This document shows positions 1-64,000 of a stretch of DNA of 64,000 nucleotides, piece by piece. The first letter of the stretch is position 1; each line of letters begins with the position of its first letter. A model generated the notes under the pieces. It searched no databases. It saw nothing but the letters and a program-made list of their open reading frames with translations, and was not told the origin of the DNA. Source of the stretch: an uncultured Verrucomicrobia subdivision 3 bacterium (GTDB taxonomy: Bacteria; Verrucomicrobiota; Verrucomicrobiia; Limisphaerales; UBA11358). A program made the translations under genes and the position numbers. The stretch spans positions 16,636-80,635 of the forward strand of contig CAIXUZ010000049.1 of the NCBI GenBank assembly GCA_903922735.1, given 5' to 3'.

Positions 1-714
1 TGGGAAGGCAATCCCTGGACCCCGACCAACGGCAAGAAAGGCGCGCACGCCAACAGCCGTTTCACGGCACCCGCGTCACAGTGCCCCGTCCTCGATCCCG
101 CCTGGCAGAATCCCGAAGGCGTGCCGCTTTCAGCGATCATGTTCGGCGGTCGCCGCCCCAGCACGATTCCGCTCGTGAACGAAGCCTTCGACTGGGAACA
201 CGGCGTGTTCATGGGTTCCGCCTGTGGTTCCGAAACCACCGCCGCCGCCCTTGGCGCCGCGGGCGTCCTTCGACGCGATCCGTTTGCCATGCTGCCGTTC
301 TGCGGTTACAACATGGCTGACTACTTCGCCCACTGGCTCTCCTTCGCGAAAAAGACCGACCGCTCCAAGCTGCCGAAAGTTTTCTTCGTGAACTGGTTCC
401 GCCGCAGCGCCGAAGGCAAATTTCTCTGGCCCGGCTACGGCGACAACAGCCGAGTCTTGAAATGGATTTGCGAGCGCGTCGAAGGCACCGCCAAGGCCCA
501 GACCACGCCCATCGGCAACATCCCCACGCCCGACGCACTGGACTTGTCCGGCTTGGATATGCCCGCTGGCAACCTCGAAGAACTGCTCAAAGTGGATCTC
601 GCCGGCTGGCGCAATGAAATCGCCGACGTCGCCGCAAACTACGCCAAGCTGGGCAGCAAACTGCCCCAGGCGTTGAATGACCAACTTGCCAGCCTCAAGA
701 AACGGATTGGCTGA
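1..714 (+). CDS. pckG: Phosphoenolpyruvate carboxykinase (GTP), 3' part (5' end outside window)
   Basis: Frame 1 is open from base 1 (WEGNPW...AHANSRFTAPASQCP) through FGGRR, RRDPFAMLPFCGYNMADYF, VNWFR and FLWPGYGDNSRVLKWI, all GTP-PEPCK C-terminal motifs. Confidence 0.96.
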   Translation, partial: WEGNPWTPTNGKKGAHANSRFTAPASQCPVLDPAWQNPEGVPLSAIMFGGRRPSTIPLVNEAFDWEHGVFMGSACGSETTAAALGAAGVLRRDPFAMLPFCGYNMADYFAHWLSFAKKTDRSKLPKVFFVNWFRRSAEGKFLWPGYGDNSRVLKWICERVEGTAKAQTTPIGNIPTPDALDLSGLDMPAGNLEELLKVDLAGWRNEIADVAANYAKLGSKLPQALNDQLASLKKRIG

Positions 715-734
715 AAATTAAATCATCAACCACG

Positions 735-764
735 AAACGGCCACCGGCAACGGTGGCCGTTTTT
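735..764 (+). terminator. Rho-independent terminator after pckG
   Basis: AAACGGCCACCG-GCAA-CGGTGGCCGTTT perfect hairpin followed by a T run. Confidence 0.85.
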
Positions 765-817
765 GCTTGTCCTTTGGCCGCCACTCGTCCATTCAAAACC
801 AGAACACCGTTCTTATT

Positions 818-1588
818 ATGAATAAAACCATCCTCATTCTCGTCACCAGCTTCATCGGCCTCGGACTGATGCCGGCCAACGCGCAATTCGCCCCCGCCGG
901 CGGCGCGCCGCAAGGCCCGCGCTTCGGCGGTGCGATGGACAAACTTTTTGGCGCCAACCAGGCTTTCGCCGCCACGCTTGAATTTCAAACCACCGAACGC
1001 CGTGGCGAAAACATCACCATGCCCGGCAAGATCAGTTTCGACAGCGGCAAATCCCGTTTTGAAATGAACATGAGCGAAACCAAAGGCACCAAAATGCCGC
1101 CGGATGCCGCCGAGCAGTTGAAATCCATGGGCATGGACACGATGATTTCCATTTCGCGCCCCGACACAAAAACCATCTACCTGGTTTATCCCGGCCTGCA
1201 CAGCTACGCTGAAATGCCCGCGCCCGACGCGGCGACCAAGTCCGACCCCGCTGACAGCAAAGTCGAGACCACCGAAATCGGCAAGGAAACCGTGGACGGC
1301 CACAACTGTATGAAAAACAAGGTCACGGTCACCGACAAAGATGGAACCAAACATGAGTCCACCGTCTGGAACGCGAGCGACATGAAGAATTTCCCCATAA
1401 AAATTGTCACCACCGAACAAGGCCAGAACTCCACCATGTTTTTCAGAAACATCTCGTTCACCAAACCCGCCGCCAGCAGCTTCGAAGCTCCGGACGGTTT
1501 CACCAAATACAACGACATCCAGACCATGATGCAAACCGAGATGATGAAAAAAATGGGCGGCGGCATGGGTATGCCATCCAGCCGGTAA
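818..1588 (+). CDS. Secreted protein, DUF4412-like
   Basis: ATG at 818 gives a signal peptide (MNKTILILVTSFIGLGLMPANA-Q); IGKETVDGHNC..KVTV...W...FPIK pattern resembles DUF4412 proteins. Confidence 0.7.
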   Translation: MNKTILILVTSFIGLGLMPANAQFAPAGGAPQGPRFGGAMDKLFGANQAFAATLEFQTTERRGENITMPGKISFDSGKSRFEMNMSETKGTKMPPDAAEQLKSMGMDTMISISRPDTKTIYLVYPGLHSYAEMPAPDAATKSDPADSKVETTEIGKETVDGHNCMKNKVTVTDKDGTKHESTVWNASDMKNFPIKIVTTEQGQNSTMFFRNISFTKPAASSFEAPDGFTKYNDIQTMMQTEMMKKMGGGMGMPSSR

Positions 1589-1589
1589 G

Positions 1590-2720
1590 ATGACCGCCCA
1601 CGCCACGCCGCAATGGCTCAGCACCGGCCGGGAAATTTTTCCAGCCATGCTCGATGCCATCCGCAACGCGCGCCAATCCGTCCGGCTGGAAACCTACATC
1701 TACGCCGACAGCCAGATCGGCCGGCAGTTTCGCGACGTCCTGACCAGCGCCGCCGCGCGCGGCGTGAAAGTTTCCGTGCTGGTGGACGCCTTCGGCTCCT
1801 GGCCTTTGCCCGCCAGTTTTTTCGCGCCGCTTCTCGCCGCCGGCGGCAGCGTCCGCTATTTCAACCCGCTCCGGCTTTGGCGGTTCGGCGTGCGTGATCA
1901 CCGCAAGCTGCTTTTATGCGATGACGCCTTGGTGTTCCTCGGCGGCTTCAATATTTCCGATGAATATGACGGCGACGGCGTGACTCGCGGCTGGTGCGAT
2001 ATAGGCATGTACATCGAAAATCCCGCGCTGGCAGTCGAGCTGACGAAATCATTCGATGAACTGTCAGTGTTGGCGGATTTCCATCGCAAGCCGCTGATGC
2101 GCCTGCGCGCCTTCAAACGCCGCCGCAAAACGGAAGCCGGGCTCGGCGGCGAACTATTGCTCAGCCATCCCGGCCGCGGGGCCAGCCCCTTTCAAGTTGC
2201 CCTCCATCGCGACCTTGCCCGGGCACGGGTCACGCGCATTGTCACCGCTTATTTTTTACCGACGCGCCGGGTGCGGCGCCACTTGATCCGCGCGGCGCGC
2301 AATGGCGGCCTGGTCCAGCTAATTCTCGCCGGCAGATCCGACGTGTTGCTTTCCCAACTGGCCGCCCGCAGTTTGTATCATCGCTTGATGAAGGCGGGTG
2401 TGGAAATTTACGAATATCAGCCGCAAATCCTGCACGCAAAATTGATCGTGAGCGACGGCGTTGCCTATGTTGGTTCCAGCAATCTTGACATCCGCAGCCT
2501 GAATCTGAATTACGAGCTGATGCTGCGGTTTGAAGATCAAGAAGTGGCCGCTGGCGCGCACGGGGTTTTTGAACAGATGCTAAAACATTCCCGCCGGATT
2601 GACCCCGGCTGGTTTAAAACCCAATCCTGGTGGCAACGCTGGCAGTATCGCTGGGCGCACTTCCTGGTGGCGCGAATTGATCCGCTCGTCGCCCTGCGCC
2701 AGTTCGGGGCGGTGAAGTGA
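1590..2720 (+). CDS. Cardiolipin synthase (ClsB-like), phospholipase D family
   Basis: Two HKD motifs (RDHRKLLLCD...GGFN; LHAKLIVSD...GSSNLDIRS); no N-terminal TM hairpin, as in ClsB. Confidence 0.88.
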   Translation: MTAHATPQWLSTGREIFPAMLDAIRNARQSVRLETYIYADSQIGRQFRDVLTSAAARGVKVSVLVDAFGSWPLPASFFAPLLAAGGSVRYFNPLRLWRFGVRDHRKLLLCDDALVFLGGFNISDEYDGDGVTRGWCDIGMYIENPALAVELTKSFDELSVLADFHRKPLMRLRAFKRRRKTEAGLGGELLLSHPGRGASPFQVALHRDLARARVTRIVTAYFLPTRRVRRHLIRAARNGGLVQLILAGRSDVLLSQLAARSLYHRLMKAGVEIYEYQPQILHAKLIVSDGVAYVGSSNLDIRSLNLNYELMLRFEDQEVAAGAHGVFEQMLKHSRRIDPGWFKTQSWWQRWQYRWAHFLVARIDPLVALRQFGAVK

Positions 2721-2782
2721 AGACATGAATTAACTCGAAACTGATAAGCCAGTGGGCAATCGCGGCTCACCACTTATCCAGT

Positions 2783-3334
2783 TCAGTCGTCCGTATCGTC
2801 TTCGCTGTTGTCTTTGCGTCCGATATAGCGCGGGTCGTTCTCCAGATTTTGCGAGAGGTAAACATGACGGATTTCCTGGCCAAAACCGTTGCGGCGGAAA
2901 AACGCGACTGCGCTGTGGTTTTTCGCCGCCGTGTCCACCAGCATGATCCGGGCGTCGCGCTCAATGAAGAGCCCTTTCATTTGTTTCATCAGCCGCGTCG
3001 CCACACCGCTGCGCTTGAAGCGCCGATCCACTCCCAGCCAAAGCAGCCAGCCATAACGCCAGGCGCTGCGCGGTTTTTCCATCATACGCCCCAGTGCAAA
3101 GCCTACTACCTGGCCTTCCGCTTCCGCGACGAGGCAGGTGTCCGCATCGCTGCTGAACAAAAGTGCCAGCTCGTGGTCGTTCCAGGAACGATAGAGCGAG
3201 GGCCATTCTTCCGCGGTGAAGAGTTTCTGCCCCAGTTCAAACACCTCCGGCACATCGTTCAATTCCATCTCGCGGATTTCCACGGACGGCAAAGGCTTTG
3301 AGCGCTGGCGGCGGATTGGCGAAGGAGTTTCCAT
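2783..3334 (-). CDS. GNAT family N-acetyltransferase
   Basis: LGVDRRFKRSGVATRLM (acetyl-CoA motif A) and N..AVAFFRRNGF; starts 1 nt after the alaS stop. Confidence 0.88.
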   Translation of the reverse strand: METPSPIRRQRSKPLPSVEIREMELNDVPEVFELGQKLFTAEEWPSLYRSWNDHELALLFSSDADTCLVAEAEGQVVGFALGRMMEKPRSAWRYGWLLWLGVDRRFKRSGVATRLMKQMKGLFIERDARIMLVDTAAKNHSAVAFFRRNGFGQEIRHVYLSQNLENDPRYIGRKDNSEDDTDD

Positions 3335-3335
3335 T

Positions 3336-6305
3336 TCAACCGATCAGGCTCTTCGCCTTGGCCAGCGCTTCATCCAATTTGCCCGCGTCCTTGCCACCGC
3401 CGCGCGCGTTGTCCGGCTTGCCGCCGCCTTTGCCGCCGACGATTGGCGCAATCTGCTGGATGATTTTCCCTGCCTGAACTTTCGCGGTGAATTCCGGCGA
3501 GACGTTTGCAATGAGCGTCACGCTGCCGTTCGCTGCGCCACCGACGACGATGACGCCTTTGAATCGGCCTTTCACCGCGTCCACGATGGCTTGTAAATAT
3601 TCGCCGTCGGCGTCGGGGAACGCTTGCGTGATGAGCGGGATGCCGTTTACTTCCGTCGTGCGCGTGAGCAACCAACTCGCGGTCTGCGCAGCGTTGCGCT
3701 GGATTGCCGACTTGAGCAACTTTTCCAATTCTTTTTGGTGCGCGAGCAAGGCTTCAACTTTCTTTTCCAGTTCCCCAACGGGCGAATTGATTTTGCCGGC
3801 GATGCTGCGGATGAGTTGCAACTGCTCGTTCGCCAAGCCGTAAGCGGTCAATCCCGCGACCGCTTCGATGCGCCGAACACCGGCAGCCACAGCGGCTTCA
3901 CTGACGATGCGGAACAAACCAATCTCGCCGGTCGCCCGCGTATGCGTACCGCCGCATAGTTCCATCGAATAGCCATCCAGTTTGCCGGCGCCGCCACCGA
4001 TTTGGACGACGCGGACGGTGTCGCCGTATTTGTCGCCGAAGAATTGCATCACGTCCTTGCGCGATTTCACGTCGGCGTGCGCGACTTCCGCCCACGAGAC
4101 GCCCGCGTTTTCGAGGATGCGTTCGTTGACGAGCTTTTCAATATCAGCGACCTGCCGGGGTGTGAGCGGCGCACTGTTGAAGTCGAAGGTCAATTTGTCC
4201 GGCCCGACGAAGGAACCTTTCTGCGAAGCCTCCTTGCTAGCGACTTCGTGCAAGGCCCAGTGCAGCAAATGTGTGACGGTGTGGTGGCGTTGGATCGCGT
4301 TGCGCCGAGACAAATCAACTGAAAGTGAAACGGTGCTGCCGACGACCGGCGCAGTTTCAAGTTTCAAGTTTTCAGTTTCAAGGAAATGCAAGAACGTGTT
4401 GCCGCTCTTCTGCGTGTTGGAAATCCGCCACAATTTTCCGCTGCCGGTCAACTCGCCGGTGTCGCCGACCTGTCCGCCCATCTCGGCGTAGCACGCGCTG
4501 GTGTCGAGGATGACGGCGGTTTTGTCCTTCAAAGAGACGACTTCGAGAACTTTGGCCGGCACGGCCAGTGCCTCGTAGCCGACGAACTTCGTGGGCGTGG
4601 TGGTCTCGATTTGCGAGAGGGAAATGACTTCCTTCTTCTGCGCGGCGCGGGCGCGGGCGCGCTGCTCTTCCATCAACCAATCAAATTCGGCCTTATCCAC
4701 ACTGAACCCATGCTCACGCGCCATCAACTCTGTCAAATCGAGCGGAAACCCATACGTGTCGTAAAGAGTGAAAGCAAAACTGCCAAGAAATTCCACCGGC
4801 TTTTTTGGTGGTGAAGGAATGCCATTAACCAAGACTGGATTTTCTTTTCCCTGTTTCACAGCCGACATCATTCCATCGAACCGCTCAATTCCGTTGTCCA
4901 ACGTCTTGTTAAACGCCTCTTCCTCGCGCTGGATGGTTTCCTGCACCTGCTTCTTGCGGGCACGGATTTCGGGGAAGACGTCGCCCATCGTGTCGGCGAG
5001 GACGTCCACGAGTTTGTAGAAGAACGGTTCCTTGAATCCGAGGGTGCGTCCGTAGCGCACGGCGCGGCGCAGGATGCGGCGCAATACGTAGTTCCGGTCC
5101 GTGTTCCCGGGCTGGATGCCGTCGGCAATGGCAAAACTGAGGGTGCGGATATGGTCGGCGATGACGCGAAAAGCGATGTCCTCGGCAATTTGGGCGGCAT
5201 TATCGGCGCGACCGGCAGGGTTATCGGTTGAGCCGATAGGCTTATCGGTCGAACCGGCACGGTTATCGGCGGAACCGATAGCCCTATCGGCTGAACCGAC
5301 AGACGTGCCGGAACCGGCGACAGGCTTATCGGCGGAACCGGCAGGCTTACCGGTTGAACCGGTCGCCTTATCGGTCGAGCCGATAGGGTTGTCGGCTGTT
5401 CCGATAATGCGATTGGCGTCGCCGGGCAGCGTGCTTTTATAGGTTTTCCCGCTCATTTTCTCCAAAGCGTCAAAAATGGGGCGGAAAATGTCGGTTTCGT
5501 AGTTGGAAATCTTGGCGTGGGCAAAATCCGTCAGGTTTTTAGTGCCTTGGATGATGCTGGTGACGCGCTCGAAACCCATGCCGGTGTCCACCGCTTTTGC
5601 CGGCAGCGGCGAAAAGGTGCCATCCGGATTGGCGTTGAACTGCATGAAGACGAGGTTCCAGATTTCAATGCAGCGGGCGTCGCCTTTGTTCACCAGACTG
5701 CCTTTGGTATCGCCGGCGGGCGTCAAATCCACATGGAGTTCGGAGCAGGGGCCGCACGGGCCGGTTTCGCCCATCATCCAGAAATTATCTTTCTTGTTGC
5801 CGTTGACGATGTGGACGGCGGGGTCGAGGCCGACGGAACGGAATTTCTCGGCCCAGAAGTTCCACGCTTCCTGATCGAATTCGCTGGGGTCGTTTTTGGA
5901 TTTGTCCGGATTGTAAACGGTGGCGTAAAGGCGTTGCGGCGGGAACTTCCAGATGTTCACGACCAACTCCCACGCCCATTCGATGGCTTCCTGCTTGAAA
6001 TAGTCGCCGAAGGACCAGTTGCCGAGCATCTCAAAGAACGTGTGGTGATAGGTGTCGAGGCCGACGTCGTCAAGGTCGTTGTGCTTGCCGCCGGCGCGAA
6101 TGCATTTCTGGGTGTCGGCGGCGCGACCGGGTGTGTAAGGACATTGGCTCTGGCCGAGGAAGATGGGCACGAACTGGTTCATGCCGGCGTTGGTGAACAG
6201 CAGGTTCGGGCTGTCCGGCATCAGGCTGGACGAGGGAACGATGGTGTGCTGCTTCGATTTGAAAAAATCGAGGAACGATTGGCGGATTTGCGTGCTGGTC
6301 ATCAT
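3336..6305 (-). CDS. alaS: Alanine--tRNA ligase, with an in-frame repeat insertion
   Basis: MMTSTQIRQSFLDFF, LLFTNAGMNQF, HHTFFEMLGNWSFGDYFK, DTGMGFER, editing HHTVTHLLH and ELCGGTH, C-terminal GGKGGG. Start placed at ATG 6305. Confidence 0.98.
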   Translation of the reverse strand: MMTSTQIRQSFLDFFKSKQHTIVPSSSLMPDSPNLLFTNAGMNQFVPIFLGQSQCPYTPGRAADTQKCIRAGGKHNDLDDVGLDTYHHTFFEMLGNWSFGDYFKQEAIEWAWELVVNIWKFPPQRLYATVYNPDKSKNDPSEFDQEAWNFWAEKFRSVGLDPAVHIVNGNKKDNFWMMGETGPCGPCSELHVDLTPAGDTKGSLVNKGDARCIEIWNLVFMQFNANPDGTFSPLPAKAVDTGMGFERVTSIIQGTKNLTDFAHAKISNYETDIFRPIFDALEKMSGKTYKSTLPGDANRIIGTADNPIGSTDKATGSTGKPAGSADKPVAGSGTSVGSADRAIGSADNRAGSTDKPIGSTDNPAGRADNAAQIAEDIAFRVIADHIRTLSFAIADGIQPGNTDRNYVLRRILRRAVRYGRTLGFKEPFFYKLVDVLADTMGDVFPEIRARKKQVQETIQREEEAFNKTLDNGIERFDGMMSAVKQGKENPVLVNGIPSPPKKPVEFLGSFAFTLYDTYGFPLDLTELMAREHGFSVDKAEFDWLMEEQRARARAAQKKEVISLSQIETTTPTKFVGYEALAVPAKVLEVVSLKDKTAVILDTSACYAEMGGQVGDTGELTGSGKLWRISNTQKSGNTFLHFLETENLKLETAPVVGSTVSLSVDLSRRNAIQRHHTVTHLLHWALHEVASKEASQKGSFVGPDKLTFDFNSAPLTPRQVADIEKLVNERILENAGVSWAEVAHADVKSRKDVMQFFGDKYGDTVRVVQIGGGAGKLDGYSMELCGGTHTRATGEIGLFRIVSEAAVAAGVRRIEAVAGLTAYGLANEQLQLIRSIAGKINSPVGELEKKVEALLAHQKELEKLLKSAIQRNAAQTASWLLTRTTEVNGIPLITQAFPDADGEYLQAIVDAVKGRFKGVIVVGGAANGSVTLIANVSPEFTAKVQAGKIIQQIAPIVGGKGGGKPDNARGGGKDAGKLDEALAKAKSLIG
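5200..5409. repeat. Ten degenerate 21-bp tandem repeats with internal palindrome, in frame inside alaS
   Basis: Units such as TTATCGGTTGAGCCGATAGGC / TTATCGGTCGAACCGGCACGG / TTATCGGCGGAACCGATAGCC; core TATCGG-N5-CCGATA; read in AlaS as (I/A)GS(A/T)D(K/N)P heptads. Confidence 0.92.
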
Positions 6306-6422
6306 GCGAAATTGAGCGTTGAGCCTAGCGCAAGGAGAGCAGACAGGCGAGTGGAAGTTTTGCATTGAGCCGGTTGCAAAACGGCGGCGATGGACGCATA
6401 ATCTGACCACCTTGATATTTTC

Positions 6423-9400
6423 ATGAGCCAGAAACCCAGCATGGTGGCGCTACGGGCAGGTTTGATCTACGGCCTGATCGCAGGCTTGTGGATTTTATTT
6501 TCCGACAAACTACTGGCGAAATTCGTCCAGGACCGGGATCAATATACCCGGCTGGAAATTTACAAGGGCTGGTTCTTCGTGGGTTTCACAGGCGTGATCC
6601 TTTTCATCATCATGCGGCAATTGCTGGAGCGGGAATCCCAAAAAGTCAAGGCCCTGAAGAAAGCGGATTCATTGAATCAGCTACAAAATCTGGCGTTGCA
6701 GATGATCGCCAGCGGCAAACCGCTGCCCGACACACTGGAGGAGTTGCTGCGCGGTGTTGAGGCGCAATCGCCGGGAATGCTGGCTTCGATTCTGCTGCTG
6801 GATGGAACGCATTTGCACCACGGGGCGGCGCCGTCACTGCCGAAGAAATTTTCGATGGCGATTGACGGCGCAACCATCGGGCCGAGGGTCGGCAGTTGCG
6901 GGACGGCGGCGTATCGCGGTTCGCCGGTGTTCGTCAGCGACATTGCGAACGATCCACTGTGGGCGGATTACAAACATCTGGCACTGCCACATGGATTGCG
7001 CTCCTGCTGGTCCACGCCCATTTTGGATGAGCAGAAGAAGGTGCTTGGCACGTTTGGCATTTACCACCGCAAGACGGGTTTGCCGAGCGACGACGACGTC
7101 GGCTTAATTGAATTGGTAACGCATACGGCAACCACAGCCATTGAAAAGCATCGCGCAGAAAAATCGCTGCGGGAAAGCGAAGAACGATTCCGGATGCTGG
7201 TGGAACATGCGTCCGATGCCATTTTTGTTCACGATATCAACGGCAAAGTGCTGGATGTCAATCGAAGCGCATGCGAAACCCTTGGCTATTCGCGGAAGGA
7301 ATTGCTGCAAATGTCGGTGGCAGATATCGCGGCGGACGTCCAGTTAAGCGCGGCGCAAGAAATTTGGCGAAAACTGCAGGCAGGCGGTTCACAAATAGTG
7401 CGCGACCAGCACCGGCGTAAGAACGGAACTATTTTTCCAGTGGAGGTGAGCTTGACCACCTATGAGGTTTCAGGCCAGAAAGTCATAGCAGCAATGGCTC
7501 GCAACTTGAGCGGACGCAAAGAATATGAAGACCAGCTGGCGCAGTCGGTTTCACTGCTTCGCGCCACCATTGAATCCAGCGCCAACGGATTGCTGGTGGT
7601 AGGTCTCGATGGCAAGGTGACCGTTTATAACAGCCGATTTCTTGAAATGTGGCGGCTCCCCGCCGAACTCGTTGCCCGCAACGATGACGCAGCCATGCTG
7701 GAAGCGGTGTTGGATCAACTCTCACAGCCAGACGAGTTTTTGCATCGCGTCCAAGAACTTTACCAGCAGCTGGAGCAGGAATCATTCGAGACGATTGGAT
7801 TCAAAGACGGTCGGGTCTTTGAGCGGGTATCGAGGCCACAGCGTCTTGGCGACAGGATTATCGGGCGCGTCTGGAGCTTCCGCGATGTAACCGAACAGAA
7901 GAGAACGCACGAAGCCTTGGAACGTGAACGTGAGTTGCTGCGCCTGATGGAATCCAATACTTCCGACAGGATTTATTTCAAAGACTTGGAAAGCCGATTC
8001 ATCCGAGTCAACAAAACGATGGCAAAGTTGTACGGTTGTGACAACCCGGCTGACCTCATCGGGAAAACCGATTTCGACGTTTTTGGCAAAGAACACGCAG
8101 GCGAAGCCTTTGTCGATGAACAGCGGATCATCAAAACCGGTGTGCCGATGATCGGCTATGAAGAAAAGGAGGTCTGGGCCAACGGCAAAGTAACCTGGGT
8201 CTCATCCAGCAAAGCATGCCTGCGTGACAGCGAAGGACATATCACAGGAACATTTGGCATCTCCCGCGACATAACCAAACAAAAAGAAATCGAATTGACG
8301 TTGCGGGAAAACGAATTACGAATGCGCACGCTTTTCGATCTCTCGCCGGATGCCATATTTGTGGAAGATTTGGAGGGCCGAGTGCTCGACGTTAATGCCG
8401 CCGCCTGCCATCTGCACGAAATGACCAAGGAAGAATTGATCGGCAAATCTGTGTTTGATCTCACGCCCGCCGACACCCACCCGACCGTCAAAATTGATTT
8501 TGCCAAACTCGTCTCAGGCCTGACCAGCAACATCGAAGAGGAGAGTCTTACGGCTAAAGGCCGCCGAATCCCTGTGGATATCAACGCCCGGCGTATCACC
8601 TACGATGGACAACCCGCGCTCCAGATCAATGTCCGGGACATTTCGGAGCGCCGCCGCGCCACCGAAACGCTGCACACCACCCAGGCGCTTTATTCCTCAC
8701 TGGTCGAACAGATGCCAGTGTGTGTGTTCCGCAAGGATGCGGCGGGCCGGTTCGAATTTGTCAACTCACGGTTCAGTGAATTAAAACAGCTCAAGCGGGA
8801 GGAAATACTCGGACGCACGGCTGCAGAAATGGCGGAATACAAATTAAAGCAAAACCTCTCAGACGCGAATGATTACAATTTTTCAGTGGTCGGTGTTAAC
8901 CATCACAACACCATCATAAAAACTGGAAAGACAATTGAAGTAGATGAAGAGTACATCGCTCCGGATGGCGAGGTTCGGTTCTTCCACGTTTTCAAGACCC
9001 CGGTGTTTGATAGCAACCGAAAGATTGTCGGCACCCAGGGCATCATGTTTGATCTCACTGACCGCAAACGGATTGATGAAAAACTTAGGCTGGCCAACGA
9101 ACGGACGAAGTTTTACATGAGCCGGTTGCCGCTGGCATTCATTGCGTGGGACCAGGATTTTTGTGTGACCGAATGGAACCCTGCCGCCGAAAGAATTTTT
9201 GGCTGGCCTGCCGCTGAAGCCATTGGACGTCACGCCTACGAGTTGATCGTCCCCGCCGACATTCAGCCGCTGGTCAGCAAACTCTGGCAAGATATCATCG
9301 CCGGTGGAAATCTTGCCAGCCATTCCATCAACGACAACATCACTAAAGATGGAAGCCGCCTGAACTGTGAATGGCGCAATATGGCTATCCGCGATGCCCA

Positions 9401-10628
9401 TAGTCGTATTTGTGGCTGCCTCTCGATTGTCGAAGATATCACTGAGCGGGTTCGCAATGAAAAACAACGCGGTGAACTGGAGTCCCAGTTGCGCCAGTCG
9501 CAGAAAATGGAAGCGGTCGGCCAGTTATCCGGTGGCATCGCACATGATTTCAACAACATTCTGACGATTATCCAAGGCAACGCCGCACTGCTCCAAAACC
9601 TCGACCTCCACCCGGAAGAAATCCGCGACGCCTCCAACCAGATTTCACATGCCGCCGAACGCGCCGCCAGCCTTACCCGCCAATTGCTGCTGTTTGCCCG
9701 CAAACAGCAGATGCAGCTCATCAATCTGGACCTCAACGAAACCGTGGCACACATCACCAGAATGCTTCAGCGTATCCTCGGCGAAGATCTCGCGCTGCAC
9801 ACTGAATACGGCTCCGCTCTGCCTTTGATTCAGGCGGACACCGGAATGATTGAGCAAATCCTGTTGAACCTCGCTGTCAACGCCCGTGACGCCATGAGCA
9901 ATGGCGGCAAACTCACAATCCGCACCTTCACCGAAAAACGAGCCGGTAAAACTGAAAGTTCGGAGGATTTATGGGTTTGCCTGCAATTCAGCGACAATGG
10001 TAGCGGCATCCCCCCGGAAATTTTACCCCGCATCTTTGAACCATTTTTTACCACCAAGGAAGTTGGCAAAGGCACCGGCCTCGGCCTGGCTACCGTTTAT
10101 GGAATCGTGCAGCAGCATCGCGGAAGCATCAATGTTCAAAGCGAACCGGGCAAAGGCACAACCTTCACCGTCGCCTTTCCCGCCATCCGCAACACTGAAG
10201 CCAGCCAAGCCACGCTCAAGCCTCAACCAACCCTGCCATGGGGAACGGAAACCATTTTACTGGTGGAAGATGAAATTTCACTGCGCGCCTTTGTAGCCGA
10301 CCTGCTGAACCGCTGTGGCTACAGCGTGCTAGAAGCCGATTCGGGCCCGGCCGCATTAAAAATCTGGTCGGCCAACCGGGATAAAATTGATTTATTATTT
10401 ACCGACGTCATCATGCCGGAAAACATGAACGGCATCGAACTAGGCCAGCGCTTGCTTGCAGAAAAACCCACCCTTAAAGTTATCTACACCAGTGGTTATA
10501 CCGGCAACCTCGAAAGCCGTCGCGCCACCCTCGTTGAAGGCGCAAATTTTATCCGTAAACCTTTTAAACCCGACGCCCTCGCTAACATTATCCGCCATCG
10601 GCTCGATGGAAAAACTTCCGCGAAGTAA
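6423..10628 (+). CDS. Membrane-anchored hybrid sensor histidine kinase (GAF, multiple PAS, HisKA/HATPase, receiver)
   Basis: Two N-terminal TM segments, GAF (GSCGTAAY...CWSTPI), several PAS/PAC units, H-box [27 protein letters not shown], receiver ILLVED...TDVIMP...KPF. Confidence 0.93.
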
Positions 10629-10784
10629 AAGTAAAAAATCGACGCAGCTTTAAATCTACTCCCGATCGAATACCGGGCGCAAGCGTTTGCGGAAAAATTC
10701 GGAAAATATTTATTGTGATTTCACTTGAGAATACGAGCGCCTGAGGCGAGTTTAAACCCAGTTAAAGTTGATCTTTTAAAAACC

Positions 10785-10970
10785 AGATTTCCCTGCCCTG
10801 TTTGTGATTGGCAACAGTCCTTGAACCGTAATTAAAACGATCACGGGATGAGCCGCAGACGGTGGCCAACATGTCGGCCTGCCCGAAAATTGAAAGCCGC
10901 CGGGCAAGTCCCACAAGTAGCAATACTTGTTCAAAGGATCGAGTTCCACACGGCAATGGCGGGGGATTAA
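10785..10970 (+). ncRNA. ssrS: 6S RNA
   Basis: Closing stem TTCCCTGCC...GGCGGGGGA, internal GTCCTTGAAC pairing with GTTCAAAGGAT, central bubble, length about 185 nt; lies upstream of a ygfA homologue (established 6S-ygfA synteny). Ends approximate; no covariance model run. Confidence 0.8.
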
Positions 10971-11006
10971 TTAAGATTGCCGGTTTGCTCGCGCACAACG
11001 GCAATC

Positions 11007-11039
11007 AAAGCCCGCCACGCGTGCGGGCTTTTTTATTTT
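11007..11039 (+). terminator. Terminator after 6S RNA
   Basis: AAAGCCCGC-loop-GCGGGCTTTTTT. Confidence 0.75.
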
Positions 11040-11070
11040 GCCGTTCTCAACCCGATGCTACCTTGTCTGA

Positions 11071-12444
11071 ATGGCGCGCAACGACCTTTTTACCAACCCG
11101 GGAGAAAACATGCCGGAAGTAAATTCTACGCCCTCGGATGACAGTTTTCGCAGTCAACCGCTGGCCGCCCGGATGCGCCCGCGCAACCTCGATGAATACG
11201 CAGGCCAAACCCACATCCTGGCACCCGGGCAGCTGCTTCGGCGGGCAATTGAGGCAGACCGCATCCAGTCGCTGCTGTTTTATGGCCCGCCAGGCACTGG
11301 CAAAACCTCGCTCGCTCAAATTATCGCCCGCCAGACGAAAAGTAAATTTGAGCGCCTCAGCGGTGTGGAATCGAACGTCGCCGATATGCGCCGGGTCCTG
11401 TCCGCCGCCGCCAACCGACTGGAAAACACCGGTGCCTCCACGATTCTCTTTATTGACGAAATCCATCGGTTCAACAAAGCGCAACAAGACGTTTTGTTGC
11501 CCGACGTGGAAAGCGGTGTCATCAGACTCATCGGCGCAACCACTCACAACCCGTTTTTCTTCGTCAATTCACCGCTCGTCTCACGCTCGCAGATTTTCGA
11601 ACTGCGCCCGCTGACCGAGGAGGAATTGTTCACCCTGCTCCAGCGGGCGGTGCAAGATGAAGCGAGAGGACTCGGCTACCTGAAAATTTCTGCAGATGAA
11701 ATCGCCCTACGCCACCTTGCGAAAATCGCCGATGGCGACGCCCGCAAGGTCTTGAACTCGATTGAAATAGCCGCCCTCACGACCGCACCGGATATACATG
11801 GCGTGGTCCGCATCACGCTGGCAGTCGCCGAGCAAAGCATCCAGAAGAAAGCCGTGGTCTATGACGGCGAAGGTGATGCGCACCACGACACGATTTCCGC
11901 CTTCATCAAATCCATGCGCGGCAGCGATCCCGACGCAGCGCTATACTGGCTCGCAAAAATGATCCACGCCGGAGAAGACCCGCGTTTCATCGCGCGGCGC
12001 ATCGTGATTTGCGCGGCGGAAGATGTGGGCCTCGCCGATCCGATGGCTTTGGTTTTGGCAAATGCCTGTTTGTCTGCCTCGGAATTTGTCGGCTGGCCCG
12101 AAGCGCGGATTCCGCTGGCCGAGGCGACGATTTACATCGCGACCGCCAACAAGAGCAATTCCGCTTACAAGGCCATTGATGCCGCACTGGAAGACGTGCG
12201 TTCCGGCCGCACCATTCCCGTGCCGGAGCACTTGCGCAGCGCGGCTTACCCAGGCGCGGAGCGGCTCGACCACGGCCAGGGCTACCAATATGCCCACGAT
12301 GGCAAGAATCATTTTGTGATCCAGGAATATCTGGGTGTGGATAAAACATTTTATGAACCGACGGAACAGGGCGTGGAAAAGAAAATCAAGGAGCGGTTGG
12401 AAAACTGGCGGAGGCAATCTACGGAGAAAAAGAAAAGTCGATGA
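11071..12444 (+). CDS. rarA: Replication-associated recombination protein A (RarA/MgsA AAA+ ATPase)
   Basis: PLAARMRP, Walker A YGPPGTGKT, FIDEIHRFNKAQQD, ISAFIKSMRGSDPDAALYWL, EDVGLADP. Confidence 0.96.
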   Translation: MARNDLFTNPGENMPEVNSTPSDDSFRSQPLAARMRPRNLDEYAGQTHILAPGQLLRRAIEADRIQSLLFYGPPGTGKTSLAQIIARQTKSKFERLSGVESNVADMRRVLSAAANRLENTGASTILFIDEIHRFNKAQQDVLLPDVESGVIRLIGATTHNPFFFVNSPLVSRSQIFELRPLTEEELFTLLQRAVQDEARGLGYLKISADEIALRHLAKIADGDARKVLNSIEIAALTTAPDIHGVVRITLAVAEQSIQKKAVVYDGEGDAHHDTISAFIKSMRGSDPDAALYWLAKMIHAGEDPRFIARRIVICAAEDVGLADPMALVLANACLSASEFVGWPEARIPLAEATIYIATANKSNSAYKAIDAALEDVRSGRTIPVPEHLRSAAYPGAERLDHGQGYQYAHDGKNHFVIQEYLGVDKTFYEPTEQGVEKKIKERLENWRRQSTEKKKSR

Positions 12445-13019
12445 GCACGGATAAACAAAGATTTAAATCCGAACTGCGCCAGCATATCCGCGCTCGACTG
12501 GAAAAGATTTCCCCCGCGGTGAGGGCAGTGGAATCCATTGATTTGAACGATCGGCTGAAACCTCAGATAGCAAGCGCCCGCACGATCTTATTTTTCGCGC
12601 CGATGCCGGATGAATTGGACATCTGGCCACTGCTGGAACTTTCGCTGGCGCTGGGTACCAATTGCGCCCTGCCCTTTTTTGACGCGGGGGAAAAAAACTA
12701 CGGTGCGCGGCTCCTCAAATCGCTGGACAACGACATCGTCACCGGAAAGTTCGAGGTACGCGAACCGGCGGCAACTTGTGAGCAGATTGCACTAAATCAA
12801 TTCGATCTGGTACTGGTGCCGGGCATGGCGTTTGACTTGAATGGAAACCGGCTTGGTCGAGGCCAAGGCTTCTATGACCGGATTCTGTCGGCAGCGAGCG
12901 GAATTAAATGTGGCGTAACCTACGATTTTCAACTGCTGGAAACCATCCCGGCGGAACCTCACGATGCGAAGGTAAACTTTATTTTCACGCCATCACGCTG
13001 CGTGCGACGAAAAACTTAA
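12441..13019 (+). CDS. ygfA: 5-formyltetrahydrofolate cyclo-ligase
   Basis: DLVLVPGMAFD..GNRLGRGQGFYDR and EPHD motifs; ATGA overlap with the rarA stop. Confidence 0.93.
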   Translation: MSTDKQRFKSELRQHIRARLEKISPAVRAVESIDLNDRLKPQIASARTILFFAPMPDELDIWPLLELSLALGTNCALPFFDAGEKNYGARLLKSLDNDIVTGKFEVREPAATCEQIALNQFDLVLVPGMAFDLNGNRLGRGQGFYDRILSAASGIKCGVTYDFQLLETIPAEPHDAKVNFIFTPSRCVRRKT

Positions 13020-13186
13020 CGGTGCTGATAATTCATTCCACCAAGAACACCGCCCTGCCACCCTTCGGGAGAGTTCCAAGGACGGACAGAAGCATTATCC
13101 GGATCGGTCGAGGCGCACCCGACCGATAGTACCACCAAGGCTGTAATAACAGCAAACAGAACCACGTGGGTGGCGCAAACCTTCAT
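13016..13186 (-). CDS. Small putative lipoprotein (56 aa, below the ORF-track cut-off)
   Basis: Own translation: MKVCATHVVLFAVITALVVLSVG-CASTDPDNASVRPWNSPEGWQGGVLGGMNYQHR*. Hydrophobic core, lipobox-like SVGC, ATG 1 nt after the upstream stop. Confidence 0.7.
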   Translation of the reverse strand: MKVCATHVVLFAVITALVVLSVGCASTDPDNASVRPWNSPEGWQGGVLGGMNYQHR

Positions 13187-13187
13187 T

Positions 13188-13955
13188 TTATGTGGCCGGA
13201 TGAGCCGGAGTGACTTCGTCGCCTTCGATCATCTCACCCAATTTCCAACCCGGGATGATATTGGCAATGCTGCGATCTTTTTGGACGTTGCGGATAATAA
13301 TTTTGGCAACCAGCTTGCCTTCACGGCTGACCAGCAATTCGCCGTCCTGAATCGCACCCTGATTTTCGCCGATGTCAAGAACCACAAATTCCCATTTAGG
13401 ATCCACCACAATAACTTTACCCTTCAAATCGGCGCGCAATTTAATATCGGTATCCGGGCCAATAAATTTTGCCAACTGAGCTTTGGTGCTGATAAACTGG
13501 CGAGTTAATATCGCTTTTTCCTCGATAATGGCGGCAATCTGAACTTCCGTGTCCTTAAGTTTTTTGGCAATATTCAAAACTTGTTCGGGCGTCAGGTTTG
13601 AGGTTTTGTAGCTTGCCAGCTGGGATTGAACATCATCACGTTCCTGGGTGATTTTGGCAAGTTTGTCGGACAGCTCATCCGCACGCTTCGACTGAGCCAC
13701 GGCCCGGGCATTGGCCTGATCAAGCTCAGACTTGGTAGTGGCCAATTCCGTCCGAACCTTGGCCAGATCGCCTTTGGTCTTGGTCAGTTCCGTCTTGGTC
13801 TTTTTATGAGCATCCTGCTCAGTGACCTTGGCGGATTTCTCGTCATCGCGTTGTTTTGTCAACGCGGGAATTTTGTCGGTTACGGCAAAATAACTTACGG
13901 TGCCGGCAGCCAGCGCGGCGACAATGGCCAGAATTAAACTGATGCGAAGTAACAT
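13188..13955 (-). CDS. Membrane-anchored coiled-coil protein with C-terminal beta domain
   Basis: N-terminal TM (MLLRISLILAIVAALAAG), long heptad-rich region, C-terminal GKVIVVDPKWEFVVLDIG...LLVSREGKLVA. Confidence 0.75.
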   Translation of the reverse strand: MLLRISLILAIVAALAAGTVSYFAVTDKIPALTKQRDDEKSAKVTEQDAHKKTKTELTKTKGDLAKVRTELATTKSELDQANARAVAQSKRADELSDKLAKITQERDDVQSQLASYKTSNLTPEQVLNIAKKLKDTEVQIAAIIEEKAILTRQFISTKAQLAKFIGPDTDIKLRADLKGKVIVVDPKWEFVVLDIGENQGAIQDGELLVSREGKLVAKIIIRNVQKDRSIANIIPGWKLGEMIEGDEVTPAHPAT

Positions 13956-14215
13956 GATTGGTAGCAATTTTTTTGAGACTAAACCGCTTCACTCTAAGTG
14001 TCAATGCCGTTTCTATTTTCTTAAAAACCGGCCGACCATGAAATTTTCAACGCGATCAGATAGCACAACCATTAGGAGTACTCCAACACAAATTGCCTGC
14101 TTTCACACCATTTTCCGCCACCCGCGCCGGCCAATGCCGAATAGCGCTTTAAAAATCATCAATTCTTCTTTCCCCCGATTTTTATTTTTCCATATCATTG
14201 CTTTCTCGATTAACA

Positions 14216-15082
14216 ATGCATTTCACCCCGCAACTGCGCACGCTCCTCGTCCTTGGCCGCGTGGCAAATTTGCCGACGGCATGGTCAAACTGCCTGGCCG
14301 GCTGGTGGCTCGGCGGAGGGGGGAATTATTGGAAACTACCATTTTTACTTCTGGGCGTCAGTCTGCTGCACACCGGCGGAATGTTTTTAAATGATGCTTT
14401 TGATGCCGACTCGGACCACCAGCGGCGTCCGGAACGGCCAATTCCATCAGGAAAAATTTCGATCCACCTCGCCTGGCGTCTTGGCTTCAGCCTTCTGGTC
14501 GCGGGCATATTCCTGTTGCTATTCTGTAGTCAGCTCTCGGCCGGTGCGGCAATTGTCCTCGCGCTGTGCATCCTGCTTTACAACTTCTCTCACAAATTTT
14601 TCACTGCGGCGCCATGGTTGCTCGGCACCTGCCGCTTTTGGATTTACATCATCGCCGGAGCATCGGGTGCAACGGGCTTGAATGGTTGGCCAATCCTGTG
14701 CGGCCTGGCCATGGCACTCTATGTCGTAGGCTCAAACTTCGTTGTGCGACGCGAAAGCCATCGGGGTGCCATCCCCTTCTGGCCGCTGCTCCCGCTCGCG
14801 GTGCCAATCCTGCTGGCGGTCGCGATGAACACCGGCGGTTTCCGGCTCCGTGCCCTCGGGCTTGCCGCCGGTTTAATCGGGTGGACCGGCTGGTGCGTGC
14901 GGAAGCTTTTCACCGGTGGTGCGGGCAGCGTTGCCATCATCGCCGCAAACCTCATGGCCGGTATTGTCTTCGTAGATTGGCTCGCCGTTGCGCCGCAATT
15001 ATCATTCTGGCCGGGCGCTGCCGTCTTCCTTTCGCTCTTCGGCTTGACGAAATGGCTGCAAAAAATCGCACCGGTAAGCTGA
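14216..15082 (+). CDS. UbiA-family prenyltransferase (EboC-like)
   Basis: LGRVANLPTAWSNCLAG and GMFLNDAFDADSD...RPERPIPSG Asp-rich motif; multiple TM segments. Confidence 0.85.
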   Translation: MHFTPQLRTLLVLGRVANLPTAWSNCLAGWWLGGGGNYWKLPFLLLGVSLLHTGGMFLNDAFDADSDHQRRPERPIPSGKISIHLAWRLGFSLLVAGIFLLLFCSQLSAGAAIVLALCILLYNFSHKFFTAAPWLLGTCRFWIYIIAGASGATGLNGWPILCGLAMALYVVGSNFVVRRESHRGAIPFWPLLPLAVPILLAVAMNTGGFRLRALGLAAGLIGWTGWCVRKLFTGGAGSVAIIAANLMAGIVFVDWLAVAPQLSFWPGAAVFLSLFGLTKWLQKIAPVS

Positions 15083-15220
15083 TTCCACGGAAACAAAGCG
15101 TCGGGCCGATATATTTGACGAACCGGAGGAAATTTGTTCCCCGCCCTTGCCTCCGGCGCGCGACTCCAGCAAACCACGCTTGAACAGTAGGCTACATCAA
15201 GCTATGCTTGTCGTTCGCTT

Positions 15221-16891
15221 ATGAGCGCTGAAGGAACTGTCAAATTGACCCACAACGAGGAAATCAAGGCCGCCATTCCAACCTTGGCCGGCACCATTGC
15301 CGCGACCATTGCTGATCCGTCGACCGACCATTTCTCCGAGGACGACAACCAATTCCTGAAATTCCACGGCAGCTATCAACAGGACGACCGCGACCTGCGC
15401 AAGACGGGCAAGAAATACATCATGATGATCCGCGGCCGCATCCCCGGCGGTGTCATGACCACCAGGCAATACGCTGTCTTCGACCAGCTCGCTTCGGATT
15501 ACGGCAATACCACGCTGCGCATCACCACCCGCCAGAGCATCCAGTTCCACGGCGTGGTCAAAAATAATTTCCGGCCGGTGGTCAAGGCCATCAACGAATG
15601 CCTGCTCTCCACGCTCGCCGCCTGCGGCGATGTGAACCGCAACGTGCTCGCGCCGCCCACGCCCGCCTACACCAAGGCACGGGAACAGGTTGTTGCCGAC
15701 GCACACAAGGTCGCGCTGGCGCTCGCGCCAAAGACGCCGGCGTATCACGCCATCTGGATTGACGGCGTGCAGCTCGACAATGACGCGCCGGAGAATAAAA
15801 ACTTCGTGGATCCGCTTTATGGCAAGACCTATTTGCCACGCAAGTTTAAGATCGCCTTTGTCATCCCGCCGGTGAATGACCTGGACGTTTACACGAACTG
15901 CCTCGGCCTCATCGCCATCGTCGAGAACGACCAACTCATTGGATATAACCTCTGCGTTGGCGGCGGCATGGGCCGCAGCCATGGCAACGAGGCGACCTAT
16001 CCGCGCCTGGCGGATGTCATCGGCTTTTTCACACCGGACAAGATTGTGGACGTGACGAAAGCCGTACTGACCATCCATCGCGATTTCGGCGACCGCACCG
16101 ACCGCAAGCATGCGCGCTTAAAATACGTCGTCGCCGAACGCGGCGTGAAGTTCATGCAGGACGAGGTGAACCAGCGCGCCGGCATCACGCTCGCCCCGGC
16201 GAAGCATTATCAATTCACCACGACGAGCGATCTGCTCGGCTGGCGCAAGGCAGTGGATGGAAGCTGGTTTCTCGGCGTGTTTGTCGAATCCGGCCGCGTG
16301 AAAGGCGCGCAGAAAAAAGCGTTGCGCGACGTCGCGGACAAATTTCCGAAGATCGAATTCCGGCTGACGGCGAATCAAAATGTTATTCTGGCCAACGTCA
16401 GTGATGCCGACAAAGCAGGCATCAACGCGGCCTTCAGCGCCCATGGCTTGAAAACGGAAAATCAGACGACCCTTTTGCATGCCGCAGCCATGGCCTGTCC
16501 ATCGTTGCCGACCTGCGGCCTCGGCCTGGCGGAATCCGAACGCATGCTGCCGGGCTTCATTGACCGCATCGAAAAACTTTTGACCGAAGTTGGTTTGGAT
16601 GGCGAAGAAATCATCATCCGCTCGACCGGCTGCCCGAACGGCTGTGCGCGCCCCTACATGGCGGAGATTGCGTTCGTCGGCAAGGCGCCCGGACGTTATC
16701 AAGTCTGGCTTGGCGGCGACGTCGCGGGCACGCGGCTCAACCAAATCTGGAAAGACGTCATCAAGGAATCCGATTTGGAAACGGAGTTCCGCCCCGTATT
16801 CACGCGCTTCGCGAAAGAACGCACCGCCGGCGAACGCTTCGGCGACTGGTGCGCGCGCGTTTTGCTGAAAGAACAACCGACCACCAATTGA
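15221..16891 (+). CDS. cysI: Assimilatory sulfite reductase hemoprotein
   Basis: LKFHGSYQQDDRD, RITTRQSIQFHG, ACGDVNRNV, YLPRKFK, siroheme/4Fe-4S ligands CPSLPTC and GCPNGC. Confidence 0.93.
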   Translation: MSAEGTVKLTHNEEIKAAIPTLAGTIAATIADPSTDHFSEDDNQFLKFHGSYQQDDRDLRKTGKKYIMMIRGRIPGGVMTTRQYAVFDQLASDYGNTTLRITTRQSIQFHGVVKNNFRPVVKAINECLLSTLAACGDVNRNVLAPPTPAYTKAREQVVADAHKVALALAPKTPAYHAIWIDGVQLDNDAPENKNFVDPLYGKTYLPRKFKIAFVIPPVNDLDVYTNCLGLIAIVENDQLIGYNLCVGGGMGRSHGNEATYPRLADVIGFFTPDKIVDVTKAVLTIHRDFGDRTDRKHARLKYVVAERGVKFMQDEVNQRAGITLAPAKHYQFTTTSDLLGWRKAVDGSWFLGVFVESGRVKGAQKKALRDVADKFPKIEFRLTANQNVILANVSDADKAGINAAFSAHGLKTENQTTLLHAAAMACPSLPTCGLGLAESERMLPGFIDRIEKLLTEVGLDGEEIIIRSTGCPNGCARPYMAEIAFVGKAPGRYQVWLGGDVAGTRLNQIWKDVIKESDLETEFRPVFTRFAKERTAGERFGDWCARVLLKEQPTTN

Positions 16892-16899
16892 TCTGACCC

Positions 16900-17565
16900 A
16901 TGACCCCTGAAAAAATTTCCCGGGCCAACATCGAACTGCGTCACCATACGCCGCTGGAAATCATCCGTTGGGCCATCGCGCAGTCGAATGGTCACGCGAT
17001 CGTCTCGACCAATTTTCGCCCCTACGAAGCGGTGATCCTCCATCTTGTCACGCAAGTGCAGCCGGACATTCCAGTGCTCTGGGTGGACCACGGCTACAAT
17101 CGCCCGGCGACTTATGTCCACGCCGAGCAGGTGACGAAATTACTCAAGCTAAACCTCAAGGCCTACCTTCCCAAGGTGACCGCCGCGCATTACGACGCCG
17201 CGTTCGGCGGCATGCCGGAACCGACACCGGAAAACGAGGAGCGCATCAAGGCGTTCAGCACCGCGATGAAACTGGAGCCATTCCAGCGCGGCATGAAAGA
17301 GCTAGCGCCAACCGTCTGGCTCACGGCGCTGCGCCAGGTGCAGAACCCGAACCGCGCCGGCCTCGACATCGTGACTGAGGACAAGAATTTTAATTCGCTG
17401 AAAGTCAGCCCGCTCTTTTACTGGAGCGACGCCGACCTGGAAAATTATCTGCGGCAGCACCACCTTCCGAACGAGTGGGATTATTTCGATCCCGCCAAAG
17501 CCGACGACAAGCGCGAGTGCGGCTTGCACGCAAGCTGGGGCGGCAAAGCCATGGAAAAAACCTAA
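16900..17565 (+). CDS. cysH: PAPS/APS reductase family protein (short, no Fe-S motif)
   Basis: C-terminal RECGLH, KLEP, KVSPL..W; between cysI and cysD; a single Cys in the protein. Confidence 0.88.
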   Translation: MTPEKISRANIELRHHTPLEIIRWAIAQSNGHAIVSTNFRPYEAVILHLVTQVQPDIPVLWVDHGYNRPATYVHAEQVTKLLKLNLKAYLPKVTAAHYDAAFGGMPEPTPENEERIKAFSTAMKLEPFQRGMKELAPTVWLTALRQVQNPNRAGLDIVTEDKNFNSLKVSPLFYWSDADLENYLRQHHLPNEWDYFDPAKADDKRECGLHASWGGKAMEKT

Positions 17566-17569
17566 ACTT

Positions 17570-17640
17570 CCCGCAGAGGCGGCCGATTTCCGCAGATTGG
17601 TTTTTTATTTTATCTGCGTCCATCTGCGTTAATCTGCGGG
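17570..17640. repeat. Short inverted repeat built from ATCTGCG units
   Basis: CCCGCAGA...CCGCAGATT facing ATCTGCGTCC-ATCTGCGTTA-ATCTGCGGG between cysH and cysD. Confidence 0.6.
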
Positions 17641-17647
17641 CGACAAA

Positions 17648-18586
17648 ATGAGCTCATACCATCTTGACCATTTGCAGTATCTGGAAACGGAAGCGATCCA
17701 CATCATGCGTGAAGTCGCCGCCGAATTTGAACGCCCCGCCCTGCTCTTCTCCGGCGGCAAAGATTCCATCTGTCTGCTGCGCCTCGCGGAAAAAGCCTTC
17801 CGCCCTTCCGACATCCCGATGCCGTTCCTGAATGTCGAGACCGGTCACGAGTTTCCCGAGCTCCTCGAGTTCCGCGACCGCCGCGCCAAGGAACTTGGCG
17901 CCAAGCTCATCGTTCGCACCGTGGATGAAGCCATCGCCAAGGGGCTCGCCCATCCCGCGCCCGGCGAGATCAGCCGCAATAAGCTCCAGATTCCCGTGCT
18001 GCTCGGCGCAATCGAGGAATTTCAATTTGACTGCGCCATCGGCGGCGCGCGACGCGACGAGGAAAAAGCCCGCGCCAAGGAACGCTTCTTCAGCTTCCGG
18101 GATTCCTTCGGCCAGTGGGATCCGAAAAATCAGCGGCCCGAGATCTGGAACCTTTATAATGCCAAGTTGAATCCGGGCGAGAATATGCGCGTCTTTCCGC
18201 TTTCCAACTGGACGGAGATGGATGTCTGGGAATACATCAAAACAGAGAAGCTCGAGGTGCCGAACATCTATTTCAGTCACGAGCGCGAATGTTATCGCAA
18301 GGGCGGCCAATGGCTGCCAGTCCCGCCGCCGCACACCGATGCGAGCAAGCCCGATCCTTATGCCGGTGCGCGTCCGAAACCGAATGAGCCGATCAAGAAA
18401 ATGATCTGCCGCGTCCGCACGATTGCCGACATGATCAGCACCGGCATGATCGAATCAAAAACGGAAACGATTGACGACATCATCGGCGAAGTTTCCGCCG
18501 CGCGCGTGACCGAACGCGGCACCCGCGCTGACGACAAGGCCAGTGAAGCCGCCATGGAAGATCGTAAAAAAGCCGGTTACTTTTGA
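17648..18586 (+). CDS. cysD: Sulfate adenylyltransferase subunit 2
   Basis: LFSGGKDS, GGARRDEEKARAKER, WDPKNQRPE, RVFPLSNWTE, MEDRKKAGYF. Confidence 0.97.
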   Translation: MSSYHLDHLQYLETEAIHIMREVAAEFERPALLFSGGKDSICLLRLAEKAFRPSDIPMPFLNVETGHEFPELLEFRDRRAKELGAKLIVRTVDEAIAKGLAHPAPGEISRNKLQIPVLLGAIEEFQFDCAIGGARRDEEKARAKERFFSFRDSFGQWDPKNQRPEIWNLYNAKLNPGENMRVFPLSNWTEMDVWEYIKTEKLEVPNIYFSHERECYRKGGQWLPVPPPHTDASKPDPYAGARPKPNEPIKKMICRVRTIADMISTGMIESKTETIDDIIGEVSAARVTERGTRADDKASEAAMEDRKKAGYF

Positions 18587-18591
18587 TTGAT

Positions 18592-19908
18592 ATGCCCCAC
18601 TCGCATCCCATCGAACTTTTGCGCTTCAACACCTGCGGGTCCGTTGACGACGGCAAATCCACGCTTATCGGCCGGCTGCTTTACGATTCCAAGTCGCTGA
18701 TGGAAGACCAGGTCGAGGCGCTCGAGCGCAGCGCCGACATCACCGGCGGCGGCCAGATCAATCTCGCCAATCTCACCGACGGTCTCCGCGCCGAACGCGA
18801 ACAGGGGATCACGATTGATGTGGCCTATCGCTATTTCGCCACGCCCAAGCGCAAGTTCATCGTCGCCGACACGCCGGGCCATGTGCAATACACCCGCAAC
18901 ATGGTCACGGGCGCGAGCACGGCGAATCTTTCCATCGTCCTCGTGGATGCGCGGCAGGGCGTGATCGAGCAGACGCGCCGGCACACTTACATCGCGGCGC
19001 TGCTGGGCATTCCGCACCTGGTCATCGCGGTGAACAAGATGGACCTGGTGGATTGGAGCGAGGCGCGCTTCACGGAAATCCGCGACGAGATTGAAGGGTT
19101 TCTGCCGAAGTTCGGCTCCTTCCGCGACGTGAAATTCATTCCCATGAGCGCCTTGTCCGGCGACAACGTGGTGGATGCCTCCGCGAAAACGCCGTGGTAT
19201 GAAGGCCCGGCGCTGCTGCATCATCTCGAAACCGTTTACATCGCGAGCGACCGCAATTTCAGCACGTTCCGCTTCCCCGTGCAATGGGTCAACCGCCCGA
19301 ATAACCCGACGAACAAGGAACTGCACGACTTCCGCGGCTTGAGCGGACAGATCGCCAGCGGCATTGTTGCCCAAGGGCAGGAAGTGGTCATCTTCCCCGC
19401 CGGCATCAAGACCAAGGTGAAGGAGATCTGGAGCTATGACGGTTCGCTCGCCGAGGCGTTTTGCCCGCAATCCGTGACCATTTGTTTGCAGGACGACATC
19501 GACGTGAGCCGGGGCGACATGATTGTGGGCCTGCAAAACCTGCCCGGGCGCAGCACCGAGCTGCAGGCGCGCGTCTGCTGGATGAGCCAGCGGCCGCTGG
19601 CGGCGGGCAAAAAGTTTTATCTCAAGCACACCACGCAAATCGTGCAGGCGGCCGTCACGCAGATAGAAAACCGCATCAACTTCACCACCTTCGAGCCGGA
19701 GCCCCAGCCGGCCGGACTCGGCCTGAACGACATCGGCACCATCCGCCTCCGCACGGCCAAGCCGCTGCTGTTCGACGGCTATGAAACCAACCGGCTCACC
19801 GGCTCATTCATCCTCGTCGAACAAGGCTCGAACGCCACCGTTGCCGCCGGCATGCTGTTTCCGCCCCTGGAAGCCGCCAGGCCGGAATACGACGACTTCG
19901 CGATTTGA
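18592..19908 (+). CDS. cysN: Sulfate adenylyltransferase subunit 1 (GTPase; no fused APS kinase)
   Basis: CGSVDDGKSTLIGRLL, EREQGITIDVAYRYF, DTPGH, NKMD; ends shortly after TVAAGM with no CysC domain. Confidence 0.96.
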   Translation: MPHSHPIELLRFNTCGSVDDGKSTLIGRLLYDSKSLMEDQVEALERSADITGGGQINLANLTDGLRAEREQGITIDVAYRYFATPKRKFIVADTPGHVQYTRNMVTGASTANLSIVLVDARQGVIEQTRRHTYIAALLGIPHLVIAVNKMDLVDWSEARFTEIRDEIEGFLPKFGSFRDVKFIPMSALSGDNVVDASAKTPWYEGPALLHHLETVYIASDRNFSTFRFPVQWVNRPNNPTNKELHDFRGLSGQIASGIVAQGQEVVIFPAGIKTKVKEIWSYDGSLAEAFCPQSVTICLQDDIDVSRGDMIVGLQNLPGRSTELQARVCWMSQRPLAAGKKFYLKHTTQIVQAAVTQIENRINFTTFEPEPQPAGLGLNDIGTIRLRTAKPLLFDGYETNRLTGSFILVEQGSNATVAAGMLFPPLEAARPEYDDFAI

Positions 19909-19971
19909 AGAAAACTCAACTTGTCGCAGTCGCGCGGAAGATGGGTTCGTTGCTTGGAAAGAATCGCCCGG

Positions 19972-20103
19972 TCAATGCAATAAATCCGTAAATTGCTACT
20001 TGGTCAGCCCGGTTTCGCGAATCAAGGCGTGCAACGTGCCTTTGGCCAGTTCGCGGTGATTCGGTACGGTCAGATACCGATGGGAAGAATGGCGTAAAAT
20101 GAA
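19972..20103 (-). pseudogene. 3' remnant of a HicA-type toxin gene with a premature stop
   Basis: Own translation: FILRHSSHRYLTVPNHRELAKGTLHALIRETGLTK*QFTDLLH*. Matches the HicA C-terminal half (TVP.H.EL..GTL..I); no N-terminal half or start. Confidence 0.7.
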
Positions 20104-20552
20104 CCTATTGTCCGCAATTGAAGTGGTGTTCAAAGGGTGAATGAGTGAATAAAATTGGGGGCAATGAGCATCTATCCATCACTGGTTTCGATTCACCTGG
20201 CGGGTGAAGGGAAGGATGAGATATCCTTGGACACGCTGCAACTTAACCCACCGCCCGCGGCCACCCACCGTCACCGGCGTCCACTTCCGGCCACCAGAAT
20301 TTGAAATTTCACGTTTAATGGTACACGGCGAAACCGGAAACCGGATTTAATCCGCCAAAGACAACAAAGCCAGGGGCAGAAATTTGAAACTGACGACCGG
20401 AACCCGAGGCGTGGATTTTAATTCAATATTCACCGAAAAATGGAAGACGGACTTAAGTAGGTGTTTTCCCTATACATGTAGTCTATTTTGAGTATATACG
20501 ACTAGTGTTTAGTCTAATTGTGAGCAACTCGCTGTTAGCTTAATTTGTCAAC

Positions 20553-21530
20553 GTGCAAACAATATTTGCAAAATCAGATGATGCGACCAATGGCGTCGCC
20601 GACCATTCCCAGCCCCATAATTTCACCACCGCTGCCCCCGGAGAAAATGGCCTGGGCAACCGCGCTCTGGTTGACGCATTGACCAACTCCCGCATCTATC
20701 GTGATTACGAACGCGCGTTCAGCGATTTAACCGGCCTGCCGGTCGCCTTGCAGCCGATTGAGACCTGGCAACTACCGCATCATGGCAAACGCAACGAGAA
20801 CGCCTTCTGCTCCCTGATCTCCAAAAAAAGCCGCGCTTGCGCCGCCTGCCTACAGGTGCAGGAACACCTGTGCCAGCAGGCGACAAACGAACCGGAGACG
20901 GTGGTTTGCCCCGTCGGTTTGAGCGATAGCGCCGTGCCGGTGCGCATGAGCGACCGGTTGGTAGGCTTCCTGCAAATCGGCCAGGTATTCCGCAAGAAAC
21001 CGACCGCCGCCCAGTTTGAAAAAGTCGTCAAATTGACCGCCAAATGGGGATTGGACGCCGACCGAGAAACGTTGCGCAACGCCTACTTTTCCGGCAAGGT
21101 CATTTCACAAAAAGAACACGATTCCGCCATCAAGCTCCTAACCATTTTTGCCCAGCATCTGGCAATGCTGAGCAATCAGGTCTTCATCCAGCAGGAAAAC
21201 TCCGAGCCGCCCGCCATCACCAAAGCGCGCGCCTACATCCACGAACACCAGACCGAGGAATTGTCGCTGGGGCAGGTGGCGAAATCCATCAACATGAGCA
21301 GTTATTACTTCTGCAAAATGTTCAAGAAGGTCACCGGCATCAACTTCACCGATTACGTCGCCCGCGTGCGGATTGAGAAGTCCAAAAATCTGCTCCTCAA
21401 CCCCAACCTGCGCGTCAGCGAAATCGCCTTTGAAGTCGGATTCCAGTCGCTCACCCATTTCAACCGCGTGTTCAAAAAGATTCTGGGCCAGTCCCCCACC
21501 GACTACCGCGCCCAGCTGCTGGCGCACTAA
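20553..21530 (+). CDS. PocR sensory domain + AraC-family HTH transcriptional regulator
   Basis: PocR-type Cys pattern (NAFC..., CAAC, CPVGL..SAVP); AraC HTH (YFCKMFKK, SEIAFEVGFQSLTHFNRVFKK..GQSPTDYR). GTG start uncertain. Confidence 0.9.
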   Translation: MQTIFAKSDDATNGVADHSQPHNFTTAAPGENGLGNRALVDALTNSRIYRDYERAFSDLTGLPVALQPIETWQLPHHGKRNENAFCSLISKKSRACAACLQVQEHLCQQATNEPETVVCPVGLSDSAVPVRMSDRLVGFLQIGQVFRKKPTAAQFEKVVKLTAKWGLDADRETLRNAYFSGKVISQKEHDSAIKLLTIFAQHLAMLSNQVFIQQENSEPPAITKARAYIHEHQTEELSLGQVAKSINMSSYYFCKMFKKVTGINFTDYVARVRIEKSKNLLLNPNLRVSEIAFEVGFQSLTHFNRVFKKILGQSPTDYRAQLLAH

Positions 21531-21628
21531 CCCTCGCGCCCAAGTCCCGCCCCGGCGCCACTGGGGCAGTCGTTATTGATTCTGCAATTGGCATTGGCAG
21601 GGGCCGATTAATTTCCGATATTCCCGCG

Positions 21629-22684
21629 ATGCAAGGGATGAGGAAAAAATCAACAAACTCCCGCGCCCGCGTGGCGTCCGCCGTGCGCGACCGGGATGAG
21701 CGGCTGCGGGCCATCCTCGAAACCGCCGTCGAAGGCATCATCACGATTGACGAGCGCGGCATCATCGAATCCTTCAATCCCGCCGCAGAAAAGATCTTCG
21801 GCTACCCGGCGGCTGAAATCATCGGCAAAAACGTCAGCCGGTTAATGCCAACGCCGCACCAACAAAAGCACGACGGCTATATCGAAAATTACCGGCGCAC
21901 CGGCCACGCCAAAATCATCGGCATCGGCCGCGAAACCCTGGCGCAAAAGAAAGACGGCACGATTTTCCCCATCGACCTGTCCATCAGCGAGGTCAAGCTG
22001 AGCGACCGGCGCCGGTTTACCGGCTTCATCCGCGACATCACCGAACGAAAGCGGCTGGAAAAAGAGATCCTTGAAATCAGCGAACGCGAACAACGCCGGA
22101 TCGGCCAGGATCTCCACGATGGTCTCTGCCAGCATCTCGCGGGAATTGAAATGTTGAGCCAGGTGCTCGCCCAAAAGCTGGCCGCCCAATCACGGCCCGC
22201 CGCCGCCCGCGCCCGTGAAATCGCCAAAGCTGTTCGCCAAGCCATCCGTGAAACCCGGCGACTGGCACGCGGGCTTTCACCGGTCACGCTGGAGGCCGAC
22301 GGCTTGATGTCCGCCCTGGCGGAACTGGCTTTAAACACCGAAAAAATGTTCCGCGTGCGGTGCGAGTTCAACTGTCCCGACCCGGTGAAATCCGACAACC
22401 ACGCGACCGCCACGCATTTGTTTCGCATCGCGCAGGAAGCCGTTTCCAACGCCATCAAACATGGGCGAGCCAAGACCATCGCCATCGAACTGCGCGAGGA
22501 AAACGAGCAAATCCATTTACGAATCAGCGACAACGGAAAGGGGTTCCCGAAAAAAAAATCCGGCCGCAACGGCATGGGATTGCGGATCATGCAGTCCCGC
22601 AGCAGCATGGTCAGCGGCACCCTGACCATCGAACCCAACCCCGGCGGCGGCACGATCGTCACCGGCAGCGCTCCCAAGCAATAA
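21629..22684 (+). CDS. Cytoplasmic FixL-like heme-PAS sensor kinase (HisKA_3 type)
   Basis: LMPTPHQQKHDGYIENY..TG..KIIGIGRE (FixL heme PAS pattern); H-box IGQDLHDGLCQ; RIAQEAVSNAIKHG, DNGKG, GMGL. Confidence 0.88.
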   Translation: MQGMRKKSTNSRARVASAVRDRDERLRAILETAVEGIITIDERGIIESFNPAAEKIFGYPAAEIIGKNVSRLMPTPHQQKHDGYIENYRRTGHAKIIGIGRETLAQKKDGTIFPIDLSISEVKLSDRRRFTGFIRDITERKRLEKEILEISEREQRRIGQDLHDGLCQHLAGIEMLSQVLAQKLAAQSRPAAARAREIAKAVRQAIRETRRLARGLSPVTLEADGLMSALAELALNTEKMFRVRCEFNCPDPVKSDNHATATHLFRIAQEAVSNAIKHGRAKTIAIELREENEQIHLRISDNGKGFPKKKSGRNGMGLRIMQSRSSMVSGTLTIEPNPGGGTIVTGSAPKQ

Positions 22685-22690
22685 CTCTAT

Positions 22691-23368
22691 ATGCCCGCAA
22701 AAACGAAACCGACCGCCAAGCGCATTCTGATCGTGGACGATCATCCGATGATGCGCAATGGGCTGGCCCAGTTGATCGACAATGAACCCGACTTGAAGGC
22801 CATCGCCGAAGCCGACACCGCCCGACAGGCGATCGAAGCGGCGACCCGCCAGAAATTCGACCTCGCCCTGCTCGACCTGTCCCTGCCCGATAAAAACGGA
22901 TTGGAACTCATCAAAGACCTCCGCGTGCTGCAGCCGGAACTGCCGCTGCTGGTGGTCTCGATGCACGATGAAATGATTTATGCCGAACGCGTGCTGCGCG
23001 CCGGCGCCCGCGGCTACATCATGAAGCAGGAGGGCGGACAGAAATTTTTACGAGCCATCCGGCAAGTGCTCAGCGGACAAGTCTATGTCAGTGAAAAAAT
23101 GGCGGCCCGAATCCTGGAAACCTTCTCCGGCCGGAGCGCCGCCGGATCCACCTCGCCAGTCAGCCAGCTGTCCGACCGCGAATTTGAAGTGTATCAACTC
23201 ATCGGCCAGGGCGTCAGCACGCGGGATATTGCCGAGCGCCTGCATATAAGCGCCAAGACGGTGGAAGTGCACCGGGCGAACATCAAACACAAGCTGCACT
23301 TAAAGACCGCCTCCGAACTAGTGCGCCATGCCGTGCGCTGGGTGGACGCCCAAGCCCAAAAATCATAA
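22691..23368 (+). CDS. NarL/FixJ-family response regulator (receiver + LuxR HTH)
   Basis: ILIVDDHP, LLDLSLP, LSDREFEV...ISAKTVEVHRANIK.KL. Confidence 0.93.
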   Translation: MPAKTKPTAKRILIVDDHPMMRNGLAQLIDNEPDLKAIAEADTARQAIEAATRQKFDLALLDLSLPDKNGLELIKDLRVLQPELPLLVVSMHDEMIYAERVLRAGARGYIMKQEGGQKFLRAIRQVLSGQVYVSEKMAARILETFSGRSAAGSTSPVSQLSDREFEVYQLIGQGVSTRDIAERLHISAKTVEVHRANIKHKLHLKTASELVRHAVRWVDAQAQKS

Positions 23369-23434
23369 CGGACGAACCCGCTCCGCACCCAGGCAGGCAT
23401 GGGTTGCCGAAAAAATCACAATTATTGGTGATGA

Positions 23435-23454
23435 TTTGCCAAAAGTAGAGAAGT
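23435..23454 (+). promoter_or_regulatory. Putative regulator site TTTGCCAAAA upstream of the CoA ligase gene
   Basis: The identical 10-mer occurs upstream of nifJ (33845) and related copies upstream of hoxE; function inferred. Confidence 0.45.
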
Positions 23455-23513
23455 TTGAAGTTTCTACTACTGCCACCTTCTTTGTTGAACGAATTATTTA
23501 AGCCAACTTTATT

Positions 23514-26267
23514 ATGACTCCCATTTCAACCACCCCGCAAAAGCTCGAATCCGCCCACGACATCCTGCACCACACCACCCGGCGTCCGCTCGACCCGATT
23601 TTCTCGCCCAAGTCCGTGGCGGTCATCGGCGCGACGGAAACCATCGGGAGCGTGGGGCGGACGATTCTTGACAACCTGATCAAGGGCGGATTCGCCGGCA
23701 CGATTTACCCGGTGAATCCCAAACGCCCGACGGTCCTCGGTCTCCCGGCCTACACGAGCATCACCGCCGTTCCGCAAGCGCCCGACCTCGCCGTCATCAT
23801 CACGCCGCCGGCGACCGTGCCGGGCATCATCAAGGATTGCGGCGCCAAAGGCGTCAAAGGCGTCATCATTATTTCCGCCGGCTTCAAAGAAATCGGCCCC
23901 GTGGGCGTGGAACTGGAACGCCAGGTCCTCGAAGAAGCGACCAAGGCCGGCATCCGCATTGTCGGACCGAATTGTTTGGGCGTGATGGTTCCCGGCTCAA
24001 AACTTAACGCCACCTTCGCCGCCGACATGGCGAAGGCGGGCAGCGTCGGATTCATCAGCCAGAGCGGCGCCCTCTGCACGGCGATTCTCGACTGGAGCTT
24101 GAAAGAAAACGTCGGCTTCAGCGCCTTCGTTTCGCTCGGCTCCATGCTCGACGTCGGCTGGGGCGATTTGATTTCGCACCTCGGCGATGATCCGGCCACC
24201 AAGAGCATCGTCATCTACATGGAAAGCATCGGCGACGCGCGCTCCTTCCTATCCGCCGCGCGCGAAGTCGCCCTGACCAAGCCCATCATTGTCATCAAGC
24301 CCGGCCGCACCGACGCCGCCGCCAAAGCCGCCGCGTCCCATACCGGCTCGCTCACCGGCAGCGATGAAGTCTTGCAGGCCGCCTTCCAGCGCGTCGGCGT
24401 CTTGCGCGTGGATTCCATCTCCGAACTGTTCGACATGGCGGAAGTGCTCGCCAAACAACCGCGCCCGAAAGGCCCGCGCCTGACCATCGTCACCAATGCC
24501 GGCGGCCCCAGCGTCATCGCCACCGACATGCTGATCGGCAGCGGCGCGCAGCTCGCCGAGCTTTCGGCGGAAACCATGGAAGCGTTCAACAAAATCCTCC
24601 CGCCCACCTGGAGCCACAACAATCCCGTGGACATCATCGGCGACGCCAAGCCGGAGCTTTACGCCAAGTCCCTCGAAATCGCCGCCAAGGATCCCAACAC
24701 CGACGGCATGCTCGTCATCCTCACCCCGCAGGCGATGACCGACCCGACCGCCACGGCCGAATGTCTCAAGGCCTACGCGCACATCCCCAACAAGCCCGTC
24801 ATCGCGAGTTGGATGGGCGCCGACATCGTCGCCAAGGGCGAGGACATCCTCAACGCCGCGAACATCCCCACCTTCAAGTATCCCGACCGCGCCGCCAAGG
24901 CGTTCTACTACATGTGGAACTCCAGCGAAAATCTCCGCCAGCTTTACGAAACCCCGGCCGCGGCGCCCGATGATGAACGCGGCGAAATCGACCGCGAGAA
25001 AGCCTCCGCCATCATCAACGAAGTCCGCAAATCCGGCCGCACCCTGCTCACGGAATTCGAATCCAAGAAGCTCCTCGCCGCCTACGGCATCCCGACCGTC
25101 GAGACGCACATCGCCACCACCGAGAGCGACGCCGTCAAACAAGCCGCGCGCCTCGGCTTCCCCGTGGTGCTGAAGCTGCACTCCGAAACCATCACGCACA
25201 AGACCGACGTCGGCGGCGTGCAATTGAATCTCCGCACCGCCTCCGCCGTGCGCCAGGCCTACAAGTCCATCGAAAGCTCCTGCGCCAAGAAGGTCGGCAA
25301 GGAACATTTCCAAGGCGTCACCGTGCAGCCCATGATCAAGCTGGACGGCTACGAAATCATCATCGGCAGCAGCATTGACCCGCAGTTCGGACCCGTATTG
25401 CTTTTCGGCACCGGCGGCCAGCTGGTGGAAGTGTTCAAGGACCGCGCGCTCGGCCTGCCGCCGCTCAACGCCACGCTCGCCCGCCGCATGATGGAGCGCA
25501 CCAAGATCTACACCGCGCTCAAGGGCGTGCGCGGCCGCAAGGCGACCAACCTCGCCGCCATCGAGCAGCTCCTCGTGCGCTTCAGCCAGCTCGTCGTCGA
25601 ACAGCCGTGGATCGCGGAAATCGACATCAATCCCCTGCTCGTCTCCGCCGAACGCATCTTCGCGCTCGACGGCCGCGTCGTCCTGCATCCGCTGAACACG
25701 CCGGAAGACAAGCTGCCCAAGTCCGCCATCCGCCCGTATCCGAACCAATACGCCACGCCGTGGAAATTGAAGAACAAGGCGCCGCTCTTCATCCGCCCCA
25801 TCAAGCCCGAAGACGAACCGATGATGGTAAAATTCCACGAAACGCTGTCCGAAGAGAGCGTTTACAACCGCTATTTTAGCGCGCTGAAACTCTCGCAGCG
25901 CATCACCCACGAACGGCTCCAGCGCATCTGCTTCAACGATTACGACCGGGAAATCGCGCTCGTCGCGGAATTGAAAGCCCCGAAAGGCGAGGAGAAGAAA
26001 ATCCTCGGCGTGGGCCGCCTGAGCAAACAGCACGGCCGCAGCGAGGCGGAATTCGCCGTCCTCGTCAACGACCACTGGCACGATCAAGGCCTCGGCAGCG
26101 AACTCCTCCGCCGCCTCATCGAAATCGGCCGGGTGGAAAAGCTCACGAAGATCTCCGGCCAGATCCTCGCGGAAAATCACGCCATGCAGCACATCTGCCG
26201 CAAGACCGGATTCAAAGTCGTCCACGACTCTGAAAGCAACATCTTCAACGCCAGCTACACCTACTGA
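23514..26267 (+). CDS. ADP-forming acetate/acyl-CoA ligase fused to a C-terminal GNAT domain
   Basis: [48 protein letters not shown]-grasp HKTDVGGV and EIDINPL; C-terminal GNAT (IRPIKPEDE...AEFAVLV.D.W..QGLG). Confidence 0.94.
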
Positions 26268-26291
26268 GCCGGCGATCCATCGGACTACACC

Positions 26292-26325
26292 AAAGCCCGC
26301 GACCTTGTGTCGCGGGTTTTGTTTT
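26292..26325 (+). terminator. Rho-independent terminator
   Basis: AAAGCCCGCGAC-CTTGT-GTCGCGGGTTTT. Confidence 0.8.
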
Positions 26326-26465
26326 ACCTGCCCCGATTGTGAACATTCACCACGACCAAGTGCCATCAGACATTAGCTCCGGCAGCGGACTGTTTGCAAT
26401 ATTTGGTGGCGACGAAGACACGAAGTGTCGTCACGAAGAAGTTAAGGGGTTTTTAACAGATTACG

Positions 26466-27740
26466 TCAGTGGGCGTTGATGCGGTAAAACTTCCTGCCGC
26501 CGGCGCCGCCGGTCTGGCTGCCATCATCCGACCAGGTGGCCATGCCGTCTTTGATGCTGAATAGCGGATTAGTCACGGTCAGCCAACTGATCAGGTTGGT
26601 GGAATAATCAATCCCGTTGGTGATCCCGGTTTCAGCGCCAAACACCACGCTGAACACCTGATTGCTCACGGATTGGCTCACGACGATGGGCGGCGTGGCC
26701 ACGACTTGTGGCAGCCTGATGGAATAATCCGTGTCGTAGGCAAACCCGCTGTTGTCCGATCCGCCAGTCGAAAATATGGATGTCTCGGTTACTGCGACAC
26801 CATTTTGGAATTGAATCTGCGGTAGGAGTGGACCCGTGATCCAAGTGCCCAATGTCCCATCCGCCTGCACAGGAGCATAGAAATAAGACCTCGTTGGGCC
26901 GGAGCCATTAAAGCCACCAATCGAAAAAACATGGCCTCCAGAGGCAACCACACCGTGCATAGATTCCGGCTGCGGGAGCGGTGTGGTGGAATGCCAAGCA
27001 GAAAGAGTCCCATTTGCGTTGATCTTGGCATAGTAAACATTGCTCGTAACCTGAGATGCGATGTTGAACGCACCACTGACCAGATACAAGTAGCCGTTGG
27101 CAGCGGATGCATGATAAACCGTGGCGGCTGGAAGAGGCGTCAGGGCCGTCCAAGCAGAAAGGCTTCCGTCGGCAAGGACTCTTGCCGAATAGACCGTGGC
27201 ATAATCTGTCGCATAACCGTTCGGTTCATCGTAGCCGCCGATGACAAAGATGATATTGTTCCAGACGGCGGCACTTGCATACACACGGGGGGATGGCAGG
27301 GATCGGGCTGACTTCCAAGTGTCGAGACTCCCATCGGGCTTAATTTTGGCAACATAAACCACATTTGTGATGATGAGTCCGTTCGCATCAGTGTAATGAT
27401 AGCCACCGAGAACATAGAGGTAGCTGCTTGTGGCCACCTCGCAATGGAAAGACACGGCTTCCGGGAGTGGAGACGTTGCAGTCCATACTCCAGCCGTGCC
27501 ATTGTTGACGCGGGAGTAAAAGCAGTTGACGCCAGCATAAAATCCGTTTTGGTTGGCAGTGCCGCCGGTTTGATAGAGAAAGGGCGATGAATATGCGAGG
27601 GCGTGGCTATTATAGCCGTCGGGCAATGATGTCGTCGCCGTCCATGAAGTGGGACCAGCCGAGACGCGAGCCACCGCCAGCCAGAAAAAGAAGATAACGT
27701 ATCTGCTACGTCGCAGACGATCTCGGAAATCAGACATCAT
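26466..27740 (-). CDS. Secreted Kelch-type beta-propeller protein with C-terminal STNL..W...FYR tail
   Basis: About six repeats of W...(T/P)LP....H......LY..GG; signal-peptide-like N-terminus; tail YSTNLISW...RKFYRI resembles the ends of many Verrucomicrobial secreted proteins. Confidence 0.8.
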   Translation of the reverse strand: MMSDFRDRLRRSRYVIFFFWLAVARVSAGPTSWTATTSLPDGYNSHALAYSSPFLYQTGGTANQNGFYAGVNCFYSRVNNGTAGVWTATSPLPEAVSFHCEVATSSYLYVLGGYHYTDANGLIITNVVYVAKIKPDGSLDTWKSARSLPSPRVYASAAVWNNIIFVIGGYDEPNGYATDYATVYSARVLADGSLSAWTALTPLPAATVYHASAANGYLYLVSGAFNIASQVTSNVYYAKINANGTLSAWHSTTPLPQPESMHGVVASGGHVFSIGGFNGSGPTRSYFYAPVQADGTLGTWITGPLLPQIQFQNGVAVTETSIFSTGGSDNSGFAYDTDYSIRLPQVVATPPIVVSQSVSNQVFSVVFGAETGITNGIDYSTNLISWLTVTNPLFSIKDGMATWSDDGSQTGGAGGRKFYRINAH

Positions 27741-27950
27741 GGATATGTCTCCATGAAATTGACGTCGTCAAAGTGACAGAACTTAATTTATCACATTCTA
27801 GCATCGCATGCTAACCTACCAAAACGAACCGGGTCGTCAACCGGCAAGCGAGTTTCCGGTTTTGTGAGAGTCGAGAGGCCGATGGCCTTTCGCGGCGGGG
27901 GTTGGGATGACGCAAATGAATGTCCATCCACTTCAGCGCCCATTACTCCC

Positions 27951-27999
27951 AGAAGTGGAAACCGATTCTCCTTGCTTGGGGAGAAGGCCGGGATGAGGG
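27951..27999 (-). repeat. REP-like element (CCCTCATCCCGGCCTTCTCCCC family)
   Basis: Reverse strand CCCTCATCCCGGCCTTCTCCCCAAGCAAGGAGAA; related copies at 31312 and 62086-62276. Confidence 0.7.
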
Positions 28000-28201
28000 A
28001 GGATAAAAACATTTCCTGTCAGACTTGATGCTTCACCGGAAGTTGGAGCAGCCGACGTCTGTCGGCTCCAATTAATTCCCCCGCATCAATATTTAGAATG
28101 TGCGGACTCACATTCGCTGCAAAACCCCACAACCCCATCGGGCAGTGGCCTGATTCGCGCGAAGGGCGCGAAGAAGATAAAGGTAAAACTTTCCGCCATG
28201 G

Positions 28202-28234
28202 TGCCCCACCGGAAGGTGTGGCCGTGCGCAAGCA
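28202..28234. repeat. 33-bp motif, copy 1, directly after the stop of 28238..28693
   Basis: TGCCCCACCGGAAGGTGTGGCCGTGCGCAAGCA; 28/33 identical to 28807..28839. Confidence 0.8.
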
Positions 28235-28237
28235 CCT

Positions 28238-28693
28238 TCACGTCTCCGACATCACCCAGGCGGAGAACGGGCTCCACTGGCCGCCCACCCGGTAACGCAT
28301 GGCCATCAGCGGAGCGACCCCGCCGTTACCGCCATGCTTCGTCCAAACTGTGCCGCCGTCCGTGCTGCCGGACAATACGGGGAGCAACGTGCAGTTGGAC
28401 AAATCCTGATTGGGGTCGATGCCGCTGCTGACGGTGACGACACATTGCCACGCCTCCGGCGCGGCGGACACCAGGCTTTTGTCGATGCTCCCATCGGCGG
28501 AGGAACTCAGGTCGCTGCTGATCTCCGGCACCGACAGCGGGAAATGCGCCTGCAAACCGGCGATCTGGATTTGCTGGTCCGCGACTTGGGTTTGGAGCGC
28601 ATCGATGAGCGCTTTGAGGCCGTTGAACTGGTTGCGCAATTCCGCCGCCACGATGGGCGCATGATTCACGGGTAATGTCGGGTCGTATGGCAT
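28238..28693 (-). CDS. Hypothetical protein with short N-terminal coiled coil
   Basis: MPYDPTLP..APIVAAELRNQFNGLKALID followed by heptads and a beta-rich C-terminus (MRYRVGGQWSPFSAW); GC-biased codons; co-oriented with the FN3-like gene. Confidence 0.75.
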   Translation of the reverse strand: MPYDPTLPVNHAPIVAAELRNQFNGLKALIDALQTQVADQQIQIAGLQAHFPLSVPEISSDLSSSADGSIDKSLVSAAPEAWQCVVTVSSGIDPNQDLSNCTLLPVLSGSTDGGTVWTKHGGNGGVAPLMAMRYRVGGQWSPFSAWVMSET

Positions 28694-28713
28694 AAATAAT
28701 TAGTTATTGATTG

Positions 28714-28801
28714 GTAGGGCGGGCAGTCCCCTGCCCGCCGCTGTTGTCAACAAACACGTTCTGGTTCACCACGACGGCGCGCAGGGGACTGCGCGCCCTA
28801 C
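28714..28801. repeat. GTAG-type REP doublet (inverted pair)
   Basis: GTAGGGCGGGCAGTCCCCTGCCCGCCG ... CGGCGCGCAGGGGACTGCGCGCCCTAC. Confidence 0.8.
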
Positions 28802-28806
28802 TCTGA

Positions 28807-28839
28807 TGCCGCACCGGAAGGTATGGCCCTACGCAAGTA
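28807..28839. repeat. 33-bp motif, copy 2, directly after the stop of 28841..29557
   Basis: TGCCGCACCGGAAGGTATGGCCCTACGCAAGTA. Confidence 0.8.
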
Positions 28840-28840
28840 G

Positions 28841-29557
28841 TCAGGGCACGATCTTCGTGGCCGGGTCGCTCCAGGCGCCATCATTCACCGGTTTCGGTGC
28901 CCGCGCTTTCACGCGGAACCACAGCTTCTGTCCGCTCGTCAGGTCCGTGAGGCTATACTTGCTGCCGCTGCACGAATCCACCAGCTTCCATTTGCTTGCA
29001 TCGTTCGGGTCGGTGCTCATCTGCACCTGGTAATTCTTCGTGCCGCGCACCGGATCCCATTGCAAATCCAGCCGCCCCTCGGCGTCGCCCGCCGTGATGG
29101 AGAGATTCTGCACCTGCGCCAGCGGCCCGATGGGCGCGGCGGACGCCTTGACGCTCATGCCTGCACTTTCAATCTTCACCTTGTTGCCCTGGGTCACGTT
29201 GGACACATAATCCCCCAGCGAGGTGACGAGTCCACTCAACGTCGTGATGGCCGCGTCGCGGTCATCCGTCGCCTGTTTGGCGGCTTGCGCCGCCGCTTTT
29301 TGCGCCGCCACTTTCGTCGTGGCCGTGGCCAAGGCCGTGCTGACTGAGGCCAGCGTCGGGTTCGGCGTGGTGAAATTCGCATTCCCCGTCATCGCCGTGA
29401 TGATCTGGTCGGTCAGCGACAGGATTTCATCCGGCGTCATGCCGCCGAGTCCTAATTTGACTTTTGCCATTTTTTTTATCTCCAGTTGCGGCACGACCGG
29501 TTCATCATAATTAACGGATCCGTCATAAACGGATGCACTGTCATCATAATCAGCCAT
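28841..29557 (-). CDS. Helical domain + fibronectin type III-like domain protein (copy A)
   Basis: Ala/Thr-rich helical N-half; C-terminal LDLQWDPV.G..NYQVQ...LTDLTSGQKLWFRVKA...WSDP is an FN3 pattern; no signal peptide; second Met at residue 30. Confidence 0.82.
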   Translation of the reverse strand: MADYDDSASVYDGSVNYDEPVVPQLEIKKMAKVKLGLGGMTPDEILSLTDQIITAMTGNANFTTPNPTLASVSTALATATTKVAAQKAAAQAAKQATDDRDAAITTLSGLVTSLGDYVSNVTQGNKVKIESAGMSVKASAAPIGPLAQVQNLSITAGDAEGRLDLQWDPVRGTKNYQVQMSTDPNDASKWKLVDSCSGSKYSLTDLTSGQKLWFRVKARAPKPVNDGAWSDPATKIVP

Positions 29558-29746
29558 ATCATGCCTCGTTTATTTTTGTTGCTGCTCCCGCCCGCCGGCC
29601 GCCAGGCCGACCAAGCCGGAAGAACTGATGACGGTTTTACCACAAGCCGACCCGGCCCAAATACGATACTTTCCAAATCTTTTTATCGGGCTTGGGAAAA
29701 TGATTTTTCAAGGCGGAAACGCGGCCCCCCCAGCTTCCCGCCGGCT

Positions 29747-29998
29747 TTCCCGGAACTGGAAACCGGTTTCCCGAGCTTGGAATACGACTTTCCTAAACTG
29801 GGAAACGGTTTCCCAAGATTGGGAAATGACTTCCCAAGACTGGGAAATGACTTCCCAAGACTGGGAAATGACTTCCCAAGACTGGGAAACGACTTCCCAA
29901 GACTGGGAAACGACTTCCCAAGACTGGGAAACGACTTCCCAAGACTGGGAAATGACTTCCCAAGACTGGGAAACGATTTCCAAAAAGCAAAAAACCGT
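29747..29998. repeat. Tandem array of twelve 21-bp palindromic repeats
   Basis: TTCCCAAGACTGGGAAA(T/C)GAC near-perfect at 29810-29977 with degenerate flanking units; each contains TTCCCA-N4-TGGGAA. Confidence 0.95.
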
Positions 29999-30111
29999 CG
30001 AATCAGACTGAAAACCAGCACTTTAGGCTAAAAAAGCGAAAAACGGGTGTTTTGGACGCATTTCCAACCCTCCGCCAGACGCCACGCGCGGGTTGGATGG
30101 GAAAGCCATCG

Positions 30112-31218
30112 TCACGCCGGCTGGGGCGCTGCCGGAGGCGGGCGATTTTCGAAGTTGAGGATGAAATGGTCGCGTTGGTCAAATATATCGTCCCAATTCG
30201 GGTCCGGATCGACATTCTTGTGAACCTGCCGTTCGTCCACGCGCGGCTCCGGCACGGTGGGCAGATAATCCACCACATACGGGCCGGGAATATGGTCGAG
30301 AAAGGAAAATTTTGTGCCCGGCCCGTGGCCCTTGGCCGTTTCCGAATCCCGGATCAGATGCGCCACCCGATGCCACGTCAGGCGGGAGGACATTTCCGGC
30401 TGGGGCGGCGGCAGCGGCACCTTGCGCTCCCATTTCTCATACGCCTCAAACATCCATTTGGCCGGCAGCCAGTGGCGGATGCGGGGAACGGCACAGGTTG
30501 GTCCGTAATGCACGTTGAAGGCCAGCGGCGGCAACTGCCGCTCGAGCGAATTCATCTCGTGGATGGTCAGGCAGGTGGTCAGGACGATTTCGTTGTCCTC
30601 CAGTTCGAACGGAAAGGCGAGAATGGATTCATTATACGGCAGGATGAACGCCAGGCCCGGCCCGACCGGCAGCGCGATGATGGGCGAACCGAAGATGACC
30701 AGCAGCAGCCACGAGAGGTGCTCCCCCACCCGGTTCGGCACCCGCGCCGTGAACCGCTGGAGCAGATGGTCCGTGAAGGCAATCTGCCGCCCCGAGATGC
30801 GGACTTCCTCAAAAAAATCCCCGCCGCCGTAAAACTTGAACCGGTGCAGCGCCCCGCGCCGCGTTTCCCGCGTGAGCTGCTGCACGATCGCCGGCCGCGT
30901 CACCAGATCGTAATCCGGCAGCGCCTGCAAGTGCAGGCCGTCCGTGCGGGCGGCGTTGAACAGGTTGCAATACAACAGCGCCGCGTGCCGGAGCATCTGC
31001 TTGTGAAAACCGTCCCCGCGCCGATCCGTGCGGGCGATGTAATCCGGCAGCGCATTGCGGAACTCCAGGTTCAGCGCCCGGTACAGCAGCGGCAGTTGCT
31101 CCGTGTGCGGAAAGAGGGAAACCTTGCCGTGCCGTTCCTCCACCACCTCGAAATTCGGGCGGAACGCAGACGCAAAAGGCACATGCTTGGGCGACGGGTT
31201 CACGGGACGCCCCAGCAT
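30112..31218 (-). CDS. Hypothetical protein
   Basis: Long ORF with host-like GC3 bias. The ORF-track extension to 31395 runs through a REP element, so the start is placed at ATG 31218 (GTG 31182 also possible). Confidence 0.72.
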   Translation of the reverse strand: MLGRPVNPSPKHVPFASAFRPNFEVVEERHGKVSLFPHTEQLPLLYRALNLEFRNALPDYIARTDRRGDGFHKQMLRHAALLYCNLFNAARTDGLHLQALPDYDLVTRPAIVQQLTRETRRGALHRFKFYGGGDFFEEVRISGRQIAFTDHLLQRFTARVPNRVGEHLSWLLLVIFGSPIIALPVGPGLAFILPYNESILAFPFELEDNEIVLTTCLTIHEMNSLERQLPPLAFNVHYGPTCAVPRIRHWLPAKWMFEAYEKWERKVPLPPPQPEMSSRLTWHRVAHLIRDSETAKGHGPGTKFSFLDHIPGPYVVDYLPTVPEPRVDERQVHKNVDPDPNWDDIFDQRDHFILNFENRPPPAAPQPA

Positions 31219-31311
31219 AAGACGGAACCGGCGAAAATGACAAGCGCGGGCGAAAGCGGTTCTATTTTCCGCCAGCCGCCGCGCCGGGGGGAAAGTTGGT
31301 GGGACGACCGT

Positions 31312-31362
31312 CCTCACCCCGGCCCTCTCCTCCGAGGAGAGGGGGAAACGGTTGCCGCCTCT
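31312..31362 (+). repeat. REP-like element
   Basis: CCTCACCCCGGCCCTCTCCTCCGAGGAGAGGGG hairpin; same family as 27951 and 62086. Confidence 0.75.
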
Positions 31363-31662
31363 GGACGATACCCGCGACGGGATTGACGATAACAACTTCC
31401 GAATGAGGCCAAACGTGAAACGTGAAATCCTCTCCTGGGGGAGAGACTTTTGTTGGTTGGGAAAGCAACAAAAGGAATTCGGCAGATCGGATCAAGGTTT
31501 TTCGGCGTTGAATGTTTCCCCGTTTCCCAGTCGGCAGCGGCCGGTGGGGAGTCAAATATCACCCGAAAACTATTTTGAGGGTTGGACCGCCATTGTCCCA
31601 CCCCCTCCGCCATGATGGAGGCGTTAATGACCGTTTAAACTATCATTGAGAAAGGATTAATC

Positions 31663-32100
31663 ATGAAAGCCAACGAGGTGTTGCGGAAGTTCTTCAAGAA
31701 GCATGGCACCAAAAAGCTCGCGGGGACGCTGGGGCTCTCGGAGCCGTTCCTCTACAAGTGGTGTCAGCCGGACGGCGGCAAGGCGTCGGGCGGCTGGAAT
31801 CCGCTGGAGCGCGTGGCGGCGCTGACGGCGGCGACGGGCGATGAGGCGTTGCTGGATCATCTCTGCGAACAGGCGGGCGGGCGCTTTGTGCGGTCGGCGG
31901 AAATGCCCACGCTCCTGCGCCGCTGGTGGACGCAACTGAAGGCGGAAATGGAAGCGCTGCTAAAAACGGAAGGCGGAAAACGGAAAGCGGAAGCTGCCTT
32001 GGAACCGGCGGGAGATTTACAATGCCAACCGGGAGGTTTTAGGTGCCGGCATCGTTTGCCCGGCGGGCGGTGCGGTTTCAGGGAGGCGCAACGGAATTAA
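31663..32100 (+). CDS. HTH DNA-binding protein, phage regulatory CII-like
   Basis: KKLAGTLGLSEPFLYKWCQP (HTH-like) followed by NPLERVAAL..ATGD..LL..LC..AGG.F; AAAGGA RBS upstream. Family recognised from memory. Confidence 0.65.
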   Translation: MKANEVLRKFFKKHGTKKLAGTLGLSEPFLYKWCQPDGGKASGGWNPLERVAALTAATGDEALLDHLCEQAGGRFVRSAEMPTLLRRWWTQLKAEMEALLKTEGGKRKAEAALEPAGDLQCQPGGFRCRHRLPGGRCGFREAQRN

Positions 32101-32174
32101 TCGCCAAGGCCGGCCGGAAGCCGAGCGGACATGGTGGGCGGGTCAAATGCCCGCCGGAGATTTGGGGCGGGTGG

Positions 32175-33647
32175 TCAGGCTTGGCGCCACTCAGCCAGTT
32201 GTTTTTCCCAGCGATGATTAAGGGCGACGAGCTGCGCGTGAAAACTACTGGCCGAGGAGATCGGTTTCATGGGCAACAACCAGCGGAAGCCAATCTCAGC
32301 AAGCCGGGCGCAAAGGTCCGGTGCCAATTGTCGGTATTTATGCCGGCGGCGCTGCGTATAAACCCAGTGGCCCAGGGAAGGATCTGGCGGATAATCGTAG
32401 GGGACATGACAGTGGCCGTGAGCGGCTTTGAAGGCGATGAGTTTGGCCCAGTTCACTTCCCATCGTTCCCGGCCGATGAGTTGAATATCCCAGTCAAAGC
32501 CGATTGCTTCCAGACGCTGGCGGCGATCCGGGCGGAGGCGCTGGAGCCGGGCGTCGCGTCGCTGCCGGATAACCCAGGCCCCCAACTGTTGCAAAGGGAT
32601 ATGATGGCGCGGAACCCGGCAATGGCCGTGCTGTTTTTTGTATTCGACCAACTCCGCCAGTTTTGCGTCCCACTGCCGGTCCAGCGCAGCCAGGTGTTGC
32701 TGGAAGGAGGCGATGAGGGCGTCGCGCCGGTAGCGGTTGTCCCACTTGAAGCCGATTTGTTCCAAGCGAGCGATGCGGTCCGGCTTGAGTTTGCCGTGAT
32801 TGCGAAAGCTGCGCTGATTGGACACCCAGTGGGCGAAGAGCGGGTCTTCGGGCCAATGGCCGTGAACATCGCAGTGGCCGAAGCGGGCCTTGAAGTCAAC
32901 GAGCTGGGCAAAGCGCTTCTCCCAACCAGAAAACTGCAACTGGTGTCCCGTCCAGTCAAAGCCGATTTCATCCAAACGCTGGCGCTGTTCCGGCGAGAGC
33001 TGGTGGTGCCGGGATTTTACCCGCTGGCGAATCATCCATTTGTGCAGGCGGCCAGCGTAGCCATCCTTTTTTCCAACCCGGCAATGCCCCTGTTGATTTT
33101 TGAAAGCGACGAGGTTGGCAAACTGGGCGTTCCACAGGGCATCACGAGCGGTGATCCGGCCTCGAAGGGATGGCATCGGAGCCGCCTGACCAAGGAGAGG
33201 ATGCCAGCGGAAACCCAGTTGATCGAGCCGGTCAACGCGGTCCTGAAGAAGCCGTTTCTGATTGCGAAAACTGCGCTGGTTGGAAACCCAATGGGCGAAG
33301 CATCGGTCTTCGGGCCAATGGCTGGGAACATCGCAGTGAGCATACTTTTTTTTGAAAGCCACGAGCTGGGTAAAGCGCTTCTCCCAACGCTGTTCGTTGG
33401 ACATAATAGGACTGGACGGAGAGCGGGGTTGGACCTGAGCGAATACGCCCAAAACATCAAGCCGGCGGATTTGTTCAGGACTCAATCGGCCGACCACCCA
33501 GGCAAGACGCTGCTGCATCAGCCAATACGAGAGGCTGTCCGGGCGCGGATTGTGCGGGACGTCACAATGATGGTGAAAACGGAAAAAAATGCACAGCCTT
33601 CTAAACATCTTTTTCCATGACAGTGGAATCGACCGGTTCGCTTGCAT
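32175..33647 (-). CDS. Stand-alone helicase-associated (HA) repeat protein
   Basis: Six W...(F/L)..L..FK...GHC.VP.......L..WV..QR......L...R..RL..IGF.W units (the first degenerate) plus a truncated seventh; no helicase motifs. Confidence 0.85.
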   Translation of the reverse strand: MQANRSIPLSWKKMFRRLCIFFRFHHHCDVPHNPRPDSLSYWLMQQRLAWVVGRLSPEQIRRLDVLGVFAQVQPRSPSSPIMSNEQRWEKRFTQLVAFKKKYAHCDVPSHWPEDRCFAHWVSNQRSFRNQKRLLQDRVDRLDQLGFRWHPLLGQAAPMPSLRGRITARDALWNAQFANLVAFKNQQGHCRVGKKDGYAGRLHKWMIRQRVKSRHHQLSPEQRQRLDEIGFDWTGHQLQFSGWEKRFAQLVDFKARFGHCDVHGHWPEDPLFAHWVSNQRSFRNHGKLKPDRIARLEQIGFKWDNRYRRDALIASFQQHLAALDRQWDAKLAELVEYKKQHGHCRVPRHHIPLQQLGAWVIRQRRDARLQRLRPDRRQRLEAIGFDWDIQLIGRERWEVNWAKLIAFKAAHGHCHVPYDYPPDPSLGHWVYTQRRRHKYRQLAPDLCARLAEIGFRWLLPMKPISSASSFHAQLVALNHRWEKQLAEWRQA

Positions 33648-33844
33648 ACGATAGCGCGGGAGACTGAAAATCAGCTTAACGCCGGCAGTATGACTAAGAA
33701 TGACTAAAATTGCGAAATGAACAACGGAAATTGCCCAGCCGTCCGCACCGGTTGCATCCGCCTCAAACGGCGGTCAGCCCATTGCCAACCAGTACGACCC
33801 GCAGATTTAACCCAGATCGGGTTTTCCACAACCAACGCTGCACC

Positions 33845-33864
33845 TTTGCCAAAATAGGGCAAGT
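33845..33864 (+). promoter_or_regulatory. Putative regulator site TTTGCCAAAA upstream of nifJ
   Basis: TTTGCCAAAATAGGGCAAGT compared with TTTGCCAAAAGTAGAGAAGT at 23435. Confidence 0.45.
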
Positions 33865-33958
33865 CTCACCCCCTTTGGGCGGCTAGATTGTCTCCGCAAT
33901 GACCGCGCCGGACAATCCGGCCGGACATTCAAGCCAACCAACCACCAACGACATTTTT

Positions 33959-37567
<3,609 letters not shown>

Positions 37568-37590
37568 TCAACACTTAACGAAATAAAATT

Positions 37591-38589
37591 ATGGATCTCA
37601 CCACCAATTATCTCGGCCTGAAACTGCGTACGCCGCTGGTTGTCTCAGCCTCGCCGCTGTCGGAAGACATTGACAACCTCAAGCGCATGGAAGATGCCGG
37701 CGCGTCGGCCGTGGTCCTGTATTCGCTGTTCGAAGAACAGTTGCGCCAGGACCGGCTGGAGATGCATCAACGACTGGAGCACGGCACGGAAAGTTTTGCC
37801 GAAGCGCTCTCGTATTTCCCGGAGCCGGACGAATTCAAACTCGGCCCGGAGGAATATCTGAAGCACATCGCCGCCGCCAAAAAAGCGACGCGCCTGCCCA
37901 TCATCGCGAGCCTCAACGGCTCGTCCGTCGGCGGCTGGACAGAATACGCCAAGAAAATTCAGCAAGCCGGTGCGGATGCGCTGGAGCTGAACATCTATTA
38001 CATCCCGACGGACATGAACCTCACCGGCACGGAAGTGGAGATGACCTATCTCGACATCCTGAAATCCGTGAAGGCGAATGTCTCCATTCCCGTGGCGGTC
38101 AAGCTGAGTCCGTTCTTCAGCAACTTTGCCAACATGGCGAAGCGGCTGGACCAGGCGGGCGCGAATGGACTGGTGCTGTTCAACCGATTTTACCAGCCGG
38201 ACATCGAACTGGAATCGCTGGAGGTGAAGCCGAACATCCTGTTGAGCACGCCGATGGCCATGCGCCTGCCGTTGCGCTGGATCGCGCTGCTGCATGGCCG
38301 GGTGAACGCCAGCCTGGCCGCCACCAGCGGCATCCATCGCGCGTCGGATGCGCTGAAAATGCTGATGGTGGGCGCGGATGTGACCATGCTTTGCTCCACC
38401 CTGCTCCGCCACGGCATCCCGCAAATCACCGCCATCGAACGCGAACTGACGGCGTGGCTGACCGAGCATGAATACGAATCGGTCAGCCAGCTGAAAGGCA
38501 GTTTGAGCCAGAAGAAATGCCCTGAACCGGCGGCTTTTGAACGGGCGCAATACATGAAAGCGCTGACCGGCTACACCGCGGAGCGTTGA
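37591..38589 (+). CDS. Dihydroorotate dehydrogenase-like flavoprotein (nifJ-associated type)
   Basis: [73 protein letters not shown]. Confidence 0.9.
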
Positions 38590-38611
38590 AAAGAAGGCAT
38601 ATTTACCAAAC

Positions 38612-38645
38612 AAAAAACCAGACTCCCAGCGGAGTCTGGTTTTTT
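38612..38645. terminator. Bidirectional terminator
   Basis: AAAAAA-CCAGACTCC-CAGC-GGAGTCTGG-TTTTTT between convergent genes. Confidence 0.88.
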
Positions 38646-38659
38646 ATTGAAAATATTTT

Positions 38660-39574
38660 TTAGAACACTTCCGTGCGGAGACCGGTCACTTGACGGACGG
38701 TTTGCGCGATTTGAGAAAGCACCCGTAACGGCAGATGACCGCATTCGGCATTGATGCCAGGCCGGGCGGCGGAATAGATTTGCACCAGTGAAATCTGGGC
38801 GCCGCCGGCTTTGAGTTCTTTCAAGCGCAACGCATATTCATTGATTTCTTCAAACGGCGGCTCTTCCCCGTGGATGGCGGGAAACAAACTTTGGATGACC
38901 ACCGGGCGCAGACGGCCGACGAGCAAAATATTGGCCAGAATTTTTTCCAACGGCACGTTGGGACTGTTGACCAAATCGATAAAGCCCTGCGTCCCGCCGT
39001 CGAGCTTGATCCAGATTTCATCCGACTTGGTCAGATGTTCGAGCCCGCGCAGAATCAGCGGCTGGTCCAGACCGGTTCCGTTCGTGATCAAAACAATTTT
39101 AAAAAATCCGCCCAAGGCGCGCACCCGCACCACCGCTTCGACGGCTTCAACAAAATCCGGCGCCAGCGTCGGCTCGCCATCGCCACTCAAGGCCACCTGG
39201 CGCAGCCGGAGCAATTCGGACGGCAGGGAATGAAACCACGGACGCTCGACCAGATGCCCCGTCTGAACGCAGGCAAGGGTTTTGCGCAACTCCATGGCCA
39301 TGACATCGACATCCAGTTTACTTTCACGGGATGGCGGGCGACGGTCCACCTCACAGTAGTTGCATTTGAAGTTGCAATATTTGTCGGGGTTCATGTTAAC
39401 CCCCACCGACAAGCCGCCAGCCCGGGAAGAAATCACGGCATAAACAAACCGGTTCCCAAGAAAATCCCGGGGGCGATCAAAGGCAGTTTCCCGCGACGCA
39501 ACATGAAAAGAACCATTGGTCTTTTTCCGGTCGGCCGTTTCAACATTCAAGGCATGCGTTGATAACTGCGTCAT
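38660..39574 (-). CDS. Radical SAM protein
   Basis: CNFKCNYC (CxxxCxxC), SGDGEPT, LITNGT, WIKLDGG. Confidence 0.88.
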   Translation of the reverse strand: MTQLSTHALNVETADRKKTNGSFHVASRETAFDRPRDFLGNRFVYAVISSRAGGLSVGVNMNPDKYCNFKCNYCEVDRRPPSRESKLDVDVMAMELRKTLACVQTGHLVERPWFHSLPSELLRLRQVALSGDGEPTLAPDFVEAVEAVVRVRALGGFFKIVLITNGTGLDQPLILRGLEHLTKSDEIWIKLDGGTQGFIDLVNSPNVPLEKILANILLVGRLRPVVIQSLFPAIHGEEPPFEEINEYALRLKELKAGGAQISLVQIYSAARPGINAECGHLPLRVLSQIAQTVRQVTGLRTEVF

Positions 39575-39705
39575 AAATCCGCCCTAAAACTAAGCCCGAA
39601 ACCCGCATCAAACCACACCCTGATTGCTCAACTTGAGACAATTTTTGCGGCCGTTAAAAGACATTTTACTGACGACAATAAGCGATCGCCGACCCGAAAT
39701 AAAAA

Positions 39706-40749
39706 TCAGCAAATGCGCGGCAACTGCTCGCCGCTCGGCATATCGAGGATCCGGCTCACGCCCAGCTCGCTCTTGAGCGTCACCAGCGGCGCGGATTTTT
39801 CCACGACGCGGCCAATGAGCGATGCCTGCGCGGCAACCTCGGTGCCGCGCAATATTTGCAGCGCGCGCGCCGCATCCGGCGCGGCAACAAACGCCACGAA
39901 CCGGCCTTCGTTGGCAACGTGCAACGGATCCAGGCCCAGCAGCTCGCAAGCGGCGTGAACATCTTCACGCACCGGGATGAGTTTCGATTCAACGGCAATT
40001 TTCACCCCGGCCGACTCAGCAATTTCGTTCAATGCGCTGGCCAACCCACCACGGGTCAAATCACGCAAACAGTGGATTTCAATGCCGCTTTGCAGCAGCT
40101 CAAGGACCGGCACGTGAACCGGCGCGGAATCGCTTTCAATGGTCGTGTCAAATTGCAGACCTTCGCGCACGGCCATGATCGCCATGCCATGCCGACCGAG
40201 ATCACCGCTCACGATCACCGCGTCGCCCGGCCGGACATTTTGCGGGGAAATATTTTGTTCGTGTTCAATGACGCCGATTCCCGTCGTATTGATGAACAGT
40301 CCGTCGCCCTTGCCCTTGTCCACGACTTTCGTGTCACCCGTGACGATTTGCACCCGGCATTGATTCGCCGCGTCGCGCATCGAACACACCACGCGCCACA
40401 GCGTTTCCATCGGCAGCCCTTCCTCGATGATGAAGCCGCAACTCAAATACAGGGGGCGCGCGCCGCTCATCGCCAGATCGTTCACGGTGCCGTGAATGGC
40501 CATGGAACCAATATCGCCGCCAGGGAAAAAGATGGGGCGCACAACGTAAGAATCCGTTGTCATCGCCAGCCGCCCCGGCGGCACGGTGAACTGCGCCGAA
40601 TCATGCCGCGTATCGAGAATCGGATTGCTGAACGCCCGGCCGAAAACTTCTTCGAGCAACCGGTGCATCAGCGTGCCGCCACCGCCGTGCGCCATCAGGA
40701 CGTGCGGATACCGGGAGATGGGAATTGGACAAATGGGATTGAACTCCAT
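39706..40749 (-). CDS. hypE: Hydrogenase maturation protein HypE
   Basis: [52 protein letters not shown]-terminal QLPRIC. Confidence 0.97.
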
Positions 40750-40761
40750 AAAAGTCAAAAA

Positions 40762-40858
40762 TGAAAACATTCAACATTCAACGCCCAACACCCAACAACC
40801 TGGCGATATGCAGCTTTTGATCGATCGAAGTTGAATGCTGAATGTTGAGTGTTTTTCA
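40762..40858. repeat. Inverted pair of heptamer microsatellites between hypD and hypE
   Basis: AACATTC-AACATTC-AACGCCC-AACACCC facing GTTGAAT-GCTGAAT-GTTGAGT-GTTTTTCA. Confidence 0.75.
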
Positions 40859-40866
40859 CAGTTGGA

Positions 40867-41955
40867 TCAGTTATGCCGGCGATACCGGTAATACGCCGCG
40901 CACGCGCCTTCGCTGGAAACCATCGTCGCGCCGAGCGGATGTTCCGGCGTGCATTTCGCGCCGAACGCCGGGCATTCATGCGGCTTCAGCAAACCTTGTA
41001 AAATCAAGCCGGACTTGCACTCCGCCGGTTCATCCACGTGCCGATCAGCCAGGCCAAATCGCTGCTCCGCGTCAAACGCCGCATACTCGCCAGCCAAGCC
41101 GAGGCCGCTCTGGGGAATTTCGCCGACGCCGCGCCATTTACGAGGAACGACCTGAAAAACTTTTTTCATCAACGCCTGCGCGGGCAGGTTGCCGGCGCGG
41201 CAGACGGAGCGGGAGTATTGATTCTCCACTTCCGCCTGACCGGATTCCAGTTGCTGCACGACCATCAGGATCCCATGCAGAATGTCCAGCGGCTCGAAAC
41301 CGGCGACAACGATCGGCACGCGATATTTTTTCACGAGGGGGAAATACTCCTCGTAGCCCATCACCGTGCAGACGTGGCCGGCAGCGAGAAACGCCTGCAC
41401 CCGGCAGTCCGGCGACGACATCAAGGCTTCAATTGCGGGCGGCACCAGGACGTGCGAAATCAGCATCGAAAAATTCTTCAGCTTTTTCTGCGCCGCCTGA
41501 TACCCCGCCATCGCGGTCGCCGGAGCGGTGGTTTCAAAGCCAACACCGAAGAAAACGACTTCGCGCGCCGGATTTTCCTCCGCCAGTTTTACGGCATCCA
41601 GCGGCGAATAAACAATGCGCACGTCACCGCCCCGGGCTTTTACGGAAAGCAAATCCGTGGTGCTGCCCGGCACGCGCAGCATGTCGCCGAACGACGTAAA
41701 TATCACCTGGGGCCGGGCGGCGATTTCCAGCGCCTTGTCAATCATCTCCAGCGGCGTCACGCAGACCGGACACCCCGGCCCGTGAATCAGTTCGATTTGC
41801 TTCGGCAGCAGCTCATCGATGCCAAATTTGACGATGGCGTGCGTCTGCCCACCACAAACTTCCATGATCGTCCACGGCTTGGTCGTAAGGCGACGGATTT
41901 CCAGCGCGAACTTCTGCGCTAGATCCGCGTCGCGGTATTCGTCGAGAAATTTCAC
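40867..41955 (-). CDS. hypD: Hydrogenase formation protein HypD
   Basis: [34 protein letters not shown]; GTG start. Confidence 0.97.
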
Positions 41956-41957
41956 GA

Positions 41958-42209
41958 CTAAACTCGCTCCTCCAGTTCGCCGAGCTCGCCGATCTGTTTC
42001 AAATATTCAAAAACTTTTTGCGCCTCAGCCTCATCCACCTTGCTCAAGGCGAAACCGACGTGAACGATGACGTAATCGCCGATCCGCACCTCCGGCACGT
42101 AGGCAAGGCTCGCCAATTTGATGACGCCGGAGAAATCAATCTTGCCCATGCGCGTCAGCGCGTCGTCACCGCTGATGCTCACGACTTTTCCAGGAATGGC
42201 CAGGCACAT
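41958..42209 (-). CDS. hypC: Hydrogenase chaperone HypC
   Basis: MCLAIPG...[11 protein letters not shown]. Confidence 0.97.
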
Positions 42210-42214
42210 ATAAT

Positions 42215-44701
42215 TTAGGATTCTCGATTGCCGATTTCAGCCCGGGCTCGCAGCGCGGCCAGCACTTGTCCCAAGGCGATGCCGCCGTCGTTGGGCGGAA
42301 CACGCTGGTGCCAGTGCGGCTGGAAATTTTCGGCGCGCAGCCGGGTCACCGTCCGCTCCACCAAATAACGATTCTGGAAGCAGCCACCGCTTAACACGAC
42401 GCGAGTTTCCCCGATTTTTTTGGCGACGGCAACCACCGACTCAGCGAGCGCATTGTGAAATTTTGCAGAAATTTCCCCAATCGCAACGCCGCCGGCGGTG
42501 TCGCTCAAGACCGATTGCACCAGGGGCGACCAATCCAAAACCAATGGCGGTTTTCGGTTTTCGATTTCAAATTTGGATGAGACGACACGCGCGGGAGCCA
42601 GCGACAAGGAATACGCTTCAGCCAGCTTGATGTCACCAATCGCAAACTCCAGTTCCATCGCCGCCTGTCCTTCAAAGCGAAGGTGCTGCCGCAAATTGGT
42701 CAGCGAAGCCACCGCGTCGAATATCCGGCCCAGGCTCGAAGTCAGCGGCGAATTGAAACGGCGCTGTAACATTCCGCGCAGCGTCATCATCTCCACCGGC
42801 GGGATCGCCCGCAGCGGGGCCAGATGCTCCATCTCAAACGCGGACTCGCCATACAACTCATACAGCAGCCCCAACGCGACGCGACGCGGTTCCTTCATCG
42901 CCTTGTCGCCGCCGGGCAGCGGGAACAGGCGCAGGTGCGCGACGCGCTCGACGTTTTTTTCCGTGACCAAAAAAAATTCACCGCCCCAAATGGTGCCATC
43001 CGTGCCATAGCCCGTCCCGTCCCACGCGACCCCAAGCGCGGGCAACGGCACTTCGTTTTCCGCAATGCACGACAGAACGTGCGCGATGTGATGTTGGACT
43101 TGGATGACGTGCGGAGCGCCGAGCACCGTCTCGGCGAGTTTGCTGCTTTTACGGGCTGAGTCGTGTCGGGACGATGCCCGGCGCTCCAGTGCAAATTTCG
43201 TCGAAAGGTAATCCGGGTGCAGATCGGCGGCGATGATGTCCGGCTGAACCGCGTAAAGCCTGGGCAAATCGGCGGCGACGCGGCGGAAGGCTTGATGGGA
43301 CGCCTCCGTTTCCAAATCGCCGATGTGCTGGCTGATGAAAACATTTCCACCAACGGCCAGTGCGACGGAATTTTTCAGATGCGCACCCACCGCCAAAATT
43401 GTTTTAGGTTCAAGCTTCAGCGTTCCGGGTTTATCGGCAGCTTGCAGTTTTGAACCCTGAACTCGGAACCCTAAACTTTGAACGCCCATGTCAATTGGCA
43501 GCGGCGCATATCCCCTCGCCCGGCGCAAAACCATTTCGCGTCCCAGCATCACGCGGACGATCGAATCATCCATATGCCGGACAATCGGGCGGTTGTGGAC
43601 GAGGAATACGTCGGCAATACCGCGCAACCGATTGAGCGCTTCAACCTCATCGGTGCAAATCGGCTCATCACTCAAGTTGCCGCTGGTGGCGATGACGGGA
43701 AAGTCCAGTTCCCCCATGAGCAGATGATGCAGCGGATTGGAGGGCAGCATGACGCCGAGGTTGGGATTTCCGGGGGCAATTTCATTTCCGATTTCCGATT
43801 TCCGACCTCCGCTTTTTTTCAGCAGGACAATCGGCGCCTCCGGCGATCGCAGCAATCGTTCTTCCAACGGCGAAACTTCGCAAACTGTCATCACGCTGGC
43901 GAGTGAGGGAAACATCAACGCGAATGGCTTTTCTTCACGATGCTTCCGTTCCCGCAATCGCCGGACGACGTTTTCGTCACGCGCATCGGCCAGCAGATGA
44001 AAGCCGCCAACGCCTTTGACCGCGACGATTTTCCCGTCACGAACCGCGTTGACGGCGGCTTTCAACGCCGCATCTTGGTGGCAGAGGACTAGCCCGGCGC
44101 CATCCCAGAATTGCAATTGCGGGCCACAGGCGGGACAGGCGTTGGGCTGCGCGTGAAAGCGGCGGTCGCGGGGATTTTTGTATTCCGCCTGACATTGCGG
44201 ACACATTTTGAAACCGCGCATCGAAGTGTTGGCGCGATCGTAGGGCAATGCCTCGATGAGGCTAAAACGCGGACCGCAGTTCGTGCAATTGGTGAACGGA
44301 TAGCGGAAACGACGGTTGGCCGGGTCAAGAATTTCGCGCAAACAATCCGGGCAAGTGGCGATGTCCGGCAAAACCAGCACGGATTTGCCACCGGAAGTTT
44401 CGCTCGCGCGGATTTCAAACTGGTCATAGCCGATGGCATCCAGCCAAGAGGATTCGAGGCTTTGGATGGAACTGCGCGGCGGTTTTTCGGTCTCCAGTCG
44501 GAGCAGAAATTTTTCCAACGCGGAATGGCTGCCTTCCGCCTCGATGAAAACGCCCTGCGGCGAATTGCTGACCCAGCCGGCAAGTTTCAATTCTTCCGCC
44601 AGCCGGAAGACAAAGGGACGGAAGCCCACGCCCTGCACCGCGCCGCGCAACGCGATTTTCAGGCGCGCCGTCGTTGTCTTTAACTGATGGGATGGAATCA
44701 T
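42215..44701 (-). CDS. hypF: Carbamoyltransferase HypF, with several short repeat-derived insertions
   Basis: GAVQGVGFRPFV, zinc fingers CPDC...CTNCGPR and CPQC...CPACGP, KGVGGFHL, QHHIAH, DGTGYG, NDGGIALGQ. Confidence 0.97.
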   Translation of the reverse strand: MIPSHQLKTTTARLKIALRGAVQGVGFRPFVFRLAEELKLAGWVSNSPQGVFIEAEGSHSALEKFLLRLETEKPPRSSIQSLESSWLDAIGYDQFEIRASETSGGKSVLVLPDIATCPDCLREILDPANRRFRYPFTNCTNCGPRFSLIEALPYDRANTSMRGFKMCPQCQAEYKNPRDRRFHAQPNACPACGPQLQFWDGAGLVLCHQDAALKAAVNAVRDGKIVAVKGVGGFHLLADARDENVVRRLRERKHREEKPFALMFPSLASVMTVCEVSPLEERLLRSPEAPIVLLKKSGGRKSEIGNEIAPGNPNLGVMLPSNPLHHLLMGELDFPVIATSGNLSDEPICTDEVEALNRLRGIADVFLVHNRPIVRHMDDSIVRVMLGREMVLRRARGYAPLPIDMGVQSLGFRVQGSKLQAADKPGTLKLEPKTILAVGAHLKNSVALAVGGNVFISQHIGDLETEASHQAFRRVAADLPRLYAVQPDIIAADLHPDYLSTKFALERRASSRHDSARKSSKLAETVLGAPHVIQVQHHIAHVLSCIAENEVPLPALGVAWDGTGYGTDGTIWGGEFFLVTEKNVERVAHLRLFPLPGGDKAMKEPRRVALGLLYELYGESAFEMEHLAPLRAIPPVEMMTLRGMLQRRFNSPLTSSLGRIFDAVASLTNLRQHLRFEGQAAMELEFAIGDIKLAEAYSLSLAPARVVSSKFEIENRKPPLVLDWSPLVQSVLSDTAGGVAIGEISAKFHNALAESVVAVAKKIGETRVVLSGGCFQNRYLVERTVTRLRAENFQPHWHQRVPPNDGGIALGQVLAALRARAEIGNRES
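43113..43187. repeat. 75-bp palindromic element in frame in hypF
   Basis: GGAGCGCCGAGCA...TGCCCGGCGCTCC terminal inverted repeat; length equals 25 codons. Confidence 0.75.
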
Positions 44702-44833
44702 TACTGCTGACTGAGGCTCGGAAGCTGGTTCCAAATGTCAGTAGGAGCCGGGGTGACGAGGGTCCAACTAAACTGATTTAGAGACTTTTCACGTCGCCTC
44801 CTGCAATTTTGAAATAGCTTCTCAACGGCAAAT

Positions 44834-45328
44834 TTACCCGACGACCGGAAGCGTGTCTTTACGGAAATTGGCGGCCACCAACTTTTTTATTTCCGCAACG
44901 GCGGCGTGAAATCCGGCTTCGGCTGCGGGTGAATAGTCCGTGCCAAAACCCAGATGAATCGCGGGAATTGTGAGCCACCATGCTTCCGGCGCGTGGCCAA
45001 AAACGTCGCGGGCGAGCGCAAGCATCGTACGCGGATCCGCAGCGTGGGCCATGAGCTGCGAGGTTGCGCCGGGTTCCAGCTTGCGGAATTGCACGCCGTC
45101 GGTTTTGTCCACGGCGGCATCCACGAAAATCACGCGGCGGACACGGGCAATCGGGTCGGCATGTTCAGGCGTGAGCAACTGGCAGGTAAGCGTACGAACA
45201 CCGGGAAACTGTAATTCTTCAATCGCCTCAGCCACCCGCGGGCCGACGCCGTCGTCACGACGCAGACTATTGCCATAGCCGATGACAAGGAGTTCGGCTT
45301 CGATCTCAGGCTGTACCACCGTGTTCAT
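44834..45328 (-). CDS. Hydrogenase maturation protease (HoxW-like)
   Basis: LVIGYGNSLRRDDGVG, QLLTPE, VIFVDA, AH..DP; downstream of hoxH. Confidence 0.9.
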   Translation of the reverse strand: MNTVVQPEIEAELLVIGYGNSLRRDDGVGPRVAEAIEELQFPGVRTLTCQLLTPEHADPIARVRRVIFVDAAVDKTDGVQFRKLEPGATSQLMAHAADPRTMLALARDVFGHAPEAWWLTIPAIHLGFGTDYSPAAEAGFHAAVAEIKKLVAANFRKDTLPVVG

Positions 45329-45414
45329 ATAAAAAAATCGCCGACGGGGAAGGACCAACCGACCTTCCCCGCCGGCATTGCTTTGCCCAAACCAACCAAG
45401 GACAAATTGTTAGT

Positions 45415-45466
45415 GATGGGGGCGGCGCGCTGCGCCGGCCGGACACCGCAACGCGGCGTCCCGACC
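45415..45466. repeat. Degenerate GTAG-type REP palindrome
   Basis: GGGGCGGCGCGCTGCGCCG...GGACACCGCAACGCGGCGTCCCGACC double hairpin after hoxH. Confidence 0.55.
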
Positions 45467-45471
45467 ATAAA

Positions 45472-46902
45472 TCAGCCGCGCATTTTTTCGTCCAGCACCC
45501 GGCCGTCCGGCGCAATCATTTGGACATGCAGCGGCATCTGGCCAACGGCGTGCGTGGAACAGCTCAGGCACGGATCGTAGCAGCGGATGCCATGTTCGAC
45601 GCGGTTGAGCATGGCCTCGGGAATCTGGCCGTTGGCCCCTTTGATGTAATGCCGCGCGATTTGCGCCACAGTCTGGTTCATGGCCAGATTATTCTGGCCG
45701 GTGGCGACGATGAGATTGACCTTTTGCAGCAGGCCGTTGCGATCCACGGTGTAGTCGTGGAAGAGCGTGCCGCGCGGGGCTTCGCTCGCGCCCACGCCGC
45801 GCAGGCTGTTGATGCCGGCATCAGCGCACAGGTAATCGCTGGAGAGTTCGGGATCGTCCATGTAGCGCTCGATGAATTCAAGCGACGCGAGGATTTCGAT
45901 CAGCCGCGCGTAGTGATACAGGAACGACGACGTGACCGCACCGCGTCCGAGCTTCTTAAACTTTTTCAGCTCCTCGTCCGCCTTCGGCACGCCCATCTGT
46001 TCGGCGACATTGAGCCGCGCGAGCGGGCCGACGCGGTAGATGCCTTCGGGAAAACCGAGCGGCAAATAATACGGCGACTTGAGATAAGAGGTGTTTTGCA
46101 CGGCCTCGCCGATGTAATCCTTGTAATTCACCACCTCCACCTGGTCCGCGATGATGCTGCCGCTGCTGTCAGTGAAACGCAGCTTACCGCCGTGGTGCTC
46201 CCACGAACCGTCCGGCGTGACCAGGCCCATGAAGAGCGACGGGAAGTTGCCGAAAATCTGGATTTCGCGACCGTGCGTCTTCATCGTTTTCTTCCAGATC
46301 TCCAGCGCGACGTCTGTCGTGGCGTAGGCTTCCGGCAGCCACGCCTTGATCCGGGCGCGGCCTTCGGCAGACAAATTGGAGCGCACGCCGCCGGGGACGG
46401 CCCACGCGGGATGCACTTTTTTGGCTCCGAGGATCTCGATGATTTCCTGGCCGAACTGGCGCAGACGGATGCCGGCGCGGGCGAGACCGGCATTGGAGGC
46501 GATGATGCCGAAAACATTCCGGGTAGCGGGCGGCGTATCCCAACCGAGCAAAAAGTCCGGCGCGCTCAAATGGAAAAAGCTCAACGCGTGGCTTTGCACG
46601 AACTGGCCGAGGTTCATCAAGCGGCGCAGCTTGTCGGCGGCGGGCGGGATGCTGACGGCCATGATGGCGTCACCGGCTTTGGCGGACGCAAGCGTATGAC
46701 TGACGGGGCAGATGCCGCAGATGCGCTGGGTGATGCCGGGCATTTCGGGATACGGACGGCCTTCGCAGAATTTTTCAAAGCCGCGAAACTCGACGACATG
46801 GAACTCGGCGTCGGCGACATTGCCGGCGTCGTCCATGAAGATGCTGATTTTGGCGTGTCCTTCGATGCGGGTCACGGGATCAATGACAATGCGTTTTGCC
46901 AT
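45472..46902 (-). CDS. hoxH: Bidirectional NiFe hydrogenase large subunit (group 3d)
   Basis: [11 protein letters not shown]1 [19 protein letters not shown]2 [12 protein letters not shown] with a cleavable C-terminal tail. Confidence 0.97.
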
Positions 46903-46912
46903 AAAAATTATT

Positions 46913-47461
46913 TCAACCGAATTTTAATTGAGTGCCTTCGAGTTTCGGGGCCTGGCCGGCGAGCACCTGTCCGAGCAACGCCTTGATGCGATCCGCCGGC
47001 GGCGGACAGCCGGGCATGTAATATTCCACCTGCACCGTCTCGTGGACGGGCAGCACGCGGTCCAGCAGCTTCGGCACGATGCCATCGGCTTTCGGAATGA
47101 CAGGATTGTATTGGGCGTTCTCAATGTAGGCGCGCTGCAACACGCTTTCGGTATTGCCGAGGCCGAATTGATTGCGCATGGCGGGCACATTGGCCGTCAC
47201 GGCGCAGTCGCCGAACGACACCAGCACCTTCGTCCGCGCGCGGATTTTGTGGATGAGTTCAAGATTATCCTCGTTGCAGACGGCACCTTCGATGAGGCAC
47301 ACGTCCACGCCTTCAGGATATTCCTTCACATCCGCGATGGGGCTGTAGACCACCTGGATTTTGTCCGCGATATCAACGAGAAACTCGTCGAGATCGAGAA
47401 AGGACATGTGACAGCCGGCGCAACCGCCGAGCCAGACCGTGGCAATTTTTATGCGTTCCAT
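46913..47461 (-). CDS. hoxY: NiFe hydrogenase small subunit
   Basis: [27 protein letters not shown]; 182 aa. Confidence 0.95.
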
Positions 47462-48165
47462 TGTTTTTTCTCCCGTGCGTTGACGATGAATTCAAGTTTG
47501 TTGCGGTCGCGTTCCGATTCCCCAACGGTCGAGCCTTTTTGGAACAGCGCGCCGGTGGGACAGGACATGACACATTTGCCGCACTCGGTGCAGCTTTCAG
47601 AATCACCCCACTTTTGGTTGAGGTCGGTGATGATCCTGGATTTGCCGCCGCGGCCGGAAACATTCTTCGTTCCCGCGCCCTCGATGTGCCAGCAAACCCG
47701 CACACAGCGCGTGCAAAGAATGCAGCGGTTGTGATCCATGCCGAACAGGCGGTGCGTGTTGTCCACATTCCATTTCGGAAAGGTGTATTCGTAGCGGACG
47801 TGCTCCATGCCCTGGCTGTAGGCGAGCGTCTGCAATTCGCAGTGGCCGTTCGCCACGCAGACGGCGCAGACATGGTTGCGCTCGGCGAACAATAGCTCCA
47901 GCGTCATGCGGCGATACTTACGAAGCCGCTCGGTGTCGGTGGCAACTTCCATGCCTTCGGCGACTTTAAGCGTGCAAGCCGGCAGCAGTTTCGGCGTGCC
48001 GGCCACCTCGACGAGGCACAGGCGGCACGCGCCGATGTCGTAAACGCCTTCGAGATGGCAGAGCGTGGGGATCTTGATGCCCGCCTCGGTGGCGGCCTGC
48101 AAAATAGTTTCGCCTTCCTCGGCGGTGATCTGTTTTCCGTCAATAGTCAGTGTCTTGGCGGCCAT
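47449..48165 (-). CDS. hoxU: Diaphorase Fe-S subunit
   Basis: [53 protein letters not shown]. Confidence 0.95.
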
Positions 48166-48169
48166 AAAA

Positions 48170-49804
48170 TTATTTCGTTACGGTTGGAGAATGGGTTGCG
48201 CCCGCGCCGAACGTATCCGGCTGGAGCAGTTCCTCGTATTCGTTGCGGAAAAACCGCAACGTGCTCATCGTCGGATTCGGCGCCGTCTGGCCGAGACCGC
48301 ACAAACTGGTGTTGCGCACCATGTCGCAAAGTTCTTCGAGCTTCGCGAGGTCGCGCGCGGTGGCTTTGCGTTTAAGAATCTTGTCCAGAATATTGTGCAT
48401 CTGCACCGTGCCCGCGCGGCAGGGAATGCACTTGCCGCAGGATTCGTCCATGCAAAATTCCATGAAGAACCGAGCCACGTCCACCATCCGGGTGGTTTCA
48501 TCCATCACAATCATGCCGCCGGAACCCATGATGGAGCCGAGTTTGCCCAGCGATTCGTAGTCCACCGGCGTATCGAGATGCTGTGAAGGGATGCAACCAC
48601 CGGACGGACCGCCGGTCTGCACAGCCTTGATCTTGCCGCCGTCGGGGGCGCCGCCTCCCATTTCTTCGACTATGGTGCGGAGCAGCGTGCCCATTGGCAC
48701 TTCAATGAGGCCCGTGTTTTTGATCTTGCCGGCGAGCGCGAACACTTTCGTGCCCTTGCTCTTTTCCGTGCCGATACCAGCGAACCATTCCGCGCCGTTA
48801 CGATAAATGGCCGGGACATTGGCAAAAGTTTCCACGTTATTCAGCAGGGTGGGGCAGCCGAACAAGCCGCTTTCCGCGGGGAATGGCGGGCGCGGTCGTG
48901 GCGTGCCGCGCTTGCCCTCGACGGACATCATCAACGCGGTTTCTTCACCGCAGACAAAGGCGCCCGCGCCGATGCGGATTTCGACATTGAAGTTGAACGG
49001 CGATTCGAAAATGCCCGCGCCGAGCAGGCTCATCGCCTTGGCCTGCTTGATGGCCAGTTGCAGCCGCGCTATGGCCAGCGGATATTCAGCGCGCACATAT
49101 AGATAGCCTTGATCCGCGCCGACGGCGTAGGCCGCGATGGCCATGCCTTCAAGCACGCTGTGCGGATCGCTTTCGAGCACGCTGCGATCCATGAACGCAC
49201 CGGGGTCGCCTTCGTCGGCGTTGCAAATCACATATTTTTTTGCGCCGGGAGATTTGGCCACCGTGCCCCATTTGAGGCCGGTCGGAAAACCCGCCCCGCC
49301 GCGGCCGCGCAAGCCGCTTTTGGTCATGGCTTCAACCACTTCCTTGGGCGACATTTCATTCAGAACTTCATGCAACGCAAGATAGCCGTCCGCCGCGATG
49401 TAGCTTTCGATCCGTTCGGGATTCACCATGCCACTGTTGGCCAGAACGATGGAAAACTGTTTCTTGAAAAAGGCGGCATCCGGATCGGTCTGCTCCACGT
49501 TCGCCTTGCCGCCTTTGAGCGCGGAGATGATGGACGGCGCATTTTCCGCCGTGACTTTGACGTAAAGCTCATTCTTCGGGTCAACCGCGACCAGCGGTCC
49601 TTCGCAGCACAGTTTCATGCAGCCGACGCCGCGAACTTCCACATCATTTTGCAACCCAGCCTCGGCGACGGCTTTTTCCAGCTGCTCTTTCACTCCCTTC
49701 GAGTCGGAGGACATGCACCCGGCCGCCATGCAGCAGCGCAGCACGATTTTCTTCTGCCCGGCCAGCTCCCGTTCTTTTATCTGAATAAGATCGTTAAGAA
49801 TCAT
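48170..49804 (-). CDS. hoxF: Diaphorase flavoprotein subunit (NuoF-like)
   Basis: N-terminal 2Fe-2S Cys, [57 protein letters not shown]; ATGA overlap with hoxE. Confidence 0.96.
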
Positions 49805-50328
49805 GATTTCACCCACTGGTTGATATGTTCCATTGTGGACTCTGCCGTCTGACGCGGCGTGACTGTGCCGTCATAAACCACCGCCGGCGCGATCCCGCAG
49901 GCGCCAATACAGCGCGCGGTGAGGAGGGAAACCTTGTTGTCCGCAGTCGTTTCGCCCGCTTTGATCTTGAGTTGGTTTTGGACGGCCTCGACCACCTTGT
50001 CAGCGCCCTTGACATAGCAGGCGGTGCCCATGCAGACCACGCAGGTATGCTGCCCTTGGGGCTTGAGTGTGAAGAAATGATAAAAGGTTGCCACCCCATA
50101 TACCCGGCTCGGCGGCAGTTTGAGATGATGCGCGACAAATAGCAGCACGTCGTCTTCAAGGTAGCCGAATAGTTCTTGCGCCTTGTGGAGCACTTCAATC
50201 AAAGCATCCTGCTTGAATTGAAGCTTCTTCATGTGAACTTCCAGTATTTTAAACCGTTTATCGCCACTGGGATGGCTGGCTGGCGCTTTGGCCAGTGGCT
50301 GTTTAAGTTCGGGTGCAGTAGTGACCAT
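49801..50328 (-). CDS. hoxE: Diaphorase 2Fe-2S subunit (NuoE-like)
   Basis: LIEVLHKAQELFGYL, VYGVATFYHFF, CVVCMGTAC, RCIGACGIAP. Confidence 0.95.
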   Translation of the reverse strand: MVTTAPELKQPLAKAPASHPSGDKRFKILEVHMKKLQFKQDALIEVLHKAQELFGYLEDDVLLFVAHHLKLPPSRVYGVATFYHFFTLKPQGQHTCVVCMGTACYVKGADKVVEAVQNQLKIKAGETTADNKVSLLTARCIGACGIAPAVVYDGTVTPRQTAESTMEHINQWVKS

Positions 50329-50414
50329 AAATTTTGCCGCTATTGGTTACAATTAGTTTTCAAACGGAAAACTAAATTAAAATTAGTCTATTTGATTATC
50401 GTGTCAGCACATTA

Positions 50415-50445
50415 TTTGGCAAAAATTGGCTCTGTTTTGTCAAAT
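50415..50445 (-). promoter_or_regulatory. Tandem TTTG(A/C)CAAA sites 21 bp apart upstream of hoxE, the proximal one overlapping a possible -35 box
   Basis: Minus strand: TTTGACAAAACAGAGCCAATT-TTTGCCAAATAAT; TTGCCA-N16-GATAAT. Confidence 0.5.
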
Positions 50446-50802
50446 CTCCTACCCTAAACTCCTCTCGCCCCATGCAACTACAAGGAATAGTGGCATTCAA
50501 AACGATCTAACTAGGCCTTGGGGGTTAAGCAATATCTGCAAAGACAAAGTCAATATCTGGAAAGAACTTCCCCGATAATTTCATCAGATTCATGATGCGG
50601 AACGCGTTACCTTTTAAGTTGCGTTTATGCATTTTCAGATGAATGACAAATACAAACAAGTGGCAGCGGGCTCGGACCATCAGATGATACTGATAAGTCT
50701 GACCGCGCCATTTCAACTGGTCATTCTGCTGACCCGCGACCGCGACCGCCATCCATCATCATCCCACCGCCAACAACCAATCAGGAAATCATCATAATTT
50801 AT

Positions 50803-53271
50803 ATGCACCCCCATAAACTCCTCCGGGCGACCGTTGCTACGGTTGCATTTTTCGCCACCGCCACCGCGCTGCACGCCAGCGAGGCCGACTTGAAAATCCC
50901 CCCCCTCGGCGCCGTCAAGTTTGACGGGCTGTTTGGCATCTCCGGCATCCAGTTGATGTATATGGGCATTTTGATGTGCGCCATCGGTGCGACGTTCGGC
51001 TTGGTGCAATACTGGCAGACCAAATCCCTGCCCGTTCACAAATCCATGGCGGCGGTTTCACAGACGATTTGGGAGACTTGCAAAACCTACCTGTTTCAAC
51101 AGGGAAAATTTTTAGCCATCCTCTGGCTGCTCATCGGCGGTTGCATCTTTTTCTACTTCAAAGTGCTGGAAGAAAAAAGCTATGGCGACGTCATCGTCAT
51201 TCTGCTGGCCTCCATCCTTGGCATTCTCGGCAGCTACGGGGTGGCATGGTTCGGAATTCGCATCAATACCACCGCCAACAGCCGCACTTCGTTCGCGGCG
51301 CTGAAGGGCACGCCGGTCACCGTCGTTGGCATCCCGCTCCGCTCGGGCATGAGCGTCGGATTGTTGCTCGTCTCGGTGGAATTGTTCTTCATGATCTGCA
51401 TCTTGATTTTCCTGCCAAACAAGCTGGTCGGCCCCTGCTTCATCGGCTTTGCCATCGGTGAATCGCTCGGCGCCAGCGTGCTGCGCATCTGCGGCGGCAT
51501 CTTCACCAAGATTGCCGACATCGGTTCCGACCTGATGAAAATCGTCTTCAAACTTCCTGAAGATGATCCGAAGAATCCCGGTGTCATTGCGGATTGCACC
51601 GGCGACAACGCCGGCGACAGCGTCGGACCGACGGCGGACGGTTTTGAAACCTACGGCGTCACCGGCGTCGCACTCATCGCCTTTCTCTCGCTGGCCCTGG
51701 CGGCCCCCGAATCACAATCCACTTGCGCCACGCTCATCATCTGGCTGTTCGTCATGCGGGCTTTGATGATCGTCACTTCGTTGGTTTCCTATTTTCTGAA
51801 CGAAGGCATCACCCAGGCAAAATTCGGCGGCAAAAAAGATTTTGACTTTGAAGCCCCGCTCACGCATTTGGTTTGGATCACCTCAGCCGTGTCCATCGTC
51901 ATCACGTTCATTGCCAGTTTTCTGCTGCTATCCAAACAAACTGGCATTGATTCAAATCTGTGGTGGGTGCTGTCGGCCATCATTTCGTGCGGCACCGTGG
52001 CGGGCGCGGTGATCCCTGAATTCACCAAGGTTTTCACCAGCACCAACTCGCAGCACGTCAAAGAAGTGACCACCTGCTCCAAACACGGCGGCGCGTCGCT
52101 GAACATCCTGTCCGGCTTTGTCGCGGGCAATTTCTCCGCGTTCTGGATGGGACTCTGCATCCTTTTCCTGATGTTTTGCGCCAGCCTGCTGTCAAATTAC
52201 ACCGACTCGCCGATCATCGCGCTGATGCCGGAGAAATTCAAGTTTGCCGCGCCCATCTTCGCTTTCGGCCTGGTCGCCTTCGGTTTCCTGGGCATGGGGC
52301 CGGTGACGATTGCCGTGGACAGCTACGGACCGGTGACCGACAACGCCCAATCCGTCTATGAATTGAGCCGCATCGAAGCGCAGCCAAACATCGCTGCTGA
52401 AATTGAAAAAGATTTCGGCTTCAAGCCGGATTTTGAAAACGCCAAGCATCTGCTCGAAAAAAACGACGGCGCCGGCAACACCTTCAAGGCCACCGCCAAG
52501 CCGGTGCTCATCGGCACCGCCGTCGTCGGCGCAACCACGATGGTTTTCGGCATCATTATTTTGCTGGAAAATATGTTCGGTAACGTCATTGCGCATTTGA
52601 GCCTGGTGCAGCCGGAAATCATTCTCGGCCTGCTTATGGGCGGCGCGGTGATTTATTGGTTCACCGGCGCGAGCACGCAAGCCGTCGTCACCGGCTCCTA
52701 TCGGGCCGTGGTTTATATCCAGGACCACATGAAACTCGACGCCACCACCGCTTCGGAAGCCGACAGCAAGGAAGTCGTCCGCATCTGCACCGTCTATGCG
52801 CAGAAAGGCATGTGGAACATCTTCATCGTCATCTTCTGCCTCGCACTGTCGCTGGCGTTTTTTAACCCGTATTTCTTCATCGGCTACCTCGTCGGCATTG
52901 CCTTCTTCGGCTTGTATCAAGCCATCTTCATGGCCAATGCCGGCGGCGCGTGGGACAACGCCAAGAAAATCGTCGAAGTGGATCTCCGCCAAAAAGGCAC
53001 GCCGCTGCACGCCGCCACCGTCGTCGGCGACACCGTGGGCGATCCGTTCAAAGACACGTCGTCCGTGGCGCTGAATCCCGTGATCAAATTCACTACGCTC
53101 TTCGGCCTACTCGCGGTGGAAATCGCCGTGACCATCCAGCAACAAAGCGTCAAAACCCTCATCGGCGGCTTTTTCTTCCTCATCGCCCTGGTGTTCATCT
53201 ATCGCTCGTTCTACAGCATGCGGATCCCGGAAGAAGATTTGCAGGCGGATGCGGCGCCCAAGAATCACTGA
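50803..53271 (+). CDS. hppA: Membrane-bound ion-translocating pyrophosphatase
   Basis: GGIFTKIADIGSDL, EDDPKNPGVIADCTGDNAGD, DSYGPVTDNA, GNTFKA, GGAWDNAKK, GDTVGDPFKDTS; many TM segments. Confidence 0.95.
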   Translation: MHPHKLLRATVATVAFFATATALHASEADLKIPPLGAVKFDGLFGISGIQLMYMGILMCAIGATFGLVQYWQTKSLPVHKSMAAVSQTIWETCKTYLFQQGKFLAILWLLIGGCIFFYFKVLEEKSYGDVIVILLASILGILGSYGVAWFGIRINTTANSRTSFAALKGTPVTVVGIPLRSGMSVGLLLVSVELFFMICILIFLPNKLVGPCFIGFAIGESLGASVLRICGGIFTKIADIGSDLMKIVFKLPEDDPKNPGVIADCTGDNAGDSVGPTADGFETYGVTGVALIAFLSLALAAPESQSTCATLIIWLFVMRALMIVTSLVSYFLNEGITQAKFGGKKDFDFEAPLTHLVWITSAVSIVITFIASFLLLSKQTGIDSNLWWVLSAIISCGTVAGAVIPEFTKVFTSTNSQHVKEVTTCSKHGGASLNILSGFVAGNFSAFWMGLCILFLMFCASLLSNYTDSPIIALMPEKFKFAAPIFAFGLVAFGFLGMGPVTIAVDSYGPVTDNAQSVYELSRIEAQPNIAAEIEKDFGFKPDFENAKHLLEKNDGAGNTFKATAKPVLIGTAVVGATTMVFGIIILLENMFGNVIAHLSLVQPEIILGLLMGGAVIYWFTGASTQAVVTGSYRAVVYIQDHMKLDATTASEADSKEVVRICTVYAQKGMWNIFIVIFCLALSLAFFNPYFFIGYLVGIAFFGLYQAIFMANAGGAWDNAKKIVEVDLRQKGTPLHAATVVGDTVGDPFKDTSSVALNPVIKFTTLFGLLAVEIAVTIQQQSVKTLIGGFFFLIALVFIYRSFYSMRIPEEDLQADAAPKNH

Positions 53272-53287
53272 TCATATTCCAGCCCCG

Positions 53288-53325
53288 AACGGCAGGGTCA
53301 TCTGACCCTGCCGTTTTTTATTTTT
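53288..53325 (+). terminator. Rho-independent terminator after hppA
   Basis: AACGGCAGGGTCA-TC-TGACCCTGCCGTT followed by a T run. Confidence 0.88.
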
Positions 53326-53628
53326 GCCACGAAATTTTGAAAGTTGACGTCCATTGCCAATGGGGCCGGACCGAATTTATTCAGAAAACTCTATAAAAAT
53401 TGCGCGGAGCACGGTGTGGTCTCCGGCCGGGGAATCATGTCAGGGTCAATTAGAGTCACGGTCTCGACGTTTCATCTTTTGCAGAGATTCCTGTCAGGGT
53501 TCACATTTCGCGCACAATTCGCTTTCAAAAACTTGACGCCCACCGTCAATTTGCGAGTCTTGACCCTCGCATCCCAACGACTGAACAACCACTGACGCGC
53601 TCATTTTGGAGATGCCTGTCCTACATCT

Positions 53629-56049
53629 ATGAAGACGACAATGACTATAAAAACCTCCAGACTCAGGATGCTATTGGCGCTGTTAATCGGCATCCCTGCC
53701 TCTGGCCTGCTATCAGGCACCGTTCCAGCAAACGGACAAATTCAGCTTTGGTATCAACAACCGGCCAGACGCTGGTCTGAAGCCTTGCCGCTCGGCAACG
53801 GTCGGCTGGGCGCGATGGTCTTTGGCGGTGTGAGCGATGAACACATTCAGTTTAACGAAAGCACACTCTGGACCGGTTATCCGCACGAGTATCAGCACGA
53901 GGGAGCGGTGAAATTTCTGCCGCAAATACGTGCGCTGTTGAACGAAGGTCGCGCTCTTGACCGCGAAGCTGCCGCGCTGGAAAAGGCCGGCCAGAAAGTC
54001 AACGCGACTGAAAAAGCCAAAGCCGCGCGCGCCAAACAAAAAGAGGCGGAAGACATTGCCGGCAAAGAATTTATGGGCGTACCGATACGTCAAAAAGCGT
54101 ATCAGGCGTTTGGTGATTTGCGGATTGCGTTCCCCGCATCGACAAACTTCGCTGATTATCGCCGCGACCTTGACCTCGATTCCGCCGTGGCGCATGTGAC
54201 CTATCGCATCGGCGACACGACGTTCACCCGCGAATGTTTCGCGACGTTTCCAGATCAAGTCATCATCTGGCGCGTGGCGGCGAACAAGAAGGGCGCGGTA
54301 AATTTTACCGCCAAACTCGACAGTCTGCACAAATCCGCGCAGATCGCCATGCGCGGCGGCCAGCAACTCGCATTGTCCGGCCAGGTTGAAGAAGGCGGCG
54401 TAAAATTTGAAGCCCGCATCGAAGTCCGCGCCGATGGCGGCAAGGTGATGGCGAATGATCAGAGCATCACGGTTGAGAACGCAAACTCCGCAATGCTGAT
54501 CCTGGCGGCGGCGACCAGCCACAAGAATTTCACCGACATCACCGCCGACCCGACGGCACGTTGCCAAGCGGCGCTGGCGGGCGCAGCGAAAAAAGATTTT
54601 GCCACGCTGCTCAAGGCCCACACCGCGGATCATCAGGCAATGTTCCGGCGCGTGTCCCTCAACCTCGGCCAATCCGACGCGGCGAAATTACCCACCGACC
54701 AGCGGCTCAAGGACTTCGCCACCGGCAACGATCCCGACCTCGCCGCGCTGACATTTCAATACGGCCGCTACCTGCTTATCGCCAGCAGCCGCCCCGGCGG
54801 TCAGCCGGCGAATTTGCAGGGCATTTGGAATGATTCACTCAAGCCGGCCTGGGACAGCAAATGGACGGTGAACATCAACACCGAGATGAATTACTGGCCC
54901 GCCGAGGTGGCCAATCTTTCCGAATGCACCGCGCCGCTCTTCGATATGATCGCCGACTGTGCCGTAACCGGGGCCAAGACCGCACAGGCTCATTACGGTG
55001 CGCGCGGCTGGGTGTTACACCACAATACCGACCTCTGGCGCGGCACGGCGCCGATCAACGCCAGCAACCACGGCATTTGGGTCACCGGCGGCTCGTGGCT
55101 TTGCCAGCATCTGTGGGAACACTATCTCTTTACCGGCGACAAACAATTTCTCGCTGGGCGCGCCTATCCGTTGATGCACGATGCGGCGCTGTTCTTCACC
55201 GAATACATCACGCGCGACCCGATCACCGGCAAGCTTGTCAGCGGGCCGTCGAATTCACCCGAACAAGGCGGTCTCGTAATGGGACCGACGATGGATCACG
55301 AAATCATCCGTGCGTTGTTCGCCAACACGGCGGCAGCGGCAAGAATTCTTGAGCGTGACGAAAAATTTGCCGCGCGGCTCGACGCGATGAGCCGGGAAAT
55401 CGTGCCGTTGCAGATTGGCCAATATGGCCAGCTTCAGGAATGGGTCGAGGACAAGGACGACCCAAAGAATCATCATCGTCATGTCTCGCACCTTTGGGCG
55501 GTTTATCCCGGCAATGAAATCACGCCGGCACAGACGAATTTATTTGCTGCCGCGCGGCAGTCGCTGCTTTTTCGCGGCGACGAGGCCACCGGCTGGAGCA
55601 TGGGCTGGAAAATCAATCTCTGGGCACGCTTTCTTGACGGCGACCATGCCAACCAGATGCTGAAGTTGCTGATCAAACCGCTCGCGGACAAAGGCACGAT
55701 GGGCGGCGGTGGAATGTATCCAAATTTGTTTGATGCGCATCCGCCGTTCCAGATTGATGGCAATTTCGGTGCGGCTTCCGGCATCGCGGAAATGCTGCTG
55801 CAAAGCCAGAACGACGAAATCGTCTTGCTTCCGGCGCTGCCGAAAGACTGGCCGGCGGGCAATGTGAATGGCTTGCGCGCGCGCGGCGGTTTTGAAGTGA
55901 ATATCACCTGGGCAAACGGCCGGTTGGATAAGGCTGAAGTCAAATCCCTGCTCGGCCACCCGCTCCGGGTTCGCTATGGCAAACAAACGACGGAGTTAAA
56001 AACCAAGCCCAACCAAATCATCAGATTCGATGAACAACTCCACCACTGA
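53629..56049 (+). CDS. Secreted glycoside hydrolase family 95 (alpha-L-fucosidase-like)
   Basis: Signal peptide; [62 protein letters not shown]. Confidence 0.94.
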
Positions 56050-56075
56050 CGGACCATCATCCCGTGGCATAACCA

Positions 56076-56822
56076 ATGACTGCAACGCCCGCCGCCAGAA
56101 TCTCTAGTTGGCTGGAAGCCGCCATTGGTCTGGTTTTTCCGGAAACCTGCCAGTTGTGCAAGAATGGCCGCGCCCAACCCCGCGATGGTTATGTGTGCGG
56201 CACCTGCTGGTCGCAAGTCCGCTTCATCCGCCCGCCGTTTTGCGAGCGTTGCGGCCTGCCCTATCCCGGCGACCTCACCACTTCATTTGTCTGCTCGAAT
56301 TGCAGCGGGCTGGAATTGCATTTCTCCGCCGCGCGCTCGGCCGTCGTCGCCAAAAGTGTCGTGCTGGAGGCCATCCACCGGTACAAATATCAACACGCTC
56401 TCTGGTTTGAAAAATTTCTCGCCGACCTGCTCGTGCGCGCGGCCACGACGGAGTTGAAAAGGGAATGCTGGGATTTTATCATTCCCGTCCCGCTCCATCC
56501 GCTCAAGTTGCGCGAACGCGAATTCAACCAAGCTGGACGCCTCGCCCGGCATTTGAGCCGGGCCGTGAACCTTCCGCTGGATGAAATATCACTCCGCCGC
56601 ATCACGCCCACGGCGACCCAGACGCTGCTCACCCGCGAACAACGCGCCGCCAACATGAAAAACGCCTTTGCCGTTCTGCCCGGCGTGCGGCTGGACGGAA
56701 AACGAATTGTCCTGGTGGACGATGTTTTCACCACCGGAGCCACCACCGGCGCCTGCGCACGGGCTTTGCGGCAGGCGGGCGCAACGGATGTTTGCGTCTG
56801 GACAGTTGCCCGCGGACTTTGA
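56076..56822 (+). CDS. comF: ComF family protein (double zinc ribbon + PRTase)
   Basis: Four CxxC pairs, PVPLH...R.FNQA, LVDDVFTTGAT. Confidence 0.9.
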   Translation: MTATPAARISSWLEAAIGLVFPETCQLCKNGRAQPRDGYVCGTCWSQVRFIRPPFCERCGLPYPGDLTTSFVCSNCSGLELHFSAARSAVVAKSVVLEAIHRYKYQHALWFEKFLADLLVRAATTELKRECWDFIIPVPLHPLKLREREFNQAGRLARHLSRAVNLPLDEISLRRITPTATQTLLTREQRAANMKNAFAVLPGVRLDGKRIVLVDDVFTTGATTGACARALRQAGATDVCVWTVARGL

Positions 56823-56837
56823 ATAATCTGGCCAATC

Positions 56838-57767
56838 ATGGCGACTAAATTTCTTACCAAAGAAAAGATGGGCGTGGAACAGGTGGAACCGGCATTGACG
56901 CCACCCCTGGAAAGACCGACGCTGCCCCAAAAGCCCAAGCTGGGCACCTCGAAATCCCGCAAACGGGATATTCCCGAAGGTCTGTGGACGAAATGCCCGA
57001 CCTGCAGCACGATGATTTTCGACAAGGAACTGGACGAAAACCTCAAGGTTTGCCTGAAATGCGGCCATCATTTCCCCATCGGCTCCCGTGAACGCATCCA
57101 TTCCCTGGTCGAAACCTGTTCCTTTGAAGAAATGGACGCCAACATGGCCAGCGTGGACGTGCTCGGCTTTAAAGGGGTCGCCACCTATAAATCCAAGCTC
57201 GAAGCCTATCGGAAATCCACCACGCTCAAAGACGCTGTCGTCACCGGCATCTGTAAAATCGGCCCGCACCGCGTGGCGCTCGGCGTGATGGATTTCGGTT
57301 TTCTCGGCGGCTCCATGGGTTCCGTCGTCGGTGAAAAGCTCACCCGGCTCATTGAACGCGGCACGGAAGGCCGGTTGCCGGTCATCATTATTTCCACCAG
57401 CGGCGGTGCGCGGATGTATGAAGGCATGTTCAGCCTCATGCAGATGGCCAAGACCAGCGCCGCCCTCGCCTACCACGCCCAGCAACGCCTGCCTTACCTC
57501 AGCGTGCTGACCCATCCGACCACCGCCGGCGTCATGGCCAGCTATGCCACCCTGGGCGATTTGATTCTGGCGGAACCCAAGGCCATGATTGGCTTTGCCG
57601 GTCCGCGCGTGATCAAGGACACCACGCAGGCAGAACTGCCGCCGGGCTTTCAAACGGCGGAATTCCTCCTCGACCACGGCCTGATTGACGCCATCGTGCC
57701 GCGCAAGGAAATGAAGGAACGCCTCATCGAGTATCTCCACTACGTCACCGCCGGGAAAAAAGACTGA
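56838..57767 (+). CDS. accD: Acetyl-CoA carboxylase carboxyltransferase beta subunit
   Basis: GLWTKCPTC...CLKC, FLGGSMG..VGEK, SGGARMYEG..SLMQMAK, IGFAGPRVI, FQTAEFLL.HG. Confidence 0.96.
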   Translation: MATKFLTKEKMGVEQVEPALTPPLERPTLPQKPKLGTSKSRKRDIPEGLWTKCPTCSTMIFDKELDENLKVCLKCGHHFPIGSRERIHSLVETCSFEEMDANMASVDVLGFKGVATYKSKLEAYRKSTTLKDAVVTGICKIGPHRVALGVMDFGFLGGSMGSVVGEKLTRLIERGTEGRLPVIIISTSGGARMYEGMFSLMQMAKTSAALAYHAQQRLPYLSVLTHPTTAGVMASYATLGDLILAEPKAMIGFAGPRVIKDTTQAELPPGFQTAEFLLDHGLIDAIVPRKEMKERLIEYLHYVTAGKKD

Positions 57768-57896
57768 AGCGCTCACGCTTCGCCACCCAGGGTTGCCAGC
57801 TACCACTCTTTACCACTCTTAGGCCGGCACAAAACCAACCCCCGCCGGCGAACTGGTGTTTGACTATTGACCAACGTTGACAAAGAATCGGCCTGT

Positions 57897-60674
57897 ATGC
57901 GTCACGGACGAAGCAATTTTTTTCTGCTGCCGGTTATCTTCGTGATTACGATCGCCGAGTTTCTTTTTGACATGGCGACGCCCGTGGGAATATCTGATTG
58001 GGTTCTGTATTTCATTCCCCTGACGCTGACGGTCTTTGTCGGCACCCGTTATTTCCCGTATCTGCTGGCCGGACTATTTACTGTGCTGATGTTTTCCGGG
58101 CTCTATTTGTCTCCCGCCGGTGCTCCCACCAGCCTCGCGTTGACCGGACGGTCAATTGGCATGATTGGTTTGTGGGTGATGGCCCTGATTATTGCCGAGC
58201 GAAAAGCCATTGAAGGCGCTCTTCGCCACACCCAACGCACCTTGAAGACCATCAGCGAATGCAATCAGGTGCTCGTGCGCGCCTCCAGCGAATCGGAACT
58301 GCTTCACGAAGTTTGCCGCATCATCGTGGAAGACGGCGGCTATCGGCTGGCCTGGGTCGGCTTCCCGGTAAATAACGAGGAAAAATCGGTGACTATCGCG
58401 GCCTTCGCCGGTTGCGATGAAGGCTATTTGGATAGCCTGCAAATCACCTGGGCCGATCAGGAACGCGGGCGCGGACCCGTCGGCACCTGCCTCCGCGAAG
58501 GTCAAATGGTCATTTGTCGCAATTTCCTGGCCGACCCTAAAACCGCCCCCTGGCATGAGGCCGCATCCAAACGCGGCTTCGCCTCCATGATCTCCCTGCC
58601 CTTGTTGAATGAGAAAAAAGTCTTCGCCGTGCTTTCCATATACGCCAAGGAAGCGAACGCATTTGCCGACGAAGAAGTTCGCCTGCTCAACGAACTGGCG
58701 GGGGATTTGACCTTCGGCATCATCACCCAGCGCGCGCACCTCGAACAGCAGCAGGCGGAAACGGCCCTGGAGAATGAACGCAACCTGTTGCGCACCCTGA
58801 TCGACAATATTCCCGACTCCGTCTATGTGCGGGATCTGGCCAACCGCTATGTGCTCGCCAACAAGACCCTCGCCCGGCGATTGGGAGTGGCCGACCCCGC
58901 CGCGGTGATTGGCAAGACCGACGCGGATTTTTTCGACGCGACCCACGCGGCCAACGGCGCCCTAATCGACCGCGAAATTTTCGCCGGGAAACTTTATCTT
59001 AACTTCGAGCAAACCCATCCGTTCCCCGACGGCAAACTGCGCACCATTCTTGCCAACAAAGTGCCCCTGTATGATGCGCGGGGGGCGGTGACCGGCCTGG
59101 TCGGCATCGGGCGCGACATCACCGAGCGCAAGCTGGCGGACGAAAAAATCCGCGAACAGGCCGAGTTGCTCAACCTCGCCCACGATGCCATCACCATCCG
59201 CGACCTCGACCATCGCATCACTTATTGGAACCGCAGCGCTGAACGCATCTACGGGTGGACGGACGCCGAAGCCCTCGGCCAACCCATCCATCAGCTATTG
59301 AAGCTGGAACCAACCAAAATGGCCGAAGCCCGGCAGTTTTTGCTGGAGAACGGCTATTGGGTCGGCGAATTAACCGCCCGGACCAAAGACCGGCGCGAAG
59401 TGCTGGTGGAATCCAGTTGGACCCTCGTGCGCAACGCCGATGGTCAGCCCCAGTCGGTGCTCGCCTTCAGCGTCGATATCACCGAACAGCGGAAATTGGA
59501 ACATCAGGTTGCCCGCAACCAGCGGATTGAAAGCCTCGGCACCCTTTCCAGCGGCATCGCCCACGACCTCAACAACGTCCTGACCCCGATCATGATGTCC
59601 ATCGGTCTGCTCAAAGATCAGGCCCATGATCCAACCGTTTCCAAGCTCGTCGCCGGCCTTGAATCCAGCACCCAGCGCGGCGCCCAGCTCGTGAAGCAAA
59701 TTCTCACTTTCGGACGCGGCGTCAAAGGCGAGCGCATCCCGGTCAGCCTGCGCACCGTCGCCCGTGAAATACAACTGCTCATCCAGGAAACCTTCCCCAA
59801 GTCCATCCAGTTGGAATGCAACCTGCCTGACAGTCTTTGGATCGTCATCGGCGACCCCACGCAAATCGACCAGATTTTGCTAAACCTCGCCATCAACGCC
59901 CGCGACGCCATGCCCAACGGCGGCAAACTCACCTTCACCTTTGAGAATACGGTTGTGGATCAAGCCACGGCGGCAATTAATTCAGAAATCCGCCCCGGTT
60001 CCTACGTCTGCATCCACATCACGGACACCGGCATTGGGATGACGAAAGAGATCATTGCGCGGATATTTGACCCGTTCTTTACCACCAAGCCGACCGGTCA
60101 GGGCACCGGCCTCGGCCTTTCCACCACTTTGGGCATCGTCAAAAGTCATGGCGGCTTCATCAATGTTTACAGCGAACCCGGCAAAGGCAGTATTTTCAAA
60201 GTTTACCTCCCCGCCCAAGCCTCCGGCGAATTCACCGAAGCGGAACCTCAAAGAGAACAAAAGTTAGCGAGTGGCCGCGGTGAACTCGTCCTGCTGGTGG
60301 ACGATGAGGAAGCCATTTGCTCCACCGTCAAAAAGATTCTTGAACGGTTCGGCTACCGGGTGCTCACCGCCGCCAACGGCGCGGAAGCCATCTCGCTCTA
60401 TGCCACCCATGGCAAGGACATCGCCGTCGTCATCACCGACATGCACATGCCCATCATGGACGGCCCGGCCACCATCATCGCCCTCCAAGCCATAAACCCC
60501 CGCGTCAAGATCATCGGCTCCAGCGGCCTGGCTGCCAACGGCGGCGTCGCCAAAGCCGCCAGTTCCGGCGTGCGCCATTTTGTGCCCAAACCCTATTCCA
60601 CGGAAAAAATCCTCCGCACCCTGCGCGATATCCTGGAAAATCGCCTTGAGGAAGAAAACAACCCGAGCATCTGA
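57897..60674 (+). CDS. Membrane hybrid sensor histidine kinase (GAF, two PAS, kinase, receiver)
   Basis: N-terminal TM helices, GAF (GYRLAWVG...GRGPVG), PAS domains, H-box GIAHDLNNVL, FDPFFTTK..GTGLGL, receiver LVDDE...TDMHMP...KP. Confidence 0.92.
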   Translation: MRHGRSNFFLLPVIFVITIAEFLFDMATPVGISDWVLYFIPLTLTVFVGTRYFPYLLAGLFTVLMFSGLYLSPAGAPTSLALTGRSIGMIGLWVMALIIAERKAIEGALRHTQRTLKTISECNQVLVRASSESELLHEVCRIIVEDGGYRLAWVGFPVNNEEKSVTIAAFAGCDEGYLDSLQITWADQERGRGPVGTCLREGQMVICRNFLADPKTAPWHEAASKRGFASMISLPLLNEKKVFAVLSIYAKEANAFADEEVRLLNELAGDLTFGIITQRAHLEQQQAETALENERNLLRTLIDNIPDSVYVRDLANRYVLANKTLARRLGVADPAAVIGKTDADFFDATHAANGALIDREIFAGKLYLNFEQTHPFPDGKLRTILANKVPLYDARGAVTGLVGIGRDITERKLADEKIREQAELLNLAHDAITIRDLDHRITYWNRSAERIYGWTDAEALGQPIHQLLKLEPTKMAEARQFLLENGYWVGELTARTKDRREVLVESSWTLVRNADGQPQSVLAFSVDITEQRKLEHQVARNQRIESLGTLSSGIAHDLNNVLTPIMMSIGLLKDQAHDPTVSKLVAGLESSTQRGAQLVKQILTFGRGVKGERIPVSLRTVAREIQLLIQETFPKSIQLECNLPDSLWIVIGDPTQIDQILLNLAINARDAMPNGGKLTFTFENTVVDQATAAINSEIRPGSYVCIHITDTGIGMTKEIIARIFDPFFTTKPTGQGTGLGLSTTLGIVKSHGGFINVYSEPGKGSIFKVYLPAQASGEFTEAEPQREQKLASGRGELVLLVDDEEAICSTVKKILERFGYRVLTAANGAEAISLYATHGKDIAVVITDMHMPIMDGPATIIALQAINPRVKIIGSSGLAANGGVAKAASSGVRHFVPKPYSTEKILRTLRDILENRLEEENNPSI

Positions 60675-60836
60675 TCTTACACCAGACCGAACGGACCGAT
60701 CCGCGCGGAAACGGAATTGAATCTCAGATAGTCATCAACCTAGTCCCAGCTCCACCCACCGGCCGTGTTCCCTGACCGAATGCCTTGATTCCGTCACAAA
60801 ATACCTTGGAAATGACCCAAAACGACACGGGAATGC

Positions 60837-61046
60837 CAAAAAGGAAGGTTCGGATACCAAAAAGGAAGGTTCCAAAATCAAAAAGGAAGGTTCGGATGCG
60901 GCAAAAGAACCTTCCGATGGAACAAAAGAAGGTTCCTAAATGAAAAAGGAAAGTTTGAATGCGACAAAAGAACCTTCCGAAATCAAAAAAGAACCTTCCG
61001 AAATCAAAAAGGAAGGTTCCCAAACGACCAAGGAACCCGCATTCAA
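60837..61046. repeat. Tandem array of about ten degenerate 21-bp repeats with GAA-NN-TTC core
   Basis: CAAAAAGGAAGGTTCGGATAC / CAAAAAGGAAGGTTCCAAAAT / GGCAAAAGAACCTTCCGATGG / GACAAAAGAACCTTCCGAAAT etc.; the 21-bp phase continues weakly back to about 60774. Confidence 0.9.
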
Positions 61047-61246
61047 TATCTACGGTCAAAATCCCCTGCCCTGACCATCTCCGGCAGACAAAAATCGAAC
61101 GCCTTTCACAACCCATTCAGAATGAATTAAATATACTGATGAGTATTTCTTGAAGATTAGCCGGACTATTGTATGATAAAAACCGTCAGACAGGCCTGAA
61201 GTTTGACCTTGCCTGAAACGGTAAACATCAAAGTAAATAAAAAATT

Positions 61247-61948
61247 ATGGATGCTGTCTGGGGCTCCGGCCAAACGTGGGGTTCAAAAGGGTTGGCTTGG
61301 GGATCAGGCACAAGAAAGGACCTCAATATGCCACTCATTCATGTTTCATTGGGCTTCATGGAATACAAGGACTACGAACTGGACGACTTTGCCACCAAAG
61401 TGGTCATCGACTGCACCGCCAATGCGGGCACCTTGGGCACTCTGCCAGTGTCGATGACGGTGTTGGACGGCGCGCAAAAGAGTTTCCACACCGCCCTTTC
61501 TCTGGTCAAAGGCGGCGGCACTGACACCACCGCGGATAAAACCGCCAAACGCCTCACCCTGCTGGGCCTCCTGCGCCAAAATGCGCTAGCCCTCCAAGCC
61601 AAACCCGGTTTGACCGAAACCGACGTGAATTTGAGCGGCTACAAACCCGTCGTGTCCGGTTCCCATGCGCCCGTGGCCGTGAACGTGCCGGCCATCCTCG
61701 ATGTCATCAACGTGGCCTCCACCAAGCTGGGCTTTAAGATCACGCCGGTGGCGGGCGCGGTTTTTTACGAATTTCAAGGCAAGGTGGGGAACAATCCGGC
61801 GCAACTGCTGGGCACCGTCAAGAGCACCCGGAACATTGTCATGGAGAACCTGATATCCGGCACGACGTATGTCCTGCAAGTGCGCGCCGGTTATGGCGGC
61901 AACCGCTTCAGCGAGTGGAGCGAGCCGGTCACCCACATGTGCACCTAG
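61247..61948 (+). CDS. Helical domain + fibronectin type III-like domain protein (copy B)
   Basis: C-terminal PVAGAVFYEFQ...MENLISGTTYVLQVRA...SEWSEP FN3 pattern; same length and layout as 28841..29557; second Met at residue 28. Confidence 0.8.
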   Translation: MDAVWGSGQTWGSKGLAWGSGTRKDLNMPLIHVSLGFMEYKDYELDDFATKVVIDCTANAGTLGTLPVSMTVLDGAQKSFHTALSLVKGGGTDTTADKTAKRLTLLGLLRQNALALQAKPGLTETDVNLSGYKPVVSGSHAPVAVNVPAILDVINVASTKLGFKITPVAGAVFYEFQGKVGNNPAQLLGTVKSTRNIVMENLISGTTYVLQVRAGYGGNRFSEWSEPVTHMCT

Positions 61949-61957
61949 GGAGAATTT

Positions 61958-62036
61958 CCCCGCGAGATTCGTTTTAGGCAAGAGAGTTCCTTCTTTCCTC
62001 TCTTGCGGTTGCCGGGTCTCGCGGGGTTTTTATTTT
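61958..62036 (+). terminator. Long hairpin terminator after FN3-like gene B
   Basis: CCCCGCGAGA...GCAAGAGAG...CTCTCTTGC...TCTCGCGGGG followed by TTTTTATTTT. Confidence 0.7.
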
Positions 62037-62085
62037 CCCGCGCCAAGGAGACGGACTGAAGATCTTCAGGTTAGTTCGGCAACCG

Positions 62086-62276
62086 CCCTCATCCCGGCCT
62101 TCTTGTATCTGAATTTCCGTCTAACCTTGTCTGTGAGTAATGGCTCCCCCGGGGAGAAGGAGAAACGTTCACCGCGTCGGCGGACAACCTTGCGCTGGAT
62201 TGGCCGGACCATCAACCGAACTCCAAAAAACTTGAATGGTGATCCCCTCTCCTTGGGGAGAGGGCCAGGGTGAGGG
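62086..62276. repeat. Inverted pair of REP-like elements, the left one interrupted by 42 bp
   Basis: CCCTCATCCCGGCCTTCT[..]CCCCCGGGGAGAAGG ... CCCTCTCCTTGGGGAGAGGGCCAGGGTGAGGG. Confidence 0.75.
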
Positions 62277-62309
62277 AGGACGTGAAAACAATGTTTGCCA
62301 TCGCCCCGC

Positions 62310-62728
62310 CCAGCACCAGCGGCGCGGCATCTTTGTAGAACCAAGATTCCGTTTTGCCCAAGCTCCGTCAGGAGCGGCATGATGAAAATAGCCCAGCCAT
62401 TCATGGCTGGGTGGTGAATCCCAAAGCAGATTGAGTCCCGCAAGGGACGGCAGAAATAGGGGTGGCCGTCCGCAAGGACCTTTCGTCCCTGACGGGACTT
62501 TTCATCATCGGAAACCGGCAACCCAGCACTAAAGTGCTGGGCTATTTTCAAGGGACTGGCTGGAATGGATTTAAAATAAGCTCCAGCGCCAGCGGCGCGG
62601 CATCTTTGTAGAACCAAGATTCCAATTTGGAAAAGCTCCGTCAGGAGCGGCATCAGATTATGTCGCTCCTACGGAGCTAAAATTATCGGGACATTGAGCC
62701 TACCAAGATTTCGCGCCTACGGCGCTGG
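62310..62728. repeat. Composite REP/REPIN-like cluster
   Basis: 71-bp direct repeats at 62310-62380 and 62583-62653 (AGCGGCGCGGCATCTTTGTAGAACCAAGATTCC...AGCTCCGTCAGGAGCGGCAT), inverted partner at 62660-62728, and a nested palindromic element TGAAAATAGCCCAGC...GCTGGGCTATTTTCA at 62383-62550. Confidence 0.85.
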
Positions 62729-62764
62729 GGTTGAGAACTGGTTCCGGGGTGATGGCAAAAGGTT

Positions 62765-63574
62765 TCAGGGGCTTTCCCAAAATCCCTGTTCCTTCAGATT
62801 CTTCTTCGCCGCCGCATGGGCTTCGGGCGTCTCGATAAGCAACAGGATCGATGGTTCGGGAAGATATTTGAACACGCTCGCGGAACGCCATTCCCCGGTT
62901 TGTTCATTCGGCCCGCTGGGAACCATGATGCTCCACAAATGGACTTTGGTAATATCAACAAATGCAGAGCTGACCGGGTCCATGTCCACACGAATCTTGT
63001 TCTGCGCCTTCAAATCCTCTGCCAGTTGCTTTAGTTTTTGGGGGATTTTGTAGGCCCGACATTCAAGCTGGCTGGGATTTCTGGACAAATGAATGGCATC
63101 AGGCTTCTCATCATAGTCCATTCCCACAGTTTCGGACAGGAACATAAACTCGCAGCTCAATGAATGGCGCGCCATGAATTTTCCCGTGTAGGGAAAGGTT
63201 TCAAATCCACTCGCGCCTTTTTTGAGCCAGTTGGTATCATCCTGACGGTAATTGGCGATCAAGACATTCATCACGTCCTTGAACGGCGAGTCCGGTGGCA
63301 GGGCAACAATTTTTACCGGGGTCGTGTCCAGATACACCGCTTGCGTCACGGAACCATTGCTGACCTTGGCAACCAGTGCGTTGACTTTGGCAACCACCTC
63401 GCTGACTGTCGCGTTGGAAAAAACTTGTTCAGGCAAAATACAGGAGTCCCAACGATAAGGACGTTGATGCGAAACGTGCGTGGCCGAGATCCGGGTGAAA
63501 AACGTAAAAAGGACTGATAGCAGAAAAATCATTCCAGCAATCGAGGCAAGAATGATTTTTGTTCTGCGTTTCAT
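62765..63574 (-). CDS. Hypothetical membrane-anchored protein
   Basis: MKRRTK followed by a hydrophobic helix; starts 12 nt after the ispG stop; lower GC than its neighbours. Confidence 0.72.
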   Translation of the reverse strand: MKRRTKIILASIAGMIFLLSVLFTFFTRISATHVSHQRPYRWDSCILPEQVFSNATVSEVVAKVNALVAKVSNGSVTQAVYLDTTPVKIVALPPDSPFKDVMNVLIANYRQDDTNWLKKGASGFETFPYTGKFMARHSLSCEFMFLSETVGMDYDEKPDAIHLSRNPSQLECRAYKIPQKLKQLAEDLKAQNKIRVDMDPVSSAFVDITKVHLWSIMVPSGPNEQTGEWRSASVFKYLPEPSILLLIETPEAHAAAKKNLKEQGFWESP

Positions 63575-63586
63575 GACAAAGAAAAT

Positions 63587-64000
63587 TTATTTTTCAACCA
63601 CTTCCGGCTCCACCCATTTGCCATGTTCCTTGATGAGGTCCACGAGCCGTTCCACGGCTTCGGCTTCGGGGATGTTGAACTTGATGGCCTGCTTGCCGAC
63701 GTAGAGGTTGATCTTGTTCGGGGCACCGCCCACGTAGCCAAAGTCCGCATCCGCCATCTCACCGGGGCCGTTTACAATGCAACCCATGATGGCGATCTTC
63801 ACACCCTTGAGATGTTCCGTCCGCGCCTTGATGCGCGCCGTGACGGTCTGGAGATTGAACAGCGTCCGGCCACAGCTCGGGCACGCCACGTAGTCCGTCT
63901 TGAAGGAACGGCAGCCCGCCGCCTGCAAAACATTGAACGCCAGCCGCAGGGAAAGCCCCGCGCCGCTCTCGCCGCGAATGAGAATCGCGTCGCCGATGCC
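63587..64000 (-). CDS. ispG: (E)-4-hydroxy-3-methylbut-2-enyl-diphosphate synthase, 3' part
   Basis: [39 protein letters not shown]; frame open to the window edge. Confidence 0.96.

Follow-up and report, generated by a model that had tools for sequence, protein, structure and literature searches.

The pairing of tandem 21-bp arrays with the gene that follows them, here called g1, represents a conserved module that is far from chance. The window, which is the whole stretch of 64,000 nucleotides analyzed here, contains two such pairs, copies A and B (Table 1). It belongs to a Verrucomicrobia subdivision-3-like MAG (4.48 Mb, 82 contigs) in which a period-21 array lies 130-430 bp upstream of six of the eight g1 paralogues and a remnant of 2.5 copies precedes a seventh at a distance of 219 bp, as compared with approximately 0.9% of random gene starts expected to have an array within 700 bp (own arithmetic). 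In genomes of the same order, 17 of 41 loci carry an array no more than 700 bp upstream and one array lies elsewhere in a locus, a comparison of 32.8 kb of upstream sequence with 77.9 kb of other sequence. Among metagenome loci the proportion is 56 of 80, or 51 of 60 where at least 400 bp of upstream sequence is present; a period-21 repeat occurs at another position in seven loci, in six of them inside the g1 coding region. Even in other classes of the phylum, at least 2.9 copies are found within 300 bp upstream at 4 of 10 loci. This enrichment at homologues bears out the suggestion, made in a preliminary description of the two copies, that the pairing exceeds chance. The carriers include other freshwater and soil bacteria, and most relatives of g1 have an upstream array.

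The property that all of these arrays share is their period. Tandem Repeats Finder returned 119 rows of period 21 for the genome, against 12 of period 20 and one of period 22, with genome-wide excesses at periods 7, 14 and 21; after merging, the period-21 rows represent 58 arrays, each 63 bp or longer. Every array upstream of a g1 homologue has a period of 21 or a multiple of it, and within 700 bp upstream of the 80 metagenome loci the tandem repeats with a period of at least 15 are multiples of 21 only. The unit sequences, by comparison, differ almost everywhere, and each paralogue in the window has a unit sequence of its own, as first described. The 21 bp, which represent two helical turns, are the sole invariant across arrays.

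The g1 and g2 proteins

Copies A and B had been presented as one layout with divergent paralogues, and the two proteins are indeed homologous over their full length. By BLASTP their similarity is weak and restricted to the FN3 part (E 0.012); a profile-profile comparison by hhalign, with three sequences in each of the A and B groups, extends over 214 columns (98.1% probability, E 9e-14), from which we conclude that they are full-length paralogues. The proposed division into a helical half and an FN3-like half is likewise upheld, with AlphaFold2 and Foldseek in agreement. In the model of copy A g1 (70-row alignment, pLDDT 88.4), a disordered, acidic/aromatic N-terminus precedes two helices, at residues 42-56 and 69-122 (the second 54 residues long), which are followed by a beta sandwich at 150-238. 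Foldseek matches the sandwich to solved FN3 domains with a probability of 1.00 and TM scores (target) of 0.65-0.81, and we assign the C-terminal half to the FN3 beta-sandwich fold; the Pfam fn3 model scores 21.1 bits, below its 25-bit cut-off. Inspection of the copy A translation by eye revealed no hydrophobic N-terminus. All 557 database relatives of g1 are annotated as 'hypothetical protein'.

Copy A continues into a second gene, g2, whose product combines a conserved motif at the N-terminus with a coiled coil and, C-terminally, a domain rich in beta structure; no g2 follows g1 of copy B. Ten copies of g2 are present in the genome, near-identical in their C-terminal ~105 aa, and the N-terminal motif follows g1 at 33 of the 80 metagenome loci. 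Some g2 relatives contain collagen repeats, and the language-model look-alikes of g2 include a cluster labeled 'pyocin knob domain' (0.90), which serves as a lead only. Pfam and PHROG gave no match for g2, and its structure model (pLDDT 59.7) was too poor for a fold search. Neither a DNA-binding fold nor a Pfam family was found for g1 or g2, and both proteins are acidic (pI 5.2 and 4.5, respectively). The earlier idea that each g1 protein reads its own array is therefore unlikely. Scans of viral contigs returned no relative, and a viral origin was rejected on this basis. A 248-aa protein, g1' (contigs C11, C72 and C53), occupies the same slot as g1; as a candidate distant relative it reached an hhalign probability of only 7.9% and was treated as unrelated.

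Architecture and unit sequence of the element

The array and gene of the preliminary description stand as a unit, though the module is larger than was described there, taking in a T-tract leader and the fiber-like second gene. It is a polar composite in which a phased T-tract leader, the array, an AT-rich promoter-like stretch, g1 and often g2 follow one another. The distal side of gene-linked arrays has a mean of 2.4 runs of T4 or longer per 120 bp, versus 0.86 on the proximal side, and at least three such runs occur distally at 19 of 43 loci versus proximally at 1 of 43. Across the genome, a T-tract leader accompanies 42 of the 58 arrays, against a background of 3%. Among arrays of at least six units, the gene-proximal half is the more degenerate in 39 and the gene-distal half in 16 (P 8e-4), and this more homogeneous distal half points to ongoing unit turnover. 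An AT-rich stretch separates array and ATG in all ten modules of the genome. In these polarity counts, and in the mismatch, bend and periodicity counts below, loci with an identical consensus unit were counted once.

Table 1. Features of copies A and B and of the third array, in window coordinates
Feature	Position	Strand	Description
g1 copy A	28841-29557	minus	238-aa ORF
Copy A array	29741-29985	minus (gene strand)	period 21, 11.6 copies (Tandem Repeats Finder)
Copy A leader	29986..30070	minus	T4-6 tracts phased ~10 bp, on the gene-distal side of the array
Copy A AT-rich block CGATAAA...TTATCG	29650..29700	minus	array-gene interval; candidate promoter/operator
Copy A presumed 5' UTR	29558..29649	minus	GC-rich hairpin, then CA-rich stretch, AGGC, ATG (by eye)
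Inverted repeat, g1-g2 interval	28712..28801		self-match in reverse; belongs to a multicopy segment, matches other modules
g2 copy A	28238..28693	minus	151 aa, fiber-like
CII-like helix-turn-helix gene	31663..32100	plus	opposite strand, 1.65 kb from array A
Copy B array	60837-61037	plus	period 21, 9.0 copies (Tandem Repeats Finder); unit CAAAAAGGAAGGTTCCGAAAT
g1 copy B	61247-61948	plus	233-aa ORF, 210 bp downstream of array B
Copy B promoter-like site TTGAAG-16-TATGAT	61150..61177	plus	in AT-rich stretch; sigma-70-like consensus-scan pattern match only
Third period-21 array	5200-5396		inside alaS

The copy A array ends 184 bp from the g1 ATG. Read on the gene strand, it comprises approximately eight near-perfect units, CAGTCTTGGGAAGTC[A/G]TTTCC, and some four further degenerate units on its gene side, with the inverted half-sites TGGGAA and TTCCCA in alternation across spacers of 5 and 4 bases. 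The AT-rich block between array and gene, which is kept upstream in the orthologues L077-L080, may serve as promoter or operator; a sigma-70 consensus scan of its gene strand found no match. The pattern of hairpin, CA-rich stretch and AGGC in the presumed leader of the transcript also precedes most of the homologues listed (by eye). Contigs of one RNA library (X6) extend over g2, the hairpin between the two genes and the 3' portion of g1; none maps to the array, which counts neither way. The CII-like helix-turn-helix gene beyond the array (Pfam PF06892, E 6.6e-5, below cut-off) has homologues divergent from the array at L077, L109-111, L138 and contig C6. Its product is a possible binder of array A; as a general array binder it was rejected, since it is adjacent in only about five distinct loci. 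By eye, the helix-turn-helix stretch is identical between copy A, with arms GGGAA, and L077, with arms GCAAA. Neither of two other neighbor classes could be linked to the arrays: one tyrosine recombinase (C49:1007-2122) lies 173 bp before one module with none near other arrays, and kinase-like ORFs occur near four arrays, no more than a rough expectation.

In copy B the unit does not form a simple hairpin palindrome, as some of the units flip orientation (GGAAGGTTC vs GAACCTTCC); a unit type akin to it is also found at contig C68:40247-40439. The third array of the window is palindromic, with its 21-bp period in frame within the alaS coding sequence, which indicates that a promoter role is not required for an array to arise or to be kept.

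The unit sequence itself is under selection, because close orthologues either keep all 21 positions or change both arms in a compensating manner. Relative to copy A, identity is 0.71 at codon position 3, 0.70-0.77 in the array-to-ATG spacer and ~0.65 in the leader; the consensus unit is 21/21 identical in L078 and L118 (84% and 60% aa identity, respectively). The unit of L077 (86% aa identity) differs at six positions, four of which are two compensating arm pairs (GGGAA/TTCCC to GCAAA/TTTGC), and the arms of L084 are CCGAA/TTCGG. Unit types also recur. The genome contains at least 35 of them, and nine of the ten module arrays fall into a cluster with one or more further arrays. The copy A type is present at three other loci without flank homology, with the same leader-array-gene layout before unrelated genes. 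Palindromy, by comparison, is not the defining trait it was first taken to be: stems of at least 5 are present in 19 of 83 gene-linked arrays, an enrichment over the 4.7 expected from shuffles, and absent from the other 64. Units carry a 7-bp A/T harmonic. Among arrays of at least four units, no 10/11-bp direct sub-repeat was found within the units, and a model of one monomer per turn, which predicted such a sub-repeat, was rejected.

A proposed phased protein platform and its alternatives

Our preferred reading, held tentatively and at somewhat less than even confidence, is that the array is a helically phased multi-site protein platform upstream of the promoter, with its factor encoded elsewhere. 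Because 21 bp equal two turns of B-DNA, every unit shows the same face, and a sequence-specific, often dimeric, putative protein would load cooperatively along it, such that occupancy of the array would set transcription of the g1-g2 operon. The proposed cis-acting element would be a composite, running from a bent T-tract leader through 5-15 units of 21 bp and an AT-rich stretch to a structured leader and the operon, with g1 (helical hairpin and FN3) and g2 (fiber-like) as cargo and not as binders. Given that a unit type is found again before a few unlinked genes, each type would mark out a small regulon, and unit types may wire alternative g1-g2 modules to different signals. The reading builds on what is observed, namely the association of array and gene, the fixed period, the polarity, the selection on the unit and the return of unit types at unlinked loci, and it is further favored by the excess of stems, the strand-balanced mismatches and the AT-rich stretch between array and ATG; binding by a protein, the identity of the promoter and an influence on transcription are inferred.

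The closest precedent is BvgA, a NarL/FixJ-type response regulator. On the Bordetella promoters Pfha and Pptx, its sites recur every 22 bp, or two turns, on one face (PMC7250471). They are composed of inverted half-sites, individually weak and variable, and occupied by up to six dimers upstream of the core promoter; on Pptx six dimers bind head to head. The arrays described here share the two-turn spacing and the single face. Inverted half-sites are present in copy A; across arrays, stems of at least 5 are enriched though not general. Unlike the BvgA sites, they consist of 5-15 near-identical units arising from tandem duplication at a strict 21-bp period, have a T-tract leader, end 70-430 bp before the ATG and differ in unit sequence between paralogous loci, and their reader is putative. 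Several observations count against the platform. The large number of unit types means that many specific factors would be needed, most arrays have no stem of at least 5, the 10/11-bp sub-repeat was not found, and one array is located within alaS. Arrays are also missing at 9 of the 60 eligible metagenome loci, 24 of the 41 loci of relatives and 2 of 8 complete g2 modules. Arrays of 10-15 units, to our knowledge, far exceed any known operator in length.

A bolder version of the same logic, which we consider unlikely, would treat leader-primed 21-bp arrays as evolvable 'address tags' that define private regulons, each with its own putative reader. Growth or renewal of an array would take place next to the leader and decay next to the gene, and the two-turn period would be kept while the unit sequence switched by compensating changes. 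Through matching arrays at unlinked genes, each regulon would tie one of about ten alternative fiber-like g1-g2 modules and a few exported-protein genes to its reader. Such diversification of specificity would be similar in logic to plasmid incompatibility determinants, but chromosomal and for gene control.

It is also conceivable, though we judge it rather improbable, that the period matters and the sequence does not. The array would then be a curvature or wrapping element without a sequence-specific reader that loops onto RNA polymerase or becomes coated with a general nucleoid protein such as HU/IHF. A unit every two turns adds a small bend coherently, so leader and array would be strongly curved or easily wrapped. 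Such an element would explain a period that is invariant while sequence turns over, and the phased T-tracts of the leader are classic bent DNA. A wedge model with provisional parameters predicts a net bend of 19.8 degrees per unit, where shuffles of the units give 14.2 (P ~7e-4, n=78, mean percentile 0.64), and ~29 degrees per unit for copy A. Four proteins of the HU/IHF family are encoded in the genome, in which a search for H-NS and histone-fold proteins found none. However, the bend excess is modest, some units are nearly unbent (C49:2292, 3.9 degrees) and power at period 10.5 is not raised in the A/T pattern. The retention of a complete consensus unit in orthologues whose neutral sites are ~70% identical, the compensating arm changes and the recurrence of unit types at unlinked loci also argue against curvature as the sole selected property.

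The position of tandem arrays in upstream regions, together with the turnover suggested by their homogeneous distal halves, is consistent with a copy-number contingency switch, in which slippage would alter unit number and thereby the promoter output of fiber-like or exported genes. We regard this as unlikely, though it is compatible with protein binding and could generate population heterogeneity, for example versus phages or grazers. Outside the modules, many arrays lie before genes whose products have N-termini resembling signal peptides (by eye), and assemblies break at arrays, with g1 homologues mostly on 1-3 kb contigs. In three runs the DNA contigs end at array edges, where unit number cannot be read. 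A report on lake Planctomycetota (PMC9426551) describes length-variable intergenic tandem repeats, which counts for a switch of this kind. Against it, no copy-number polymorphism was observed here, with the contigs of the DNA runs ending at the array, and the near-identical loci L109, L110 and L111 have equal array length. As two-turn steps keep phase, a change in copy number would tune output and not switch it.

In the clade of copy A the center GTCGT is conserved while the arms vary and covary, which is the opposite of the usual dimeric protein site and better fits hairpins read through their loops. This raises the possibility that the array is transcribed and that its functional product is a chain of RNA hairpins, which could be the leader at the 5' end of the message, a separate small RNA or a means of sponging an RNA-binding protein. 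Folding beats shuffles for both copies (z = -11.1 for A, -5.9 for B), and clade A mismatches favor wobble on the strand antisense to g1 (31 A:C vs 9 G:T, summed by hand). Over all arrays, in contrast, mismatches are balanced between strands (131 G:T vs 117 A:C, P 0.41), the remaining arrays lean the opposite way, and most arrays have no stem of at least 5. The predicted ensembles are diffuse (minimum-energy structure frequency 0.0001). Rfam has no match at threshold, the best being a plant microRNA model at 29.2 against a gathering score of 100 bits, and the position of the AT-rich promoter-like stretch is between array and gene, downstream of the repeats. The hairpin-array RNA envisaged in the preliminary description is thus improbable.

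That the arrays are neutral or selfish minisatellites, located upstream by happenstance and functionless, is more doubtful still. The genome is repeat-rich, with its excess periods, one array sits inside a coding gene, and several arrays adjoin g2 remnants, which suggests rearrangement. Yet arrays are retained at 51 of 60 loci among relatives of 38-86% protein identity, their position and polarity are fixed, and conservation of the unit exceeds what neutrality would predict. A sample of 400 kb from three genomes of the same genus that lack g1 contained 0 arrays, versus approximately 5 per 400 kb here.

Finally, the proposal of iteron- or centromere-like sites of a mobile replicon is largely refuted: the 21-bp unit in 11.6 and 9.0 copies is within the iteron range, bent DNA, repeats and an AT-rich stretch upstream of a gene resemble theta-type plasmid origins, and a tyrosine recombinase adjoins one module, but the 58 arrays in 4.48 Mb lie in chromosomal contexts beside housekeeping genes (alaS here, acs in a relative), Rep, ParA/ParM and centromere-binding families were not found by Pfam or PHROG in g1, g2 and the scanned neighbors, g1 is an acidic helical hairpin and FN3 protein, and the viral-contig scans returned no relatives.

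Relation to described repeat systems

Iterons (pSC101, R6K, P1, F, lambda ori) are 17-22 bp direct repeats by bent and AT-rich DNA, located before a gene or inside it, whose sequence diverges between related replicons; they are bound by the adjacent Rep initiator, with one origin per replicon. Here there is no Rep-like protein, the chromosome carries dozens of arrays and the linked gene encodes a helical and FN3 protein. Centromere arrays (parC of R1, the inc18 omega heptads) are short tandem repeats upstream of a two-gene operon and act as its operator too. The omega system has a 7-bp sub-structure, which the A/T harmonic of our units recalls, but the module described here is chromosomal and multi-locus, with no NTPase or ribbon-helix-helix gene. 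Contingency loci such as the 7-bp repeats of Haemophilus hmw and the TTTTGAT heptads of Vibrio ctx are promoter-upstream repeats of surface or exported genes whose copy number modulates expression. The present arrays similarly precede genes for fiber-like or exported proteins, at what is probably a promoter-upstream position, whereas contingency units are 1-7 bp long and have neither helical-phase logic nor a leader. CRISPR arrays also have an A/T-rich leader at one end, degenerate leader-distal units and often palindromic repeats, but the units here are contiguous, without spacers.

No account of this layout was found in full-text literature searches covering main texts, in line with the initial impression that no named system has it, and the arrays seem to represent a type of upstream control element that has not been described before. 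If our preferred reading of a phased platform is true, a widespread, uncharacterized two-gene module of Verrucomicrobia is under the control of an unusual upstream element, a long and polar one with strict two-turn phasing and a rapidly evolving sequence. It would then offer a natural system for the scaling of cooperative one-face binding with site number, for the co-diversification of binding specificity and sites on a chromosome, and for selection that preserves helical phase. Since short-read assemblies break at the arrays, metagenomes systematically contain the genes that follow them in fragments.

Pairing of period-21 arrays with g1 genes

Period-21 arrays are paired with g1, the first gene of the module (a helical hairpin followed by an FN3 domain), and this pairing is not a product of chance. 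At copy A the array does precede a 238-aa gene, and the second locus of like layout with a divergent paralogue, copy B, also stands as it had been proposed in the preliminary description (see table). The likeness between the two proteins is weak by BLASTP (E 0.012), and an hhalign-type comparison of their subgroup profiles (probability 98.1%, E 9e-14, 214 columns) shows that the two, judged by their sequences, are homologous over their full length. The AlphaFold2 model of copy A g1 (pLDDT 88.4, alignment of 70 rows) has a disordered, acidic and aromatic N-terminus, a helical hairpin including a 54-residue helix in the middle and an FN3 sandwich in the remaining part, in agreement with the helical and FN3-like halves first read from the sequence.

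The window is C49:16636-80635 of its genome (4.48 Mb, 82 contigs), for which TRF gives 119 rows of period 21; periods 20 and 22 have 12 and 1. Merged, the period-21 rows make up 58 arrays, none shorter than 63 bp. Chance, the explanation against which the original proposal was to be weighed, is contradicted by the enrichment of such arrays near homologues. A family HMM found 8 g1 paralogues among the genome's 13,332 ORFs; six have an array 130-430 bp upstream, one of the remaining two has a 2.5-copy remnant upstream and the other has no array. For gene starts picked at random, the calculated expectation is that about 0.9% have an array at most 700 bp away. In genomes of the same order, 17/41 loci carry an array no more than 700 bp upstream, and 1/41 carries a period-21 repeat elsewhere in the locus (32.8 kb of upstream versus 77.9 kb of other sequence). 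The same placement was found in 56 of 80 metagenome loci with 38-86% identity to copy A, and in 51/60 of those with at least 400 bp of upstream DNA; seven had a period-21 repeat elsewhere, six of these within the g1 coding region. Elsewhere in the phylum, among other families and classes, 4/10 loci have an array of at least 2.9 copies within 300 bp upstream. Upstream of the g1 genes in the 80 metagenome loci, long periods other than 21 and its multiples do not occur. Few genomes of the phylum have the family (5 of 401 sampled, at E no worse than 1e-15); within the order it is common (25/41 genomes, the window's genome counted). In small samples, three genomes of the genus that lack g1 gave no array in 400 kb and one g1-positive genome gave two in 320 kb; the density in the window's genome is ~5 per 400 kb.

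Features discussed in the text, in window coordinates unless a contig (C) of the window's genome or a homologous locus (L) is named
Feature	Position	Strand	Remarks
Copy A array	29741-29985		period 21, 11.6 copies (TRF); upstream of minus-strand ORF
Copy A g1	28841-29557	minus	238-aa ORF; array end 184 bp upstream
Copy A g2	28238-28693	minus	
Constant g2 3' segment	28238-28553		nine other copies
g1-g2 intergenic hairpin	28668-28738		
Copy B array	60837-61037		period 21, 9.0 copies; upstream of copy B ORF
Copy B g1	61247-61948		233-aa ORF; array 210 bp upstream
Hybrid sensor kinase	57867-60674		GAF, PAS, HisKA, HATPase, receiver domains; 163 bp from its end to array B
CII-like HTH gene	31663-32100		divergent from array
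490-aa protein	32175-33647	minus	six helicase-associated (HA, PF03457) repeats, E 7e-104
Third window array	5200-5396		period 21, palindromic unit
Alanyl-tRNA synthetase (alaS) ORF	3336-6410	minus	
Period-7/14 tandem repeats (examples)	4353-4382, 31963-31992, 43784-43805		
Dispersed short repeats	27947-28009, 62310-62380, 62583-62653		copies on many contigs
Period-10 arrays (examples)	C7:24-70, C8:24-70, C12:1759-1804, C65:14697-14748		
Arrays running directly into g2 fragments	C51:1-618, C78:40906-41371, C76:66256-66462, C8:53126-53671		
Tyrosine recombinase	L048:1007-2119 (C49:1007-2122, outside the window)		SAM-like N-terminal domain, Pfam E 1.9e-37; its end lies 173 bp ahead of another module's array

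The wider module and arrays outside it

The array-gene pair is real, but the module had been drawn too small, for g2 and a T-tract leader also belong to it. The fibre-like second gene g2 (151-167 aa) follows the first gene in 6 modules of the window's genome. Its 10 copies there are nearly identical in the C-terminal ~105 residues and vary in the N-terminal ~45 around a conserved motif, which is the conserved part in other genomes; the motif follows g1 in 33/80 loci, many of which end soon past g1, and is found in 23/39 loci of at least 3 kb. Some g2 relatives contain collagen repeats, and phage-fibre clusters are among its language-model look-alikes, which is no more than a lead. The place of g1 between array and g2 can be taken by an unrelated 248-aa protein (g1') or by a 157-aa helical protein. 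The DNA of the C-terminal ~105 codons and the hairpin upstream is 80-95% identical at 10 or more loci where the preceding gene and the N-terminal ~45 codons differ, a pattern suggesting that the constant segment spread recently or undergoes gene conversion. Among contigs of one wetland metatranscriptome, summed depth reached 489 at the g1-g2 hairpin and 1-61 in other covered bins of the stretch; the depth may reflect a widespread repeat instead of the window's own locus.

When the 58 arrays were clustered by shared 11-mers, 9/10 module arrays grouped with at least one other array. The copy A unit type occurs at three further loci with non-homologous flanks, and at two of these the leader-array layout stands before unrelated genes, one for a signal-peptide protein and one for a membrane protein; in one relative, an array lies just upstream of acetyl-CoA synthetase. 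Remnants of the g2 3'-end adjoin some non-module arrays, and four arrays lead directly into g2 3'-end or downstream fragments, a pattern that loss of g1 and of most of g2 would produce. The third window array lies in frame inside alaS, encodes ~9 heptad repeats (xGSxDxP-like) and divides the catalytic-domain match to Pfam into two parts; relatives carry inserts of 0 to ~680 bp at this site, in which no 21-bp array was detected. Paralogues of the tyrosine recombinase found near another module's array are not near arrays. ORFs through the dispersed short repeats resemble a type of pseudo-ORF, rich in leucine and proline, that these genomes often contain.

Polarity of the arrays

The arrays are polar. 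The leader, on the side away from the gene, consists of T4-6 tracts ~10 bp apart; T runs per 120 bp average 2.4 distally versus 0.86 proximally, and three or more runs occur on the distal side in 19/43 loci and on the proximal side in 1/43. A leader is present at 42/58 arrays of the genome against a background of 3%, its polarity matches gene direction in 5/5 modules where readable, and the gene-side half of the array is the more degenerate in 39 cases and the less degenerate in 16 (P 8e-4). An AT-rich stretch separates array and ATG in all 10 modules of the genome; a consensus scan gave a sigma-70-like match in that of copy B and none in the array-to-ATG stretch of copy A, which contains a block conserved among orthologues. 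More than 20 short period-10 arrays built from A- or T-tracts in phase (GGTGACAAAA, TGTCGCGTTT or similar) occur in the genome, several at contig ends; they resemble the leaders, and some may stand without a 21-bp array.

Unit constraint and possible function

The palindromic character ascribed to the arrays is enriched (stems of at least 5 in 19/83 arrays versus 4.7 expected), though it is not general. Within clade A, the close orthologues of copy A, neutral-like sites are about 70% identical (codon position 3, 0.71; spacer, 0.70-0.77; leader, ~0.65). The consensus unit matches copy A at 21/21 positions in L078 and L118, whose proteins are 84% and 60% identical to it, the center AAGTCGTTT is kept throughout the clade A loci compared, and compensating changes affect both arms in L077 and L079, with different ones in L084. 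Across arrays, the A/T content of the units has a 7-bp harmonic (7.93 versus 5.22, P 8e-4), and no 10/11-bp direct sub-repeat was found within them.

We tentatively favor, at somewhat less than even odds, a multi-site platform whose sites, all on one DNA face, would be loaded with a sequence-specific factor. This fits best because the two-turn period is fixed, the array sits upstream of a promoter-like stretch, the unit sequence is selected with symmetric compensating changes, and unit types recur at unlinked genes; its weak points are that a single genome holds 35 or more unit types, that many units are not palindromic, that the arrays are very long and that one lies in frame inside alaS. A purely architectural bent element is rather unlikely. 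A wedge model gave units a predicted net bend of 19.8 degrees versus 14.2 for shuffled units. A copy-number switch, which would be compatible with protein binding, seems less likely still. Hairpin RNA is improbable, since stem mismatches over all arrays (G:T 131, A:C 117) lack strand bias, pointing to a constraint on the DNA rather than the RNA; those of clade A lean to the antisense strand (31 versus 9, hand sum). Neutral satellites are very improbable beside the unit identity in clade A, and iterons or centromeres hardly credible.

Genome-wide, TRF rows number 239 for period 7 and 100 for period 14, with 7 for period 6 and 39 for period 8; this excess and the 7-bp harmonic recall the heptanucleotide STRR repeats of cyanobacteria. 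No Rfam family matches the element, and a full-text literature search found no description of the phased layout; we file it nearest to phased repeat operators and iteron-like arrays. Intergenic tandem repeats of variable length are described in lake Planctomycetota, with no period or gene link given (PMC9426551). For the proposed platform, the nearest worked example is BvgA at Pptx, where six head-to-head dimers bind at 22-bp spacing (PMC7250471). Less likely is a bolder reading that sees in the arrays evolvable address tags subject to polar renewal.

As to what might read the arrays, g1 and g2 are poor candidates because their predicted pI is 5.2 and 4.5 and they show no DNA-binding fold. Four arrays in the genome have kinase-like ORFs nearby, which we judge no more than chance; a hybrid sensor kinase adjoins array B. 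A CII-like HTH gene is divergent from the array in ~5 loci, the window's included, and is not general; beside the window's copy is the gene for a 490-aa protein with helicase-associated repeats.
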